A stretch of DNA of 64,000 bases from a virus. Shown piece after piece: positions 1-64,000 of this stretch (positions are counted from its first letter, which is position 1; each line of letters opens with the position of its first letter). A program made the translations under genes and the position numbers. The notes under the pieces are model-generated. The model was not told the origin of the DNA. It ran no database searches and worked only from the letters and a program-made list of their open reading frames with translations. The stretch is from IMG/VR virus record IMGVR_UViG_3300027747_004417; one strand, written 5' to 3'.

Positions 1-1161
1 ATAGCATCAATAATATTTTCATTAAATAATGACGAAATGATCAATTCCGCCATTAAGGAAACGAACGGCAACATGCTAAAGTCTAACGTTATAACGAGAA
101 TAGGTGTTGAGATGGGCCAAACCTACTACGATATGCTTAAAGACAAAAATGGTGCTTTAAAAAGCTGCCTCAGAGACGCATCAGTTGTCTACAAGTATAC
201 CAAACCAGAAAGTCTACCCAAAGAAGGTAGAGATGATACGTTGCTTTATGAGTCACACAACTTTAGCAGGGTTTTTACTGGTGCGTTTTATGAACTAGTG
301 ATCAGAGTCGCAAACAAGGCTTTGACTGACGGCGTCTGCAAGGATCTCCCACAATCCATTAAGTTCTCCAGAGACATTTGCACTAGGTACCTTTTAAAGG
401 CAACCTCTTCTGTTCCCCTAACCTCAAAATTATTTGAGGCCTTAGCAAAACACATGCTTTTGGTTGACAAAAATGAAGGCTCAAAGTATCAGGAAGTAAT
501 GAGGAAAGTGTTCTTAGAAAGAAATATAATTAGCAACAATGTGCTTATGCTTGGCGATCAAAGCATATCAGACGTTAAGAGAACCTTAAAGGGAGCTTAC
601 ACCCTAGAGAACTTCAGCTCAGAAAAGGTCATTAGAACTTTATCCAGCACAACAATTAGGATAATAGATAAGAGAGTTTTAGGCCTGAAAAACAACTACT
701 TGTACGGACTCCAAATAGAGGTTCCAAATGAAACCGTCTACTATTTTGACAATAATGATAAGCTGGTCGATGTAATCAGCTCGTCTGAAGACGATATTGT
801 AGACTCTGCCATGGACTGTCTTGATTACCTAGACAAGAATAAGCTAATTGGATCTTTTTCTGGAGCACTTTTTGAGGTTAAAAGAGGGAAGTTAGCCAGA
901 AAGCAAATAGCTTGTAAGTGTGGCTTGCCCAATTATTGTGATCCAAATGCTCCCGAGTTTAACAAGCCATGGAAGCCTGCGAATCACTCTAGCTGCTGCA
1001 AATGTACAGGTCCTAACTGCAAACCTAGATCTTGTGATTGCTCCGAAACGGGTACAAACAAGATTGTTAAGAAGTCCTACTGCTCCTCTCTTTTAAGCTC
1101 TTGCTCCAAAGCCAGGCACACTGTAGGACAATTTATAAGCAGAAGAGTTTGTTCTAATTAA
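1..1161 (+). CDS. 5'-truncated putative zinc metallopeptidase (M4/M36 gluzincin-like C-terminal half) with Cys-rich tail
   Basis: Frame is open from base 1 (IASIIFSLNNDEM...). ESHNFSRVFTGAFYEL resembles the conserved His segment of M4/M36 peptidases. There are 12 Cys in the last ~85 aa. The HExxH motif would lie upstream of the window. Confidence 0.45.
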   Translation: MASIIFSLNNDEMINSAIKETNGNMLKSNVITRIGVEMGQTYYDMLKDKNGALKSCLRDASVVYKYTKPESLPKEGRDDTLLYESHNFSRVFTGAFYELVIRVANKALTDGVCKDLPQSIKFSRDICTRYLLKATSSVPLTSKLFEALAKHMLLVDKNEGSKYQEVMRKVFLERNIISNNVLMLGDQSISDVKRTLKGAYTLENFSSEKVIRTLSSTTIRIIDKRVLGLKNNYLYGLQIEVPNETVYYFDNNDKLVDVISSSEDDIVDSAMDCLDYLDKNKLIGSFSGALFEVKRGKLARKQIACKCGLPNYCDPNAPEFNKPWKPANHSSCCKCTGPNCKPRSCDCSETGTNKIVKKSYCSSLLSSCSKARHTVGQFISRRVCSN

Positions 1162-1549
1162 TTGCTTTTCCTTCTTTGTTATACTCAATAGAGTTTATTT
1201 TTAGATCTATTGAGTATAACAAATCTTCTGCTGCATCCTTGTTTTTTAGGATTCCTGCTCTAACAGCAACTTCTATTTTGTTCGTTTCCGTCTCGTTCAA
1301 TGTCACTCTAATCCTTTTCCCCTCAACCCAGGCAGATTTTCCTTCTATTCCTTCATCGACTACGGCTCCTTCTTTTTCCTTTACCGCTTCACTCGCCTTC
1401 TCAAACACCCTTACTAAGCTTTCTTGATAAATCCTAGTCGCCTTAGTTTGGCTAGGTAGAGCCCCTTCTTGCTCTTGCACTTCTTTGAATGGCGAAACCG
1501 TACACCCTAAAAACGGTAAAAAAAATAGTATTGGCAAAAATTTTTTCAT
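1154..1549 (-). CDS. Lipoprotein, DUF3568-like
   Basis: MKK plus hydrophobic stretch plus lipobox FLGC, with an AGGAG RBS. The C-terminal IEVAVRAG...AEDLLYSI pattern recalls DUF3568. Confidence 0.5.
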   Translation of the reverse strand: MKKFLPILFFLPFLGCTVSPFKEVQEQEGALPSQTKATRIYQESLVRVFEKASEAVKEKEGAVVDEGIEGKSAWVEGKRIRVTLNETETNKIEVAVRAGILKNKDAAEDLLYSIDLKINSIEYNKEGKAIN

Positions 1550-1601
1550 AAAAGCTCCTATAATTAAGTGTCAGGGTTAACTTCATCTTAAGGGAGAAAA
1601 C

Positions 1602-2090
1602 ATGTTGATTTATTTAAGTTTGACAGAAAAAGAAAATTTACTCACCCCCCAGTACAGCCATGACTTTATTTTAGGTCAAAGGTACGACGATTATGAAGAT
1701 GATCGCGAGGATGACTACGAAGATGAAGAAGACGAAGACGATGAATACGAAGACGAGCTTCCTGATTATAAAAAATATGGATACGACAAAGATGATGACG
1801 AAGATGACGAAGATGACGACGATGGTGACGATGACGACGATGATGACGATGATGACGATGATGACGATGATGATTATTATGATGATGAAGACGATGATGA
1901 AGATGACAATGACTACTACGAAGACGAAGACGATGACGATGATGATGAAGACGATGATGAAGACGATGATGATGAAGACGATGATGATGAAGACGATGAA
2001 GACGACTATTACGAAGACGAGTATGATGATGATGAAGAGGAAGACGAAGACGAAGATGACGATTATGAATTTGACGATAATGAAAGTTGA
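1602..2090 (+). CDS. Extremely acidic poly-Asp/Glu protein
   Basis: AAGGGAG RBS before the ATG. About 130 C-terminal residues are mostly D/E with scattered Tyr, encoded by mixed GAT/GAC/GAA codons. Confidence 0.6.
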   Translation: MLIYLSLTEKENLLTPQYSHDFILGQRYDDYEDDREDDYEDEEDEDDEYEDELPDYKKYGYDKDDDEDDEDDDDGDDDDDDDDDDDDDDDDYYDDEDDDEDDNDYYEDEDDDDDDEDDDEDDDDEDDDDEDDEDDYYEDEYDDDEEEDEDEDDDYEFDDNES

Positions 2091-2187
2091 TTTGGTGAAA
2101 TAAACCAAATACATTGAGCTAAAACACTATATAATATAGACAAATATACACGTACAGGATGTATGTGTTTTGTGAACAAGGAGGTTC

Positions 2188-2820
2188 ATGAGATCTTTAT
2201 TAGTATTGTTTCTTTTGGGGGCTTGGTGTTTACCTCAGGCTCTCCCCGAGAGCATCAATCAAACAGCGTACTTTGAAGAAGATGGGACCATGGTCCCCGT
2301 GCCCATAGAGGACAGAGTCTTCAATGAAACAGGCATACAATGTGTATGGGCTTCAATTGAATGCCTAGGAAGGTATGCCAATGAGCCCAAGCTAATTGGC
2401 ATTACAAACCACCCTGACTGCAAGAGCTATGCAAGCCCTTCGTCTTTGGCTTCTAAGCTAAAAAAGCTCAATGTCAAATTTGAACAGACGACAAGCAGAT
2501 CCGATAAAAGTCTTATAATAAAATCTGTTGTTAAGGACAGAAGAGGCTGTTTATTTGCGATACCAGGTCATGCAATGACTTTAGTTCATTACGACGAGCA
2601 AGAAGGAATAGTCAAATATATAAACAACAGTGATAGGTCTTTAAAGATTAGGACTTGGACTATGAAAGAGTTCAATCAAAGATGGGACGGTTGGATATGT
2701 GTTATATACCCTGATGTGGACCTAGTGTATAAAAAATATACTCATCTTTATCCGATACCAATTATTGATAGAAGTGCCCCACAAGGCACTTATGAAAGAC
2801 AATATATTTTAATGCCTTAA
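2188..2820 (+). CDS. Secreted papain-fold (C39-like) cysteine peptidase
   Basis: Signal peptide, QCVWAS (Cys), GHAMTLV (His), YINNSD (Asn) and a GGAGG RBS. Confidence 0.5.
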   Translation: MRSLLVLFLLGAWCLPQALPESINQTAYFEEDGTMVPVPIEDRVFNETGIQCVWASIECLGRYANEPKLIGITNHPDCKSYASPSSLASKLKKLNVKFEQTTSRSDKSLIIKSVVKDRRGCLFAIPGHAMTLVHYDEQEGIVKYINNSDRSLKIRTWTMKEFNQRWDGWICVIYPDVDLVYKKYTHLYPIPIIDRSAPQGTYERQYILMP

Positions 2821-3011
2821 TTTCTTTTCTTGTTTTTTCTATTCTTTTTTGTTATGGGCAGATCATCACCGTAGGTTGGAAACGCCCCAGGTTTTTCTAA
2901 CTTACGGCTTAATATTTCTCCGCCGTCACCTTCTTCTTCTGCTGCTGAAGGGCAACCTGCCGATCCTCCAAAATTCTCAAATTTTTTCAACCATTCAATA
3001 AAGGATTTCAT
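2817..3011 (-). CDS. Small protein with capsid-targeting-like N-terminus
   Basis: Starts MKSFIEWLKKFE and has a basic C-terminus. Confidence 0.5.
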   Translation of the reverse strand: MKSFIEWLKKFENFGGSAGCPSAAEEEGDGGEILSRKLEKPGAFPTYGDDLPITKKNRKNKKRN

Positions 3012-3019
3012 TATAAATG

Positions 3020-3027
3020 TATATATA
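3020..3027. promoter_or_regulatory. TATATATA candidate late-promoter core between divergent genes
   Basis: Lies in the 50-bp gap between divergent ORFs. The same motif recurs in other intergenic gaps. Confidence 0.35.
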
Positions 3028-3061
3028 ATGTATCAAGACTTTATTTGAGTCAAGGAGGAAT

Positions 3062-3316
3062 ATGAAGGAATTGATTTGCAATAAGATAGAAATATTATTT
3101 ATGTTGCTTAGCTCTGTGCTTGCTTTCTTTGTTGCACAGACATCTTTTACACACAATAAGGTTAAAACTGTGGCTCCATTTTACATGGAGTTTAGAAATG
3201 ATTACTCAGGCGATTCAGACCCAGACAATAACTTATCCGGAAACTCAGGCATATCCCAGGACTATTACACAAAACAAGTTCTTCAATTTCTAAAGAGCAA
3301 AGATTCTTCTGAGTGA
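3062..3316 (+). CDS. Hypothetical membrane-anchored protein
   Basis: AAGGAGG RBS and an N-terminal hydrophobic helix. Confidence 0.45.
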   Translation: MKELICNKIEILFMLLSSVLAFFVAQTSFTHNKVKTVAPFYMEFRNDYSGDSDPDNNLSGNSGISQDYYTKQVLQFLKSKDSSE

Positions 3317-3906
3317 TCCGAGCACGATTCCTTTAACAAGTAATGGTATCTCTCGTAACACCTTTCTCCCTCTTCCAAGTATTCTTTTGGGATGGTATCG
3401 CGTTTAAAACCTTTTTTAAATACGTCGAACTGATTTTCTTTCATATCAATAACTAATCCGGTTAACTTCTCTATTGACTTTATCATAAACTCTTTTGATG
3501 AATTAAAGTTCAAGAAAACTGACTTTTTAGCAACCTTTGATATTTGATAAATTCTATTTAGTCTGTATTGGTAATGTCTTAAGGCAAATATAGGCTGGAG
3601 CTTTTTGAAATGAAATATAGATTCTAGAGTTTCTTTTGGTTCTCTTACAAAATTAATTACTATAAACTTTGAATAGTCAATTTTTGTTGATAAAAGGTGG
3701 CTAAACTCAACCGTCTCAGCATAAAATGACTTTTTTGAACTAGATTTATGCTTTATTTTTGATGTTACGTACAAATCCATATTGCTGCTATAGGACCTTT
3801 CACCCAAGTGCTTGCATCCTTGGATGTGCGGATTACTCGCTAGAGACCAGTAAAGTCCATCCCCGCCAGAAAACATGTGTGTGTTTATTAGTAGTATTTT
3901 TTTCAT
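3283..3906 (-). CDS. Sulfotransferase-like P-loop protein (possibly degenerate)
   Basis: HMFSGGDGLYWSLASNPHI resembles the 5'-PSB RSGT..L..HP.I motif. INFVREPKETLESI resembles the 3'-PB VRDP...S motif. Confidence 0.45.
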   Translation of the reverse strand: MKKILLINTHMFSGGDGLYWSLASNPHIQGCKHLGERSYSSNMDLYVTSKIKHKSSSKKSFYAETVEFSHLLSTKIDYSKFIVINFVREPKETLESIFHFKKLQPIFALRHYQYRLNRIYQISKVAKKSVFLNFNSSKEFMIKSIEKLTGLVIDMKENQFDVFKKGFKRDTIPKEYLEEGERCYERYHYLLKESCSDHSEESLLFRN

Positions 3907-3933
3907 TGTACAAAAATTGTGCTAATCTTCTAC

Positions 3934-3943
3934 TATAAATATA
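3934..3943 (+). promoter_or_regulatory. TATAAATA(TA) T4-type late promoter upstream of the portal gene
   Basis: Exact T4 late consensus TATAAATA about 40 bp upstream of the portal ATG. Confidence 0.5.
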
Positions 3944-3978
3944 GAATATTGTGTTCTAAAAGGAAAAGGTAGCTATAA

Positions 3979-6516
3979 ATGCCTGCATGGTCTGATTTTT
4001 TTAAGTTGTTCACGTACGCAAGTGAACAAGATCCTTTATCTAAAGCAAAGGACTCAACGCAACTTCAAGGTGCGGGAATAACTCAACCCGATGCCCTAGG
4101 TATCGACTTCGCAGGCTCAAGCTCAGGCATAAGCCCTAATTTAAGAGAGTCTACTGACTTAATCGACACCACCTCTCTTACTAACCGTGCAATGAGGTAC
4201 AAGGAGTACGAAAGACTAAGAAACGTACCAGAGATTGAAATGGCTATGACCGTTTTCTCAGATGAAGCCTGTGTTGTGGGTGAAACAAAAATCGCAACAC
4301 CATTTGGATTTATTTCAATAAAAGAATTGGCTGAAACAAAGGGAGAAGAAAGATTTTTAGTATATTGTTACGACTTTGAAAAGAATGATTATACTTTAGG
4401 ATGGGCTTTTTCGCCTAGACTCGTAAGAGAGGCGGAAACACTAACAATAATTTTAGACGATGGTTCAACCTTAACTTGTACAAGCGACCATAAGATCTTG
4501 AGAAGAGATGGATCTTGGTGTGAGGCTGGGAAGCTAGAAGAACACGATGAGTTGATGCCATTCTATAGAAAGTCTGCTAATTTCAGACTTACTAAATTGA
4601 AGCAAAAGCAGCATCCAAGAGTATTTACGTTTAAAAAAGGATGGATTCACGAAAGACAGTTTGTAGAAGACTGGAAGTCTGGTCGAACTGACCCAAAGAT
4701 AGAGTTAATGAATAAGGCTATGAGAATGATCGGGGCCGGAATCTCAGTTAGGAAAATAGAATCCTCGACAGAAAGAGACTGGCACACGATAGAAAACTGG
4801 ATGCACTCCGAGGGATTTTCTCACAAGGAAACAAAGCAACTTTACAAACAAAGCGATAAAAGAATAATTGTAGGAATTCACAAGAATGAAAAGAAGCAGC
4901 CCGTCTACGACTTATCTGTAGAGAAACATCAATGCTTTGCTACTGATAGTTTAATAGTACATAATTGTCAAAAAGACGAAACGGGAAGTGTAGTAAAAGT
5001 TCTTACTTCAAACGAAGACGTAAAGCAAGAAGTAGAGTTTTTGTTGCTTCACAGGAAGATGATTAATTTGAATAGAACCGCATGGAGTCTATTCAAAAGC
5101 TTATGCATTTTTGGAGACCTTTTTTTAGAGACAGTAATAAATCCAGATAATCCCAAGGAAGGCATATACAAGACGGTTCCACTTCCACCCGAAACCATGT
5201 ACAGAATAGAAACGGTAAAGGGTAAGCTTATAGAATTTCAGCAGTCAAAAGAGGGACCAGATTATCAAGCTATAATTAGAGGTCCAGCACATGATCTAGA
5301 CTCAAAAGAAGCACAAGGGACTGCTATACGTTTTTCTCCTAGTCAAATAATTCACATGAGGATAGGAGATGATAGAAAAACATTTTACCCTTACGGTCAG
5401 TCTTTGATAGAACCAGCTCGTGGTCCTGCCCACAGCTTAAGACTTTTAGAAGATGCAATGGTAATATACAGATTGACTAGAGCTCCTGAAAGAAGAGTAT
5501 TTTATATCGATGTAGGACAGCTTCCACCGTTTAAAGCAGAAGCATTCCTAGACAGAATAAAAGACCAGTTTAGAAAGCGTAAGGTGGCAAGCAACCGTAG
5601 TACGGGAGCCAATCAAGTAGACGAAAGATGGCAGCCTCCTGCTCAAGACGAAGACTTTTGGCTTCCAACCCGTCCAAACAGTAATACAAGAATAGAAACA
5701 CTTCCAGGAGCTGAAAACCTTGGAGAAATAGACGATGCAATATATTTTAGAAACAAGCTATTAACCGCATTGAACTTTCCCAAAAACTATTTTAACAATG
5801 AAGATCCAAACACAACAAGAATTTCATTGTCTGCTCAAGACGTAAAGTTTGCTAGGATGATAGAGAGGTTACAAAGCAACTTTGAAGATGGCATCTTAGA
5901 GCTAGCAGAGCGACATTTGAAATTAAGAGGCTTCCCTGAAAGTACCTTTCAAGATCTTAAAATAAGAATGACCGCTCCAAGTGATTGGAGAGAGTTGTCT
6001 AGGTCAGAAGTTACCACAGCAAGATACGGTAATGCTGGCACCTTGAAAAGCAGCCAACTTATGTCTGACTTTGATATAATGACAAAAATACTTAAATACG
6101 GAGAAGAAGAGACAGAAGAGATGCTTGCTAGACTGAAGCTACAAAAGTTAGAGGATCTAAAGCTTCAAGTTCTTGCACAGAACCCACAACTTCTTGGCGT
6201 AGGAATACCAGGCCAAGGAGACCAAGGGCAAGAAGTCGGAGCCGGACCTGAAGGTCCGAATAACATGATTAATCCAGACGAAGCCGGTTCCCCAGAATCA
6301 GGATCGGAATCAACTGGGCAAGAGCAACCTGTTGCTGATCAATTATCAGGAAACGAGCCATCGGACCAAAACGTACAAGGTCCTGATCAATCGGCACAAC
6401 CAGTTTCATTAGAAGATCCAACCGATGACGATATTAAGAAGTACGATTTGGAACTTCAGGGATATGAATCAGAACAAGATGTCGAAGACATAGACTACAG
6501 CGTAGGTGAAGGTTGA
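3979..6516 (+). CDS. gp20: T4-like portal protein containing an intein
   Basis: Motifs YRLTRAPERRVFYIDVGQLP, EDFWLP...TRIETLPG and D..YFRNKL..AL..P, plus an acidic disordered tail. It heads the capsid module. Confidence 0.95.
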   Translation: MPAWSDFFKLFTYASEQDPLSKAKDSTQLQGAGITQPDALGIDFAGSSSGISPNLRESTDLIDTTSLTNRAMRYKEYERLRNVPEIEMAMTVFSDEACVVGETKIATPFGFISIKELAETKGEERFLVYCYDFEKNDYTLGWAFSPRLVREAETLTIILDDGSTLTCTSDHKILRRDGSWCEAGKLEEHDELMPFYRKSANFRLTKLKQKQHPRVFTFKKGWIHERQFVEDWKSGRTDPKIELMNKAMRMIGAGISVRKIESSTERDWHTIENWMHSEGFSHKETKQLYKQSDKRIIVGIHKNEKKQPVYDLSVEKHQCFATDSLIVHNCQKDETGSVVKVLTSNEDVKQEVEFLLLHRKMINLNRTAWSLFKSLCIFGDLFLETVINPDNPKEGIYKTVPLPPETMYRIETVKGKLIEFQQSKEGPDYQAIIRGPAHDLDSKEAQGTAIRFSPSQIIHMRIGDDRKTFYPYGQSLIEPARGPAHSLRLLEDAMVIYRLTRAPERRVFYIDVGQLPPFKAEAFLDRIKDQFRKRKVASNRSTGANQVDERWQPPAQDEDFWLPTRPNSNTRIETLPGAENLGEIDDAIYFRNKLLTALNFPKNYFNNEDPNTTRISLSAQDVKFARMIERLQSNFEDGILELAERHLKLRGFPESTFQDLKIRMTAPSDWRELSRSEVTTARYGNAGTLKSSQLMSDFDIMTKILKYGEEETEEMLARLKLQKLEDLKLQVLAQNPQLLGVGIPGQGDQGQEVGAGPEGPNNMINPDEAGSPESGSESTGQEQPVADQLSGNEPSDQNVQGPDQSAQPVSLEDPTDDDIKKYDLELQGYESEQDVEDIDYSVGEG
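4270..4965 (+). mobile_element. Intein (232 aa) in the portal, with an HTH-like insert and no intact homing endonuclease
   Basis: N-terminal splice site DEA/CVVGETKI, block B CTSDHKIL, block F VYDLSVEKHQCF and C-terminal IVHN/C with +1 Cys at 4966. Confidence 0.92.
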
Positions 6517-6752
6517 TAAATTCTTTTCCTAAAATGGCTATAAACAATAAAGTTGTTTTAGAACAGTCAAAAAAGGCTGGGTGCTACTGCTGTTGCAAGA
6601 TTTTTGACTCCTGCGATGTTAAGAACTTTACGGATAATGGCAATACAGGAGTTTGCCCCCATTGCTTGGCTGATTGTTTAATAGGAGACTTTTCTATCAC
6701 TTTAGAAGAGTCCATCCTGAAGAAAGCAAAACAATTTTGGTTTGGAGGATGA
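6513..6752 (+). CDS. Small Cys-rich zinc-binding hypothetical protein
   Basis: GCYCCCKIF...GVCPHCLAD pattern. The true start may be the ATG at 6534. Confidence 0.55.
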   Translation: MINSFPKMAINNKVVLEQSKKAGCYCCCKIFDSCDVKNFTDNGNTGVCPHCLADCLIGDFSITLEESILKKAKQFWFGG

Positions 6753-6950
6753 ATGTCTCACGAGGAAGATGCCTTTAAAAAACTTCAAGACTGGCTACAA
6801 GAAACAACAAATAATTCACAATATAGTTTACTTTTGGATAAATTTGATGAAGCTTCTTTAGACTTAGTAAAAGAAGCTTTCTTGTCCGGGTTTGATGCCG
6901 GAAGAGCTCGTAGGAATAAAGACAATTGGGATTTATGGAATCAAAAGTAA
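6753..6950 (+). CDS. Hypothetical protein
   Basis: GGAGG RBS, abutting the upstream stop codon. Confidence 0.5.
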   Translation: MSHEEDAFKKLQDWLQETTNNSQYSLLLDKFDEASLDLVKEAFLSGFDAGRARRNKDNWDLWNQK

Positions 6951-7337
6951 TCAGACTGCATCGGCGGAGTTCGTAGAAACAACATCTGAATTTCCTGCGT
7001 CCAAGTCGCCCAGACCTTTACTTATAGATCTTCCTATCTTTTGGCCCGCTCTTCTTATGCCAGGAATAGTCTCTTTGAGGCTTTCTATGTCATGTTGGGA
7101 GAGTATTTCATCTACTTGGTCTTTTACATCTGGCACCGAGTTTGTTATGTTTTTGAGCCAACTTATTGCTACATTTGGTCTTGAACCAAGTACGAGTTCG
7201 AAGGCTTCTATGACGGCATCGAATGCAGCCTGGGACTTTGCGTCTAGGTTCAAAGAACTTGATCCACCGAGCATTTGTTTGCCCACATTTAAGGCGGAAA
7301 CTTCTTTGAGCTTTATGTAGTCCGCAAATTTTTTCAT
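6951..7337 (-). CDS. Hypothetical protein with capsid-targeting-like N-terminus
   Basis: Start moved from the track value to the ATG at 7337 (MKKFADYIKLKE), which has an AGGAG RBS. Confidence 0.6.
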   Translation of the reverse strand: MKKFADYIKLKEVSALNVGKQMLGGSSSLNLDAKSQAAFDAVIEAFELVLGSRPNVAISWLKNITNSVPDVKDQVDEILSQHDIESLKETIPGIRRAGQKIGRSISKGLGDLDAGNSDVVSTNSADAV

Positions 7338-7423
7338 TTTAACTCTCCTATTTTTAGCTTTTGGTGCATAACTATATATCAGAGATTTCAAAATATTGAG
7401 TTGTAAAAATTTTTTCGGATTTT

Positions 7424-7431
7424 TATATATA
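7424..7431 (+). promoter_or_regulatory. TATATATA candidate late promoter of the head operon
   Basis: Lies about 45 bp upstream of the ATG at 7477. A second TATATA at 7373-7378 precedes the divergent gene. Confidence 0.35.
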
Positions 7432-7476
7432 ACTCATTAGGACTAATAAAACAAAACACAGGGAGTCAATTGACCT

Positions 7477-9315
7477 ATGAAAAGAAAACTAATCAGCTTT
7501 GATGTCTTCAAGAAAATAGAAGGCCAGTCATTAACAAATGCCGAAAGAGAGTTGGCAGAAGCACAGGACCTCTTGGCAGAAGTGCTAGGTTTAGAATTCC
7601 TAGAGCTTTACACATTCGGTGAGTCAGACGTAACTTATGAGACTCCCGATGGAACTTACATACACGCTACTTATACCATTAAAGACGACAATATAATTCT
7701 AGAAAACATAGAGCAACTGGTGGTAGACGAAGAAGGTGAAAAGAATAGCTCCCGTGAACTAGTTGCCAAAATGGTTGATTCAATCGTTGAAGGAAAAGAA
7801 CTAGAAGCAACCCAAAAGTTTGAACAATATATTAATTCTTCTTATGTTAAGAGATCATTAACAGAAGCAGCTTGGACATTTACTGCATCAAAGCCCACTG
7901 GAAAAAGAAGCAAGTTGGCCCACAAACGCAGAAACAGATCAGCTGTTGCCAAGGGTGTTAGATCCAGACTTAGGACTCTAAGATCACTTTCACCAAGCCA
8001 AAAAAGGCAGAATGCACTTAGATCCGCAAGACTAAAGAAGAAGCTAGGATCTACAACCAACAAGCGTGCTAGAGTTTACGCTAGAAAAGTCAAGAAGCAG
8101 CTCAAAGAGTGGTCAACTCTCTGTGAAAATGTTTTAGGTTATATCGACTATAAGGAATTCGGCCCAGTAGCCAAAGAAACATTGGTTAGAAAAGACGAAA
8201 ACGGCGGCATCTCATCAGTTGCTATGCCAACTCTACAGAAGAGAAATGAAGGCAAGATTCTTTCTTTCAACTGGAAGACTTTGGATACAGATGTTAAGGT
8301 TCTTCGCGGAAAAATGAAGGATCTCAAAGAAGATGCAAACTTTGCAAGAGCTATGGCCGACCTCAAGAGATACAACAATGTATCAGACAATCAGTCTCTT
8401 GAAGAGACCCTAGAAGCAATTGTAGCCCGTTGGCCTGACCTAGTTTACGTTACAGAAGCAGAACTAGCATCACAGATATCACAAGCACTAGAAGTTGCTA
8501 ATGTAAAGAATTTTGATGATCAGACCTGCTCATTCATGGCAGAGGCCATTCTTAGAACCGCTCATCATGTTTACACAGACAAGGTTCAAAAGATAGCCGA
8601 TCTTGCTGGCACAACCGAAGATATCACATCAGAATGCAAAGAATGTGAAGATGCTTATGCATCATTCAAGCAAGTTGCAGAGTCTTTATACGCTAATCTA
8701 GATGAATCTGAGTCAACTGATCTAAGAGTATTCGCAGATTTACTAAAGGCTCTTCGTGAAGTTCACGAACTAGCAACAGAGACCCAAGAGCAAGAGATTG
8801 TTCAAGATGTAGAAGATCTAATGGGTCAATGCATATCAGTGTTGAATAAAGAAATACAGCCAGAAGATGCTCTTGCTGAAGAAGTAGCAGAGTATATTAA
8901 CAGTCTTGTTGAGTCCAATGTTGATGGCTCTTCACAAGATTGGGACGTTGTTACAGCACCTCATCACACCGTGGTAGGAGACCACCCTGTATTGAGCAAG
9001 AATGCTAAGGTTGATGGTGCTCCTTCTAATCACCCTGGCGACTGGAAGAGTCCAGCACCAGTAAGCGACGGAAAGAGCTACGATGGAAGTCTAGATGATG
9101 AAATGCAGAATAACGGATGGGGAAACATCTCCACCGGTAGCACATATCCAGAACTAGACAATCCATACATCCTTAAGTCCGGTGACTTTAAGATGAGGGA
9201 GAAATCTGTTGTAGATGACAACGATTTGTTGGCTCAAGATCAATCAGATGATACTTGGCCTAACCTAAGCAACCCCTATTCTCCTAAGGCAGCAAACCCC
9301 AAAGACGTTGAGTAA
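7477..9315 (+). CDS. Large prohead core-type protein (gp67/gp68 position)
   Basis: Immediately upstream of gp21. Acidic and helical, with an Arg/Lys-rich block and gp21-type (L/V)xE sites (SLTEA, TLCEN, SLVES). Confidence 0.55.
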   Translation: MKRKLISFDVFKKIEGQSLTNAERELAEAQDLLAEVLGLEFLELYTFGESDVTYETPDGTYIHATYTIKDDNIILENIEQLVVDEEGEKNSSRELVAKMVDSIVEGKELEATQKFEQYINSSYVKRSLTEAAWTFTASKPTGKRSKLAHKRRNRSAVAKGVRSRLRTLRSLSPSQKRQNALRSARLKKKLGSTTNKRARVYARKVKKQLKEWSTLCENVLGYIDYKEFGPVAKETLVRKDENGGISSVAMPTLQKRNEGKILSFNWKTLDTDVKVLRGKMKDLKEDANFARAMADLKRYNNVSDNQSLEETLEAIVARWPDLVYVTEAELASQISQALEVANVKNFDDQTCSFMAEAILRTAHHVYTDKVQKIADLAGTTEDITSECKECEDAYASFKQVAESLYANLDESESTDLRVFADLLKALREVHELATETQEQEIVQDVEDLMGQCISVLNKEIQPEDALAEEVAEYINSLVESNVDGSSQDWDVVTAPHHTVVGDHPVLSKNAKVDGAPSNHPGDWKSPAPVSDGKSYDGSLDDEMQNNGWGNISTGSTYPELDNPYILKSGDFKMREKSVVDDNDLLAQDQSDDTWPNLSNPYSPKAANPKDVE

Positions 9316-9326
9316 TAGGAGGTTCA

Positions 9327-10013
9327 ATGGAAACAAAACAAATTTTATTTGTAGACAGTTGTGATCATTCTGGATTTACCCTAAGTCTTAATGAATCTGC
9401 AGACAGCGGATTAACAAGATTTAGAGGCAAATTCCAAGAGGCAGAAGCTGTTAATAAAAACAAAAGAAAATACCCTTATGGTGTTCTAGATGAAAACGTT
9501 AAGAAATTAAAACCTATCATCGAAGCCAGAGGTCTAGTTGGAGAACTAGATCATCCAGCAGACAGCATAATACATTTTGAAAAATGCTCCCATATAATTA
9601 CTAAGTTATGGTGGGAAGGCAATAGTCTCATGGGAGAAGGCGAAATTCTTAATACACCTCATGGTAAAATACTAAAAAGTTTACTTAATGATGGTGTAAG
9701 AATAGGAATTAGCAGCCGTGGCGTAGGCAACGGTCGCAATGATGAGAATGGAATCTTAGTAATTGGAGAAAGCTACAAGTTGATAACGTTCGACGCCGTT
9801 GCTGATCCAAGTACCCACTCTGCTTTCCAGGAGAAAGTGGTAGGAAGAAAAGAAAGCTACGACCAAAAAGGTACAAGAACAGCAGATTTAGAAAATAATT
9901 CTGTAAAAAACGATGTTAGCTGCATACATAAGGTTAACAAAGAAGCTCTTGTTGCTTGCTTGGGCGGAATTATTGAACAAAAAACATATAACTTAAAAGC
10001 GAGGTTAGGCTAA
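9327..10013 (+). CDS. gp21: Prohead core maturation protease
   Basis: GELDHP, GEILNTPHGKILKSLL, GISSRGVG and FDAVADPS motifs. Confidence 0.95.
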   Translation: METKQILFVDSCDHSGFTLSLNESADSGLTRFRGKFQEAEAVNKNKRKYPYGVLDENVKKLKPIIEARGLVGELDHPADSIIHFEKCSHIITKLWWEGNSLMGEGEILNTPHGKILKSLLNDGVRIGISSRGVGNGRNDENGILVIGESYKLITFDAVADPSTHSAFQEKVVGRKESYDQKGTRTADLENNSVKNDVSCIHKVNKEALVACLGGIIEQKTYNLKARLG

Positions 10014-10909
10014 TGGAAAAGATTGTAGAAGCACTTAAAAAACTCTTACCCGAATCTGAAATCAACGAGGTATCATCAGCAGTTCAAGACATGCTAGATC
10101 AAGCAAAGTCAAGTCTAGAGGTTGAATTCAATGAAAAACTTGAAGAGGCCTATGCCGAGCTTTCTAGTGAAATAGCTGAAGCCGAAAAGATTGCAGAAAA
10201 GGGCTACGAAGAAGCATATTCAATTATTGCTGATCTTCGTAATCGTTTAGAAATTCAAGGTGAGGAATTCAAGTCCGCACTTGAAGAAGGATACGAAGAA
10301 GCATATCAAATGCTCAAGCAAGAAAAAGAAAAGAATCAAAAGCTTGAAGTCGAAATGTACGAAGAGTACGACAAAAAGCTTGCTGATATGAAGGAATATA
10401 TTGTTGACAAAGTTGACCAGTTCCTACAACTAAAGGGACAAGACATTTATGAACAAGCCAAGCGTGACGTAATCAACGACCCACGTATGGTTGAGCATAA
10501 AGTTGCTCTCGATAAGATTGTAGACATAACTGCCAACTACCTCTCGGACGAAGATTTTGCAGCTGTCTCTTCTTCTAAGCTAGAAGAAGCAACTAAGGCG
10601 GTCGAAGAAATGAAGGCCCAACTTAGAATAATGGAAGCTCGCAACATCAGGATCTCAACGGAAAACACTAAGCTTACTGAGGCTGTTCGTCAGGCTCAGG
10701 AAGTAATAAGTGAGAGCAGAAACGTTGTAGCAAAGACCAAAAAGGAAGCCGTGGTCAACGAACAGAAAGAAAGAACTGAAAAAGCAACGAATGTAACGGG
10801 GAGAGGAAAGACAGAAGACGGTGAAGTCATATCGGAATATGCCGCACCACAAAGTGACGCTGGTATGGATCAATTGTTGGTCCTATCAGGTCTAAAACAG
10901 GCTCAATAA
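10013..10909 (+). CDS. gp22: Prohead scaffold protein
   Basis: Acidic coiled coil between the protease and the major capsid gene, with IxE cleavage-type sites. Confidence 0.8.
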   Translation: MEKIVEALKKLLPESEINEVSSAVQDMLDQAKSSLEVEFNEKLEEAYAELSSEIAEAEKIAEKGYEEAYSIIADLRNRLEIQGEEFKSALEEGYEEAYQMLKQEKEKNQKLEVEMYEEYDKKLADMKEYIVDKVDQFLQLKGQDIYEQAKRDVINDPRMVEHKVALDKIVDITANYLSDEDFAAVSSSKLEEATKAVEEMKAQLRIMEARNIRISTENTKLTEAVRQAQEVISESRNVVAKTKKEAVVNEQKERTEKATNVTGRGKTEDGEVISEYAAPQSDAGMDQLLVLSGLKQAQ

Positions 10910-10940
10910 CTTATAACTCATTAGTTAAAAAAAGGAAAAT

Positions 10941-12374
10941 ATGAACGCAAATGCACAGTTTTTGAATGAGGCTAAAGAGTTAGAAGCTCGCTGGGCACAG
11001 ACAGGTCTCCTCGAAGGTATCAAAGACCGTTATGTTCGCAATGCCACAGCAGTTCTACTCGAAAACCAGAGACTAATGAACGAGAACAGCACCGACTCAG
11101 GTGACGTTGCTCAGTTCAAGAGAATCTCAATCCCACTAGTTCGCAGAATTTACCCACAGCTTATCGCTAACAAGATCGTCAGCGTTCAGCCACTTCTCGG
11201 ACCAACGGGACTAGTCTATTACTTAAGATTCCGTTACGGCAGCAACAAGGGTGCAACCCGTGGTGCTGACAAGCTCGGATTCCCAGGTGATGACGCCAAC
11301 AGCTTGATGCAAAGAGCTGATGGTACAGCCAATTTGGACATCTTCTACAGCAGCCAATTCGTACAGAATGAAACATCCAACACCGAAGCCGGTGCTGGCA
11401 CATCTGTAACATTCGACCCAGTTGAGCACACTCCAGTTTTAGCTGGAACAATCACTGGTACAGTTTACGTTGGTGCAGTAGCTGTACAAACATTCGTTGT
11501 CTCAGCAAGTGGAACATTCACTTTCACAAGCATCGGATCACCATCGGTAAGAGCAACAGCAGGTTCAGTAAACCTCACAACAGGTGAGATTTCACTAACC
11601 TACAACTCAGCCCCAGGCAACAATCACTTTGTCGCCAGCTATGAGTATAACATGGAATGCAATCAAGATCTTCCAGAAATCAACCTCGTTGTTGAATCAG
11701 AAGAAATTGCAGCCAAGACTCGTAAGCTAAAGGCTGTATGGAGCTACGAAGCACAGCAAGACCTCCGCTCACAGCACAATCTCGATGCTGAAGCTGAGCT
11801 CACAGCTGTTCTAGCTCAAGAAATCAATCTTGAAATCGACCGTGAAGTTCTAACCGATCTTCGCAACAATGCTGGTACAGTATCAGCTTGGGACTTCAAC
11901 ACCGCCCTTGGTGACACGATCAAGGAAAAGTATGAATCCCTCTACGTCAAGGTTGTCGAAATCAGCAACGTCATTCATCGTAAGACATTGCGTGGTGGTG
12001 CAAACTGGCTCGTAACCAGCCCTGAAGTTGCTTCAATCTTCGAAACAGCAACAGCAGGTTTCGCACCAGCCCCAAGTGAGACTTTCACAAGCTCACTCGG
12101 CGTTCAGTATGTTGGTACTGTCAACAACAGATGGAGACTCTACAAGGATCCATTGTTCCCAAGCAATCAAGTATTGATGGGATATAAGGGTGACAGCTAT
12201 ATGGACAGCGGATACTTCTACTGCCCATACGTACCACTCACACAGACACCAGTTGTCCTCGACCCAGAATCCTTCTGCCCACGCAAGGGAATCTTGACTC
12301 GATACGGAAAGAAATTATTAAGGGAAGGAAGCAAATTCTACGCAAGATTGAGTATCGCTAATTTCATAATATGA
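10941..12374 (+). CDS. gp23: Major capsid protein
   Basis: VSVQPLLGPTGLVYYLRFRY, AKTRKLKAVWSYEAQQDL, LAQEINLEIDRE, FYCPYVPL and GILTRYG motifs. Confidence 0.97.
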   Translation: MNANAQFLNEAKELEARWAQTGLLEGIKDRYVRNATAVLLENQRLMNENSTDSGDVAQFKRISIPLVRRIYPQLIANKIVSVQPLLGPTGLVYYLRFRYGSNKGATRGADKLGFPGDDANSLMQRADGTANLDIFYSSQFVQNETSNTEAGAGTSVTFDPVEHTPVLAGTITGTVYVGAVAVQTFVVSASGTFTFTSIGSPSVRATAGSVNLTTGEISLTYNSAPGNNHFVASYEYNMECNQDLPEINLVVESEEIAAKTRKLKAVWSYEAQQDLRSQHNLDAEAELTAVLAQEINLEIDREVLTDLRNNAGTVSAWDFNTALGDTIKEKYESLYVKVVEISNVIHRKTLRGGANWLVTSPEVASIFETATAGFAPAPSETFTSSLGVQYVGTVNNRWRLYKDPLFPSNQVLMGYKGDSYMDSGYFYCPYVPLTQTPVVLDPESFCPRKGILTRYGKKLLREGSKFYARLSIANFII

Positions 12375-12394
12375 AATTAATTTAATCGCAAACT

Positions 12395-12426
12395 AAACCT
12401 CGACTGGAAACAGTCGAGGTTTTTTT
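12395..12426 (+). terminator. Rho-independent terminator after the major capsid gene
   Basis: AAACCTCGACTG-GAAA-CAGTCGAGGTTT followed by a T-run. Confidence 0.9.
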
Positions 12427-12468
12427 GTACACTTTGATATTGAAACTCACGCATGAATAGGAGGCTTT

Positions 12469-13284
12469 ATGCCTAGTGGCGGACACAATAAGTTCTCTTA
12501 CCAGACCGTTAGATCCATTATTGAATCTCATGGATTTGTCCTGTTAGAAAAAGATTATGTGAACAACAATGAGAAAATTCGAGTGATTTGTATTTGTGGT
12601 AATGAGACAGAAATGAGGTTGTGCGATATAAAACGAGGAAGAAAATGTCAAAAATACTGTTTGGCCAAATCTAATTCGATAAGATTCAAAACCAAAGATG
12701 AAGAAATAAAAAAAATATGCAAAGATAATGGATGTACTTTTGTTAAGTCCTGGATTCAAAGCAAAAAAACTAGAATAAAGTACATCTGCAAATGTGGTAG
12801 AGAATGGGAGGCATATTTATGCAACTTTAAAAAATGTCCCAATTGTAAAAAGTGTGGGAATGCAAAAGTCTCTGGCGATAATTGTTATATGTACGATCCT
12901 GATAGAGATGCTGTTAAATTAAGAAAAAGATTCCGTAAAATGTGCGGTCAATATATTAAAAGATTTATGGAGGCAACAGGACAGTTTAAAACACGTCACA
13001 CCCATGAATTATTAGGTTATACGCCTCAGCAACTACAAGAGCACATACTAAACCACCCTGATTATAATGCCCTTAAAGACGAAGATTGGCACGTTGATCA
13101 TATAATGCCAATCCAGGCTTTTTTAGACCATGGAATATTGGATTTAAAAGTGATTAATGCTTTAGAAAATCTTAGACCAATGAAGGGATTTGAAAACTTA
13201 TCAAAGGCAGATGAATACTCTGAAGAAGAATTTAAGAATAAATATATCAATACGACAATAAAAACGGCTCCTAAGTTTCCTTAG
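12469..13284 (+). CDS. Free-standing HNH endonuclease with two Cys-rich N-terminal repeats
   Basis: WHVDHIMP...NALENLRPM..FENLSK HNH core, with CxCG...CxxC repeats at the N-terminus. Confidence 0.8.
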   Translation: MPSGGHNKFSYQTVRSIIESHGFVLLEKDYVNNNEKIRVICICGNETEMRLCDIKRGRKCQKYCLAKSNSIRFKTKDEEIKKICKDNGCTFVKSWIQSKKTRIKYICKCGREWEAYLCNFKKCPNCKKCGNAKVSGDNCYMYDPDRDAVKLRKRFRKMCGQYIKRFMEATGQFKTRHTHELLGYTPQQLQEHILNHPDYNALKDEDWHVDHIMPIQAFLDHGILDLKVINALENLRPMKGFENLSKADEYSEEEFKNKYINTTIKTAPKFP

Positions 13285-13292
13285 GAGCCGTT
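13260..13292 (-). terminator. Rho-independent terminator for the minus-strand collar-domain genes
   Basis: 13-bp perfect stem AACGGCTCCTAAG/CTTAGGAGCCGTT, GAAA loop on the minus strand, then Ts. Confidence 0.8.
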
Positions 13293-13317
13293 CTCAAAAT
13301 CATCTATAATAACTTAT

Positions 13318-13908
13318 TTAGCATTTAATGATATAGTTTAAGACTGCGAATGGTTGCATGTTGTTATGGGCAGTGCCACTACCAGCATTATTAATGCTTA
13401 GTGCAACAGGTGCAGCATATATATTGGGTTCTACGGCTGATGCATCAACATCAACCGCCGTATTTTGTCCGTCTGCTTTGATTAGACCCACCGTTCCTCC
13501 CACTGCGTTGGAAGTATGCGTGTGGCTTGGCATCTCGCCGGTTGTGAGCGTGTGAGTTTCTTCTCCTCCTGTAGCTCCCATAGCTCTTGACGTTAACCCA
13601 GCTCCACTTCCTTGTCCGACTATTGCTCTTCCTGATAGATTAGGCAGGTTGAATGTTGTGCTTCCATTTCCTACTCCGTAGGTGGTCCCAACTACTGAAA
13701 ACAAATCTGCGTAATCTTCTCTGCTGACTGCTTGACCAACGCAATTTAGCCATCCTTTAGGGGCATTGCTTGATCCGTAGGCTAATACCGCTCCAACTGG
13801 AACTAGTAGCTCTGGAAGTAGGTTTTCTTCCCTGACTAATGAATTCTGTATCTTCCTTCTTAATTCTTCTACTGAACCGGGTCCGGTTCCTTCTGTAGTT
13901 TGTGTCAT
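13318..13908 (-). CDS. Phage tail collar domain protein (fibre/decoration)
   Basis: PVGAVLAY...PKGWLNCVGQAVSREDYADLFSVVGTTYG.GNGSTTFNLPNLSGR and HNNMQPFAVLNYIIK motifs. Confidence 0.85.
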   Translation of the reverse strand: MTQTTEGTGPGSVEELRRKIQNSLVREENLLPELLVPVGAVLAYGSSNAPKGWLNCVGQAVSREDYADLFSVVGTTYGVGNGSTTFNLPNLSGRAIVGQGSGAGLTSRAMGATGGEETHTLTTGEMPSHTHTSNAVGGTVGLIKADGQNTAVDVDASAVEPNIYAAPVALSINNAGSGTAHNNMQPFAVLNYIIKC

Positions 13909-13925
13909 AAAACTCCTTTTTTAAA
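13867..13925 (-). repeat. Duplicated RBS plus N-terminal leader (copy 1; copy 2 at 14285-14342)
   Basis: Both copies read AAAAAGGAGTTTTATGACACAAAC... and encode MTQTTEGTGPG(S/A)VE. Confidence 0.85.
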
Positions 13926-13930
13926 AACAA

Positions 13931-14326
13931 TCAAACAAACGCTACTACTCTAAATTTCTTTCCAGTTGTTACTGTAACTACTACGTTAGTTAAAGTATGT
14001 GTGCCCTCAGAGACCATGTATGCACCAGTTGTAGCTACGTTGGTATCTGTTGGGTAGACTAGAACTAAAGATGGTTCAACTCCTAATCCGTGTGCTACGT
14101 TTTGAGCAGCCCCAGTGCCTGTTAATTCTGTTGACTTGAATACTTTCATTTTAGCGACTGTAACTGCTCCAGCAGCTATTTTAGATGTTGAAACTGCTCC
14201 ATCATCTACATCTGAATTTACCACTGTACTTGGTGGTATGTTTACGCTTTTAACCACTCCATTGAAAATTCTTGGGAGCACTCTTTCTACTGCTCCTGGT
14301 CCTGTTCCCTCAGTTGTTTGTGTCAT
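13931..14326 (-). CDS. Putative virion decoration/fibre protein
   Basis: Shares the 14-aa leader with the collar gene. Beta-rich and V/T/A-rich, with a GAVSTSKIAAGAVT repeat typical of fibres. Confidence 0.6.
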   Translation of the reverse strand: MTQTTEGTGPGAVERVLPRIFNGVVKSVNIPPSTVVNSDVDDGAVSTSKIAAGAVTVAKMKVFKSTELTGTGAAQNVAHGLGVEPSLVLVYPTDTNVATTGAYMVSEGTHTLTNVVVTVTTGKKFRVVAFV

Positions 14327-14396
14327 AAAACTCCTTTTTAAATATTAGCCATTCTTTGGCTACTATATTATATAGTTTTTTTAAGATATTTATTTT

Positions 14397-15176
14397 TTAC
14401 TTACGAAATTCCATCCAAGGCTGTGTCATGACATATCTCTTCAAGTCTTCAACCTTCATATTTAATATTTTGTTATAAAGCTGATAATTTTTTTGAAGGT
14501 CTGGATTATTAGTGTCGATATTTTTGTCTTTAGTGTGCTCCATGTGATATAATGGACCACTTACGCTAAAAAAAGTAGCACCCAAAGCTTTGGAGCGTAC
14601 AAGCCTCTCATAATCCTCCCAACCCCACGAGATAAAGTTCTCATTTTCCATTCCATATTGAATAAACATGGATCGGTTCCAAAATAATGCACCGCCTACT
14701 GACGAAAATAGGTGTCTGATCGATTCTATTTTTTCGATGTCAATAAAAGATAAATCGTGTTCGGCCTTGATTCTGGGGATATGTATGCGGGGTATGTCGA
14801 AACATCGACCATCATACGGAAGTATTCCCGCAATTTCAGGAACTTCGGTAAGCATCCTAGCAGCCGTAACATAGTTTTCTGGTTTGATTAGTACATCACA
14901 GTCATAGTTAACTATAATTGGCGTTCGAGATAATAGAGCCATGTCATTAAGATATCGTGTGCGGTGAAAAGGTCCATCACTTATATCAAAAATAATTCGA
15001 ACATTTGGCCTAGGTTTTATTGACGGTGCGTTCTTACCTAGCTCATAAATAATAATGTTTGTGTCAAAAAAATGAGTCAAATAGTCTACTACAAGTTCAA
15101 GGTTCTCAACACGTTCTATATGATCAGCCTTAAAAGGAATGTTAAAAGTAACATGTTTTAGTTCAATTTTGTTCAT
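14397..15176 (-). CDS. Glycosyltransferase, GT-A fold (GT7/GT2-like)
   Basis: NYDCDV (DxD), GGALFWNR and ENENFISWGWEDYER motifs. Confidence 0.8.
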   Translation of the reverse strand: MNKIELKHVTFNIPFKADHIERVENLELVVDYLTHFFDTNIIIYELGKNAPSIKPRPNVRIIFDISDGPFHRTRYLNDMALLSRTPIIVNYDCDVLIKPENYVTAARMLTEVPEIAGILPYDGRCFDIPRIHIPRIKAEHDLSFIDIEKIESIRHLFSSVGGALFWNRSMFIQYGMENENFISWGWEDYERLVRSKALGATFFSVSGPLYHMEHTKDKNIDTNNPDLQKNYQLYNKILNMKVEDLKRYVMTQPWMEFRK

Positions 15177-15308
15177 AACTTACCAGCCTTATATTATTAG
15201 AGCTAATAAATGGTGAATTTTAGCAATTTTTATCTTTGTTGTTGATAGATAAATTAATCATTTTATTATGTTGACCACTTGGGTAATCCACCAATTGATC
15301 AAACTAAG

Positions 15309-15381
15309 TGGAGAATAAGGGATTTGAACCCATAACCCCCGCCATGCAAAGGCGATGCTCTCCCAATTGAGCTAATTCCCC
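15309..15381 (-). tRNA. tRNA-Ala(TGC), CCA not encoded
   Basis: 73 nt. Acceptor stem GGGGAAT/ATTCTCC plus A, D arm AGCTCAATTGGGAGAGC, anticodon loop TT-TGC-AT and T loop GGTTCAAATCC. Confidence 0.93.
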
Positions 15382-15391
15382 GGTTATTCAC

Positions 15392-15399
15392 TATATATA
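15392..15399. promoter_or_regulatory. TATATATA candidate bidirectional promoter (tRNA / lipoprotein)
   Basis: Lies 10 nt from the tRNA 5' end and 40 nt from the divergent ATG at 15439. Confidence 0.35.
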
Positions 15400-15438
15400 A
15401 TAGAGAGAGGATCTCTCTTTTTTAAACAATGGAGGTTT

Positions 15439-15615
15439 ATGAAAAATCTATTTTTGGTCTGTTTAATATCGGCATTGCTTTTAGGAGGCTGTTTTAAACA
15501 GGTTTCTTGTAGCTGCGGTTGTTCTAATTGCGGCAAATCATGTGTAAACCAATGTGATGGCATGAGGTGTACACCTGGTGAAAAATGTTGCGATAATTGC
15601 GTTTGCAAGAAGTAA
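15439..15615 (+). CDS. 58-aa Cys-rich lipoprotein, metallothionein-like (absent from the ORF track)
   Basis: GGAGG RBS. Translates as MKNLFLVCLISALLLGGCFKQVSCSCGCSNCGKSCVNQCDGMRCTPGEKCCDNCVCKK, and its stop abuts the next ATG. Confidence 0.7.
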   Translation: MKNLFLVCLISALLLGGCFKQVSCSCGCSNCGKSCVNQCDGMRCTPGEKCCDNCVCKK

Positions 15616-15867
15616 ATGAGTCTTTATAAAACAAGGAGGTTTATGGTTTCATTAGCTTTAATGGTTTCTATCATATTTTTGTCTGTGATTCTTTCTGGTC
15701 CGATGTCCTTAATGTTTCGCTACATAAATATGCCTTTCTCGGCTGCAATATTTGCTTTTTTTTCAATTGCAGCGGGAGCTTACTGGTGCTGCGTTGCACC
15801 TTTTCCTATATCGTCCTTAGGAGCCTTATCGGCTTTTTGTGGTGCGATAACTTTGTCTAAGCTTTAA
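15616..15867 (+). CDS. Small multi-pass membrane protein
   Basis: Two to three hydrophobic segments, coupled to the upstream gene. Confidence 0.6.
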   Translation: MSLYKTRRFMVSLALMVSIIFLSVILSGPMSLMFRYINMPFSAAIFAFFSIAAGAYWCCVAPFPISSLGALSAFCGAITLSKL

Positions 15868-15875
15868 AAACAGAG

Positions 15876-15906
15876 GAGGTGGACTATCTTTTTAGTCCAC
15901 CTCTTT
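15876..15906. terminator. Probable bidirectional terminator between convergent genes
   Basis: 11-bp perfect stem GAGGTGGACTA/TAGTCCACCTC with T-runs on both strands. Confidence 0.7.
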
Positions 15907-16143
15907 AAATTCTTCTTTGCATAGAAACAGAACCTTTTGTTGTTCTTCGCACCATATTTCGTAGTTGTCTACGTTATGTCTTCTTACAATATATCCGTAT
16001 TCTTTTTTGCCATCGCCCAGGTTTATTTCTACTTTGACGCCCATTGGTTTCTTTTCTTTCTTCCCAAAGATGATTTCCCAATTTTTGCCCCATGTCGCTT
16101 CGTCTACGCTCTTTTTCCTTCTTTTGTCTCCTTTTCCGTTCAT
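15892..16143 (-). CDS. Small hypothetical phage protein
   Basis: GKGDKRR...WGKNWEIIFGKK N-terminus recalled from small phage ORFs. Overlaps the SET gene stop by 4 bp. Confidence 0.55.
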   Translation of the reverse strand: MNGKGDKRRKKSVDEATWGKNWEIIFGKKEKKPMGVKVEINLGDGKKEYGYIVRRHNVDNYEIWCEEQQKVLFLCKEEFKEVD

Positions 16144-16814
16144 ATACTTCCTCCTATCACCTCGCTAATCACGGCTTCTATAGTGTTTGAATTAAAGTTG
16201 TTAGAGACTAATATCTCTTTTATTTTTTGTGTGTCAACGCCTCTTTCTATGTTTTCCTTAACCCATTTACTCCACTCAAAAGGCATCAAGTTTCCTTCTG
16301 ATTTAATTTCGTTACCTTCTATTGTTAGTTTGTTTCTTCCATTAAAGTATGAGTCTCCATAACTTACAAAAATTTCTTCTCCCTTTTTTATGGGTCTTTC
16401 TGCTATTACGTCTGCAATCCTGTCTTTTATTTGAAACACCCATCTTGTGTTGGGTGTATCTTGATGGTTGTATACCATTCCGTACCCCATCACCATCAGA
16501 AAGAGTGCACCGTGATTTTCACAATCTTTGCATGGGCATTTATTTGTGTATAGGTAGTCAAAAATCTTTTTGTCTTTATGGTATTTTGTTCTAAAGTCCA
16601 AAATCACCAGAGGGCATCTTTCTATTAGCTCTTGGCTTTCTATATCTTCTGTTGCAAATACACCCCTATAGTGAATTTTAGAATAATCTACTTTTATCTT
16701 TTTTGGTTGAGGAAGCTCTATTGGAGATTCTGATATTTCCTCGTGATTAACGGCTATTTGCTCTTCCTGCTCCACAACCTTACTCGCAGCTTTTAGCTTG
16801 TCTTTTATGTTCAT
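16140..16814 (-). CDS. SET-domain protein lysine methyltransferase
   Basis: RGVFATEDI (motif I), GMVYNHQDTPN (NHxxxPN) and IKKGEEIFVSYGDSYF motifs, with a CPCKDC insert. Confidence 0.9.
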   Translation of the reverse strand: MNIKDKLKAASKVVEQEEQIAVNHEEISESPIELPQPKKIKVDYSKIHYRGVFATEDIESQELIERCPLVILDFRTKYHKDKKIFDYLYTNKCPCKDCENHGALFLMVMGYGMVYNHQDTPNTRWVFQIKDRIADVIAERPIKKGEEIFVSYGDSYFNGRNKLTIEGNEIKSEGNLMPFEWSKWVKENIERGVDTQKIKEILVSNNFNSNTIEAVISEVIGGSI

Positions 16815-16846
16815 TAAAGTGCCTCCTGCTTATTGTAGTATTTCTT

Positions 16847-17725
16847 TTGCCTTTAATAAATACCTGTATGGGAAAAACAGCTATTGCAATTAGAGGGCAC
16901 GAACGCGGTGCCATGACAGACAATGAATTTTCAAATGTTATATTTGAATTGTCAAATAAATATGACGTTGATATATTTTTGCATACATGGAATTTTAGCG
17001 AAGCTTCTTATAGCTGGAGAACAGTTCCCGATGAAAGATTTCACATAACTGAAGAGAAAGTAAAAAGCTACTTTTATAGAAATGAAATAAAGAAGATATT
17101 CGTAGAGGATGATGAAGAAATCGAATTGCACGGCAGAACCCTTGGCAAACTGGGCATAGTTACGGAGATTGCTATTCATCCCCATGATTTGACTAGAATT
17201 TTGCTCAGTGATTTAGGAAGTTGGGCCAAAAGGTGGGACTTAAGTCTTTTGTCTGCTAATCGTGAAAAAATATTTTGTTTTCTTCAATATGGTTGTCCAA
17301 TACTTCCATGGAAAAGAATGTGGCACGGAATATACACAGTTGTAAAGTTTATTAACGAATATGACAAATATGATCTTGTGCTCAATATAAGATTTGATAT
17401 ACTAAGATACAAAAGGTTGTTTAATCCCGGTTCGCCTTTGGTTAACTTTGAAGTTATAGACAAAATGCTGATGGAGTCCAAACCTGGCAACATTTTTACT
17501 TTTAATCGCCCAAGAAAGAGCTCTTGTATAGATAACATTTATACCGCTGAACCGGTTCCACTCCTGATGCTATGTCAGCGTTTTCATTTTAATTTAGATG
17601 ATTTACTTGAGTCTTATAGTCCTGAAGACTGGAATGCTATCCAAGAGCATTTGGTGTTCTTAGAAGCACAAAGAATTAAAGAAGCTATAAAAAATAAAAG
17701 CTTTGATCCCACTTATTTTTTATGA
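16847..17725 (+). CDS. Hypothetical protein, possibly glycosyltransferase-like
   Basis: IAIRGHER, DIFLHTW and YDLVLNIRFD pattern recalled from phage and giant-virus glycan-locus proteins. Confidence 0.4.
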   Translation: MPLINTCMGKTAIAIRGHERGAMTDNEFSNVIFELSNKYDVDIFLHTWNFSEASYSWRTVPDERFHITEEKVKSYFYRNEIKKIFVEDDEEIELHGRTLGKLGIVTEIAIHPHDLTRILLSDLGSWAKRWDLSLLSANREKIFCFLQYGCPILPWKRMWHGIYTVVKFINEYDKYDLVLNIRFDILRYKRLFNPGSPLVNFEVIDKMLMESKPGNIFTFNRPRKSSCIDNIYTAEPVPLLMLCQRFHFNLDDLLESYSPEDWNAIQEHLVFLEAQRIKEAIKNKSFDPTYFL

Positions 17726-18720
17726 AAATAGATATCGAAACTTTAAATCGTTATTACGAAGATGGCCTAGTTTCTAAGAACGAACATCCAGAGTTCCCTT
17801 TGCTTATCTGGAATTACACGCCAAAAACTCAGTATGAAAGATTATGGGACGACATAACCCTCACATGCAGAGCCTTAGTCACTGATTTTTATGGCAATGT
17901 TGTAGCAAAAAGTTTTGATAAGTTCTTTAACATTGAAGAAGAATCTATTCTTCCCAACGAGTCTTTTGAAGTATACGAGAAATTAGATGGATCTCTTATA
18001 ACTATATTTTGGTTTAGAGATCGGTTTGTTGTTGCTTCTAGGGGTTCCTTTTTTAGTGACCATGCCAAAGAAGCACAAGTTCTTCTAAATGAATATGATA
18101 CAAATTGTCTGGATAAAACAAAGTCTTATTCTTTTGAATTAATTGTACCTTGGAATAGAATAGTTTGTAATTATGGTTTTGATCGTAAGTTGGTTCTCTT
18201 GGCTAAGTTTGATGCTGACGGGAATGAATACGATATATCCAAATATAGCCCCTTTTTCACTGTTCCTAAAGTTTTTAATTTTCAAAATCTTAGTTCCATC
18301 AAAAACGTAATTCCTAAAAACGAAGAGGGCTATGTCATAAAGTTTGAAAAAGGAAAGAGGGTAAAGGTAAAAAGCGAATGGTACGTTAATGCCCACAGAC
18401 TGGTTTCTAGTGTTTCTGAAAAATTCATTTTAGAAATTTTGTCCTCCGGCGACACTGCGAATCTTTCCTGTACCTTTGCCCTGTTGCCGGACGAGGTTTG
18501 TGTTTGGGCCGAAGAGACTAAGACTAAATTTGAAAATAGATTTAATCAAATACTTTGTGAATGTAAAAACTCATTTAAGTCCTTTCCATCCAGAAAAGAG
18601 TCAGCTGCCTATTTTAACACTCAAAATTATCCTCATTTATTGTTTGCAATGTTGGACAATCAAAGTATAGATGATATGATATGGAAAATCATTAGATCGG
18701 AGATAAAAAGTGAACTATAA
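17722..18720 (+). CDS. RNA ligase, T4 Rnl1-like
   Basis: KSFDKFFN, YEKLDGSL (adenylylated Lys), SRGSF, SFEL, EGYVI and RVKVKSEWY motifs. Confidence 0.85.
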   Translation: MKIDIETLNRYYEDGLVSKNEHPEFPLLIWNYTPKTQYERLWDDITLTCRALVTDFYGNVVAKSFDKFFNIEEESILPNESFEVYEKLDGSLITIFWFRDRFVVASRGSFFSDHAKEAQVLLNEYDTNCLDKTKSYSFELIVPWNRIVCNYGFDRKLVLLAKFDADGNEYDISKYSPFFTVPKVFNFQNLSSIKNVIPKNEEGYVIKFEKGKRVKVKSEWYVNAHRLVSSVSEKFILEILSSGDTANLSCTFALLPDEVCVWAEETKTKFENRFNQILCECKNSFKSFPSRKESAAYFNTQNYPHLLFAMLDNQSIDDMIWKIIRSEIKSEL

Positions 18721-19144
18721 AAAAATAGTTGAAATAAGCTATGCCTTGGCGGGCAAATGTAGACACAACAAAAGGTGTAAGCATTTTAGTTTTATATTTA
18801 GAAATAAGAGGCTGATTTCTATAGGCATCAACAGTCCTAAAACTCACCCTTTGAACTTAAAATACGATTATGTCAACAAAGAAAAGCACAATATAAGTGA
18901 CATAGTTGGCACCCATTCTGAAATGCGGGCGGTCATAAAGTTAGGTTTAGATGACTATCGTGGTCATACTTTGGTTAACACAAGGATTAATAGGAACCAA
19001 GAGATAGACTATAGCTTTCCTTGCAACGGCTGTATGCAGATGACAAGAGAATTGGGTTTTGAACGTGTGATTTATACAAACAAGTTTGGTGAGTTTGAAA
19101 CTTTAGACCTTAATTCTACTGTTTTTAATATCGTAAGATCTTAA
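18710..19144 (+). CDS. Zinc-dependent cytidine/dCMP-type deaminase
   Basis: HSE...PCNGC motif. Overlaps the ligase stop codon. Confidence 0.75.
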   Translation: MNYKKIVEISYALAGKCRHNKRCKHFSFIFRNKRLISIGINSPKTHPLNLKYDYVNKEKHNISDIVGTHSEMRAVIKLGLDDYRGHTLVNTRINRNQEIDYSFPCNGCMQMTRELGFERVIYTNKFGEFETLDLNSTVFNIVRS

Positions 19145-19753
19145 TTGTGGAATTCTAGTTGTAACAGTTCCCCAATTCTTAATTACCCAACCGACAAATA
19201 CCTTCTCTGCGTTTTGTGGGCCCGTCTCGTCTGTCCTACCGTAGTACTGAAGCTCTAACTCATGAGTTGCCTCGTGAACGATTGTGCTTGCTATTTCTAT
19301 TATTGATTCTATACTGTCTCCAAACTCATTTAAGTATCTATTTATGTTCACATGTATAGTATCTGAAGGCTGCATCTGTCTCTCATCAATATCTGGTACG
19401 TACTTTTTAATCACCGCATTTGGTAGGTTCTGTAGTTTTTGATTTAGCATAAGATCTTTTGGGAATATTAGTCTCATCTTACTTAGTAGTTCGTTACCTA
19501 CAAATCTTTTATTCTCAGAGGACATGTATAGTCCATACGCACCAGCAGAAAGCGGAAGTATGGTGTTTATATTAAGCAAAAGCTTTTTTGCCTCAGGACG
19601 TGCGTTTTTATCCGCTGACCTAGTTTCGTCATAAAGCTGCACTAGTTTGACTGCTAGCTTCGATTTATCGTAAATAGCATCTATTTTAGATTCATCAACA
19701 AACTCTGTGCCCAAAGTATTTTGTTCGAACCACCTACTGAATTCTAAATTCAT
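19103..19753 (-). CDS. Putative HExxH metallopeptidase with capsid-targeting-like N-terminus
   Basis: STIVHEATHELE motif and downstream E..PQNAE. Starts MNLEFSRWFEQ. Confidence 0.55.
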   Translation of the reverse strand: MNLEFSRWFEQNTLGTEFVDESKIDAIYDKSKLAVKLVQLYDETRSADKNARPEAKKLLLNINTILPLSAGAYGLYMSSENKRFVGNELLSKMRLIFPKDLMLNQKLQNLPNAVIKKYVPDIDERQMQPSDTIHVNINRYLNEFGDSIESIIEIASTIVHEATHELELQYYGRTDETGPQNAEKVFVGWVIKNWGTVTTRIPQLRSYDIKNSRIKV

Positions 19754-19998
19754 TTTTTGCCTTTTTGGACTAACTTTATGAATTCACTATCGCTTAAATA
19801 TGTTTTTGGATTTTTAACGATTTTATCAACAAGGTCTTTGCCATCTGCTGATGTTATCTCGTGCCATATCTTTTTTCTAGTTACTACATCGTACTTTCCA
19901 AAGACTTCTTTTATTGCGTCCACCAAATCTATTATGGCTTTGTTTTTATTGCTTGAGCTCTCTTCTTTAATAACCGTCCAATTTTCAAATGTTTTCAT
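19750..19998 (-). CDS. Small protein with capsid-targeting-like N-terminus
   Basis: Starts MKTFENWTVIKEE, with a GAGG RBS. Confidence 0.55.
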   Translation of the reverse strand: MKTFENWTVIKEESSSNKNKAIIDLVDAIKEVFGKYDVVTRKKIWHEITSADGKDLVDKIVKNPKTYLSDSEFIKLVQKGKK

Positions 19999-20188
19999 TT
20001 ATCCTCTTAATTAATGTTTGTCTATAGTTTTTATCTGTTGTCCATTTGAACACGTTTAGCTTCTTTGATTTTGTTTCATTGCTATAATTTTTATTGCCTC
20101 CTCCGACTACATCTTCTCGTTGACAAAAAACCAATGCAAAACATACCGCCAATATAAACAAAAAGCTAGCTATTATTTGATTTCTCAT
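19985..20188 (-). CDS. Small secreted or membrane-anchored protein
   Basis: N-terminal hydrophobic helix. Overlaps the next gene. Confidence 0.45.
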   Translation of the reverse strand: MRNQIIASFLFILAVCFALVFCQREDVVGGGNKNYSNETKSKKLNVFKWTTDKNYRQTLIKRINENI

Positions 20189-20196
20189 GTTAAAAG

Positions 20197-20204
20197 TATA
20201 TATA
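20197..20204. promoter_or_regulatory. TATATATA candidate bidirectional promoter
   Basis: Lies in the 42-bp gap between divergent genes starting at 20188 (-) and 20231 (+). Confidence 0.35.
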
Positions 20205-20230
20205 CATAATAAATCTAATTAGAAGGTCCT

Positions 20231-20551
20231 ATGGCTAATTCCTGCTTAAAAGAAGACGTCCTAAAGGTAGAATGGTTGCTTCTGAAGTGCAGATCTAGCA
20301 ATAAATACGCTCAAAACTTTTATGCCGCCTTGTGCAATAACATTTTTTGTAAATGTGAGCAAGAGTGGAGTTGTTCTTGGAGGGCTTCGGGCGATATTGT
20401 TGCCGAAATGGTTGGAAAAGGCTCCTATTTAGACTGGTATTGTTCGGGTATGTTTCCCGAAAACGGATTTATTGAAGAAGGATCAATAACGTCAGAAATA
20501 TCCAGTGACCTTTTAAACCTTGGATGGACAGCTTGCCATGATAAAATTTAA
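20231..20551 (+). CDS. Conserved hypothetical phage protein
   Basis: YAQNFYAALCNN...WSCSWR..G...Y.DWYCSG pattern recalled from T4-like environmental phages. Confidence 0.6.
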   Translation: MANSCLKEDVLKVEWLLLKCRSSNKYAQNFYAALCNNIFCKCEQEWSCSWRASGDIVAEMVGKGSYLDWYCSGMFPENGFIEEGSITSEISSDLLNLGWTACHDKI

Positions 20552-20714
20552 AGAATGGTTAAACGCACAGTTTAAATCAGAAGGCTTTGTAAGCAAAGGG
20601 AAGGCTCAGAACAGCCTTTTTAGACCAGGCCCCAGAGACATTAAACCAAAGCCAAGAGACGTTAAATTATGTGGCACTGCTGGTGGTCCAGGACCATGCC
20701 AAAGCGGCTCATAA
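20538..20714 (+). CDS. Small protein with capsid-targeting-like N-terminus
   Basis: Start taken at the ATG at 20538 (MIKFKEWLNAQFKSE). Confidence 0.45.
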   Translation: MIKFKEWLNAQFKSEGFVSKGKAQNSLFRPGPRDIKPKPRDVKLCGTAGGPGPCQSGS

Positions 20715-21974
20715 TTTGGTTTCTAGTTTACTTAGCCAACCTCTGGACTTGCTATAAGGCCATATTGTGCAACTTTTTGGTTGGCTTTTTACATTAAGAG
20801 TTACTTCTTTACTCAGCTTTTTAAACAGTAAGATATCTTTATCTTTTTCTTCTGTAAAGTCTTTTCTATATATTTCTTGGCCTTCCTCATCGTGGAAGCC
20901 AAAGTACCAAAAAGAGTAATCATCTGCGTACTCTATTTCTTCTTTAGTCCATGAAACCTCTAACGAGTACTCTGTTAGTTCTTCTGGTTTCTTCTGTCCC
21001 TCCATCTCCTTCTTCCAATCTTCTTCGGTTATTTCACCTTCGAAAGGTGGTGCTCCCTTTGGGATTGCTGGATGCAGTAATTTTTGAGAAAAGTCTACGC
21101 CTGTATAAATTTGATACTGGCTTAAAGTTTTTTCTTTTCCAAGTTCAAACTCGCCCAGGTCTACGCCAGAGTCTTCTATGCCTAGAAGTTGCTTTACTCT
21201 TTTCTTGCTTATTTCGTCTCTTTCCCACCAAGCAAGTTCTATTGTGCCCTTTTCCTTAAGATCATTGGTGTGATCTAGCCAATGTTTCTTTCTTTTATCT
21301 CTGGTGTACTCATGCCAAATTACATTTTTATTGGGATGCAATAGCTTGTACCCCATTGTAAAGCAGCGTGCACTTAATGATATGTCTGTTCCTTCAAAAT
21401 ATATTTCTGGATCATACTTGTATTCTTCGCAGAATGATCCTCTTGTAAACATAAAATGACCGCAAGCAAATCTAGCTGGGATGGGTTTGTCCACTTTATC
21501 CCATTGCATATAATCCGGTCTTAATACGGGCATATCGTTTTCATCGAACCCGGCTATACCCATTCGATAGGGCTCTATATTAAGTTTTTCTCCAGTAGAT
21601 GCTCGATACGCACCAGCGAATGAACTTAATATAGGCTTTTCTTCTCCTGATGCCTCGATCATATTGATTAACAACTCATCCCAATTCTTTTCAAACCTGT
21701 GATGAGAGTCAATCTGTAGCGTGAATTCTTCTCCATCATAAAGTTTTTGAGTTTGAGACTTTGCCCAACCTATTCCTTTGCTTTCTGTCCAATTTACGTC
21801 TATTATTTTAAACTTAGGGTTTATTAAGAACTCTTGTAGATCTTCTTTATCATCATGCTGCCAACAAATACCAAAACTTAGATCATTTGGTCTTTTTGCT
21901 TTTTTGATGCAGTCAACTATTGTTGGTTTTAGTTCTGGATCTCTGTACGACGTAATTTGTACGAATATTCTCAT
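20709..21974 (-). CDS. GT60-family (Gnt1/PF11397-like) polypeptide GlcNAc transferase
   Basis: IFVQITSYRDPEL, GICWQ, SKGIGWAK, LQIDSHHRF, EPEIYF-like DPEIYFEG and WHEY motifs. Confidence 0.85.
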   Translation of the reverse strand: MRIFVQITSYRDPELKPTIVDCIKKAKRPNDLSFGICWQHDDKEDLQEFLINPKFKIIDVNWTESKGIGWAKSQTQKLYDGEEFTLQIDSHHRFEKNWDELLINMIEASGEEKPILSSFAGAYRASTGEKLNIEPYRMGIAGFDENDMPVLRPDYMQWDKVDKPIPARFACGHFMFTRGSFCEEYKYDPEIYFEGTDISLSARCFTMGYKLLHPNKNVIWHEYTRDKRKKHWLDHTNDLKEKGTIELAWWERDEISKKRVKQLLGIEDSGVDLGEFELGKEKTLSQYQIYTGVDFSQKLLHPAIPKGAPPFEGEITEEDWKKEMEGQKKPEELTEYSLEVSWTKEEIEYADDYSFWYFGFHDEEGQEIYRKDFTEEKDKDILLFKKLSKEVTLNVKSQPKSCTIWPYSKSRGWLSKLETKL

Positions 21975-22711
21975 TCATGCACCTGTAGTGAACTTTTTTC
22001 TGATAAAAACACATTCTCGCCAAACGCAAGCTCAAACCATATATTGTATATCCCTACGTCCATATTAGTAGTGTCTATAAAATAATAGGCGTACATCTTT
22101 TCTCTGTAATCCACGAGTTGCCGATCTACTATTAAACGTAAGTCCTGCTCGGTGGGGACACAATCTCCACAAGCAATTTCTATCGATACTCTTAAATCTG
22201 AGACTATGGCAAGGTTTTCGTAGTAGTTTTGTACATCGGCACCTCGTGGTACATTTGGAGATACCTGTATTAGAAGGTATCTCTTTGTTCCTTTTCTAAT
22301 TCTGTTTGGTCTAAAGTTAAAATTAAAGTCATATATTGGTGGTATAGAGGTTGTGAACCAAAGGTCTGGGTATATCTTAAAGTTGTTGGATATTGTCGCT
22401 GTACATAGATCATTATCCTCAAATTTAACAGTCCATTTGTCTACATAATCCCCTATAACATATAGAGGATCCTCAGCAGTGATGGTCAACAAATATTGAC
22501 CTGTGTCTTCTTTTGTTACATCTGTCCCGTTTAATATCTGAATCAGCCTTAAACCTTGAGGATTTTCCTGCGACCTCTCTTGAGGATCTAATACATAAAT
22601 CTCTACTTTTTCTATTTCTTTTACGTCTGTTCTGTTGTTACTGTTATAAGTAAACAACCTTAGATTTATTTCGTCCCCAACTGCTGGATTTTGATATCTT
22701 TCTTTGGACAT
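21971..22711 (-). CDS. Putative structural protein with two Ig-like beta domains
   Basis: The N-terminal domain aligns by eye with the N-terminus of the wedge protein at 51202-54426. Confidence 0.5.
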   Translation of the reverse strand: MSKERYQNPAVGDEINLRLFTYNSNNRTDVKEIEKVEIYVLDPQERSQENPQGLRLIQILNGTDVTKEDTGQYLLTITAEDPLYVIGDYVDKWTVKFEDNDLCTATISNNFKIYPDLWFTTSIPPIYDFNFNFRPNRIRKGTKRYLLIQVSPNVPRGADVQNYYENLAIVSDLRVSIEIACGDCVPTEQDLRLIVDRQLVDYREKMYAYYFIDTTNMDVGIYNIWFELAFGENVFLSEKSSLQVHE

Positions 22712-22714
22712 TTA

Positions 22715-22945
22715 CTACTTTCTCCTAGACTGTGCCCGCTTTCTAGCGTTTTCCATCGCTGCGTTTTCACTTTCCTTTTGCTCTATAAATCTATCAATCA
22801 TCCAACGTCGCATGTTTAGCGGAAGACGCATTGACTTCTCCATATCCAAATGTAAGTGGTATTGGAAGAAGAATACTTCTTCTGCTAGACTTTTCCAGAG
22901 CTCTAGACTTGGCTGACTCCCTTCTTGCGACGCGGGAAGAAAAAA
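22715..22945 (-). CDS. -1 frame extension of the gp26-like chaperone (startless ORF, absent from the track)
   Basis: Reads ...LPASQEGSQPSLELWKSLAEEVFFFQYHLHLDMEKSMRLPLNMRRWMIDRFIEQKESENAAMENARKRAQSRRK*. There is no start codon before residue L31/M33 of the extension, and an in-frame TGA lies just upstream of the slippery site. Confidence 0.7.
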   Translation of the reverse strand, partial: FFLPASQEGSQPSLELWKSLAEEVFFFQYHLHLDMEKSMRLPLNMRRWMIDRFIEQKESENAAMENARKRAQSRRK

Positions 22946-23985
22946 TTTGCTTCAAGCGGCAAGTCTATCGAGAACTCAGCAAAACATGACGGGCAGTTTA
23001 TAGAAATGTTTGTATCAACGCCAAAAGGTGGTTCGTTAATACAGTTTCTTACATAAGAAACATCGCTTATTGGAAGGCTCTTAAGCAATATCTGCAATTC
23101 ATTCTTGTTAGATATGCCATCGATTTCTTCTAAAAGCTCAGCAGTTCTATAGGTTAGAGTATCGTCTGCGGCAGAGTCTCCGAAGGCCTTTACTCTTCTT
23201 TCACGATGATCATTAATATTCTGCTCATCTTGTCCTGTTGACAGTCTATATGAGAATGGCAACTTTGTCGTTGGGAGAGTGTCCTGGAGTACAGGGCCGT
23301 ACTCATCGGGGCAACCTTCTACATAAAGTGAATTTAAATCTATTGTGGTGGAGAACTTTGCTTCGCACTCTGGGCACTTTATTTCAACTTCATATTTTGG
23401 ACTGTAGGATATACCTCTTAGATAAATTAACAGGAAGGTTCTATCAATTGTTAAGAGACCTTCTGGTCTGAACTGACTGCTTTCTTTGATGCACTTAGAA
23501 AAGATCATGTTAATTGCTTGACCCTTTCTAACAAACCTTGGAGTGGCTAGTATTTGTTCTTCTTCACCGGTCATTGGTCTTATGTGAAGGACACCATCAG
23601 ATGGGCCGTTTTCTCCATCATAGAACTTGCCCTTTGAAGGTAGTTGTACTTCCTCATAAACAGCACTAGATCCTTTGATGACCTCAAGAAGCTCCTTTAA
23701 GTGGCCGCTGCTTGCTTCTCTCTTTTCAAAGGAACTCATTTTTGCTTGCTGTGGTCTCTTATTTGTGCTCGTAGTCGTTGGCTCTTCTACGTTTTGTATT
23801 TCGTTTCCGCCTCTTGCCTGCTTTAGTGCTTGTGCAAACTCTGGTGGAACGTTTCCTTGGATGTTAAAGCCGCCAACCTCTGAAGCCTGTGCTCCGTCTG
23901 CACCTTTTCTCATAGATTGTGCTGCTTCCAAATCATTACCTTCTGCGTTATCTGCTCTCTTTGGTCTGAAAGTTTCGTCGGCCAT
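22903..23985 (-). CDS. T4 gp26-like baseplate hub / tail assembly chaperone
   Basis: VQLPSKGKFY, IRPMTGEEEQIL, LLIYLRGISY, KCPEC, CPSC and a terminal NFFF, preceded by a long disordered N-terminus. Confidence 0.75.
   Translation of the reverse strand: MADETFRPKRADNAEGNDLEAAQSMRKGADGAQASEVGGFNIQGNVPPEFAQALKQARGGNEIQNVEEPTTTSTNKRPQQAKMSSFEKREASSGHLKELLEVIKGSSAVYEEVQLPSKGKFYDGENGPSDGVLHIRPMTGEEEQILATPRFVRKGQAINMIFSKCIKESSQFRPEGLLTIDRTFLLIYLRGISYSPKYEVEIKCPECEAKFSTTIDLNSLYVEGCPDEYGPVLQDTLPTTKLPFSYRLSTGQDEQNINDHRERRVKAFGDSAADDTLTYRTAELLEEIDGISNKNELQILLKSLPISDVSYVRNCINEPPFGVDTNISINCPSCFAEFSIDLPLEANFFFPRRKKGVSQV
22939..22945 (-). promoter_or_regulatory. Slippery heptamer T TTT TTC (candidate programmed -1 frameshift)
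   Basis: In-frame X XXY YYZ at codons N347-F348-F349 of the gp26-like gene. Confidence 0.65.
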
Positions 23986-24035
23986 TTTTTCTCCTTTTAT
24001 ACTAGCTTATTTTAAGGTCAAACTAAAATAGTGTC

Positions 24036-24389
24036 ATGGAAATAAATTTAAAAAACGTTGAAGAAATAATTTTTTTCGATAAAAAAATGCCAGAGATTCT
24101 GCCGGAATTCAGGCACTTTCTTGATCAATGGAGACTTGGAAAGACCATACCCGCCCTAGGTGGATTAGGTACAAAAAGTGTACTAGACCTACTCAACTCA
24201 CTGCAGACAGAACACATAAAGAGACTAGAAGATTATTTTGGGACTTCTGTGTTTGTAGATAAGTTAGAGCCTAGCATTGTTAAAAATCATAGTATAAAAG
24301 TTGATGACACACTTTGCGGCTTCACCCAATTTAAGAGCTTTTGTGTTTCTAGAAACAGTAAAGATTTACTTTTGACTTTCTGGCGATGA
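24036..24389 (+). CDS. Hypothetical protein
   Basis: First gene of a run of four overlapping plus-strand ORFs. Confidence 0.55.
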   Translation: MEINLKNVEEIIFFDKKMPEILPEFRHFLDQWRLGKTIPALGGLGTKSVLDLLNSLQTEHIKRLEDYFGTSVFVDKLEPSIVKNHSIKVDDTLCGFTQFKSFCVSRNSKDLLLTFWR

Positions 24390-24727
24390 TGTCTAAAATA
24401 GGAGATGATATGAATTTGTTAATGTTTATATTGAGCACAATTGGATTGACCCACTTGATCGTTGATGGATCAATTTTTGAAGGCTTGAGAGCTTTTATAA
24501 GAAGCACATCCAGCAGATTAAAAGTTGAACATCTAGGAAGAATAGTTGACTGCCACCTCTGTGCAGGAACATGGTGCGGTTTTTTCATGGGCTACGTTTG
24601 GATCTCAAAAGACCCTGTTGAGGTGTTTGCTTGTGGTTGCGCTGGTGCATTCTTAGCAAATTTTGGGGCTTCAGTTATCAATTGGTTAGAGGCAGCAACA
24701 ATAGTCAATCTTCCACAAGATGAATAA
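24386..24727 (+). CDS. DUF1360-like membrane protein
   Basis: Hydrophobic helices with a CHLCAGTWCG (CxxCxxxW) motif. Confidence 0.55.
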   Translation: MMSKIGDDMNLLMFILSTIGLTHLIVDGSIFEGLRAFIRSTSSRLKVEHLGRIVDCHLCAGTWCGFFMGYVWISKDPVEVFACGCAGAFLANFGASVINWLEAATIVNLPQDE

Positions 24728-25001
24728 GTACATTTTTTACTGTGACCATTGTTCTTTCAAAAAGATTATAAATGAAAACTCCGATTTAGAGGGTTTTGTT
24801 TTTGTTAAATCGTCACCCGTACAGATCAAGATCCCCAAGATGGACCCAGCAACAGGGGCGATTGTAGAACCTTCAAGTAGAGACCAGCCCAAAAAAATTA
24901 AGTGCCCTAAGTGCGGTTTTTCTAATAGACCCAAATCAATTAATGAGGAGTCAAAAAATGAGCAGGCCAATAACGCTGATGGACGTGAAACAGGCTCTTA
25001 G
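24720..25001 (+). CDS. Zinc-ribbon protein
   Basis: YCDHC...KCPKCG motif. Confidence 0.6.
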   Translation: MNKYIFYCDHCSFKKIINENSDLEGFVFVKSSPVQIKIPKMDPATGAIVEPSSRDQPKKIKCPKCGFSNRPKSINEESKNEQANNADGRETGS

Positions 25002-25338
25002 AGATTCAAGATTTAGAGAAAGTCTACCTAAAGAGTTTGAAGAAGAAGTAAGGAAGTACCAGCAAAACCCTGGTTGTGCGTGTAATGTTCCTTTGTATAA
25101 AAAGATAATCACAGAAGCTAAAGGGCCATTGCAAGCTTATTTTCCGAATAAGTCGATTGTCACTTTGGAAGAAGATGCTAAGAAATTAGCAGAAAATAAT
25201 TTCTCTGTTATCAGCTGCAGCATACACGAACTAGAATCCGAACTTAAAAAACTTCCTATAGGAAGGAAGCAGATAGCCGTAGCTCGATATGAAGATCAGG
25301 TTACTGTTGTAATTAACGAGCTAGACTTTATTTACTAG
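24958..25338 (+). CDS. Hypothetical protein
   Basis: GAGGAG RBS before the ATG at 24958, and a PGCAC motif. Confidence 0.55.
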   Translation: MSRPITLMDVKQALRDSRFRESLPKEFEEEVRKYQQNPGCACNVPLYKKIITEAKGPLQAYFPNKSIVTLEEDAKKLAENNFSVISCSIHELESELKKLPIGRKQIAVARYEDQVTVVINELDFIY

Positions 25339-26290
25339 CTGTGTAAACTTGTGTGTTTTCTTTTATATTCTCACAGGCATCTATCATTTTCAATGGATAC
25401 TTTTTGTACTTGGAGATTTCAATTGGAAGCTCATCGTCGTCTATCCTTCTAGATCCTAGTATTAAGGCGTTTTCATAGAAGTTCTTAGCCCTTTGAAGAT
25501 CGTTGTTTTTATAAAATATATCTCCGAGCATACACCAGAATTCTGCCATTAAAGGCTTTTCCGCTATACAGGATGTTATGTACCTTAATGCTCCTTCATA
25601 GTCATATTCTGATTTGACATATGATTTGACCATAGATAGGTAATACCTAGTCATTAAAGATGATGGTCTGTTTGAGGTGCTTTTATAAAGGTAAGTTTCG
25701 CCTGTGTTTACGAAGTTTTTCCATTCTTTTCTTAAAAGATGTATGCAAGACAAGTAGTATAATGGTTCGTCGTGTGTTGGGCTTCTAACCCTCCACTCAT
25801 TAAGTATCTTTATCTTATCTTCATCCAAGTACTCTTTGTTTGGAGTTATATAAACTTCTAAGTTTGTGGCACCTTCACCGGGATCGGCAGACTCAAATAT
25901 GGGATTCTTGAATCTTATATTTTTGTTCTTATGCCATATTCTTAATTCTTTGGTTATTAAATCGCCATTAATTTTTTTGATTCTATATGTTACGTTTTCA
26001 TCCGATAGGTCTATTTTATCTGGAAATGACACTATGGATTCATAAGGTTCTAAGAACATCATCCATGATTTGTTGTACTTTATCATGTAGTTTTTTGCTT
26101 CACTAAAGTCGTTTTTGAACGGAACATTAACTACTTCTACTTTTTTAAAACTTTTGCATGTGTTTATAACGTCTACCGAAGATCCTGCGTCCCCTATTAT
26201 TATTTTATCACATAATGGATATATTTGTTTTATAGAGTCTTCTATTGTCCTCTCGTTGTTTTTAACTAAAATATTAATTGTCAGCGACAT
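25328..26290 (-). CDS. GT2-family glycosyltransferase with TPR-like C-terminus
   Basis: INILVKNNERTI, IIIGDAGS, NDFSEAKN and WMMFLEPYE (degenerate DxD), followed by TPR-like helices (AEFWCMLGDIFY). Confidence 0.75.
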   Translation of the reverse strand: MSLTINILVKNNERTIEDSIKQIYPLCDKIIIGDAGSSVDVINTCKSFKKVEVVNVPFKNDFSEAKNYMIKYNKSWMMFLEPYESIVSFPDKIDLSDENVTYRIKKINGDLITKELRIWHKNKNIRFKNPIFESADPGEGATNLEVYITPNKEYLDEDKIKILNEWRVRSPTHDEPLYYLSCIHLLRKEWKNFVNTGETYLYKSTSNRPSSLMTRYYLSMVKSYVKSEYDYEGALRYITSCIAEKPLMAEFWCMLGDIFYKNNDLQRAKNFYENALILGSRRIDDDELPIEISKYKKYPLKMIDACENIKENTQVYTASK

Positions 26291-26438
26291 TTTTTTTAAA
26301 CTTTATCTCTAATAGTTTTAGAAAAGCTTCTGATTCATTTTTAAGTCCTAACTTTTCATAGAAATTTTGTAAATCTCTATAGAATTTAGGTGCCTCAGGG
26401 TTTTTGATTAACTCGTACAATATTTCATAAACTTCCAT
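26274..26438 (-). CDS. 54-aa hypothetical protein (absent from the track)
   Basis: MEVYEILYELIKNPEAPKFYRDLQNFYEKLGLKNESEAFLKLLEIKFKKNVADN fills the gap and overlaps the GT2-TPR start. Confidence 0.5.
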   Translation of the reverse strand: MEVYEILYELIKNPEAPKFYRDLQNFYEKLGLKNESEAFLKLLEIKFKKNVADN

Positions 26439-26451
26439 AACCTAATTAAGT

Positions 26452-27315
26452 ATGAAAAAAGATTTTGCTCCGCTAAGAAATACCAGACAAGAATTAAAGC
26501 CTTGGGAAGGATCTTGTCCAAAGAAACCCTGGGAGTACAAGATAACCGCAGTTATACCTTGTTTAGACACTTTTGAGCCCGTGTCTCTCTGCGTAGAACT
26601 CTTAAGGCTACAAACAGAAAAACCTTTTATTATTATCGTTGATACTGGTTCTTCTAAACAAGAGCTTGAGAAAATAGAGGCGTTAAGAGATAACGATATT
26701 GAGGTGCATTGTTTTAAGTTTAATGGTCTTATGCATCCTTCCGACTTTCCTGCAATAGCTATGGACTTTGCGTTCTCAGCCTGCAGGACCGAATTCTTAT
26801 TTGCGACACATGCTGATTGTTTTTTGAGAAAAAGAAGCTTTTTAGAAGATTTGTTGACCTTGTGTCCATCTAAATCACCTGTTGTTGGCTATGAAATTAG
26901 TCCTAGAAAGCATTCTGACTGGAAGGGTATGGTCTCACACACAGCAACCATGTACCACATGCCAGTCATGGACAAAATAGGTTTTGGGTGGAGCCTAAGA
27001 AGGTTGGCTAATTACTATAATATTGTTGACTATAAGCCCTGCCCAACAAGACCTGGTTGGCCAGATACGGAGATTTTGGGCAACTACATACTTAGAAAAA
27101 ACAATATAACTCCTTACTTGATAGGAAAAGAACTAAATTTTCAAAGGAAAAAAGACGATAACATCGACCACTTCAGGAGTTTTACAAGCGGAAAGCTCTA
27201 CAGTGAGTCTTATTTTAATTTAGCCTCTGACTGGTATGTTGAAGCTAAAGAAGAAGCGAATGACAGAATAAAGCTGTGGGCTAAAGACGAATCAAAGGAG
27301 ATTAATGTCAACTGA
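26452..27315 (+). CDS. GT2-family glycosyltransferase
   Basis: ITAVIPC, IIIVDTGS and FLFATHADCF motifs. Confidence 0.75.
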   Translation: MKKDFAPLRNTRQELKPWEGSCPKKPWEYKITAVIPCLDTFEPVSLCVELLRLQTEKPFIIIVDTGSSKQELEKIEALRDNDIEVHCFKFNGLMHPSDFPAIAMDFAFSACRTEFLFATHADCFLRKRSFLEDLLTLCPSKSPVVGYEISPRKHSDWKGMVSHTATMYHMPVMDKIGFGWSLRRLANYYNIVDYKPCPTRPGWPDTEILGNYILRKNNITPYLIGKELNFQRKKDDNIDHFRSFTSGKLYSESYFNLASDWYVEAKEEANDRIKLWAKDESKEINVN

Positions 27316-27844
27316 GTACTTGAACAACAAAACTTTTGAAAGACTCATCATACAGTTCCAAAAATGCAAGAAGCAAAAAATAAAATATCAATACTTTATG
27401 CAAGATATAAAGGATACGGAGAATAAGACCAAGCCAAGAGGCAGCTACACTAAGCCGGAACTATGGTTAAACATTGAAAAAGAATTTTATTCAGCCTCCA
27501 CAGATTACCAGGACTCCCAGAAGGAGCTTGCTATAGCTTTCTACACCCTGTCAGAGAATATTGTACGCTATGCAAAGTTTAATTTAATAGACATAGATGA
27601 CGCGGTTCAAGAAGGCGTTATGATATGCTTTGAGAAAATAGATAGATTCGATCCAGAAAAAGGTAAGGCATTCAATTATATGACCACCTGTATTCTGAAT
27701 CACTTTAGGCAGATGTATAGAACTGCTAGGAATTATAATGAATTAAAAAGGAGATACTTAGATTGGATAAGGATTCAGACTGAGAAGCAACAGCCACAAG
27801 GCAAAAAAGGTATTTTTAAGAAGCATAATATGTCTAATGACTGA
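27305..27844 (+). CDS. gp55: Late-transcription sigma factor, T4 gp55-like
   Basis: EYLNNKTF and DDAVQEGVMICFEKIDRFDPEKGKAFNYMTTCILNHF (sigma region 2). No region 4 is present. Confidence 0.8.
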   Translation: MSTEYLNNKTFERLIIQFQKCKKQKIKYQYFMQDIKDTENKTKPRGSYTKPELWLNIEKEFYSASTDYQDSQKELAIAFYTLSENIVRYAKFNLIDIDDAVQEGVMICFEKIDRFDPEKGKAFNYMTTCILNHFRQMYRTARNYNELKRRYLDWIRIQTEKQQPQGKKGIFKKHNMSND

Positions 27845-27898
27845 CACTTGATTATTTAAAACTAGATTGTACAATATAATGTATAATTGGAACAAATA

Positions 27899-28153
27899 AT
27901 GAAAAACAATCCATTTGATCAAATAGAAAGCCTAGAACTTATACAAAAGTTGATAGACAATGGCTTTGGAAAAATAGTTGATGCTTTTTTGCTTAACGAC
28001 TCTAAGGTCTATACTAAAAAAGGAAGACTTAATAAGAGCGGAGCCTGTAGGGTTCTTAAATGTAAGCCTAAGGACTTAGAGGATGCAATAGCTGCCTGCC
28101 AAAATCTTTTAAATAAAGATATGTCTTTAGAAAAAGACAAGGAAGAAGAATAA
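27899..28153 (+). CDS. Small hypothetical protein, possible HTH
   Basis: Start taken at the ATG at 27899. GRLNKSGACRVLKCKPKDLEDAI is helix-turn-helix-like. Confidence 0.45.
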   Translation: MKNNPFDQIESLELIQKLIDNGFGKIVDAFLLNDSKVYTKKGRLNKSGACRVLKCKPKDLEDAIAACQNLLNKDMSLEKDKEEE

Positions 28154-28162
28154 TCTTCAAGC

Positions 28163-28669
28163 CTACTCTATGTAGGCCCTGTCATATCTTAGAGTCAAGT
28201 CGCAGGTTAGTATTTCGCTGCTTTGCATATCAAGGTCACCAAACTCTATGTTTTGTGGATAGACGTTTTCATATATCCATGTTTCTATAACTTTGCCACA
28301 ACCATCATACAGTTCTAGGGTTGCTCTATCTTTCTTAAACCCTTCACATGAATAAAGGTAGCTCCCTTTCTGTGGGTCATACAGCTCCTTAATCCATTTC
28401 ATGACAGGATGTTCAGGTTTTTTAATGTCATACAAAGATAAGGTTATTGGCTTCCAATCCGGCTTACCAGGAAAGTATATGGTCTCAGATACATGCTGAG
28501 CTTCCATTTCTTTAAAGCTTAAGCTTGGACGTGCCGACTTTGAAGGAGGCAATGTGCTTATCCCTTGTGCACTTACTTGTGGGATTATTAGAAGCCACCT
28601 AAATTTTCTTTTAAAGCACACATCATCATCGCCTAATCCAAAATCCGGACCCATTGTGCTTCTAGCCAT
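28163..28669 (-). CDS. Tail tube protein paralog (gp19-like)
   Basis: FKRKFRW, YFPGKPDWKPITL, W.YENVYPQNIEFGDLD and LTLRYDRA motifs. Confidence 0.85.
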   Translation of the reverse strand: MARSTMGPDFGLGDDDVCFKRKFRWLLIIPQVSAQGISTLPPSKSARPSLSFKEMEAQHVSETIYFPGKPDWKPITLSLYDIKKPEHPVMKWIKELYDPQKGSYLYSCEGFKKDRATLELYDGCGKVIETWIYENVYPQNIEFGDLDMQSSEILTCDLTLRYDRAYIE

Positions 28670-28680
28670 TCTTTATCTCC

Positions 28681-28723
28681 AAAAAAATAACCTCGTACCT
28701 ATCTATTAGATAAGTACGAGGTT
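28681..28723 (-). terminator. Terminator between the two tube genes
   Basis: AACCTCGTAC.TATCT/AGATA.GTACGAGGTT hairpin followed on the minus strand by ATTTTTTT. Confidence 0.7.
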
Positions 28724-28752
28724 TTATATTCCAATTAAAATACTGCCAAATC

Positions 28753-29370
28753 TCAGCAACCAGCGCAGCAAGGAGTAACGCTTCCACCACAACGTGGTGT
28801 GTACTGTACTTCACTGTAACGCAAGGTTAGCTCTAGTGTAACTTCTTCTGAGGAAGAATAATCTAGCTCACCAAAGTTAACGGCTTGGGGCCAAACGTGA
28901 TTTAGCTCCCATGATTCCATCGAAGTTCCGCAACCATCGTATAGGTCTAAGTAAGCAGTAGCTGCGTAACCGTTACCGCCGCCGCCTCTTTGGCCTTTCT
29001 TTGATGATTGTGAATAAGGAACTTGCTGACCTGTGAAATTGTAAGTTGTAGCAAGCCAACTCCACAAGGCTGTTGCTCCCTGAGCAGTGTCTTGTCCACC
29101 TAAGTCGTAGAAGGTAACCGTGATGGTTTCCCAACTCGCCTTACCTGGAATCCACATCTTGCTATTCAAGAAGTTAATTTCAGTTTCTTCAATTGTCAAA
29201 TTGGGTCTGGATGCTACTTTCACGAAGAAGGGAGGTATACGACCACCTGAGCAATTTGTCTTTAGCTCGAAGGTCCACCTATACTTCCTCTTGAAAACTA
29301 CATTGTCTCCACCGAGTGCATCCATACCCATGTCATTAAGTCTAGCACCTGGTGCGAAATTATTTGGCAT
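28753..29370 (-). CDS. gp19: Tail tube protein
   Basis: FKRKYRW, WIPGKASWETITVTFYD, WPQAVNFGELDYSS and LTLRYSE motifs. Directly downstream of the sheath. Confidence 0.9.
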   Translation of the reverse strand: MPNNFAPGARLNDMGMDALGGDNVVFKRKYRWTFELKTNCSGGRIPPFFVKVASRPNLTIEETEINFLNSKMWIPGKASWETITVTFYDLGGQDTAQGATALWSWLATTYNFTGQQVPYSQSSKKGQRGGGGNGYAATAYLDLYDGCGTSMESWELNHVWPQAVNFGELDYSSSEEVTLELTLRYSEVQYTPRCGGSVTPCCAGC

Positions 29371-29403
29371 ATTTTAATTCTCCTTTTTTGCTGCTTTATA
29401 AGA

Positions 29404-31803
29404 TTAGAAGGTTGAGTTTGCGTTCTCCGTAAAACTTCCGGTTCTATGAATTGAGAACTCAATGAACATGAATTCTACTGCACGGGTTGGCTGTACTCCA
29501 ATTTGTGCTCTAAACTCATTCCTGTCGATCACGTCAGGTGTGTTCAATTCGTCGTCTGCCTTGATGAAGTAATCGGTAAGACCTCTTCCTCTCTTTACGT
29601 CCTCTAGAATTCCGGCACATATCGATACGAAGGTCTTTCTAAATATATCATCGTTTGGATCGAATAAGAGGCCTCTTACGGCTGCTCTAATTCTCTTTTC
29701 TATGTAGAACATTAGTCTACGAACGTTTACACGGTCTAGAGCTGTTGGTCTACGTTGTAGGGTCTTTTGGCCCCAAACTAAGAATCCATCAACATCTACG
29801 AACTGTACAATTGGGTTGATGCAATTGCGGTTACCGTACATTAGGTCTCTTTCTGCTAATGTTGGACGGTCGTACACATCAGTAACTCCTGGTACTATTC
29901 CGCGGTTTAGACCGGCTGGCGCAAACCATGGCTTAGCAAGGAAGTCGCTTCTTGCGATAACAGCAAGGATTGAGCCTGATGGTGGAACCCATACATCCAA
30001 TCTGTTGAAGTTATCACGAATCTTAACCCACGGCCAGTATAATGCACCGAAGTCGGAGTCAAATCTGGTGAGGTTAAGAGGATGCTGTCCGTTCTGCCAT
30101 GCGATGATTTCCTTAACGGTTAAACCGAATGGAGGATCAACAATTGCCATGCAATCCATTCTGTAATCCTGGCAGAATCTTAGCATTTCTGTTACAACTG
30201 AAGTGCTTGAGTGACCTGGAACAGCTATTAAATCGATATCGACCTGTTCTGGCTCACTAAGAACGTACAATCCGGTTGAAGCAACTGGGCTTCCGATTAG
30301 AAGCTCATCTTGACTGTCTGGATCTGATGGTATGCCGTCTGTTCCACCGCTTAGGGTGTAGACGCCAGCTAGAGGGCCAGATGCAACGTCTGTGTTGTCT
30401 ACGGCACGGATGTAGTCAGAAACTAGTGACAAATATGTTTCAACATAGTATGAACTTTGGTCATTCTTTGTTACTTGTCCCCAGCTTTCGACCTGAACAC
30501 CGTTGTTGTAAACTTCAATGTTGAAGTGATTTTCACGGGAATTGGCGACAATCTTGACCTGAGTCTGATTTCCGTCGATACCAGCTGAATCAGCTTGTAG
30601 TGTGAAGGATACTGTGTTGTCTGTGTTCTCACCGCCTGTTACAACACCAAATGAAGCTGTTGAAACGTCGTCAGTAGAGCCTTCTGGTGATACACCTGAT
30701 GCTGTTAATGTTGAAAGTCCAAATGCTTCAGCTGCTGTACTTGTGTACTTGACTCTGAGGCGAGCATCGGCACCGTGTGTTAGAGTCTTGAATACAAGGG
30801 CGTTGCCAACTGTGCTAGCAACCCAACCACCTGGGAGAGTTCCATCCTCTTCGTATCTCTGCTTGTTGATCTCTGTTACGATGTCTGCTATTGCTGTCTT
30901 TGGAGTTCCACCGAGAGATAGAACTGTATTGAGATCTAGAACTTGTAGGACACCGTCAACGTTTACGTTGTCTGTTCCGTCAACGATTAGTTCGATTGTC
31001 CAATCTGTTGAATTTGGAAGAGTGAACACACCAGCAGATCCACCAGTTGGATATTTGGTTGCTGTTCCGGTTACTGCTGCTTGTGTCATTCCGGTTCCTA
31101 GACCGGTTATGCTTGTGCCGCCGTATCCATAAACTGCATTTTGTACTGATACCAACTCAACTGATGATCCTGGACCGTATGCCCAAGTTGTTCTTACTCC
31201 GATTGGACTGTTATTGTCTGTCTCGTCTGTTAGATAGAATTCGATTCCATCGAGCTCTGTGTCTAGCTGAGCGTTTAGTTCGTCAACAACGTCTGATACG
31301 CTCTTGGCTGCAGCGTCTGCTTCAACCATTAGAGTCTTAGAGTTGAGGACACCATTTAGCTTAAATCTGAAGAAGTAAGCATCAACATCAGCGTCTTCGT
31401 ATGATGTGTCAAAGAGGTAAGGACCGTTTGTTGCTGATTCGATCTTTACAACATCGCCAGCGGCTGGAACAGATACGTTAGCTGTAAGAGCCTGCTCGTC
31501 GCTTACTGGATCTTCATCGCCAACTCTTACAACAAACAATTCGTTTGCTACTAAGAGGTACTGCTGAGCAGCGTATATTAGGTATGGGTCGCCCATGTCT
31601 GGATGTGGGTTACCAAATACAGTTGCTAATTGTTTTGAATTTTGAATCATGATCGGAAGGTTGAATGGACCTTTAGAAGCGAATCCAATCAAACCAGCAC
31701 GATGTAAACTTTGCTCTGCAACCACGAAGCTTAGATCTTTTTCAGCTATTCTAACGCTTGGGCTGATAGTATTAGAAGGTGGAAATCCTCTTAAAATCGC
31801 CAT
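29404..31803 (-). CDS. gp18: Tail sheath protein
   Basis: SPSVRIAEKDLS, GFASKGP, ALYWPWVK, PWFAPAGLNRG and WGQKTLQ...LDRVNVRRL motifs. Confidence 0.97.
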   Translation of the reverse strand: MAILRGFPPSNTISPSVRIAEKDLSFVVAEQSLHRAGLIGFASKGPFNLPIMIQNSKQLATVFGNPHPDMGDPYLIYAAQQYLLVANELFVVRVGDEDPVSDEQALTANVSVPAAGDVVKIESATNGPYLFDTSYEDADVDAYFFRFKLNGVLNSKTLMVEADAAAKSVSDVVDELNAQLDTELDGIEFYLTDETDNNSPIGVRTTWAYGPGSSVELVSVQNAVYGYGGTSITGLGTGMTQAAVTGTATKYPTGGSAGVFTLPNSTDWTIELIVDGTDNVNVDGVLQVLDLNTVLSLGGTPKTAIADIVTEINKQRYEEDGTLPGGWVASTVGNALVFKTLTHGADARLRVKYTSTAAEAFGLSTLTASGVSPEGSTDDVSTASFGVVTGGENTDNTVSFTLQADSAGIDGNQTQVKIVANSRENHFNIEVYNNGVQVESWGQVTKNDQSSYYVETYLSLVSDYIRAVDNTDVASGPLAGVYTLSGGTDGIPSDPDSQDELLIGSPVASTGLYVLSEPEQVDIDLIAVPGHSSTSVVTEMLRFCQDYRMDCMAIVDPPFGLTVKEIIAWQNGQHPLNLTRFDSDFGALYWPWVKIRDNFNRLDVWVPPSGSILAVIARSDFLAKPWFAPAGLNRGIVPGVTDVYDRPTLAERDLMYGNRNCINPIVQFVDVDGFLVWGQKTLQRRPTALDRVNVRRLMFYIEKRIRAAVRGLLFDPNDDIFRKTFVSICAGILEDVKRGRGLTDYFIKADDELNTPDVIDRNEFRAQIGVQPTRAVEFMFIEFSIHRTGSFTENANSTF

Positions 31804-31807
31804 AGTC

Positions 31808-32026
31808 TTATTCTCCCTTTGATGCTTTAGTTATGTGTCTTATGGAAATCAATCCATCTTTTTCTGCTCTATCTATGTATTCTGTTGATCTTTCTTCCTC
31901 AAGAAAAAAAATATTTTTTCCAGATCCCATACCGGGGACGTTAAGAGTTGTAAAAGATCTAGGTGCTCTCCTTGATTTTATTACTAATTGTACCGGAAAC
32001 TTGTTTCTATTTTTTATTTCTAGCAT
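31808..32026 (-). CDS. Small hypothetical virion-module protein
   Basis: Lies between the gp15-like and sheath genes on the same strand. Confidence 0.55.
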   Translation of the reverse strand: MLEIKNRNKFPVQLVIKSRRAPRSFTTLNVPGMGSGKNIFFLEEERSTEYIDRAEKDGLISIRHITKASKGE

Positions 32027-33033
32027 TCTAACTCCGTAACTGCTTCTTGTATCCTCGCCAAAATCTCAGAGATTTCCTGCTCAGTAGTTCCATCTACAAA
32101 GTCTACTCTTGCCTTTAAGACCGCTTTTTTGCGACTTATTGGCTGTGATATGTATGACTTGGCGGTTATTCCAAATTCGTACTTTATCACTTTTATAGCA
32201 CTATCACCAGGCTCTTGGTCAACATTGTTAGCTACACTATCTATTGTAACTATTATTTCCCAAGGTATGCCTGTTACTCGTATATATGCAGCTTGACTAA
32301 ATTTTGTTAAAATTTGTTCTATAATTTGATTCATGTCCTCTTGGTACATTGTCCAGGCCGTCACAGTATAGCTTATATTTAAGGGTATTCCCCGTGCTAC
32401 GCCAAACACTGTGTCTCTTTGATACTTTTCTTTTATAGCAAAGCCAGGAGGAGCTTGATTGAAACTAGAGTTGGGTTCGTACCTTCTGAAGTAGTTCAAA
32501 GCTTTATGATAAGTGTATCTTTCAAAGTCATAGTCTAGACCAGTCTGAGTCAATGCTATCATTGGAAGCTTTATTCTATCGACAACCAAAGTTTCATCTT
32601 TTCTAACGTTGTCTTGCACTATTGCTGCAACTGCTTTCTCAGGAGTTCCTAATATCACTGGTACAGGCCAAGCTTTTCCATCTTCATCTATGACAACAAG
32701 AGTTCTAAACATATCCAGAACGGCTTCGTCTGTTCCTCTGATTGATTTTGAGTACCTGTAGATCACGTCTCTTTCTGGTGTCTCTATATCATTGACTATG
32801 TTTCCCCTTTGCATGGGGTCACAATCAACTCTTGATCCAAAACCTGTTTTTTTCATTGTTTGGTCTTTAAGCCAATTCAATGTTGAATCGTTTGGTTCGC
32901 GGAGGTTATCCCCAATAGAGTCGTTATCACAGTATCCTGGTGATCTGTCTAGGTTTATGTTCGAACCTGGTCCTTTTTGGTTGCAATTGTTTAGATTACC
33001 TTGTTGATGATTGGGGTTGTTTGAGTTTGTCAT
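32020..33033 (-). CDS. Tail completion / sheath terminator protein (gp15-like)
   Basis: KLPMIALTQTGLDYD and PLNISYTVTAWTMYQEDMNQIIEQIL motifs, positioned upstream of the sheath. Confidence 0.7.
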   Translation of the reverse strand: MTNSNNPNHQQGNLNNCNQKGPGSNINLDRSPGYCDNDSIGDNLREPNDSTLNWLKDQTMKKTGFGSRVDCDPMQRGNIVNDIETPERDVIYRYSKSIRGTDEAVLDMFRTLVVIDEDGKAWPVPVILGTPEKAVAAIVQDNVRKDETLVVDRIKLPMIALTQTGLDYDFERYTYHKALNYFRRYEPNSSFNQAPPGFAIKEKYQRDTVFGVARGIPLNISYTVTAWTMYQEDMNQIIEQILTKFSQAAYIRVTGIPWEIIVTIDSVANNVDQEPGDSAIKVIKYEFGITAKSYISQPISRKKAVLKARVDFVDGTTEQEISEILARIQEAVTELEC

Positions 33034-33072
33034 TTTATCTACAATAATGCGGTTTAGGACTACAAGTAGTTA

Positions 33073-33948
33073 TTGTTCAAAATGGAAAAAATAAACGTAA
33101 AGTGTAGAACCTGGCATAAAGGAGTGTTTCCCGCTCCAATAAAACTGGAGATACCAGGTTGGGCGGGAATTGAAAATGACCATGGTAATGGTGACCATCC
33201 ACAACCTTGGCATTGCCCTCCTTTTGTGGATGGCTCTACTTATGGATTAGAATTAATTTATCCTTTTGAGAGTGAATGCTGGATAAAAAATGTAGACGGT
33301 AAAATAGTTTTTGAAGGCGATTTTGAAGAAGAAATTAAATCTTGTAAGGATTCTAATTTATCAAGTATTATAAAGCTTCCTCCTTTTTCTTCGTTTGCTC
33401 CTGGATATTTTGGTATGACCTCAGCCTTGGACATTAAAGTTCCTGAAGGCTACGTTCTAAGAACAGAGCCTCATCCTGCATTTTATACTGATAGCACTGG
33501 AACTTTCCCTTGTTGTTTGCCTGGACATATACAAACAAGCTGGTGGCCAAAGTTCTTTTTTGTTGTTTTTAAGAATCCACCTGTGGGAGGAAAGGTCGTT
33601 TTCAAAAAGGATCGCCCATACGGGCAGGTTCTAGTTGTTCCCAGGAAAGTTTCTTACTCAATAGAAAAGATGAATGAACAAGAATCGAAAGAACGAGACG
33701 CGATGACTTTTTCAATAGATAACAATAGTGCAAAGATAGAAAAAAAAGCTTGGATTGATAATAGAGGCAACGGCTTCAGCGATAGATACAGACAACTTTC
33801 AAGCTACTGCTCTAAATATGGTTGTGACGGTGTTAAGAAAATGTTACTTTCTTTACTTCCTGGTCCTAAGGCTATTCAGCCAATCGACCAAAAACACACC
33901 AAGGTTGAATATAAAAAGTGTCCAATATTTAGAATCAAGAAAAAATGA
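33073..33948 (+). CDS. Hypothetical protein (DUF6065-like / dUTPase-like beta fold?)
   Basis: Long ORF with PGHIQTSWWPKFFFVVFK and F.KDRPYGQVLVVP patterns. The family is recalled only. Confidence 0.4.
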   Translation: MFKMEKINVKCRTWHKGVFPAPIKLEIPGWAGIENDHGNGDHPQPWHCPPFVDGSTYGLELIYPFESECWIKNVDGKIVFEGDFEEEIKSCKDSNLSSIIKLPPFSSFAPGYFGMTSALDIKVPEGYVLRTEPHPAFYTDSTGTFPCCLPGHIQTSWWPKFFFVVFKNPPVGGKVVFKKDRPYGQVLVVPRKVSYSIEKMNEQESKERDAMTFSIDNNSAKIEKKAWIDNRGNGFSDRYRQLSSYCSKYGCDGVKKMLLSLLPGPKAIQPIDQKHTKVEYKKCPIFRIKKK

Positions 33949-34083
33949 AGCATTTTAAAAAGATAAGAAAGAGACAAGAAAGAGTCATTTGCTTCCTGCC
34001 AGACCCCGTGTTCTTTTTTAGTAAGCCTCAACTTCCAAAGAAAATTTTTTTTAAAGTGCATCCCCCACAACCAACAAAAGATT

Positions 34084-34626
34084 TTACACTATCTTGATCT
34101 TTAAGTCTGGTTGCTTTTGAGTTACCTTGCCTTCACCTGTAACAACGTCTTCTTGGAATCTCTGGCATATCAACTCTATTCTAAAAACTCCCCACATTTT
34201 GAATTCATTCAAGTTTCTTTGAACTATAACCCAATTCTCTCTTAAGTGCGGTGTGAATAATCTTGAGCCTATTTTGGGAGGATGACCAACTGCTTTCAGG
34301 ACTGACTTGTAATTTAATTCAAACGACATTTCATCCGGTGCATCTATGCCAAACTGGTTTAGTGAATTTTGTGAAGCTAGAGGATCATAATTACACCACA
34401 GCTCAACGGGGCAGCTTGAAAAAAGTTTATTTCTGGCTTCCAAGTATATTGGATCTATCATGTTTGGTTCAATTATAACTTCATAATAAAATATTGGGGA
34501 TCCTCCTCTTCTGATCGATTCTTCATCCCAACTATTGAACAAGTCAAACATTGGATTTTCTGGATCAAACTGTTGAGTGCTTCCCTGCAATTTGTAAGGA
34601 GTTCCATCTTTGTTGAGCAATCCCAT
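34084..34626 (-). CDS. Neck / head-closure protein (gp14-like)
   Basis: ESIRRGGSPIFYY, DPIYLE and LNQFGIDAPDEMSF motifs. Confidence 0.65.
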   Translation of the reverse strand: MGLLNKDGTPYKLQGSTQQFDPENPMFDLFNSWDEESIRRGGSPIFYYEVIIEPNMIDPIYLEARNKLFSSCPVELWCNYDPLASQNSLNQFGIDAPDEMSFELNYKSVLKAVGHPPKIGSRLFTPHLRENWVIVQRNLNEFKMWGVFRIELICQRFQEDVVTGEGKVTQKQPDLKIKIV

Positions 34627-34632
34627 AAAACC

Positions 34633-35055
34633 TCAGCTTAGAGTAAAGTTTAAAGTAATACCTATAGACCCGCCACCGCTTGGTAGGGCGTATGGAGCTT
34701 CTGTGAACCTTTCTATCCATAAAAGTTCAGTTCCATCATAGTTTGTAACATAGTAACCGTATATTGTTGCTGCTTGTTCTATATCAAAGGTTTGCTCCGA
34801 ATAAGACCCAGAGGTTACTCCGTCAACGGTCGAAACCGACCAACTGGCGCCAGTCAAAGTTTTTGTGCTATATCCTGTTGCACTGCATTCTGTCACATCC
34901 CCTATGACAGTAGTAGCAGTAGGCACTAAGTTGTTGACAAAAAGCTTTAGCTTTCTATCCCCGTTTGATGCTGGGGAGCTTCCGTCCGTAGTTGCTTTGT
35001 TCAGCATAATTTCAAGCATTAAAACTTTTGATTCATTTGTTACTATTAAAGACAT
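34633..35055 (-). CDS. Putative virion structural protein
   Basis: Beta-rich with LKLFVNN..P, IYGYYV and LLWIERF motifs, located in the neck cluster. Confidence 0.55.
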   Translation of the reverse strand: MSLIVTNESKVLMLEIMLNKATTDGSSPASNGDRKLKLFVNNLVPTATTVIGDVTECSATGYSTKTLTGASWSVSTVDGVTSGSYSEQTFDIEQAATIYGYYVTNYDGTELLWIERFTEAPYALPSGGGSIGITLNFTLS

Positions 35056-35082
35056 ATTAACCTCTTTTTTCTTGTTCTAAAG

Positions 35083-35088
35083 TATATA
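35083..35088. promoter_or_regulatory. TATATA candidate bidirectional promoter
   Basis: Lies in the 38-bp gap between divergent genes starting at 35055 (-) and 35094 (+). Confidence 0.3.
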
Positions 35089-35093
35089 TTATT

Positions 35094-35714
35094 ATGCCTC
35101 TCTATAATAAAGATGGAACCGTTTACAAGCTGGATGGACCAAATCCGGCTATGAAGGACCAAGAAATTTGGAGTGAATACACAGTTCATAATATGAACTG
35201 GAAGTCCGAAGTTCATAAGGATCAAAGACCTAAGGTTCAACTTCCACAAAAGAAAGAAATAAAAACCCAAAGCGAGTCTTTTGTAGATGACTTAGAATCC
35301 ACCAAATCAGAAGAGCTAAAAACCCAGGAGGTTGAACCGGTTGCCTCACCTCCCCAACAGGTTGATCAGCCTGTCACGACTACAAGTTCTAAGTATGAAT
35401 CAATTAGTGATGATGTAATAACAAAGACTTTTATTCATTGTTTGCCTGCAATTATTGTAGAGAAAAAAGATTCTTTGTATGGCGATGTTTCATCTCGTAT
35501 TCAATACAAGAGCAAAACCTCATTTGAAGCTGTTATAATTAATCAAAATGATATGTCTATAGAAATGTGGGCAGAAGTTGTTTTTGAAAAAGGATCCATT
35601 TTGTACCCAAAAAATGGAGACAAGAGGTGGTGGAAGATACAAAATCACTATCCCAAGTTAGGGGGACATGTAATGCAAGCTGTCCCGTCTCAAGATCAAC
35701 CTTATTTCGAGTAA
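35094..35714 (+). CDS. Hypothetical protein sharing its N-terminus with the gp14-like neck protein
   Basis: MPLYNKDGTVYKLDG versus MGLLNKDGTPYKLQG. Confidence 0.55.
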   Translation: MPLYNKDGTVYKLDGPNPAMKDQEIWSEYTVHNMNWKSEVHKDQRPKVQLPQKKEIKTQSESFVDDLESTKSEELKTQEVEPVASPPQQVDQPVTTTSSKYESISDDVITKTFIHCLPAIIVEKKDSLYGDVSSRIQYKSKTSFEAVIINQNDMSIEMWAEVVFEKGSILYPKNGDKRWWKIQNHYPKLGGHVMQAVPSQDQPYFE

Positions 35715-35716
35715 TA

Positions 35717-35977
35717 CTACTTGGAAGATCTTACATTAGCAACTAGTCCTATTTTTTCTAGTTGTTCTCTATGATCCCGCACAGCCTTCATGTAAGCAGA
35801 CTCGTATAGATCTGCTACCATCTTTAAGAAGTCTGTTGTATCTTTTTCTGTTGCAAGGGACACAGCCACTCTCTCTATTATTTGTTCATTTTCTTGATAT
35901 TTTTCTTGCATTATTTCGAACATAACTTTTTTTATGTGAAAAACTTGAGATTTACTGAAATAATTAGTCCAACTCAT
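35717..35977 (-). CDS. Hypothetical protein
   Basis: Last gene of the minus-strand actin operon. Confidence 0.55.
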   Translation of the reverse strand: MSWTNYFSKSQVFHIKKVMFEIMQEKYQENEQIIERVAVSLATEKDTTDFLKMVADLYESAYMKAVRDHREQLEKIGLVANVRSSK

Positions 35978-36905
35978 CTATTATTTTTTTCATCCTTTTT
36001 ATTGCACTCTCAACTTTCATTATAAACTCTGGGCTTTCTTTTTTAATTACAGCGTCATGCAACAGCTTGTCCAGAGTCTCTTTAGCCATATTCCTTCTTT
36101 TTTCCGATTTAAATGCATCTCTAGCTTCTTCATCTGTAAGGTCTTTGTGATTAAGAATGTCAACAAATCTCATTGGCTTTGGCCCACTCTCTAGACGGGC
36201 AAGGCTTTTGTTCTCATTTTCTGGTATTGGCTTTACTGCATCATATATCTCCTCCGGCAAAGCTAATTCTTGGCCGTCTAAATCGGATTCTTTGCTTTCT
36301 CCTCCATTGTCAAACCGCGAAGGATCAGGAGAATCCCCAGCAGGAGTTAGGTCATTATAAGGTTCTTTTTTATTGTCTTCTTTCTCCTCTGCACCATCAG
36401 GCTTTGGTGGTGGCTGCGATTCTGCTGCTGGAGTTGCACTAGAGTCAGCCCCACCATCACAGCTTTGAGCGAATATATTGAAAAGTTTTTTCTTTAGTTC
36501 TTCTGCTGCTGCTCTTATAACTCTGACTATCTTTAGTTTTTCTGTGTTTGGGTCTATGTTTTCTACAAGATGCTCTGTGCTTTCTATAGCGTTTTTTATT
36601 TCTTTGAAATCATGTAATGTAAAAACTCTGGGGTCATATGACTCTGATTGGGATCCTAGCTCATCTCCAAATCTATTTTGCCAATAATTAGGATTGCTTT
36701 GATTATACCTTCCGTGCCACAGATTAGACAGTGATCCCTTTAGCCTGTCCCAAAGACCACGCTGATATTTTTGATCGATTGAAGGCGTGACAATCTTTTC
36801 TTTGATCAGATCGTTTACCCATTGGTCAACAACCTGTGCTATTGCTGCCTTGACTCTTTGTTCTATATTGGCATTTTCTTTGTACATTTTGCTCCTAATG
36901 GTCAC
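35964..36905 (-). CDS. Hypothetical protein with helical domains and an acidic Pro-rich linker
   Basis: Long ORF overlapping both neighbours. Confidence 0.55.
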   Translation of the reverse strand: MTIRSKMYKENANIEQRVKAAIAQVVDQWVNDLIKEKIVTPSIDQKYQRGLWDRLKGSLSNLWHGRYNQSNPNYWQNRFGDELGSQSESYDPRVFTLHDFKEIKNAIESTEHLVENIDPNTEKLKIVRVIRAAAEELKKKLFNIFAQSCDGGADSSATPAAESQPPPKPDGAEEKEDNKKEPYNDLTPAGDSPDPSRFDNGGESKESDLDGQELALPEEIYDAVKPIPENENKSLARLESGPKPMRFVDILNHKDLTDEEARDAFKSEKRRNMAKETLDKLLHDAVIKKESPEFIMKVESAIKRMKKIIDELD

Positions 36906-37356
36906 TCACATACTCACCTATTTTTTTAAGCGACATAAGGCATGAATCAAACCTGTGGAAATCACTAGATATATAATCTAGGGCCAAATCATCAAATTTG
37001 TCTTTTGTTTCTTGGCTGTTGTCAACTTCAAAATAAATGCTTTTTCCTTTTTTGCCTATTACCTTATACTTATGCATTAAGATGTAGGCTGCAGCACCAA
37101 GATCTGTTACGAACTTGTTGCCTTTTGCTTCAAAGTTGTATTCTCCTATTTTCTTAAGAGACATTATGCATGAATCAAATCTATGATATTCACTTGACAA
37201 ATAGTCCAGGTTTAATTGGTCAAACTCTTCTGGAGTCTGTTTTTCGTTTAGTGAAAAATATATGTCTTTGCCTTTTCTTCCTATGACCTTGAATCTGTGC
37301 ATCAAGATGTAGGCAGCCGCACCTAGATCGCTTACGCTTTTATGCTTTCTGTTCAT
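36895..37356 (-). CDS. Tandem two-domain protein (DUF5659-like)
   Basis: Near-identical internal duplication: DLGAAAYILMH.xKVIG.KGK.IYF...DY.SS..HRFDSC.MSLKKIGEY occurs twice. Confidence 0.6.
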   Translation of the reverse strand: MNRKHKSVSDLGAAAYILMHRFKVIGRKGKDIYFSLNEKQTPEEFDQLNLDYLSSEYHRFDSCIMSLKKIGEYNFEAKGNKFVTDLGAAAYILMHKYKVIGKKGKSIYFEVDNSQETKDKFDDLALDYISSDFHRFDSCLMSLKKIGEYVSDH

Positions 37357-37376
37357 TCTTTCTAATATTTCTCCTT

Positions 37377-37426
37377 ATTTCATTTCTTTTCATTTCTTTT
37401 CATTTCTTTTCATTTCTTTTCATTTC
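37377..37426 (-). repeat. Five tandem 10-bp direct repeats GAAATGAAAA
   Basis: Four perfect copies plus one with a single mismatch, running from the actin-like stop codon to the next RBS. Confidence 0.9.
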
Positions 37427-38424
37427 GCTGCTTCTGCCGCGACCAAGCATCCCCTAGCAACTGAGTATAAGGGGTCAGATGGTCTAATGATGTTACCAAC
37501 CTTAATTGGTAGTTCTGTTTCATTAATTATTTCTTTAAACATATCTGAAAAGCCGTTTGGAGAAGATGTTCCGCCTGCTATCACGACGTCAACTGGTGCA
37601 TCCGTTCTTACGGTTTTTGAAATGTCAGCAAATCCTTTTTTGATTCCACCGGCTGTGTGTTCTATCATTAATCTATATTGGGTTCCAATGGCCCTTTCTA
37701 CCAATGAAGAGGGTGGCTTTGTAAGATCAATTTTTGTTTTTTCTACGTTTATGTACGCTATTGTTTCGCCTGTTGCTTTTGCGGCCTGGCGATCTATCCA
37801 GTCACCAGAATTTACTATTGAGAAAGAAAACACTGGGTTTCCGTACATGGCATAGCAAACGTTGACCATACCAGCCCCACAGCTTACTCCTATACCTGTG
37901 AACGCTTTGCTGGCTAGCTCTGCGTACACTAAAGCAAGAGCTTCGTTGATGGGATAGGCATTCACTTTGTACCCAGTCTCACTCTTGTATGCTTTAAATA
38001 TAGCTTCTAGTATTCTTTGATGATAGTCAGCATCTGTGTCTTGATTAATTGCATTGGCTGGTACGCTGTAATAAAGTGAGTCACCATCTTTTTTGATGTC
38101 TTCCATCAAACTATGCATCATCACTGACATTATTTGAAATGCATCTTTTTCTTTTGGATTTACGCAACCGTGAATCATTGGCCTTTTTAATTCGATCTGA
38201 CTCATGGTGTAAGCCATGTTGACAGCGGCTTCTCCTAGTGCATAAGCTACGTTGTTTCTCTCGATCAACGGCACACCGGCACTTTTCATCATATTGAATA
38301 CGAATCTATTCTCTAGTGGTATTTCTAAAAATGCATTTACTTCTCTTTTGTAGGAAAAGTTGTTATCCTCTCCCCTTGTGCAGCAAACCAAATTGTAGGT
38401 ACCACAGTCAAAACCAATAGGCAT
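37420..38424 (-). CDS. Actin-like ATPase (ParM/MreB/Alp superfamily)
   Basis: Phosphate-1 IGFDCGTYN, connect-1 INEALA, phosphate-2 GVSCGAGMVN, adenosine VIAGGTS and connect-2 DPLYSVARG. Confidence 0.85.
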   Translation of the reverse strand: MPIGFDCGTYNLVCCTRGEDNNFSYKREVNAFLEIPLENRFVFNMMKSAGVPLIERNNVAYALGEAAVNMAYTMSQIELKRPMIHGCVNPKEKDAFQIMSVMMHSLMEDIKKDGDSLYYSVPANAINQDTDADYHQRILEAIFKAYKSETGYKVNAYPINEALALVYAELASKAFTGIGVSCGAGMVNVCYAMYGNPVFSFSIVNSGDWIDRQAAKATGETIAYINVEKTKIDLTKPPSSLVERAIGTQYRLMIEHTAGGIKKGFADISKTVRTDAPVDVVIAGGTSSPNGFSDMFKEIINETELPIKVGNIIRPSDPLYSVARGCLVAAEAAK

Positions 38425-38667
38425 TTAAACCTCCTTCTTTCCAAAGTTTATTTTAGGGGCTTCTTCAAAATCAGGAATGGCCCATTCAAATTTTTCTTTT
38501 GATTCCTGGGACTTAACTTTGACCTCTTCGTTTAACTGAAGGGACCGTACGCCCGAAGGCAATCCTTCCGAATTGACGTTTATGTTAAGATCAATGGTCA
38601 AAGAGACCTGAATTTCGCCTTCTTTAGTCACTACCTTAACGGACCCTGGTTTAATTAATGAAGCCAC
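38425..38667 (-). CDS. 80-aa protein coupled to the actin-like gene
   Basis: GTG start with an AAGGGAG RBS. Its stop directly abuts the actin ATG. Confidence 0.6.
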   Translation of the reverse strand: MASLIKPGSVKVVTKEGEIQVSLTIDLNINVNSEGLPSGVRSLQLNEEVKVKSQESKEKFEWAIPDFEEAPKINFGKKEV

Positions 38668-38733
38668 TGTTCTCCCTTATTATTTTAATATAGTTAGTAT
38701 CTAACCATACTTTTTTGCCAAGGAAAACGGACG

Positions 38734-39303
38734 TTAGCTTTTGGGGCTGTTTAATACAGAAAGTATTATTTGTACGGTGGAATTTGTTCCACTTTCATTG
38801 CTAAATTCTAATTTGCTTATGCTAACGTCTCCTAGATTAAATTGTTGTATGCTTCCTTGCTCTAGGTCGAATACGGCATTGCTTATATTGTTCATTCTAA
38901 CTTTTACAGGTCCGCTCGAAGCAAAGTTGTTTATTTGGACGAACCCAGCCGCACCTCCATTATCACCGTATATGTCAACAATGTTTTCCTCAAATGAGGA
39001 TCCGTCTTCTACTGATAGTGTGTAAACCCTGGGGGAGTTGTTTTCTTCCTTAATTGTGCTGTAAACTGACCCGTCGTCCGATACCACCTCTATAAACGCA
39101 TCCTGCTCAGACATTTGAGGGTAGGCAAATTGCTTCCAGTAATTGCAGTCTGTAAACACATCGCCGTCTTTAAGTTGCCTTCTTATTCCTCTAGGCCCCT
39201 GAACATATATGGATCTTTGAATGGAAGGTTCTAGCTCGACTCCTCCAAACACATCTAGCCCGCCTCTATACGTGTTGTTTAATTTTACTCTAAATGTGCT
39301 CAT
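38734..39303 (-). CDS. Hypothetical beta-rich protein, possibly structural
   Basis: 189-aa ORF preceded by a TATATA motif at 39308. Confidence 0.55.
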   Translation of the reverse strand: MSTFRVKLNNTYRGGLDVFGGVELEPSIQRSIYVQGPRGIRRQLKDGDVFTDCNYWKQFAYPQMSEQDAFIEVVSDDGSVYSTIKEENNSPRVYTLSVEDGSSFEENIVDIYGDNGGAAGFVQINNFASSGPVKVRMNNISNAVFDLEQGSIQQFNLGDVSISKLEFSNESGTNSTVQIILSVLNSPKS

Positions 39304-39417
39304 GTCTTATATATTATGTTAATTGACCAAATATTTTGTTTTTTAGTCAAATTTTACCTAATTGCATTCTATAATAAAATCATATATAGGATATAAGCAC
39401 AACACTCAATTAAAATT

Positions 39418-39573
39418 ATGTCAGATAATTCAAATCAAGCTTTGGTTGGCACGGATGCTATCAAGGCCTTTCTGGAGCAGTTTGATTCACTAGATGGTGA
39501 AATTAAAAGAATTGTTGTAGAAGAACTTCTTTTGTGCCTGCTCGGTGGAGATAAAGATGCTGGCTCTAATTGA
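39418..39573 (+). CDS. 51-aa hypothetical protein (absent from the track)
   Basis: MSDNSNQALVGTDAIKAFLEQFDSLDGEIKRIVVEELLLCLLGGDKDAGSN overlaps the next gene start. Confidence 0.45.
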   Translation: MSDNSNQALVGTDAIKAFLEQFDSLDGEIKRIVVEELLLCLLGGDKDAGSN

Positions 39574-39907
39574 CACTTACATATATCTTGCAAAAAGAGA
39601 CAAAAAAGGCATCAAAATACTAACCACCTTTATGTCTCAAAACCACATACCAGAAAGAATAAAGGACCTCTCAATTATACCTTTAGATCCCACGGTTTAT
39701 CAAAAGGTATCACAGATGATTTATGACGAGAGATTGAACTGGGAGCCTTGGATAGAGTCCGCAGCTACTTACGATGATTTAAAGGCTAAGTTAAAAAAGA
39801 GAGGATACACAGGTATCCCACTTAGCTCACAACCAGAGATCTATACAGAGAATATTGTTATCAACACTCTGGTCAATAAAAAAGTTATGATACAAAAACC
39901 TAGTTGA
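39557..39907 (+). CDS. Hypothetical protein
   Basis: GGAG RBS before the ATG at 39557. Confidence 0.55.
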   Translation: MLALIDTYIYLAKRDKKGIKILTTFMSQNHIPERIKDLSIIPLDPTVYQKVSQMIYDERLNWEPWIESAATYDDLKAKLKKRGYTGIPLSSQPEIYTENIVINTLVNKKVMIQKPS

Positions 39908-40181
39908 TGTTTATATAAGACTTGCTTACTTTAAAACTTCCTTTTTTAGTTTTTATAGTTAGCATATCTTGATCTTCTTCTAAAATTGTTCCACCATTTC
40001 TGTGGAATTCAATTATGGCTTTTTCGTTATCCAAAGCCTCACTAACGACCCGCAGCTTCTTGAAAGAAACTTTAGAAGTCACTGTAGCTCCTATTGTGCT
40101 TTCGAGCTTGGGCGGCGTGGAGTCTTGCATCCACTTTTTAAATTCATTTACATTAAATATACTAAATGGGTCTCGTTTCAT
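39900..40181 (-). CDS. Hypothetical protein
   Basis: 4-bp overlap with the upstream Maf-like gene. Confidence 0.55.
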   Translation of the reverse strand: MKRDPFSIFNVNEFKKWMQDSTPPKLESTIGATVTSKVSFKKLRVVSEALDNEKAIIEFHRNGGTILEEDQDMLTIKTKKGSFKVSKSYININ

Positions 40182-41023
40182 TTTTCAAAAAAATCTCGTA
40201 TGTCCGACTGCTCTATATAAGCAGCAGATTTATAGATTAAACCATCAGAAAAACTTCCTGCTTTAACGTCTCTGTACTTGTCGCTTAGTAACCAAAAAAG
40301 GTTTGTGTCTATTGTTTCTTGTGCTCTCAACTGTTGAGGGTAAGTCCATAGACCATTTTCTAGGCGAACCGATCCTGGCCTTTCTTCTTGAAAAGATTCA
40401 TCGCAAAACATCAAAAGCAGTTTTTCTACGCCAAATTTATAGGCCAAGCCTATAGATGCACATATTGGGTTCCTATAGTCATCTATAGACCAAATTGCTT
40501 CCTTTTGTCCCGAACCCTTGTAATACTTTTCGCTAACTGGATTGTATTTCAACACTGTTCCATTGTAGTTCTTTAAAAAGTTATGATTAGCTCTACATGA
40601 AGCTATACAACGCGGCAGCATTTTTTTTCTAGGAAGGTCTGATAAGGAGTCCTCGTAAGGATTATTGGTTAAATAAAAGGACATGCTTCTTTCACACGAC
40701 CATTTTTTTAGACTACCATTAACTCCAATTATTGTTGCATCAATGCCTTTAATATTTTCTATTATTTCTTGATGCTTTTCTTTAAATTTATATCCATCTG
40801 ATATTATTATTACGTTCGGTAGATAAAAGTTTTCTGTATCTACCCATGAGTACCTTTTCATGTTGTTTTCAAATTCATTGTTTATGAATAAAAAATGGTC
40901 CTCATTATTTATTGTGTTGTTGATATCTAACAACGGGACATTCTCAATGGTAAAGTTTCTTACCCACACACCACCGGGTGTCATTAAATATTGATTTCCG
41001 TTTGGATATTTTTTGATCTTCAT
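40178..41023 (-). CDS. Maf/DUF115-like (MptE-like fold) putative protein glycosyltransferase
   Basis: VIIISDG, IIGVNGSL, FYLTNNP and SIGLAYKFGVEKLLLMFCD match the Maf-type pattern (I..G.G / I.VN / A..LG...I.L.G.D). Confidence 0.55.
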   Translation of the reverse strand: MKIKKYPNGNQYLMTPGGVWVRNFTIENVPLLDINNTINNEDHFLFINNEFENNMKRYSWVDTENFYLPNVIIISDGYKFKEKHQEIIENIKGIDATIIGVNGSLKKWSCERSMSFYLTNNPYEDSLSDLPRKKMLPRCIASCRANHNFLKNYNGTVLKYNPVSEKYYKGSGQKEAIWSIDDYRNPICASIGLAYKFGVEKLLLMFCDESFQEERPGSVRLENGLWTYPQQLRAQETIDTNLFWLLSDKYRDVKAGSFSDGLIYKSAAYIEQSDIRDFFEK

Positions 41024-41030
41024 AAAGGGC

Positions 41031-44000
41031 CTATTTACCTGGGCATGGAACTATGGCAACGCATTGTGCATCACCATTTTCGCCTGTTATTCTTCCTATA
41101 TCCAGATTAATTTTTACGTCTATAGGAGCTCCTTTATAAACTAGTTCGATTTCAGGCTTTTCTGGTAGAACTAATTTAATTTCTGACGGTGCACCGACTA
41201 ATTCTATCGTAGATGGAATGCCAACAACCTGAATTCGATCTGGTATAGAAGTTGCATCAATTTTTATGTCAGGGAATGATTCCGGTGCTATTATCGGTAT
41301 AGAACTGGGAAGGTTTTTAAAGTCTACCTCTATTGAGCTTGGTAGATTAGTTGCTATAAAATCTACGGATATAACGCTTGGTATATCTGCTACCATCCTT
41401 ATTTCTGAAGGGAAGTCCTTAGGAGATATAATGTTTATATCAGGTATCTCAGGGGCTACCACTTTTATCATAGCTGGAACATCGTGTACAACTCTTATAT
41501 CCGGCACTTCTGGGAACTTGACTAATATCTGTGAGGGTATATTAAATTCTCCTACATTCACTTCTATCGCGTCTGGCCCCGAATCTTCTACGTTTTCAAG
41601 TGCCCTAAAAGGAGATCCCCCAGGTGGACAAACTATTGTTACCGTACACTCGCATTGAGGTGGGTTGCCCCATATTACTGGAATTCCTGGCGGTGTACCG
41701 AACGATACACTTATAGGATCAATTGTAATGCGTGTTGGGAAAGTTAGTGGGTCAACAGTAATGTGTGTTGGGAAAGTCAGCGGATCAACATTAATGCGTG
41801 TTGGGAAAGTCAGCGGATCAACATTAATGTGTGTTGGGAAAGTCAGCGGATCAACATTAATGCGTGTTGAGAAAGTTAGTGGGTCAACAGTAATGTGTGT
41901 TGGGAAAGTTAGTGGGTCAACAGTAATGTGTGTTGGGAAAGTCAGCGGATCAACTGATATGTGTGTTGGGAAAGTCAGCGGATCAACTGATATGTGTGTT
42001 GGGAAAGTCAGCGGATCAACTGATATGTGTGTTGGGAAAGTTAGCGGATCAACTGATATGTGTATTGGGAAAGTCAGCGGATCAACTGATATGTGTGTTG
42101 GGAAAGTCAGCGGATCAACTGATATGTGTGTTGGGAAAGTTAGCGGATCAACTGATATGTGTATTGGGAAAGTCAGCGGATCAACATTAATGCGTGTTGG
42201 GAAAGTTAGTGGGTCAACAGTAATGTGTGTTGGGAAAGTCAGCGGATCAACATTAATGCGTGTTGGGAAAGTTAGTGGGTCAACAGTAATGTGTGTTGGG
42301 AAAGTCAGCGGATCAACTGATATGTGTGTTGGGAAAGTCAGCGGATCAACTGATATGTGTGTTGGGAAAGTTAGTGGGTCAACAGTAATGTGTGTTGGGA
42401 AAGTCAGCGGATCAACTGATATGTGTGTTGGGAAAGTTAGCGGATCAACTGATATGTGTATTGGGAAAGTTAGTGGATCAACTTTTATGTTGGGGAAAGT
42501 TAGTGGATCAACTTTTATGTTGGGGAAAGTTAGTGGATCAACTTTTATGTTGGGGAAAGTTAGTGGATCAACTTTTATGTTGGGGAAAGTTAGTGGGTCA
42601 ACTTTTATGTTGGGGAAAGTTAGTGGATCAACTTTTATGTTGGGGAAAGTTAGTGGATCAACAGTAATGTGTGTTGGGAAAGTTAGTGGGTCAACAGTAA
42701 TGTTTGTTGGGAAAGTTAGTGGGTCAACAGTAATGTTTGTTGGGAAAGTTAGTGGATCAACAGTAATGTTTGTTGGGAAAGTTAGTGGGTCAACAGTAAT
42801 GTTTGTTGGGAAAGTTAGTGGGTCAACAGTAATGTTTGTTGGGAAAGTTAGTGGGTCGATTGATATATGTGTTGGGAATGTTAGTGGATCGATTGTTATA
42901 TGTGTTGGAAACGTCAACGGATCAATTGTAATATGTGTTGGAAAAGTTAGTGGGTCAATTGTTATATGTGTTGGGAAAGTTAGTGGATCGATTGTTATGT
43001 TTAGTGGATCGATTGTTATATTGGTTGGAAAAGTCAACGGATCAACTGTGATGTGAGTTGGGAAAGTTAACGAATCTACATGTATGTTTGGTATTGGACC
43101 GAAAGTTATGCTTGGAATATTAGGTATTGGCCCAAACTCTACCATTGTTGGAAAACAAATTTGAACGTCAACATAAACGTTTGGCACTGGGCCAAACTCA
43201 ATTAACGGATTAATTAAAGGTATAGGCCCGAATTCAACGTATGAGTTTATTGTAGGGACCGGCCCGAATTCGACCAAAGTTCCAAAAGACGGCACTGGGC
43301 CGAATTCTATTATTGTGGGTATAGGAGGATCTACAACTATTATTGATGGTATCTCTATAGGTCCTATAGGTCCTATGTCTAAACAGGGGAAAACTATAGG
43401 AGGTATTACAGGCGGTTCCACCGTTGGTATAGTAGGAATGGCTAATGCTGGTATTTTAGGTATCTGAGGTATGCTTAATTCAAATGTAGTATTTGTACTT
43501 GAAGGAGCTGGGTCTTTAGGTGAGTCCCTAGAAACTGGAGTTAGTACCAACTGGCACTTATCATTACTCAGTGTTAGAACAGGGTCTATCGTAGAGTTTG
43601 TTGCGTAAACGTGAGTCCCAGCTGTAGAATTAGCGGTGGACTGTCCATCTCCAAAATCTAGTCTGTAGCTTGTAAAACTGCCTTGTATTGATATGCTATA
43701 CTGGGCTGTTGTGCCCAAAGCGTCAGAGCTAACTATATAAAAGTCAAAAACCACGTCAGGACAGGTATAATCATCAAACAGGACAGGTATGCTTTCAAGA
43801 TGCCTAATTCTCCAGTCTAGTGTTTCCTTGTCTTCATCAAAATTAACTCCTATAAATTTTTCTGCATTTATTATGGCATCAGCGATTTGATTGTGATGCT
43901 CGGCAATAACAAACCCTCTGATCTCCGTACCAACAGGATTGTCTTTGGTTTTTTTTCCCCCTAAGTTCCTGCAACAACGCTTAAATTTTCTTACTTTTCC

Positions 44001-44471
44001 TTCAAACACAAGCTGTATGTCATCTAAAGAATATCCTGATCCTCCATGCACTACATCTAAGCTGGCAATAGAATTATTTTGTACGATTGCTGTTATTTTT
44101 GCTCCGCTGCCTTTTGAGCTGACAATTTTAACGGAAGGGTAGAAATACCCAGACCCACCATCAATTATTGGTATGCTGATTATTGTGCCATCCTGGTTTA
44201 TTTCTACTCTTCCTATAGAAAGACCAGACCCTAAAGGATCTGTTTTCTCTACATCGTCATAATAAAAAAGTTCTCCATTTATACTTGCAAACCCATTATC
44301 AGCCCATATCTCTGGTCTTTCATCATTTACGGGTTCTATTGATATTTCATTTGCCCAAGCTAGATTGTCTTCCGTTGTGACAGTCTCAGATGTGTTGTAG
44401 ACTAGGAACAGAGTTTCATCGCTGTCATACTTTTTTGGATACGCAGGTTTTGGGGGAAAAAAATTTACCAC
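41031..44471 (-). CDS. Large appendage/fibre protein with PKD domain and mucin-like Pro/Thr repeat
   Basis: Shared AEHHN N-terminal domain, GGSGY repeats, a PKD motif (LDFGDG...HVY), EFGPVP repeats and about 43 DPLTFP units. Confidence 0.7.
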   Translation of the reverse strand: MVNFFPPKPAYPKKYDSDETLFLVYNTSETVTTEDNLAWANEISIEPVNDERPEIWADNGFASINGELFYYDDVEKTDPLGSGLSIGRVEINQDGTIISIPIIDGGSGYFYPSVKIVSSKGSGAKITAIVQNNSIASLDVVHGGSGYSLDDIQLVFEGKVRKFKRCCRNLGGKKTKDNPVGTEIRGFVIAEHHNQIADAIINAEKFIGVNFDEDKETLDWRIRHLESIPVLFDDYTCPDVVFDFYIVSSDALGTTAQYSISIQGSFTSYRLDFGDGQSTANSTAGTHVYATNSTIDPVLTLSNDKCQLVLTPVSRDSPKDPAPSSTNTTFELSIPQIPKIPALAIPTIPTVEPPVIPPIVFPCLDIGPIGPIEIPSIIVVDPPIPTIIEFGPVPSFGTLVEFGPVPTINSYVEFGPIPLINPLIEFGPVPNVYVDVQICFPTMVEFGPIPNIPSITFGPIPNIHVDSLTFPTHITVDPLTFPTNITIDPLNITIDPLTFPTHITIDPLTFPTHITIDPLTFPTHITIDPLTFPTHISIDPLTFPTNITVDPLTFPTNITVDPLTFPTNITVDPLTFPTNITVDPLTFPTNITVDPLTFPTHITVDPLTFPNIKVDPLTFPNIKVDPLTFPNIKVDPLTFPNIKVDPLTFPNIKVDPLTFPNIKVDPLTFPIHISVDPLTFPTHISVDPLTFPTHITVDPLTFPTHISVDPLTFPTHISVDPLTFPTHITVDPLTFPTRINVDPLTFPTHITVDPLTFPTRINVDPLTFPIHISVDPLTFPTHISVDPLTFPTHISVDPLTFPIHISVDPLTFPTHISVDPLTFPTHISVDPLTFPTHISVDPLTFPTHITVDPLTFPTHITVDPLTFSTRINVDPLTFPTHINVDPLTFPTRINVDPLTFPTHITVDPLTFPTRITIDPISVSFGTPPGIPVIWGNPPQCECTVTIVCPPGGSPFRALENVEDSGPDAIEVNVGEFNIPSQILVKFPEVPDIRVVHDVPAMIKVVAPEIPDINIISPKDFPSEIRMVADIPSVISVDFIATNLPSSIEVDFKNLPSSIPIIAPESFPDIKIDATSIPDRIQVVGIPSTIELVGAPSEIKLVLPEKPEIELVYKGAPIDVKINLDIGRITGENGDAQCVAIVPCPGK
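41716..43079 (-). repeat. Coding tandem repeat, ~43 units of 33 bp (30 bp in six units)
   Basis: (V/I)DPLTFP(THIT/TNIT/THIS/TRIN/IHIS/NIK), arranged in blocks of like variants. Units counted by hand. Confidence 0.95.
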
Positions 44472-44484
44472 AATCTAGTCTTTC

Positions 44485-46803
44485 TTAAAAAATGTACATT
44501 TGCCATTGTGTGGCGTTTGCTCTATCTGGACCATTAACTATAGACTTGAACGTCATGTCCGCCTCATTGAACTTTATAAAACATTTATTGCTGTAGTCAT
44601 AACTTAAAAACACCAACTTATCTCCATCGGAAGCTGATATCAAAGTATTTGCTGGGTCGTCAAACCCTATTTTACTTGTATCTTGAAGACTCCTAAACAG
44701 AGATGAGGTTGTCCCTGGACCTCCTGAGACCCATGATCCTGTGTTTGGGCTATAAGCTACCACCGATCCACTGTTATTAAAGAAATAAACTCCTTGACTT
44801 AATGAAACCAAAGATCCCTCAACCTTAGACCCAGGCATGTCTGAAACTTTTCTTATGTCTACAAATGGCTCTGATGTATTTCCACTCGTCTTGTAGAATG
44901 AACTTATCCTATAAAATAAGCCACCCTCATTTCTTAAAAGGTATCCTGAATCTTCATACCAAGTTGATCTATAAACACTAAAATAACCCTTACTTAGATT
45001 GCTATAATCGAAATCTAGTGTGTTTGTAGTAAGTTCGTTGGCACCATTTTTATAGTTTGAGCTTTGCATTGTTGAATCACTTGAACTAAAATCTAATATG
45101 TCATATTTAGTCTTTTGTTGTGATGTTGCTGCGTTGCCATCTGAAACTGCGCCGAACAGGAAATAAATACTTTGGTTGTAACCGAAACTAGCCCAGTTCC
45201 AAGGCCTATTTATGTGTCCTTTTGATGTGTAGGTGTCTTCAAACCCATTGAACTCTGAGAACATAATTTTTTCGTTGCTAATCGGATCCGACAGATCTCT
45301 ACCGCTAGCCCAATAAACCAGAGCTGTGCCGCCACCACCTGATGGTGTCGTTGTTCTTTTAATTGCTCCGTTATTCTTTAAAAATTCATTCTTTGACTTG
45401 GATTCCATCGATGAAGAATCTAGAAAGCTTGAGTTTGCATCAGATGTTAAATTGCTTCCTTTGACTTTAAAAGTTTCACTTATTATTCCAAATTCATAAG
45501 AATAAGATGTTGGCCCATTTGTGTACCAAAGCCAAAGATTGTAGTTTTCAATAATGTCAAAAGCATTTTTATAATTCGTTATTCTGTAAGCATTGAACTC
45601 TGTGTCTGTTCTTAGTATTAAGTCAAAATATCCACCGCTCCCAAACAAAGCCTTCGTGCTTTTAGAGTTGTTATGAATCAAGTCATCAGAAAAAGACCAA
45701 GTATAAGTGTCTACGGCGTCTATGCGTTTATTTGATCCGTCAACTACTTCTCCTGAGTAGGTTCTGTAAGACCCATCTTCGCTGGTATAAGAGCCAGGCA
45801 CGACTCTTATATTTTCATCGTGTATTCTTACATCTATCAAGGTGTTTATTGGTGCTCTTATTTTGGGGGTGGCATTTGTATATGGTTTATCATCCCCTCC
45901 TGGGAGTGGATCGCCTGGGGTTAAAGATTGTCCACTTCTTTCTACTATCTCCACAGTTGCTTCATCCGGAGCAGGAAACCGGACATTTATAAGCTTAGGA
46001 AATACAACTACGTCGCTAAGCTGGTAAGAACCAAAATCATTTAGCACTGTTAGAGAAACATCGTATATTCCTGGGGAGCTATATGTCTTCTGTACTTTGC
46101 AAAGCCCCGATGAAGGGCATACAACTTCTGCCAATATGTTGGATATATTGGAAGGAACTACCGAATCGTTTACTGTTATCAAACTTATGTTGGTTATCTC
46201 TGTGTTGTCTCCAAAGTTCCAAATGTGTTTAACGGAACTAGCAACACCGTCTGTACCTAAGAAAAAGCTTTGATCGGTGAACTCCACAGTGAGAGGAGCT
46301 AACCCTACAACCTTATCCACTTTAAACCAGGCCTTTGGAGCCAAGACTAACCTTCTTAGATAGTTTATCCTTTCTTCCATTGTTCCTCTTAGAGGATATT
46401 TTCCCACTTCGCCTTTTCTCCCAGCAAATCTTTCTACTTCTATTAAGGCATCTTTTAAATTGTTGTGGTGCAATGAAACAACGTTTTGCGTTACGTTCGT
46501 TGCTCTTTTAGGTTTAGGATTGTCTATGAAACCTGGAAGAAGTTCGAGTCCATCAAATGATGTTAATGTTCTAGAAGAATAGTAAAATGACAAAGCTCTT
46601 AACTCTGGCTCGCTGCATTGCTCTGTTAATGTTATTATTCCTGTTGAATCAAATGTTCTAATAACATTTTCATCTCCCACAATTGATATATAAGTGTCAC
46701 CGGGGTTATAATCTTCCGCTAGAGATACACGCAAGCTATCTGATACATGAAACAGATTCTGATCTGTGTCTATTGACTGTGGGTAGTTTACTTTTGGTAT
46801 CAT
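44485..46803 (-). CDS. PKD-domain virion appendage protein
   Basis: YPQSID...HHNNLKDALIEVERFAG N-terminal domain, PKD motifs (PLTVEFTDQS, WNFGD, YSSPGIYDVSL) and a propeller-like C-terminus. Confidence 0.7.
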   Translation of the reverse strand: MIPKVNYPQSIDTDQNLFHVSDSLRVSLAEDYNPGDTYISIVGDENVIRTFDSTGIITLTEQCSEPELRALSFYYSSRTLTSFDGLELLPGFIDNPKPKRATNVTQNVVSLHHNNLKDALIEVERFAGRKGEVGKYPLRGTMEERINYLRRLVLAPKAWFKVDKVVGLAPLTVEFTDQSFFLGTDGVASSVKHIWNFGDNTEITNISLITVNDSVVPSNISNILAEVVCPSSGLCKVQKTYSSPGIYDVSLTVLNDFGSYQLSDVVVFPKLINVRFPAPDEATVEIVERSGQSLTPGDPLPGGDDKPYTNATPKIRAPINTLIDVRIHDENIRVVPGSYTSEDGSYRTYSGEVVDGSNKRIDAVDTYTWSFSDDLIHNNSKSTKALFGSGGYFDLILRTDTEFNAYRITNYKNAFDIIENYNLWLWYTNGPTSYSYEFGIISETFKVKGSNLTSDANSSFLDSSSMESKSKNEFLKNNGAIKRTTTPSGGGGTALVYWASGRDLSDPISNEKIMFSEFNGFEDTYTSKGHINRPWNWASFGYNQSIYFLFGAVSDGNAATSQQKTKYDILDFSSSDSTMQSSNYKNGANELTTNTLDFDYSNLSKGYFSVYRSTWYEDSGYLLRNEGGLFYRISSFYKTSGNTSEPFVDIRKVSDMPGSKVEGSLVSLSQGVYFFNNSGSVVAYSPNTGSWVSGGPGTTSSLFRSLQDTSKIGFDDPANTLISASDGDKLVFLSYDYSNKCFIKFNEADMTFKSIVNGPDRANATQWQMYIF

Positions 46804-47882
46804 GAAATTTTAATTCCTAGTCCTTTAACATTATTTGGATTTATAAATGCTTTTTTTAGAGTCTGATTACTCAGAAGCACCAGCAGAGAAGGATTGTATT
46901 CTCCCTTGTTTTTGTAAACTATTCTTATCGTGTGTTCGTTTGGATCTTCTTTAAATATTGTTTGTGTGGTTTCTGTTGTTCCATATTCTCTTGCGTCCCC
47001 ATCTAATATCCACCATCTTTTGATTATGTCCCCGTCTGTTTGATCAACAAACTCAAAAACTGTTCCTTGGCTTACTTCCGGGTTTGACTCCACCCAACCA
47101 GCCGCCTCATCAGAAGTTCCATATAAGGGAGAAACGTAAAAGAACGCCTGCTTTTCTTCTTTATCCACTGTTATGTAGTTGGACTTTGTGCAATACCCTT
47201 GTGCTCCTAAAGATGTTATAACGTTTAGCTGAACCGTGAATATGCCTTCGGTCGTATAAACGTGCGTAGGAGACCTTTCTATAGATGTTGATCCATCTCC
47301 AAAGTCCCAAAGAGATCTAACAATAGGTCCCGTGCTAAAATTTTGAAATCTTACTGTTAATGGAGGAGAACCTCTGACTATTGATGCTCTAAAAAGAGCT
47401 TTAGGTGAAAGAAACCTTGCTTCCTGCCTTTTTAGTATTTCATTTAAGGATCCACTCGATGGCGTCAAAACGGTCCCCAGATTTTTTTCTATATTTATAA
47501 GAGCATCCTTTACGGCGTTGTGATGTTCTGCAAACACAGCATTGCTGACGCTACTCCCCATCGGCCATACATTTTGTCTAGACCCTGCAAACCCTCTTAT
47601 TAAATCTTTGAAAACTCCTGAAGATTTATTCCCATAATAGACCATTTCTGCACTACCTGGTTTCCCTGGTGGCGGCCCTACCCTAAGTATGCCTGTATCT
47701 GGGAAGCCACTATTGTCTTCAACTATCACATACTTTCCGTTGTAACTTAGACTCTGTTTAAGAGTAGTCACAGAATTGTTAGATGCTACATAGAGCTGTT
47801 CTTTATCATCGAGCACCACAGGATAAAGAGACAGTTGTCCTGACTCATATCCTAGATCTTGTGACGATACTTTACTTGCCAT
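46800..47882 (-). CDS. PKD-domain virion appendage protein
   Basis: YPVVLD...AEHHNAVKDALINIEKNLG N-terminal domain and two PKD repeats (PLTVRFQNFS...WDFGDG...HVY..G.FTV.L). Confidence 0.75.
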   Translation of the reverse strand: MASKVSSQDLGYESGQLSLYPVVLDDKEQLYVASNNSVTTLKQSLSYNGKYVIVEDNSGFPDTGILRVGPPPGKPGSAEMVYYGNKSSGVFKDLIRGFAGSRQNVWPMGSSVSNAVFAEHHNAVKDALINIEKNLGTVLTPSSGSLNEILKRQEARFLSPKALFRASIVRGSPPLTVRFQNFSTGPIVRSLWDFGDGSTSIERSPTHVYTTEGIFTVQLNVITSLGAQGYCTKSNYITVDKEEKQAFFYVSPLYGTSDEAAGWVESNPEVSQGTVFEFVDQTDGDIIKRWWILDGDAREYGTTETTQTIFKEDPNEHTIRIVYKNKGEYNPSLLVLLSNQTLKKAFINPNNVKGLGIKIS

Positions 47883-48600
47883 TTATTTTTCCTTTATTTT
47901 CTTCAATTTTCTTCACTAATTGCTCATGCCTCAGAGTTAATGTATTTAATACTTGCTTTTTTATGTTCATATCATCGGGCAGTGCAACAATAGTCTCTAC
48001 AAGTTCACTCTCTAGCTGTCCGCCTAACAGCATCTTAAGATTTAATTTTTGGGTAAGTTTCTCGGACCAGTATTCTTTCTGTGCGTTAGTATCGTCTAAG
48101 CTTTTTAAGGGTTCGACCTTTTCTAAGCTTTTAAGCATTTCCAAAAAGAACTCTAATTCCTCTTCTATATACTTTTTTCTGCTTAAAAGTTGGGCAATAT
48201 TGGATATTGTTGAGTTTTTCTTCCTTTTTATTTTTTTGATTTTTATTCTGTTTTCTTTATCTTTTAGCTCCTTCATTTCTTCATTATTGCCTTCAAAACT
48301 GGCTAATTTTAGCATTTCTTCTTCTAGTCCTAATAATTCAAGGGTATCGTTTTGCTCTTCAACTTCTAAGCTCAATGATTCTAGGGATTCTTTCCTAGCC
48401 TTGATTTCCCTCAAACACTGCCACATTTTTGCCTGTGTTGTCGGTTCTTTGCCTATTACAAAATATCTTAGTTGGAAAAAGCTGTGCCTTTCCGGGACCG
48501 CACTCTCTATAGCTTTAGAAATTTCGTCTTTTTTAGAGTTTCCTATCATCACCTCTTCCTCACTCTCTATCCCCGACAACCCGATTTGATGGTTTGACAT
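47872..48600 (-). CDS. Coiled-coil hypothetical protein
   Basis: Leu/Glu/Lys-rich heptads, in the appendage operon. Confidence 0.55.
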   Translation of the reverse strand: MSNHQIGLSGIESEEEVMIGNSKKDEISKAIESAVPERHSFFQLRYFVIGKEPTTQAKMWQCLREIKARKESLESLSLEVEEQNDTLELLGLEEEMLKLASFEGNNEEMKELKDKENRIKIKKIKRKKNSTISNIAQLLSRKKYIEEELEFFLEMLKSLEKVEPLKSLDDTNAQKEYWSEKLTQKLNLKMLLGGQLESELVETIVALPDDMNIKKQVLNTLTLRHEQLVKKIEENKGKINGK

Positions 48601-48670
48601 TTATTCTCCTTTGTATTAAAGTACTCAATTAAATAGAGTTTCCTGCGGTTTATTATGGAGGAGAAATTAA

Positions 48671-49186
48671 ATGAACTATTTGAATGGTAAAAGAGCATAC
48701 TTATCTGGTGCGATAGAATTTGGGGAGAAAAGTCATAATTGGCGCATAGATCCAATAAACGTTATGACAGCCAGATTTGGTATAAACGTTTTTGACCCAT
48801 TTAGCGACCCAAAGCAGCAGTGGGTTGACCAGCTAGATATTGCAAGAAGCAATAAAGACTATTTAAAGATAAGAAAAATAGCAAGAAACTTTGTTAGGAA
48901 AGACCTTTGTATGGTTGATAGGAGCGACTTTTTGGTTGCTTACATGCCATATAAAGTTCCAACAACGGGAACCATACACGAAATAGTAGTTAGCAATGAA
49001 GCAAAAAAGCCGACTCTTATAGTTTGTCCACAAGGTAAAGAGAACGCTCCAATATGGCTTTGGGGCATTTTACCCGAGAATTATTTTTTTGGTTGTTGGG
49101 ATGACCTCTTCAACTACTTAGAAGAGGTCACACAAGGTAGGCATTCCCAAGATGATAGATGGGACTTTTGCTGCGGGCTGATTTAG
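48671..49186 (+). CDS. Nucleoside 2-deoxyribosyltransferase-like / nucleotide N-hydrolase
   Basis: AYLSGAI, VFDPF, DLCMVDRSDFLVA, GTIHEI and KKP motifs. Confidence 0.75.
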   Translation: MNYLNGKRAYLSGAIEFGEKSHNWRIDPINVMTARFGINVFDPFSDPKQQWVDQLDIARSNKDYLKIRKIARNFVRKDLCMVDRSDFLVAYMPYKVPTTGTIHEIVVSNEAKKPTLIVCPQGKENAPIWLWGILPENYFFGCWDDLFNYLEEVTQGRHSQDDRWDFCCGLI

Positions 49187-49719
49187 CATATTTTTACATT
49201 TGCTATAGCCTTAAATTTACAACCTTTGCTTATAGCTCTACAAGCCCATATTGTTTTTACGAAATCTAGTCCTCCGTCGTTATCTATGTTACCGATATCT
49301 TTAAAGGTACTAGTATTGACAAGTATTCCATTAAGCGTGCCGCCTACAAAATCTGTCTTTCCTTCGACTATTGGAAAAAGTATATCTTTCTCGCTTTCTA
49401 TAAAACCAAAATAACGTAGGTCTAATTTTGGAGGAACTGTGCTTCCTGCAAACACTATAAAGTTCCATTCCGCTTTAGCATTTTTCATTCCTATATTTAT
49501 AAGGGAAGAAAAAGTGTTCTTTCCTTTAAAAGTTGGACATATGTCTTTCATCTCTTTTATATCCCTAGCTTTTGCACTATCGTCTGTTGCACAGATATAA
49601 TCCGCCTCAGGATATTTTCTTTTAATAGAGTTGGCTGTCCCCTGTAAAAGCTTTACTGCTCTCTCGGAGCAAAGTATTACAAAGCCAAAGTTTAGCTTCT
49701 TGTATTGATACATTTTCAT
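49183..49719 (-). CDS. Degenerate GT2-like protein
   Basis: FVIL, ICATDD and SSLINIGMKNAKAEWNFIVFAG resemble the GT2 N-terminal half, but no DxD is present. Confidence 0.45.
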   Translation of the reverse strand: MKMYQYKKLNFGFVILCSERAVKLLQGTANSIKRKYPEADYICATDDSAKARDIKEMKDICPTFKGKNTFSSLINIGMKNAKAEWNFIVFAGSTVPPKLDLRYFGFIESEKDILFPIVEGKTDFVGGTLNGILVNTSTFKDIGNIDNDGGLDFVKTIWACRAISKGCKFKAIANVKIC

Positions 49720-50600
49720 GATTGGGCAACGTCAAAATCGACTCTAATCACATCATATTCTGTTATAGAGTTGAGCAGTGTAAATGTTCCGTTCATGTGA
49801 TTAGGTGTAAACATGTTTTTTTCTTGCTTAATCATGTTAGAGCTTGATGACCATGAAGAGTCTAATGGGTTTTTGGGGTAGAATATCTCATATTCACTAC
49901 TTAGCCTTATTCCGTTTAAGTAGACCCTTAAGCTGCCCTCTATGTATGCTGTGCTGCTTCCGCTAGCATCATACTCATTTGTTGCCTCATCTGTTAATTC
50001 TGGCTCTATATCGTAATAATGTCTATGTGCATACTGTAAGGAGGTATTTAAGATGGGCTTGATAGTATTTGGTCCTACACCTACTTCCCAGCTTATAAAA
50101 GAAGATGGCTGAAATTGTATCTTGCCTTGCTCAAACAGTATCACGTTCGAAGGGGTGCAAGCTTCATCAGTGCAAACCTCGATTGATACACTGGTTGCAT
50201 TTGACGGAATGCCTGCAAGCTTATCTCTTTCTGATTCTAGCATTCTCACAAAAGGAACTGGGTTTACAACTTCTGTGTAGCCCAATGTTGAGTTGTAGTA
50301 CTCTAGCTCAGATGACTCAACGTTTTTTGTTCCGTCCGAGTGTTCCGCTATGTTGTGAAGAGACTCGTCTATTGCTGTGCTTTTTAAGTTGCCATCTTCA
50401 TCTATAGATTGGTTTATTCTATTTGCTATGTTGCCCTGGGTCCCAGCAGCGTCATTGAGTATTTGCGAATGTTTGTCTACTGCATTGTTTATTACATTGT
50501 CTCGATCCGCCAGTGTTTTTAAAGGCAGATTGTCATAAGTCCAATGGTATGGCTGGTTGGCCTCATGCTGAGGTACCGGTAATTTTGTTAAATCTGGCAT
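49716..50600 (-). CDS. Putative virion structural protein
   Basis: In the baseplate/appendage operon, with a C-terminal GSLRVYLNGIRL...IRVDFD beta domain. Confidence 0.55.
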   Translation of the reverse strand: MPDLTKLPVPQHEANQPYHWTYDNLPLKTLADRDNVINNAVDKHSQILNDAAGTQGNIANRINQSIDEDGNLKSTAIDESLHNIAEHSDGTKNVESSELEYYNSTLGYTEVVNPVPFVRMLESERDKLAGIPSNATSVSIEVCTDEACTPSNVILFEQGKIQFQPSSFISWEVGVGPNTIKPILNTSLQYAHRHYYDIEPELTDEATNEYDASGSSTAYIEGSLRVYLNGIRLSSEYEIFYPKNPLDSSWSSSSNMIKQEKNMFTPNHMNGTFTLLNSITEYDVIRVDFDVAQS

Positions 50601-50601
50601 T

Positions 50602-50730
50602 TTATAAGTCTGGCTCCCATGGTTGGTCTTGGTCTCTCTCTTTATCTTTCTCTCTTGCTTCCGCTAGCATTCTGTTTATTCTTTCTATAGCTTCTCTATT
50701 ATTAATTTTTTCTAACCAATAATTTATCAT
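50602..50730 (-). CDS. 42-aa hypothetical protein (absent from the track)
   Basis: AGGAGG RBS. Translates as MINYWLEKINNREAIERINRMLAEAREKDKERDQDQPWEPDL, and its stop is next to the following ATG. Confidence 0.5.
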   Translation of the reverse strand: MINYWLEKINNREAIERINRMLAEAREKDKERDQDQPWEPDL

Positions 50731-50738
50731 CACCCTCC

Positions 50739-51209
50739 TTACACAAAACTTAAGCGCCAATTAAAGGTTATTTGCATTTCACTTGTCTTATTTAAATCAG
50801 GGAATGTTACCATGCTGTATAAATCTCCTGAAGACATTTGTAGGGCCATTTCGTTTAAGGCACTGCCATTAGCCTCATTGAATCTTAAAACGGATGTAAA
50901 CGTCACCTGGTTAGGCAGGTTAGAATCTACGTTTGAAAGTACAGGTTTTGAAACAACCTCAGTACCAAACAGTCCATTTCTACTTACATTAACGTTCTTT
51001 TTTGTTCCACTAGCTGTGCCGCCGTCCCCAAATATCATCCTAGATATGTAAAGGTTATATTCTCCTTCAAAAGACCTTGCCAAAGACTTTGCTAATGCTT
51101 GTCTTCCTTTCATAAGTACAGTGTTTTTAAAAGAAAAGTCTTCTTTTCTTCCGTCTATGTACTCTATGGTTCCATTAACATGACCTAAAGCTTTTATATC
51201 TTCATTCAT
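50739..51209 (-). CDS. Baseplate/fibre-attachment structural protein
   Basis: GRQALA, ISRMIFGDGG, EANG..LNEMAL and ITFNWRL pattern. Follows the wedge genes. Confidence 0.5.
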   Translation of the reverse strand: MNEDIKALGHVNGTIEYIDGRKEDFSFKNTVLMKGRQALAKSLARSFEGEYNLYISRMIFGDGGTASGTKKNVNVSRNGLFGTEVVSKPVLSNVDSNLPNQVTFTSVLRFNEANGSALNEMALQMSSGDLYSMVTFPDLNKTSEMQITFNWRLSFV

Positions 51210-54200
51210 TGTTTTCCCTCTTTTTGTATTCTACCGTAAAAGAAACTTCTTCTTCTTGGTTCACTAGATCTTCTACCCCACCCTTTGACAGCCCAGAAAC
51301 TGTGTTTGATCCATTTTCAAGGATATCGCTTGTTATTATTGCCCTTCCATCTCTATCCAAGGTTGGAAATGTGTGTGTAGGTAAGTATGTTTTCTGTCCT
51401 ATAATTGTAGCCTCTTTTTTGTTATATTTTAGTACTTCAAAGTTTACGGAAGACCCACTTAGTCCAAAATACTGCGGTGATCCTGCTAAAGTCACTACGT
51501 CGTCGTTTATTTCATATATCCAATAAGCTATACCATTAATTATAACGATAAAGTTCTCTTTAAAAGAGTTATTTTCAAGTAAATCCCCACCGCTATAAGA
51601 AGATCCATTTTGGATCCCCAACACCGACTCCGTTGCTCCGCTTTGAAGCTTTAACCCTTTAAAGCTTAAATAACCTATTTTATCTTTTACCACCTTTTCT
51701 CTCATATCAATCGTAACGCCGTTCATATCACCCTGATCGTAATTTACTAAATAATATTTATCATTTGTGTTCTCCACAACACCAGAAACATGGTACTCAA
51801 CTTCATCGATCTTTTGATAATAATTGTCTCTAAACAAAATGTTCTTTATTGGATGAAACGATGTATCTAAGGAGGTTACGACTCCTCTTTTTTGTACAAT
51901 AATTCTTCCTTTGTTTGAGCCTCCAACAGAAACTCCATTGTCTTTTAGCGTCCAAGTTTCTCCTGTTGTGTTAGAAGAAGGTAATAAAGAGTCGTAGTCT
52001 AATACTATTTGTCCGTTAACTATATCTTTTATTGGAAAAGTTCCATAGGAAAGCTCTACATCCCAAGCATACAAAGCCGTCGAATTTTCTACATCCTTTA
52101 AAGTTTTTATTTGTCCTTCATCTACTCCTAAAGTAAAGTCATAGTCTTCATCTGTTATGTAGAACAAACCATCCTGTAGGATATTGCAAAGGCTGCCGTT
52201 TATTGGATCAACTTTATTACTTACATCGAATGTGAATGCACTAGAACTTAAAACGCCTCCATCAAATGGAGAGTCAATAACATTGATAGGCTCTAGACTT
52301 GAAGGGTCTGTTATCTTCAAGGTGTTGCCATCAGAAGACAATACAACAGTATACTCACCCGAAATAGCAGAAGGTTCCTTTACTTCAATAAAAGATTTTT
52401 CATTGGGAGCTATGCCACAACTGGAGAGAACAACATCCGGACAGAAAACCACCACTTCTTCATTCGAACAAGTTCCTGAGCCTTCATAAACAGATTCCTC
52501 ATCAGCCAAATCTGATCGGGTCAGCCCCTCTGTAGGGTAGTTCAACATAATTCTAAAAAAATAATTCTGTGCATGACCAGCAACCATAAAGTCAGAACCT
52601 AAATAATTAACTAGCATCTCCAAGCTTTCTTGGGAGGGTTCTACAAACTCATTTATGCCTCCTATAAAGTTGCATGTGTGCATCATCGCGTGGAATGGGG
52701 TGTTCTCTAAAATTGTACCTTTTACTTCCTCTATTTTTTCATCACTTATTTGCTCAACTTCTACATCGATGTCATAGCTGCTGCTTATGCAAGCATAGCA
52801 CGGGTCTGTAAACGACTTGTCTATATCGCAAGGGTCCAACGAATCTCTGATTGATCCGTTGTACTCTTCCATGTGGTAGATGTTTTCGCTATAAGGAAAT
52901 TCTGTTCTTATCTTTCCAAACACTAGCGGATCAAAGAATGGATTCCTTTCTGGAATCAGCACATTGAACATGGGATCATCTTCTCTTAAAGCACGAACAT
53001 TCCAGTTTTTAGGTGGATTCTCAAAACTCCTGAACGCTACAAAAGTGTTATTGTTTGTGCTAGTAGCAGCGGCAGAGACCTTTACCGTTGAGAAGTTTAT
53101 TATTTCTAATATTTGCACAACATTCGCAAATTCAGGACAAGATATTTTTTGTCCCACTCTAAATTCTGACGATAAAGGAAGACCACTAATAACATTAGAT
53201 CCAGACTTGACTTTTGCCTTTACTATTGATTTGGGATCACGCATGTCTATTAAAGGTAAAAGTCTAATATAGTTTTCTATGTCTTGTTCACTTGGATCAT
53301 TTACTTCTCTATACTTGTAAACAATCCTAACCTCATCTCCTTCAACCAGTGGCATGGTTCCTACCCAAGAAAACTTTGTAACACCGTCTTCTGTATAAAA
53401 ATCAAAATCAGTTTCATTTATTTCTTCCCATTCTATGTTCTGAGCCGACCTAAACCAGAATTCAAAGTTCGACGACTCTGCCGGAAATATGGGGTTTTTC
53501 TCTAAAGTAAACTCTCCATTTTCACCATCGAATACAAAAGACTCCTGCCAGGTTTTTGAAGAAATTACCTGCCATAGATGTGTGAATCCCTCTAATTTTG
53601 CTCCTATGTGTCCAAGGGCTTCTGACAAGCCTCCTTTGGTGCCTTTCTTTTTGTACAAAGGTACCGCTCTTTTAATTTGACCTCTCCATCTAGTTGGATC
53701 ATCAGTTTTCAGTTTTAGGCCAAAATAATTAGATAGATAAGGAAGTAAAAACTCATGAAGCGAGTTAGCGTCCTGCAGATCGACTAGTTGATTCGCTAAG
53801 TCTTCTAAAGACTTAAACCCAGAAGCAATAGACTTATTAGTACGTGAAATAACGTCAGGCGATACATCGCCAGAAGATATTTGCGTTTTAAACATTTCGG
53901 GAAGATATCTGTCTAGCAAAGTTTCATATTTGTTTTCTTTTGTATAATGACTAGGCAAAGAAGTTGTTGTTTGCGTGTCGCTCTCAAGATAAAACCTTGT
54001 CTGGTTCGATAAAGAGTCCCCAGCAGGCAAAGGCTTCCAAGTCCAACAAATGAAGTAGTCGCCTTCTCTTGCTTTTTTCGGTTCCCATATATATTTGAAC
54101 TTACATGTGTCTGTGTTTTCTATAATTGCATTGTCTGTGTCCGTTGATAACCAAGCTGGATAGTCATTTGTTCCTATCACTGCTATGGGCTCGGCTTCCC

Positions 54201-54426
54201 TAAAGTAAAACTCAGTTTGATATTTGTCATCTCCTACTTTTTCTTCGTATTTCCTTAAGTTGCCGCTCGAATAGTCTCTAGAAACAAAATAAATTGTTAG
54301 CCTGCTTACCTCGTAGGGATTAGACAACAGAGAACCTCCTGCATTTGGCGTTTCTAGCTCAAATACAATTTTGTCTGTTATAGTTGGGTTCTCGCTTGTT
54401 TTTTTTTCATTCATAGTTGAACTCAA
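51202..54426 (-). CDS. Baseplate wedge protein (gp7 / P2 gpI-like domain)
   Basis: LLDRYLPEMF, LLPYLSNYFG and WRGQIKRAVPLYKKKGT motifs. Directly downstream of gp6. Confidence 0.7.
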   Translation of the reverse strand: MSSTMNEKKTSENPTITDKIVFELETPNAGGSLLSNPYEVSRLTIYFVSRDYSSGNLRKYEEKVGDDKYQTEFYFREAEPIAVIGTNDYPAWLSTDTDNAIIENTDTCKFKYIWEPKKAREGDYFICWTWKPLPAGDSLSNQTRFYLESDTQTTTSLPSHYTKENKYETLLDRYLPEMFKTQISSGDVSPDVISRTNKSIASGFKSLEDLANQLVDLQDANSLHEFLLPYLSNYFGLKLKTDDPTRWRGQIKRAVPLYKKKGTKGGLSEALGHIGAKLEGFTHLWQVISSKTWQESFVFDGENGEFTLEKNPIFPAESSNFEFWFRSAQNIEWEEINETDFDFYTEDGVTKFSWVGTMPLVEGDEVRIVYKYREVNDPSEQDIENYIRLLPLIDMRDPKSIVKAKVKSGSNVISGLPLSSEFRVGQKISCPEFANVVQILEIINFSTVKVSAAATSTNNNTFVAFRSFENPPKNWNVRALREDDPMFNVLIPERNPFFDPLVFGKIRTEFPYSENIYHMEEYNGSIRDSLDPCDIDKSFTDPCYACISSSYDIDVEVEQISDEKIEEVKGTILENTPFHAMMHTCNFIGGINEFVEPSQESLEMLVNYLGSDFMVAGHAQNYFFRIMLNYPTEGLTRSDLADEESVYEGSGTCSNEEVVVFCPDVVLSSCGIAPNEKSFIEVKEPSAISGEYTVVLSSDGNTLKITDPSSLEPINVIDSPFDGGVLSSSAFTFDVSNKVDPINGSLCNILQDGLFYITDEDYDFTLGVDEGQIKTLKDVENSTALYAWDVELSYGTFPIKDIVNGQIVLDYDSLLPSSNTTGETWTLKDNGVSVGGSNKGRIIVQKRGVVTSLDTSFHPIKNILFRDNYYQKIDEVEYHVSGVVENTNDKYYLVNYDQGDMNGVTIDMREKVVKDKIGYLSFKGLKLQSGATESVLGIQNGSSYSGGDLLENNSFKENFIVIINGIAYWIYEINDDVVTLAGSPQYFGLSGSSVNFEVLKYNKKEATIIGQKTYLPTHTFPTLDRDGRAIITSDILENGSNTVSGLSKGGVEDLVNQEEEVSFTVEYKKRENNE

Positions 54427-55960
54427 TGCTTATTATATCTGGTCTTATTATTTGTCTGTAATTAGTTACAACATAAGTACCACTGTTGTTGGGATCATCG
54501 GTAGAGAGCATAACCTCTATCCTTATTATTTCTTTTATATCATTAATAGCCTTGATTATATCAACGTCTTTTACGTTTTGATCATATTCCCAATTGTTTA
54601 ATGAAAAGAATTTATTCACTCTATTTTCTACTTTTATCCTTATTTCGCTTTCAAACTTTCTATAAAATCTATCCATTATTACATCTATCGATACGTCAAG
54701 ATTAATGATCTCTCCATTTTTTATACATACATGATCTGTGACCATTTTTAGCTCATCCATCCTCTGGTTTAGATCGTTCTTTAGCTCGTCAGAAGCTACT
54801 TTAAGTTTATCTGTTCCGTCTAAAGCCAAAACATAAAGGTCTATTATGTTCCCAGAGCAACCGTAGTTTCTTAGCACGGCATTAGATTTACCTATTTGTC
54901 CATGATAAGGAGTGGCAAATTGATCAGCTACAGTTTTGTAGTCTAAACCTGTGACTGCTCTATTCTGAACTCTTATCCATTTGGGAAGCTTATATCTGAT
55001 GTCTTCTATTGTGTCTCCATCATATCCGTTGCTTCCTCGCGTGTAATTTGAAAAAGTTACTGGGACAGGGTACTCAACTCCAGCGGTGTTTATAATTGTT
55101 TGTTTTGTTACAGTATTACTTACAAGGTTTCCAACTGAACCGCCTCCTTGTCGATATACAACCCTAATTAAACTGCCTTGAGAAGGTATCAGTCCAGCTC
55201 GATTATTGCCGAATATAACAAAGGCCTGATAAGCCGAGTCAAATTCAACTCTATATTCTCTTCTTGGTTGAGAGTCTGTAAAGTATTCTACCCTTTCCCA
55301 TTCTACGCCATCAACAAAAACCCTAATAGAATCGTATATTACAGGGCTATCAATTAATGTTAAAGTTTGTGATATTGTTCCACTGCTTACTGTCTCTCTT
55401 GTTCTAGTTCTGCCTTCTAATCCTATAACGCTAGCATTTGCAATGGCACCAGCAGGTATGATTATGTCCCTATCAAATATAGGAACATTTTTTGAATCAG
55501 CTGGATATAATTCTATGTATATTCTGGTGTCGCCCGCATTAACAGAAAGATCGAATGGAGCTGGTATCACTAGATCTGTTAATATTGGATTGTTTAAACT
55601 TGCTGTCCAAAGAGAAGAAGCAGCTATTGGTGGTTGTGGCTGAAAACCTACAAGTTTTGCTAGTCTAAATGCATTGTCTATTTCTGTTACTGTGTCTATG
55701 AAAACCTCATTGGCTATTTGATCTATTTTAAAGCTTAAAGTATCAGCTATAAAAGCCCAGTTTTCTATTAGCATTAAACCTAAAGACGACTCTACAAAAT
55801 CTGTAAAATCAGCCGGAAATTTTTGTCTAATATAATCTATCAACCTGGTCTTCATGGACCAGAAGTCTTGGTTGGTATAGTTTAAATTAAATATATTTGG
55901 GGTTTTAATTGCGTTAGACTGTGCGTAAGGACTAACGTCAAAAGGGCAATTTTCAGTCAT
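54407..55960 (-). CDS. gp6: Baseplate wedge protein
   Basis: DFVESSLG..LIE..A, A.LVG..P, FG....G..P, GGG..GN, NGYDGDTIEDIR and QNRAVT..DY motifs. Confidence 0.9.
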   Translation of the reverse strand: MTENCPFDVSPYAQSNAIKTPNIFNLNYTNQDFWSMKTRLIDYIRQKFPADFTDFVESSLGLMLIENWAFIADTLSFKIDQIANEVFIDTVTEIDNAFRLAKLVGFQPQPPIAASSLWTASLNNPILTDLVIPAPFDLSVNAGDTRIYIELYPADSKNVPIFDRDIIIPAGAIANASVIGLEGRTRTRETVSSGTISQTLTLIDSPVIYDSIRVFVDGVEWERVEYFTDSQPRREYRVEFDSAYQAFVIFGNNRAGLIPSQGSLIRVVYRQGGGSVGNLVSNTVTKQTIINTAGVEYPVPVTFSNYTRGSNGYDGDTIEDIRYKLPKWIRVQNRAVTGLDYKTVADQFATPYHGQIGKSNAVLRNYGCSGNIIDLYVLALDGTDKLKVASDELKNDLNQRMDELKMVTDHVCIKNGEIINLDVSIDVIMDRFYRKFESEIRIKVENRVNKFFSLNNWEYDQNVKDVDIIKAINDIKEIIRIEVMLSTDDPNNSGTYVVTNYRQIIRPDIISIEFNYE

Positions 55961-56387
55961 TTATACCTCCTGGTAAAGGCACTTCCAGTGTTAGCTCTTG
56001 AACGCTTTGTATCTCATTTGGATCAACAAAAATTATTCTTATGGCTAATAAGTGGTCGATTTGGCTTTTGTCATCTAATGGATTTAAAGCACCTTCATCG
56101 ACTTTAGTTAGTACTTCTACCTGTTTTAATGCTATTCTTGGTTCCCACTGTTTAATTGAGTTAATTATTACATTTCTTGCCTCTGATATTAGCCTTGGAT
56201 CGTTGGGCTCAAAAATAAGCTTTTTAAGGGGTGTTCCAAACCTCGGATTCATAACTCTTTCACCCGGATTGGTCAATAAAAGTATTAATAAATCTGATTT
56301 TATTTGATCGACGTCCTGTGACTGAGAAGAAAAGTATCCTCTTACTGTTTTTTGTACTGGATAAGGGAAACCTAAAAATTTAGCCAT
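55953..56387 (-). CDS. gp25: Baseplate wedge / sheath initiator
   Basis: IKSDLLILLLTNPGERVMNPRFG and WEPRI motifs. Start moved to MAKFLGFP, which has an AGGAG RBS. Confidence 0.92.
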   Translation of the reverse strand: MAKFLGFPYPVQKTVRGYFSSQSQDVDQIKSDLLILLLTNPGERVMNPRFGTPLKKLIFEPNDPRLISEARNVIINSIKQWEPRIALKQVEVLTKVDEGALNPLDDKSQIDHLLAIRIIFVDPNEIQSVQELTLEVPLPGGIND

Positions 56388-56395
56388 ACTATCTC

Positions 56396-58489
56396 CTAAC
56401 ACTTAGCAAAAGGTTTAAACATAAATATTGATACCGGACTTCCATTGCATGAGCTAGCAATAACTCTATTGCTTAAGCACACACATCCTTTGCATATGTC
56501 ATAGACCAAAATAGGTGCCGGGCACGGGCCAAATCCGCTATCATCCCCCGGAGCGGGACACTCGTTTCCAGCCAATAAAAAGATGTACTCTTTAGCAAGG
56601 AATAGATGGCTTTTTTCTGTCACATTAAGATATACATCTTTTGTATACACTAGTTTAAGTTTAGATATTATTTCAATCATATTAGAAGGCCTGCTGCAGC
56701 CACCTATGTCTCCCACCACAGTTATATGATCGTCTGTTGTAAGCACGACATAATTACCAGCTACTCTTAAAAAGACTAGACCAGGTCCACTGGGTGCTTC
56801 TTGATATCTGTGTATATGAGGACCTCTGCAGTTGTCTTTGTGTGGACAGAATATTTGGATGTATTGCTGCTGAGTAGACTTTTGATCGAAGTCATCACCA
56901 AAATGCATTTCTAATCCATAACCTGTTCTTATTCTTACAAAAGCTTTGTTTGCATTTGGTATTGGTATGCCACCATCTTTTTTACAAGGGCTGCATTGCT
57001 TGTTGGTATTGTCTACCATGTCTATGGTGTGATTGCTGGTAGACTGTAGATGAATACCTCTTTTTTCACCCGCTTCGCATTCCGGCACTGTGTGATCATT
57101 CAATTCTATCTTATTACCAGTGGCAGTTAGTATTCTTATGAAGTTAGTATCTTCTCTTACGCAAGGTTTACAGTCTAACTCTACGTCGCTCATTTCTATT
57201 CTATGGCCTGTCGCAGACTGCCAATAAGTTCTACCTTCATAAAGATTTGTACAACCAAAGTCGAACTCTCTTTCCCATATTGGATCTCCAAAAGGCTCTG
57301 CAACTGAGTCGTCCATTACAAACGTGTGTCCGGACATAGACATAAATTGGATGCCTGACTGAGGAAGGTCTACGGTGGGATTTTGTGGAGTATTTGGTCC
57401 TCTGTAGGGCCTGCATTCTTGTCTATGCTTGAAGTATGGATTAGATCCAACTTGAGATTTCTTGTACGTAGATCCTTCTGCACTAGTGGATGGATGCCCT
57501 CCTATTATTTTATCATTGCTTTTTGTGCCACATGGACCACCCTTGTCGCATGATGTATTTTCTTTTTTTGTTCCTTCTTTGGGAGTTATATCCTTAGCGT
57601 TGGCAACCTGCTCCGCAGTTGGATTCGGCACGCCTGTGTCTGATCCTGCTGCAACACCTTCCACGCAGCTTGTGTCTCCATAACTTACTGTTCCTCCGCA
57701 CTGAGGATTTGCCCATTGACCGGCATAATGCAAATGATCATCTTTTAGCATTATCCAATTACCGCAACTCGACATTATTTCAAATCTTTTCCACTTTCTG
57801 TTACATTTGGGGTCTCCGTCTACCATTTTAATGGTGTGCTTTTCTGGTGTTCGGAAACCATATATGTTTGGATAGGTTATTAGCTTTTGAGCCTCAGGCT
57901 TTTCTGCAAAGTCAACAACTGTGTTTAAGTCATAACCGTTATAGTTTTCTGTGTTCCATGGCGGAAAGACCTGCGAACCATCATCAGGACCCACCATGTA
58001 GCCTTTTCTATGCCCCTCAGAAACTTTATAGTATTCTTCTATGTTGATGCCCCAATTGTGGTTTCCGTCTGGGCCTCTGTTTCTGTGCCAAGCTGTTCCT
58101 ATGTAATATGCTGATTGTCTGTTTCCATTTTCAAATACTATGCACAAAGTGCTCCCTGCTGGCGGCACCCATGTTAAGCCGCAATCATCAAAACCTCCCA
58201 TCGATGAAACAGGAAAGGCCCAAGGATATTCTTTTATTGGCCTCTTTGGGTCATGGAATATTGGACAATACCATCTAACTCTGTTTTGCTTCCATATGTC
58301 TATGGTTTCGAGACATAAAGCGGTATACATGCCAAATTGCATTTGTGGCTGTTCTACAACTGTAGAGTTTGCCACCAACTCGGCTTTTACCACTCCTTTC
58401 ATCTCATAGTTTATATTTCCTAATCTGTTTTCTAAAGATGCTATTCTTTTAGTTAACTTTTCTATGTCTCTTTCTGTGATTATACCCAT
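56396..58489 (-). CDS. Central spike / hub protein (gp5/VgrG-like OB-fold plus beta-helix), no lysozyme domain seen
   Basis: NRVR..CP...PWAFP...P..GS...V.FE.G....YYIG OB-fold, with repeated SGH/TGH/TGN/SNH-x-I/F-x-M/L-x-D strands. Confidence 0.8.
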   Translation of the reverse strand: MGIITERDIEKLTKRIASLENRLGNINYEMKGVVKAELVANSTVVEQPQMQFGMYTALCLETIDIWKQNRVRWYCPIFHDPKRPIKEYPWAFPVSSMGGFDDCGLTWVPPAGSTLCIVFENGNRQSAYYIGTAWHRNRGPDGNHNWGINIEEYYKVSEGHRKGYMVGPDDGSQVFPPWNTENYNGYDLNTVVDFAEKPEAQKLITYPNIYGFRTPEKHTIKMVDGDPKCNRKWKRFEIMSSCGNWIMLKDDHLHYAGQWANPQCGGTVSYGDTSCVEGVAAGSDTGVPNPTAEQVANAKDITPKEGTKKENTSCDKGGPCGTKSNDKIIGGHPSTSAEGSTYKKSQVGSNPYFKHRQECRPYRGPNTPQNPTVDLPQSGIQFMSMSGHTFVMDDSVAEPFGDPIWEREFDFGCTNLYEGRTYWQSATGHRIEMSDVELDCKPCVREDTNFIRILTATGNKIELNDHTVPECEAGEKRGIHLQSTSNHTIDMVDNTNKQCSPCKKDGGIPIPNANKAFVRIRTGYGLEMHFGDDFDQKSTQQQYIQIFCPHKDNCRGPHIHRYQEAPSGPGLVFLRVAGNYVVLTTDDHITVVGDIGGCSRPSNMIEIISKLKLVYTKDVYLNVTEKSHLFLAKEYIFLLAGNECPAPGDDSGFGPCPAPILVYDICKGCVCLSNRVIASSCNGSPVSIFMFKPFAKC

Positions 58490-58498
58490 AATTTGACC

Positions 58499-60025
58499 TT
58501 ATTTCTTTGGTTCTGCTGCACTTGCTTCCAGCGGATATTCGTTTCCGCATCCACCTATAGGTTCTCCTGCAGGTATGTTTACGTTTGGAGCATCCAATCT
58601 AACCTTAAATGTAGTAACATAGGACCCCATATTTATTTGATGATCTACTCCCAGTATCATCCACCTCTTGTTGCTTAATATTGGGTTGCAGTCTGGTTGT
58701 TGTATCCATGTGCAGCTACCACCGTCAATTCCGGCACCCTCGCCTGCTCCGCCTTCAAAATAATATGGATCTATTACTACTATTGACATAAATCTTCCTG
58801 TATAAAATACTGGATTTACATATTTTGGATCTCCAAATATTTTTAGTTCTGCTTCTATTGGTTTTATCATCTGTTCCCAAGGCTTATTGGCTTCATTTTG
58901 TATGGAGAAGCTTTCCATGGTTTTTTCTCCCGATTCATTTGGATCACTCCACAACCATCGGTCATTAGGTTGATTTTGTGAGGTTTGTGTTCCTGTATTT
59001 TGTATTGGCTGCATTTCTTTTGATTTTACATCTTTACCTGAATTTCCACTTGCAGAACCAGCTGAGGTTCCGCCGCTTCCGGCATTGGCCCCTAAAGGCC
59101 ATTCAACCTGAGGAGCAAACGATAAAACAGGAGACTTATTTCCGCCATTAACTATAAAAGTTCCTATGTTGAGCTCCGTGTCACAACATTTTTTGTTAAC
59201 AGGATCTTCTTGAAATACTATCCTTTTTTCGCATGGATCCCATACTATTAATACTCCAAGTTTCTCTTGGGTCTTTACATTGTTTAACCATTTTCTAGCA
59301 CAAGCCACATTGCTTTCTTGCTCTGGAGCCCAAACAGACTTTGGACCTTCTGGTCCGCCATCGGAGTTTGCAAAGTCGAACTCACCGGTTTTGTCTTTAT
59401 TCAAAAATATTGGGGTTCTGGACTCTGGATCTTTTGTAGTGAATAGATCTCTTAGAGCTGTTTTTAAAGGAGCTTTGTTAGATTCGTCGCCAATAGCTTT
59501 TTCTAGTCTTGCATCAAAAGACCTTACAAAAATATCCTGTGCTTCAAATATAAACTTGATAATTCCATTATCAAAAGTAGTTTGAATGTTTTTAGGCAAA
59601 AACCACAGCTCACCACCACCGTCCCCGCAGCTACTTCTAGATTCATTTGTAATTACATCGGTGTTACCATCGCATGTTTTAACCACCCAACCAAATTTTG
59701 CTTTACAAGAATTAACACCCGTAACCGCCGATAGAGCCTTTGTTATATCAGCGTTTAATCCTTTGACTATATTTTTGTATAGAATTCCTCCTTCGTCTAC
59801 TATTTCTACTTTTATTCCACACCCACCTTGTCCCATTGTAGTTCCATACTGAAAAGACTGTATTGCAGCATGGTTCTGGACCTCGGGTGAAGATCGATTA
59901 CCCGTCAATAAAACAACGTTTCCCCCAACTGTTAGTTCTACATAAGGAGTGTAAACAGCACCGTCTATTGGATGCTGCTCTTCGTTACACATATATTCTG
60001 ATATACAAGATATTTCTGGTTCCAT
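58499..60025 (-). CDS. Baseplate hub protein (gp27/gp44-like)
   Basis: Lies between the gp53-like and spike genes, with C-terminal AELKIFGDP and ILGVDHQINMGSYVTTFKV. Confidence 0.6.
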   Translation of the reverse strand: MEPEISCISEYMCNEEQHPIDGAVYTPYVELTVGGNVVLLTGNRSSPEVQNHAAIQSFQYGTTMGQGGCGIKVEIVDEGGILYKNIVKGLNADITKALSAVTGVNSCKAKFGWVVKTCDGNTDVITNESRSSCGDGGGELWFLPKNIQTTFDNGIIKFIFEAQDIFVRSFDARLEKAIGDESNKAPLKTALRDLFTTKDPESRTPIFLNKDKTGEFDFANSDGGPEGPKSVWAPEQESNVACARKWLNNVKTQEKLGVLIVWDPCEKRIVFQEDPVNKKCCDTELNIGTFIVNGGNKSPVLSFAPQVEWPLGANAGSGGTSAGSASGNSGKDVKSKEMQPIQNTGTQTSQNQPNDRWLWSDPNESGEKTMESFSIQNEANKPWEQMIKPIEAELKIFGDPKYVNPVFYTGRFMSIVVIDPYYFEGGAGEGAGIDGGSCTWIQQPDCNPILSNKRWMILGVDHQINMGSYVTTFKVRLDAPNVNIPAGEPIGGCGNEYPLEASAAEPKK

Positions 60026-60027
60026 TT

Positions 60028-60366
60028 TTAAGCCAATAAAGAGTTAGGAAGTTTAAGATTTAATCCGGCCTTAAAGTCAAATATGTCTTTTATGTTGTTG
60101 TACTCCATGACACGCCACCAAAAGTCAGGTGTTCCGTAAACTTTTGCTGATACTAGATCTGGTCTGTATTCGGTTCCTGGTGTGACTACATAAAACTTTG
60201 TTTTAAGACCTGTGTTTTTTGGTTGATTATTTTGTTTCTTTTTATAAGTTGCGAAAGTTAGAAGTTTGTTTTCTGTGTAGTACACAACGTTAGAACTAGC
60301 ATATCTGCTAGATACGGGAACAAATCTTCTAGGGTCTATGTTTGTTTCTTCTATATGATTAGCCAT
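60028..60366 (-). CDS. Baseplate gp53 / LysM-like protein
   Basis: YRPDLVSAKVYGTPDFWWRVMEYNNI...G.NLKLP motif. Confidence 0.8.
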   Translation of the reverse strand: MANHIEETNIDPRRFVPVSSRYASSNVVYYTENKLLTFATYKKKQNNQPKNTGLKTKFYVVTPGTEYRPDLVSAKVYGTPDFWWRVMEYNNIKDIFDFKAGLNLKLPNSLLA

Positions 60367-60368
60367 TT

Positions 60369-60887
60369 TTAGATATCTCCTATTATGTCTGAAGTTATTG
60401 GCAAACTAGTTTGGTCATATACCACATCAAACTGAAGGTCTATATCTAGCTTGTACGGTATCATCCAAGATTGTTCCCAAGGAACTGATGTGTCAAATTT
60501 TATACTGTAGCTTTTAAGCACACAGCATAACTCTCCACCCGATAACAGACTTCCGCATTTAAGCCTACACAGTGGAGGAGGATGTCCCGACATATTTTCG
60601 GGATAGCAAGCACTCTGCAAGGTTCTTATGTAACCCAGATAAGTCTCAGGGTCCTCTGTCTTCTTTATAATCCAGTGACATGTCCAAGATATTGTTCTTA
60701 GCTCTCCGTTCGCAAATATAACGAAAGGAGATGTTCTTCCTATTGCGTTTTCATTCGTGTAATTTGCACTTTTTGAGTCAGAAATGTCCGGCAATATTGT
60801 CATTGGTATTGTTGCGTAATTTACCACTTCAATATAGCATTCATCTATTTCTACTAAATCTCCGCCTGGTATTGTAGCTTTTGTCAT
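60369..60887 (-). CDS. Tail tube initiator-like protein
   Basis: ISDSKSANY...IGR.SP, PPPLC.L..G and DIDLQF motifs. Directly after the tape measure gene. Confidence 0.65.
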   Translation of the reverse strand: MTKATIPGGDLVEIDECYIEVVNYATIPMTILPDISDSKSANYTNENAIGRTSPFVIFANGELRTISWTCHWIIKKTEDPETYLGYIRTLQSACYPENMSGHPPPLCRLKCGSLLSGGELCCVLKSYSIKFDTSVPWEQSWMIPYKLDIDLQFDVVYDQTSLPITSDIIGDI

Positions 60888-60901
60888 TTAACCTCTAATT
60901 A

Positions 60902-63900
60902 TTATGAAACTGCTTTTGCTCCTAGATTTACTGTTGCTTTTCCAGGTCCTTGACCAACATTTCCTGATACTCTTCTATAATAGTTAGTTGGCTTGCCAAC
61001 TACATTCTTGGGTACGGTGCTACCTGGTTCTCCACCCTCTCCGGTACTTGCCTGCGACTTTGGCTTAAGCATTTCTAGGAATTGTTCAAATAGTTCTTTC
61101 ATTTGGTTTAGTACCACTGTTTGTTCTTCTGTTTCTGTGGTAAGAGCTCCTAGCTCTGGCGACACCACCTCTGATTTAGCTGGCGATAGCGAAGCTTTGT
61201 CTTTCATCAACTTCTGTTCTATGTTGGCTCTGTTTGCCGCAGTCGGAGAAGCTGTGCTTACAGCCACTGGAACTGTAGTTGATGGTTTGCCCCCAACAGA
61301 TTCTACTTGGCTTGGAATGGCTGCTTCTAAGCTGGTTCCCGGCATCGCGTTGCCTATATGAGATTCTTTTATAGATCCATAGGACAAGTTTCTTCCTGAA
61401 ACAACTTCGTCTATGTGCCTAATTGATTCTGGTGATGACAATTTACCTGATAAATTCTCAGTTGGTGCAGGATGATATTTTTCGCTCCATTCATCCGTGA
61501 ATTGACTCTTAAAGTTTGTTGGAGTCATTTTTCTTGTTTCTTGAACGGCCACATCAGACAAGGAGCTTTCTACTTTATTCGTTGGTGCTTCAACATTAGC
61601 TGCTAAAGAGCTTTCTGCTTTAGCTGTAGGTGTTTCAACGTTAGTTGTAGATTCTTTTGATGTTGCTGATTTCTTAGTTCCTCCTCCAAACAAGCCCTCT
61701 ACTATCCATCCCGCATTTACGGCTGAGGCGGCTGCGTATAAAGCATTGTACATAGCACCAGGGATGGCGGATAAAAGAGAGGTTATGCCATCGAATATTG
61801 TTTTGCCTAACCAAACGGGTAGATCAAAGAATATGGCTTTCATTCCGCTGATTATTAAACCTCCCAATAAAGATGGAAGCGTAACAAACACAGCTTTTAT
61901 TCCGTTAAGCACTACTGATCCCAATGATCCCAAAGCAGACAAAAGCATTGTTGGAAGCTTGACAAACACCGCTTGCAACCCAGCTAATGCTAAAGAGGCT
62001 AAAGAACCCAAACCAGACATTATCATTTGAGGCAAATCACTCAAAACAAACTTAAGTCCACCTAGTACAAATTTTCCTATCATTTTAGGAATGCCCATAA
62101 AAACCATCTTCAAACCAGATAATATTATAGAACCTAAGGAACCTAATCCGCTTAAAACTAGATTTGGCAAATCAACAAACACGGCTTTTAATCCGGATAT
62201 TAATAAGCCGCCAATCATTACTGGTAGATCAACAAATACGGCTTTTAATCCGGATATTAACAAGCCGCCAATCATTACCGGTAGATCAACAAATACAGCC
62301 TTTAGTCCGGAGTTGATTGTGTTTCCCATAGAACCGATGTCAAATACACCCTTTTCTTTTCCTTCTGCTTTGCCCGCAGATGCAAGAACTGCCTTCTCAG
62401 TGTTCTGGACTGGCGATACAGACGTGGCGTCCGTTTGTTTGCTCTGCACTAAAGAGGACTCCACAGCAGCGGTTGGAGAGGTTACTGATAATCCCGTTTC
62501 TTTTTTCTGTGCCAATGATGATTCTATTTCTGACGTGGCTGAAACGGTCCCTGGTCCTGGGGCTGGGTGGTACTTTTCACTCCACTCATCTGTGAATTGA
62601 CTCTTAAAGTTTGTTGGAGTCATTTGTCTTGTTTGAGTTTCTTGAATAGCAGCGGACTCAACAGTCGCTATTGGTGTAGCAACTTGTCCAATCGCTGGAA
62701 TAGCAGCGGACTCAACAGTTGCTGTTGGTGTAGCAACTTGTCCAATCGCTGGAAGAGAGCTTAGTATTTCTAACATTGGAGCAACAGAACCTAAGTTTAT
62801 TGCTACTTCTATTAGTCTGTTAAGACCGGATTCTATTCCGTCTATGTTAGCTAGGCTTTCTTCAAAGGCAGATAAAGCTCCTGTTATAGTTGTAAGAGCC
62901 TGTGCAAAAGTATTTAAGTTGGGTCCTGCGTCTGCAAGTCTTACAATATTATCTAAGGTTGAACTGTTTCCCCCAAAGAAGCTTATCCAACCAGCAGCAG
63001 CAGTTGCTGCAGAGAAAGCTATTATGGCTCCGGACAGAACAACAAGTCCTCCTGCTATGCCAACAAGGCCCGCAGCTTTTTCTAGGCTCACCGCTCCTAA
63101 AAAGTTAACCATTCCATCTGCTACCGCAGTTATTATTCCGCTTATTCCGCCCAACACTGTCGATATAACACCTCCAAATGCTGCAACTAAAGGAGACAAA
63201 GTACTTAATGCATATCCAAGAGGTATAAGGGCAGCACCCAGCCCTGCTATCGCTAGTATGCCTAGCCACATCATGGGGTTAGCAGCAGCTGAGCCAAAGC
63301 TTGTCAAACCTGTTGACAATGCAGTCAAACCAGAAGTAACCAAACCAGACATTGCTCCTAGTATGGCTAATCCTGGTAAAGCTGGTAACAGACCAAGTAA
63401 GCCTATTGAAGATAGTAATATGGCTCCTGCTCCTAGTAAAACCTTGCCGCTGGCCATGGACTTTAGACCCTCTGCTAGACCTCCAAGAGATGCTGCAATC
63501 TTTTTTCCGTCTGTTTTCTCTATTAGTTTGGCTCCAAGGAATCCAGGTATCATAGCCGTCAAACCAATTCCTGTTGGAATTAAGTTAAGAGCTCCTAAGA
63601 AAGATTCTTTATTTGCAAAGCTTTTAAGTCCTTCTGCTAAATTTTTGAGTGCTTCTTTGACTCCTTCAAAATTGCCCTTTACTGATTCACCTGCTTCACC
63701 AATCTTCTTAACGTTCTCTACAGGGGCTACTGCTGCTGTGGGAGCTCCAACTGAGGCGACTGCACCCTCTGGACCGGCCTTCTTGGAGAACAAGGACTTA
63801 ACAGCACCACCTGCTGAACTGATTCCACCTTGTGCTTTTTCTTTTAGTCCCTTTAGGGCTCCGCCCGCTAAGGTCATACCTTTCTTTCCATATTCTTTTA

Positions 63901-64000
63901 TGCTACTGAAAGCATTGCCTGCTATTTCTGATATTGATTTTCCTTTGGTCAAAGACATAAATTGAGAAGTCATTCCTCTTGAAAGAGACTTAAATACTCC
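60902..64000 (-). CDS. Tape measure protein, 5'-truncated
   Basis: Frame is open to base 64000. Ala/Gly/Leu-rich amphipathic repeats (LKAVFVDLP), positioned upstream of the tube initiator and hub genes. Confidence 0.8.
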   Translation of the reverse strand, partial: GVFKSLSRGMTSQFMSLTKGKSISEIAGNAFSSIKEYGKKGMTLAGGALKGLKEKAQGGISSAGGAVKSLFSKKAGPEGAVASVGAPTAAVAPVENVKKIGEAGESVKGNFEGVKEALKNLAEGLKSFANKESFLGALNLIPTGIGLTAMIPGFLGAKLIEKTDGKKIAASLGGLAEGLKSMASGKVLLGAGAILLSSIGLLGLLPALPGLAILGAMSGLVTSGLTALSTGLTSFGSAAANPMMWLGILAIAGLGAALIPLGYALSTLSPLVAAFGGVISTVLGGISGIITAVADGMVNFLGAVSLEKAAGLVGIAGGLVVLSGAIIAFSAATAAAGWISFFGGNSSTLDNIVRLADAGPNLNTFAQALTTITGALSAFEESLANIDGIESGLNRLIEVAINLGSVAPMLEILSSLPAIGQVATPTATVESAAIPAIGQVATPIATVESAAIQETQTRQMTPTNFKSQFTDEWSEKYHPAPGPGTVSATSEIESSLAQKKETGLSVTSPTAAVESSLVQSKQTDATSVSPVQNTEKAVLASAGKAEGKEKGVFDIGSMGNTINSGLKAVFVDLPVMIGGLLISGLKAVFVDLPVMIGGLLISGLKAVFVDLPNLVLSGLGSLGSIILSGLKMVFMGIPKMIGKFVLGGLKFVLSDLPQMIMSGLGSLASLALAGLQAVFVKLPTMLLSALGSLGSVVLNGIKAVFVTLPSLLGGLIISGMKAIFFDLPVWLGKTIFDGITSLLSAIPGAMYNALYAAASAVNAGWIVEGLFGGGTKKSATSKESTTNVETPTAKAESSLAANVEAPTNKVESSLSDVAVQETRKMTPTNFKSQFTDEWSEKYHPAPTENLSGKLSSPESIRHIDEVVSGRNLSYGSIKESHIGNAMPGTSLEAAIPSQVESVGGKPSTTVPVAVSTASPTAANRANIEQKLMKDKASLSPAKSEVVSPELGALTTETEEQTVVLNQMKELFEQFLEMLKPKSQASTGEGGEPGSTVPKNVVGKPTNYYRRVSGNVGQGPGKATVNLGAKAVS

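What the first reader, a model, noticed from the sequence alone, without database searches (positions are those of the whole stretch)
40178..44471. Candidate phage-encoded virion O-glycosylation system: Maf-like transferase directly behind a mucin-like fibre gene
Seen: the 1146-aa appendage gene carries roughly 100 Ser/Thr in a Pro-rich repeat and is followed 7 bp later on the same strand by a Maf/DUF115-like gene. A degenerate GT2 sits in the same appendage operon (49183), and GT60 (20709), GT2-TPR (25328), GT2 (26452), GT7-like (14397), a possible GT (16847) and a sulfotransferase-like gene (3283) are dispersed among structural genes. Known: Maf proteins glycosylate flagellin Ser/Thr with nonulosonic acids, and GT60 members prime Thr-linked mucin glycans. 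Inference: a multi-step pathway builds glycans on virion appendages, for shielding, host-glycan mimicry, solubility or adhesion. The Maf assignment is motif-level only and no sugar-nucleotide synthesis genes are in the window.
Basis: partly seen in the sequence, partly recalled or inferred. Interest (0 to 1): 0.82.

Follow-up and report, generated by a model that had tools for sequence, protein, structure and literature searches.

The report
Remodelled mini-Maf beside phage repeat fibre
A huge uncultured freshwater phage encodes, right after a fibre gene built from about 41 short Thr/Pro-rich repeats, a cut-down and remodelled relative of the bacterial Maf enzymes that put acidic sugars on flagella, so it may chemically decorate its own fibre, but key catalytic residues differ and nothing has been measured.

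Summary
The sequence observation holds. window:41031-44471(-) is a 1146-aa appendage protein. It carries about 41 tandem 11-aa units (VDPLTFPTHIT) with 107 Ser/Thr and 83 Pro. Seven bases downstream lies a 281-aa gene (40178-41023). Its AlphaFold model (pLDDT 96.5) best matches the central domain of the Maf flagellin glycosyltransferase 5MU5 (Z 21.0). A profile comparison with bacterial Maf-like proteins gives 96% probability.

Three points weaken the interpretation:
- The array is not mucin-like, with 38% Ile/Leu/Val/Phe in a periodic pattern.
- The mini-Maf keeps one of three residues essential in Maf and lacks the GPS loop, though its own pocket motifs are highly conserved.
- Five related huge-phage genomes have no NeuB or CMP-sugar synthetase, and the GT60 gene is absent from all five.

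The gene pair co-occurs in 80 of 80 related loci. However, the whole module is syntenic in one lineage, so this linkage is inherited.

My best reading, at about 0.4, is a phage-specific Maf-derived transferase that modifies the neighbouring fibre. The proposed multi-enzyme mucin pathway is not supported.

This scan has flagged Maf/DUF115-like genes in phage structural modules of many other genomes. Those are unchecked notes. I found no shared sequence with them and no published description.

The parts
41031..44471 (-). P0002, a 1146-aa fibre-like appendage protein. Layout: N-terminal anchor module, GGSGY beta domain (about res 80-165), HHN helix, PKD domain (res 251-304), Pro-rich linker, 11-aa repeat array, Cys linker, and a C-terminal domain of about 12 'IPxxIxV' units ending in CVAIVPC.
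   Evidence: ORF and translation. PKD domain and PHROG structural-protein hits. N- and C-termini are conserved in about 50 distinct homologues of 488-1998 aa. It lies in the baseplate/tail operon.
41721..43106 (-). Tandem array of about 41 units of 11 aa (six units of 10 aa), consensus VDPLTFPTHIT, protein residues 456-917.
   Evidence: TRF: period 33, 39.5 copies, 90% matches. Unit census. Composition: 107 Ser/Thr, 83 Pro, 38% ILVF. Homologues carry arrays of period 10-12 with core hP[ST]xIx[VIF], from about 0 to about 140 units.
41034..41720 (-). Conserved C-terminal domain of P0002 (res 918-1146), with invariant Pro/Ile positions in 'IPxxIxV' units and conserved Cys pairs.
   Evidence: Alignment A2 of 40 sequences. 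The AF2 monomer model is low-confidence (pLDDT 54). No PDB relative by sequence.
40178..41023 (-). P0001, a 281-aa stand-alone Maf/MptE-fold (DUF115) protein, here called 'mini-Maf'. It has a remodelled pocket: SDG 75-77, N102, NNP 120-122, S142/R144, DDYRNP 181-186, D208.
   Evidence: AF2 pLDDT 96.5. 5MU5 Foldseek E 1e-7 and Z 21.0 over 246 residues. hhalign Prob 96%. Sub-threshold PF01973 hits on homologues. 131 representative clusters. Conservation map.
39900..40181 (-). 93-aa ORF overlapping the end of P0001 by 4 bp. It is conserved downstream of P0001 and has no family assignment.
   Evidence: ORF list. tblastn hits in 67 of 85 related loci directly after the P0001 homologue. No Pfam or PHROG hit.
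44485..46803 (-). 772-aa paralogous fibre-like protein. It shares the N-terminal 'PKxxYP..D.D..LF' and HHN-helix module and a PKD domain with P0002.
   Evidence: BLASTP against P0002. PKD domain. Conserved upstream of the P0002 homologue in 58 loci.
46800..47882 (-). 360-aa paralogous fibre-like protein with the same N-terminal module and PKD domain.
   Evidence: BLASTP E 3e-10 against P0002 res 153-291. PKD 1.7e-14. Found in 51 loci.
20709..21974 (-). GT60-family glycosyltransferase.
   Evidence: PF11397 4e-60. PHROG glycosyltransferase 5e-88. Absent from five related genomes that carry the P0001 homologue.
25328..26290 (-). Glycosyltransferase-like protein with TPR repeats. No link to the fibre is shown.
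   Evidence: PHROG beta-1,4-GT 5e-9. TPR and sub-threshold SunS-like hit. Present in 4 of 5 relatives, elsewhere in the genome.

Best explanation
The 281-aa protein is a phage-specific, stand-alone derivative of the catalytic central domain of Maf-type protein O-glycosyltransferases. It is made together with the late tail and baseplate proteins.

Proposed mechanism (all inferred):
- Inside the infected cell it transfers a group from a nucleotide-activated donor onto the fibre protein encoded just upstream.
- The donor is most likely an acidic sugar such as Kdo or a nonulosonic acid, drawn from the host's CMP-sugar pool.
- The likely acceptors are the Ser/Thr hydroxyls that recur in each 10-12-residue 'hP[S/T]xIxV' unit.

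Shown here:
- the fold and the homology to Maf;
- the strict gene linkage;
- a strongly conserved pocket in the mini-Maf;
- recurring Ser/Thr flanked by apolar residues in the fibre.

Not shown: transfer itself, the donor, the acceptor and its sites.

Because the canonical Maf loop and two of three catalytic residues are replaced, the chemistry or donor probably differs from that of flagellin Mafs.
For: - Fold. The AF2 model has pLDDT 96.5. The best PDB match is Maf 5MU5: Foldseek E 1e-7, VIA Z 21.0, 246 residues aligned to Maf 189-515. That stands well above MptE HPPK (Z 14.6), SteA (Z 11), thiamin pyrophosphokinase (TPK, about Z 8) and sialyltransferases (Z 7-8).
- Sequence. hhalign of the 58-sequence family alignment against 18 bacterial PF01973 proteins gives Prob 96%, E 3e-9 over 225 columns. 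PF01973 covers positions 6-170 of 171 on homologues at 20-24 bits. Atlas clusters of the family carry PF01973 on 11-37% of members.
- Pocket. The columns conserved at 88% or more (S75 D76 G77, N102, N120 P122, S142 R144, D181 D182 Y183 R184 N185) lie directly after the C-ends of the parallel strands of the model, as do N121 (86%) and D208 (70-90%). This is the usual ligand site of this fold.
- The Maf acid-2 residue is retained as D208, with the Maf spacing of 64/23 against 63/23.
- Linkage. All loci with enough upstream DNA have the fibre homologue directly before the Maf-like gene. All 80 loci found from the fibre C-terminus have the Maf-like gene downstream: 73 abut it, and 7 have a 0.85-0.94 kb insert, one of which (L148) was examined and encodes an HNH-type homing endonuclease.
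- Gene spacing of 7 bp and a 4-bp overlap indicate co-transcription.
- Acceptor context. Every array has 1-3 Ser/Thr per unit flanked by Ile/Leu/Val/Phe. Maf sites are reported to lie next to apolar residues, with no sequon (PMC11339370).
- Donor. Mafs accept CMP-Kdo and CMP-Neu5Ac (10.1101/2020.06.03.131540). It is established knowledge, not tested here, that Gram-negative hosts make CMP-Kdo. A phage therefore need not encode donor synthesis.
- The family is virus-restricted. There are 4 hits in 185,579 species genomes, all on MAG contigs.
Against: - In 18 bacterial Maf-like proteins the GPS loop is invariant, acid-1 is D/E in 17 of 18, and the Ser/Thr is present in 15 of 18. Alanine substitutions at the acid-1, Ser and acid-2 positions abolish Maf activity (10.1101/2020.06.03.131540). 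The phage family has SDGxxF in place of the loop, N121 at acid-1 and N185 at the Ser position.
- Distant family members vary even at D208.
- No accessory acceptor-binding domain is present, and no fused form was found. Mafs need a TPR domain or the GlfM factor for acceptor recognition (10.1101/2023.12.03.569772).
- NeuB and CMP-sugar synthetase were not found in five related genomes, three of them at least 98% complete.
- The whole module from the 360-aa fibre gene to the volactin gene is syntenic across the lineage, so adjacency is inherited.
- Identity correlations between the Maf-like gene and the fibre are no stronger than with volactin.
- Ser/Thr enrichment could be purely structural, because these residues favour beta strands.
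Confidence: 0.4

Rival explanations
1. P0001 is a non-glycosylating fibre accessory protein. It could be an assembly or maturation factor, or a protein that docks on the conserved C-terminal tip of the fibre. This would resemble T4 gp38, which is encoded right after gp37. In this reading the Maf-derived fold has been re-used as a binding module, for the fibre or for a host sugar.
For: - Its position directly downstream of the fibre gene is where phage fibre chaperones and adhesins are usually encoded (established knowledge of T4 gp37/gp38 and of Mu and P2 Tfa).
- Two of three Maf catalytic residues and the GPS loop are lost.
- It diverges as fast as the fibre proteins and much faster than volactin: median identity 46% against 46-48% and 72%.
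- The fibre C-terminus is highly conserved and could be a docking site.
Against: - No known fibre chaperone or adhesin has this fold, and there was no hit to Tfa or gp38 families.
- The most conserved columns are polar residues in the ligand crevice, which points to a selected small-molecule site rather than a protein-binding surface.
- There are no hypervariable segments of the kind expected for a receptor-binding adhesin.
Confidence: 0.25
2. P0001 is an MptE/Maf-fold enzyme whose target is not the fibre. The target could be a small molecule (a pyrophosphokinase-type reaction), host envelope glycans or phage DNA. Its place beside the fibre gene would then only reflect frozen gene order in this lineage.
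For: - The fold superfamily includes pyrophosphokinases: MptE Z 14.6 and thiamin pyrophosphokinase (TPK) about Z 8.
- The DD and R residues in the pocket would suit a Mg-nucleotide.
- The whole module is syntenic, so adjacency carries little weight.
- Relatives encode other sugar-nucleotide enzymes elsewhere, with 1-4 epimerase/dehydratase genes.
Against: - The match to Maf is clearly better and longer than to MptE or TPK (246 against 193 and about 125 aligned residues).
- The gene sits inside a tightly packed late structural operon, with a 7-bp gap and a 4-bp overlap.
- The pair survives insertions of 0.85-0.94 kb between the two genes in 7 loci, one of them a homing endonuclease.
Confidence: 0.2
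3. A multi-step mucin-type pathway is primed by GT60, extended by the dispersed GT2, GT7 and sulfotransferase genes, and capped by the Maf-like enzyme. It builds complex glycans on a mucin-like fibre.
For: - GT60, GT2 and GT-TPR genes do exist in the window.
- Unchecked notes of this scan report further glycan-gene clusters elsewhere in the same genome.
Against: - GT60 is absent from five relatives that keep the fibre and Maf-like pair.
- The genes at 3283, 16847 and 49183 have no supported family.
- The array is not mucin-like in composition.
- Nothing links the dispersed GTs to the fibre. They could equally act on DNA or host polysaccharide.
Confidence: 0.07

Closest known systems
Maf (motility accessory factor) flagellin nonulosonic-acid O-glycosyltransferases: M. 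magneticum Maf (PDB 5MU5), C. botulinum CbMaf, G. kaustophilus GkMaf; Pfam PF01973
   Same: - Same central-domain fold (Z 21.0, 246 residues aligned).
- Profile homology (Prob 96%).
- Acid-2 Asp retained, with the same 23-residue spacing from the Ser position.
- Encoded beside a fibrous, surface-exposed protein whose Ser/Thr residues are flanked by apolar residues.
   Different: - 281 aa against about 430-900 aa, with no N- or C-terminal accessory domains.
- GPS loop replaced by SDGxxF, acid-1 D/E replaced by Asn, catalytic Ser/Thr replaced by Asn.
- Below the Pfam threshold.
- No nonulosonic-acid synthesis genes in relatives.
- The neighbouring protein is a phage fibre, not flagellin.
Archaeal MptE 6-hydroxymethyl-7,8-dihydropterin pyrophosphokinase (PDB 8SD5)
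   Same: Shares the core MptE-like fold (Z 14.6, 193 residues). There is a weak profile hit (E 0.66) in which the beta-1 loop and the G-x-D strand align.
   Different: It lacks the extra elements that P0001 shares with Maf. It is a metabolic enzyme in a cofactor pathway, it keeps the GxGPS loop, and it has no structural-gene context.
Virion O-glycosylation of mycobacteriophages (Freeman et al. 2023, Cell Host Microbe, PMC10527164; seen only as cited in PMC12619734, not read here)
   Same: Phage-encoded transferases are thought to decorate the phage's own structural proteins inside the host.
   Different: According to the citing paper, the glycans sit at the C-termini of the capsid and tail-tube subunits. 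Here the enzyme is a Maf-derived domain, the candidate acceptor is a tandem-repeat baseplate fibre, and nothing has been measured.
Other MptE-like (DUF115) proteins of uncultured Caudovirales in BFVD (e.g. A0A6J5PG89, A0A0F7L3H2)
   Same: Same fold (TM 0.62-0.66, E 1e-9 to 1e-6). They are viral and of unknown function.
   Different: No detectable sequence similarity to P0001 by direct search. Many are longer or are fused to methyltransferase domains.

Membership tests
Maf flagellin O-glycosyltransferases (PF01973 central domain) | Central modified GT-A / MptE-like fold | tested here: met
   AF2 pLDDT 96.5. 5MU5 Foldseek E 1e-7 and VIA Z 21.0, rmsd 4.2 over 246 residues. hhalign Prob 96%, E 3e-9.
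Maf flagellin O-glycosyltransferases (PF01973 central domain) | Match to Pfam PF01973 above its gathering score (34.6 bits) | tested here: not met
   No hit for P0001 even at E 10. Homologues score 20-24 bits over HMM positions 6-170.
Maf flagellin O-glycosyltransferases (PF01973 central domain) | G-P-S nucleotide-binding loop after the first strand | tested here: not met
   GPS is 18/18, 18/18 and 17/18 in bacterial Maf-like proteins. The phage family has S75-D76-G77-x-x-F, so only the Gly aligns.
Maf flagellin O-glycosyltransferases (PF01973 central domain) | Three residues essential by mutagenesis: acid-1 (MmMaf 324 / CbMaf D272), Ser (CbMaf S334), acid-2 (MmMaf 415 / CbMaf D357) | tested here: not met
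   By hhalign and spacing (64/23 against 63/23), acid-1 maps to N121 (86% Asn), Ser to N185 (88% Asn) and acid-2 to D208 (kept in 70-90%). The mutagenesis is from 10.1101/2020.06.03.131540. The mapping is by profile alignment, not by structural superposition.
Maf flagellin O-glycosyltransferases (PF01973 central domain) | Accessory N- and C-terminal domains, or a GlfM partner, for acceptor recognition | tested here: not met
   The model aligns only to Maf residues 189-515. No longer or fused relatives were found. The conserved 93-aa downstream ORF was not tested for GlfM likeness.
Maf flagellin O-glycosyltransferases (PF01973 central domain) | Genomic association with CMP-nonulosonic-acid synthesis genes (NeuB/PseI/LegI, CMP-sugar synthetase) | tested here: not met
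   PF03102 and PF02348 gave no match in five related huge-phage records, three at least 98% complete. The window's own genome is not held.
Maf flagellin O-glycosyltransferases (PF01973 central domain) | Transfer of a nonulosonic or ulosonic acid to Ser/Thr of the partner protein | not testable with these tools
   Needs co-expression and mass spectrometry.
Mucin-like (PTS) domain | Ser/Thr/Pro-dominated, hydrophilic tract with low hydrophobic content | tested here: not met
   Array residues 456-917: Ser+Thr 23%, Pro 18%, Ile/Leu/Val/Phe 38%, mean Kyte-Doolittle +0.27. Homologues: Ser+Thr 11-29%, hydrophobic 28-45%.
MptE-type pterin pyrophosphokinase | Compact 215-240-aa MptE fold as the best structural match, with a GxGPS loop | tested here: not met
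   8SD5 ranks second (Z 14.6 against 21.0 for Maf) with fewer aligned residues. The loop is not conserved.
Phage tail-fibre assembly chaperones / gp38-type adhesins | Encoded directly downstream of the fibre gene, with homology to a known Tfa, gp38 or gp57A family | tested here: inconclusive
   The position criterion is met. There is no hit to any such family in Pfam, PHROGs or NCBIfam. Binding was not resolved.

The most novel reading that the evidence does not exclude
A phage-only, active-site-remodelled 'mini-Maf' uses the host's CMP-Kdo or nonulosonic-acid pool, or a different nucleotide-activated donor. It places one acidic group on the Ser/Thr of every 10-12-residue unit of a baseplate fibre. 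The unit number ranges from about 0 to about 140 among relatives, so fibre length and charge or glycan load would scale together. That would make it a tunable, sugar-coated bottle-brush appendage on huge freshwater phages.
Probability: 0.2. Interest if true: 0.8.

Novelty: new variant of a known kind. Interest (0 to 1): 0.55.

Why it matters
Self-glycosylation of phage particles has been shown only for a few mycobacteriophages, and with different enzymes.

If this mini-Maf modifies the fibre, Maf-type protein O-glycosylation would extend from flagella to virus appendages. It would also provide a minimal 281-aa enzyme paired with a simple tandem-repeat acceptor, which could be useful for glyco-engineering. 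It might help explain how huge phages tune fibre solubility, protease resistance or host adhesion.

If it does not, the family is a clear case of a glycosyltransferase fold re-used for another fibre-linked role. In either case it is a core, phage-restricted gene of a widespread freshwater huge-phage lineage, with no cultured member.

Tried and rejected
- Complex prediction of P0001 with the fibre C-terminal part (alignments A1 and A2) gave no verdict (score 0.00). This is not evidence either way.
- The AF2 monomer model of four repeat units plus the C-terminal domain had pLDDT 54 and no secondary structure. It cannot show whether the array is folded or disordered, so no fold search was run on it.
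- The search for related loci for those distant members found nothing in viral contigs or metagenome contigs. Two alignments were too diverse to search.
- No whole genome is held for the window.
- No fused or longer relatives of P0001 were found. This is weak evidence.
- PDB sequence searches for the fibre gave nothing beyond weak PKD hits.
- The T4 late-promoter motif TATAAATA is not enriched: 3 matches against 5.3 expected.
- No RNA holder was listed among the sequencing runs.
- Spearman correlations of identity between P0001 and the fibre (0.81) are no higher than with volactin (0.81). There is therefore no co-evolution signal beyond phylogeny.
- The literature searches found no description of a Maf/DUF115 protein in a phage fibre module.
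- The sequence look-up in this scan's notes found no look-alike of P0001.
Full report
**What the window is.**
- The 64-kb window carries T4-type structural genes: a portal with an intein, a gp23-type capsid protein, a tail sheath, gp15-like, gp5-like and baseplate proteins.
- The closest public record is LR756511.1, a 595-kb uncultured phage. Its capsid protein is 79% identical.
- The DNA occurs in freshwater metagenomes from several studies.
- The finding lies in a long minus-strand tail and baseplate operon.

**The observation.**
- ORF 41031-44471(-) encodes 1146 aa. ORF 40178-41023(-) encodes 281 aa and starts 7 bp after the first ORF's stop. A 93-aa ORF overlaps its end by 4 bp.
- TRF finds a 33-bp unit repeated 39.5 times at 90% identity.
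- In protein terms, residues 456-917 are about 41 units with consensus VDPLTFPTHIT. They hold 107 Ser/Thr and 83 Pro.
- The label 'mucin-like' is not right. The array is 38% Ile/Leu/Val/Phe in an alternating pattern, and it is slightly hydrophobic overall.

**The fibre protein.**
- Its N-terminal module (PKxxYP..D.D..LF, an HHN helix, and a PKD domain) is shared with the two upstream genes of 772 and 360 aa. The phage therefore has three paralogous appendage proteins.
- About 50 distinct homologues keep the N- and C-terminal parts. Their middle ranges from about 115 to about 1570 residues.
- The arrays differ in sequence but share a period of 10-12 and a core 'hydrophobic-P-[S/T]-x-I-x-[V/I/F]'. 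Some are Cys-rich, for example PPSFDCISFCQ.
- The conserved C-terminal domain is built of the same kind of unit, with invariant Pro and Ile. There the residue after Pro is often Asp, Glu, Lys or Ala. The hydroxyl is thus frequent but not obligatory.
- An AF2 monomer model was uninformative (pLDDT 54). No solved relative exists by sequence.

**The 281-aa protein.**
- Pfam, PHROGs and NCBIfam give nothing at normal thresholds.
- An exhaustive search finds 131 representative clusters, almost all 270-300 aa.
- With a 58-sequence alignment, AlphaFold gives pLDDT 96.5.
- Foldseek ranks the Maf glycosyltransferase 5MU5 first (E 1e-7). VIA-align gives Z 21.0 over 246 residues of Maf's central domain (189-515). 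That is ahead of archaeal MptE HPPK (Z 14.6), SteA (Z 11), thiamin pyrophosphokinase (TPK, about Z 8) and GT42/GT29 sialyltransferases (Z 7-8).
- PF01973 matches homologues along nearly its whole length, but at 20-24 bits against a 34.6 cut-off.
- I collected 18 bacterial PF01973 proteins from Gammaproteobacteria (the unpublished genome G047 was left out). hhalign against the phage family gives Prob 96%, E 3e-9.
- The would-refute condition 'lacks the Maf/MptE fold' therefore fails. The fold assignment stands.

**Is it a working Maf?**
- Published mutagenesis shows three essential positions in Maf: acid-1, a Ser, and acid-2 (10.1101/2020.06.03.131540).
- In my 18 bacterial sequences these are D/E in 17 of 18, S/T in 15 of 18 and D in 18 of 18, with spacing 63/23. 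The GPS loop is invariant.
- The phage family has N121, N185 and D208 at spacing 64/23, and SDGxxF in place of the loop. Only one of three catalytic positions is retained.
- The family's own loop motifs are SDG, N102, NNP, S142/R144 and DDYRNP. They are its best conserved columns and lie just after the C-ends of the parallel strands.
- That pattern indicates a selected ligand pocket with altered chemistry, not a decayed pseudo-enzyme.
- The protein has none of the accessory domains that give Mafs their acceptor specificity (10.1101/2023.12.03.569772; PMC11339370). No fused forms were found.

**Linkage.**
- Starting from the Maf-like gene, every locus with upstream DNA has the fibre homologue directly before it.
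- Starting from the fibre C-terminus, 80 of 80 loci have the Maf-like gene downstream. Seven have a 0.85-0.94 kb insert between the two genes. Of the two insert ORFs examined, the one in L148 is an HNH/HTH-type homing endonuclease and the one in L131 has no Pfam hit.
- However, the whole run (360-aa fibre, 772-aa fibre, repeat fibre, Maf-like gene, 93-aa ORF, 189-aa ORF, 80-aa ORF, volactin) is syntenic across the lineage.
- Identity correlations show nothing beyond shared phylogeny. The linkage is real but inherited.
- The family is virus-restricted, with four MAG contigs among 185,579 species genomes. It is absent from cultured phages, with one hit among 50,697 records.

**Donor and pathway.**
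- Five related huge-phage records, three at least 98% complete, have no NeuB and no CMP-sugar synthetase. They do have 1-4 epimerase/dehydratase genes.
- Mafs can use CMP-Kdo (10.1101/2020.06.03.131540). Gram-negative hosts make CMP-Kdo, which is established knowledge and was not tested here. The absence of donor genes therefore weakens the idea but does not refute it.
- The GT60 gene is genuine (4e-60), but it is missing from all five relatives. The GT-TPR gene is present in four of them.
- The genes at 3283, 16847 and 49183 have no family support.
- The proposed multi-step mucin-type pathway is thus unsupported.

**Verdict.**
- My best reading (about 0.4) is a Maf-derived, phage-specific transferase that modifies the adjacent fibre, with unknown donor and sites.
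- The rivals are:
  - a non-catalytic fibre accessory or tip protein (0.25);
  - an enzyme with a different target that is held here only by frozen synteny (0.2);
  - the full multi-GT model (0.07).
- Notes of this scan report Maf/DUF115-like genes in structural modules of many other phages. These notes are unchecked, and P0001 shares no sequence words with them.
- I found no published description.
- BFVD holds other phage MptE-like proteins with the same fold.

Noticed in passing
window:37420-38424 (-): A 334-aa protein matches Pfam Volactin (PF25216) over its full length (1.9e-68). This actin family turned up in the literature search only in haloarchaeal studies. It is conserved in 71 of 85 related huge-phage loci, a few kb downstream of the Maf-like gene. 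The scan already has a follow-up on it (e1-5876115).
   Followed up: partly
window:3979-6516 (+): The T4-type portal gene carries an intein (PF14890 5e-13, inserted before the Portal_T4 region).
   Followed up: no
window:20709-21974 (-): A clear GT60-family glycosyltransferase (PF11397 4e-60) is an accessory gene. Neither the Pfam model nor the protein itself finds a match in five related huge-phage genomes.
   Followed up: partly
L148:3697-4512 (+); also L149, L150 and L145 (about 0.84 kb inserts); L129, L131 and L147 (0.94 kb inserts): In seven related loci a gene is inserted between the fibre gene and the Maf-like gene. In L148 it is an HNH/HTH-type homing endonuclease. In L131 it is a 301-aa ORF with no family.
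   Followed up: partly
L001:9973-11997 (LR756511.1); L074 and L076: In some relatives the fibre array is Cys-rich (unit PPSFDCISFCQ, two Cys per 11 residues). From memory, this recalls disulfide-stapled narrow beta-helices such as beetle antifreeze proteins. It was not tested.
   Followed up: no
window:27305-27844 (+) and 17722-18720 (+): A phage-encoded sigma-70 region-2 protein (3.7e-8) and a T4 Rnl1-type RNA ligase (1.4e-13) lie among the structural genes. A tRNA-Ala lies at 15308-15381.
   Followed up: no
window:41024-41053 (-): There is no Shine-Dalgarno-like sequence in the 30 nt before the ATG of the Maf-like gene (TAGTTCCATGCCCAGGTAAATAGGCCCTTT). This would fit a host that does not rely on SD sequences, such as Bacteroidota, but it was not examined further.
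   Followed up: no
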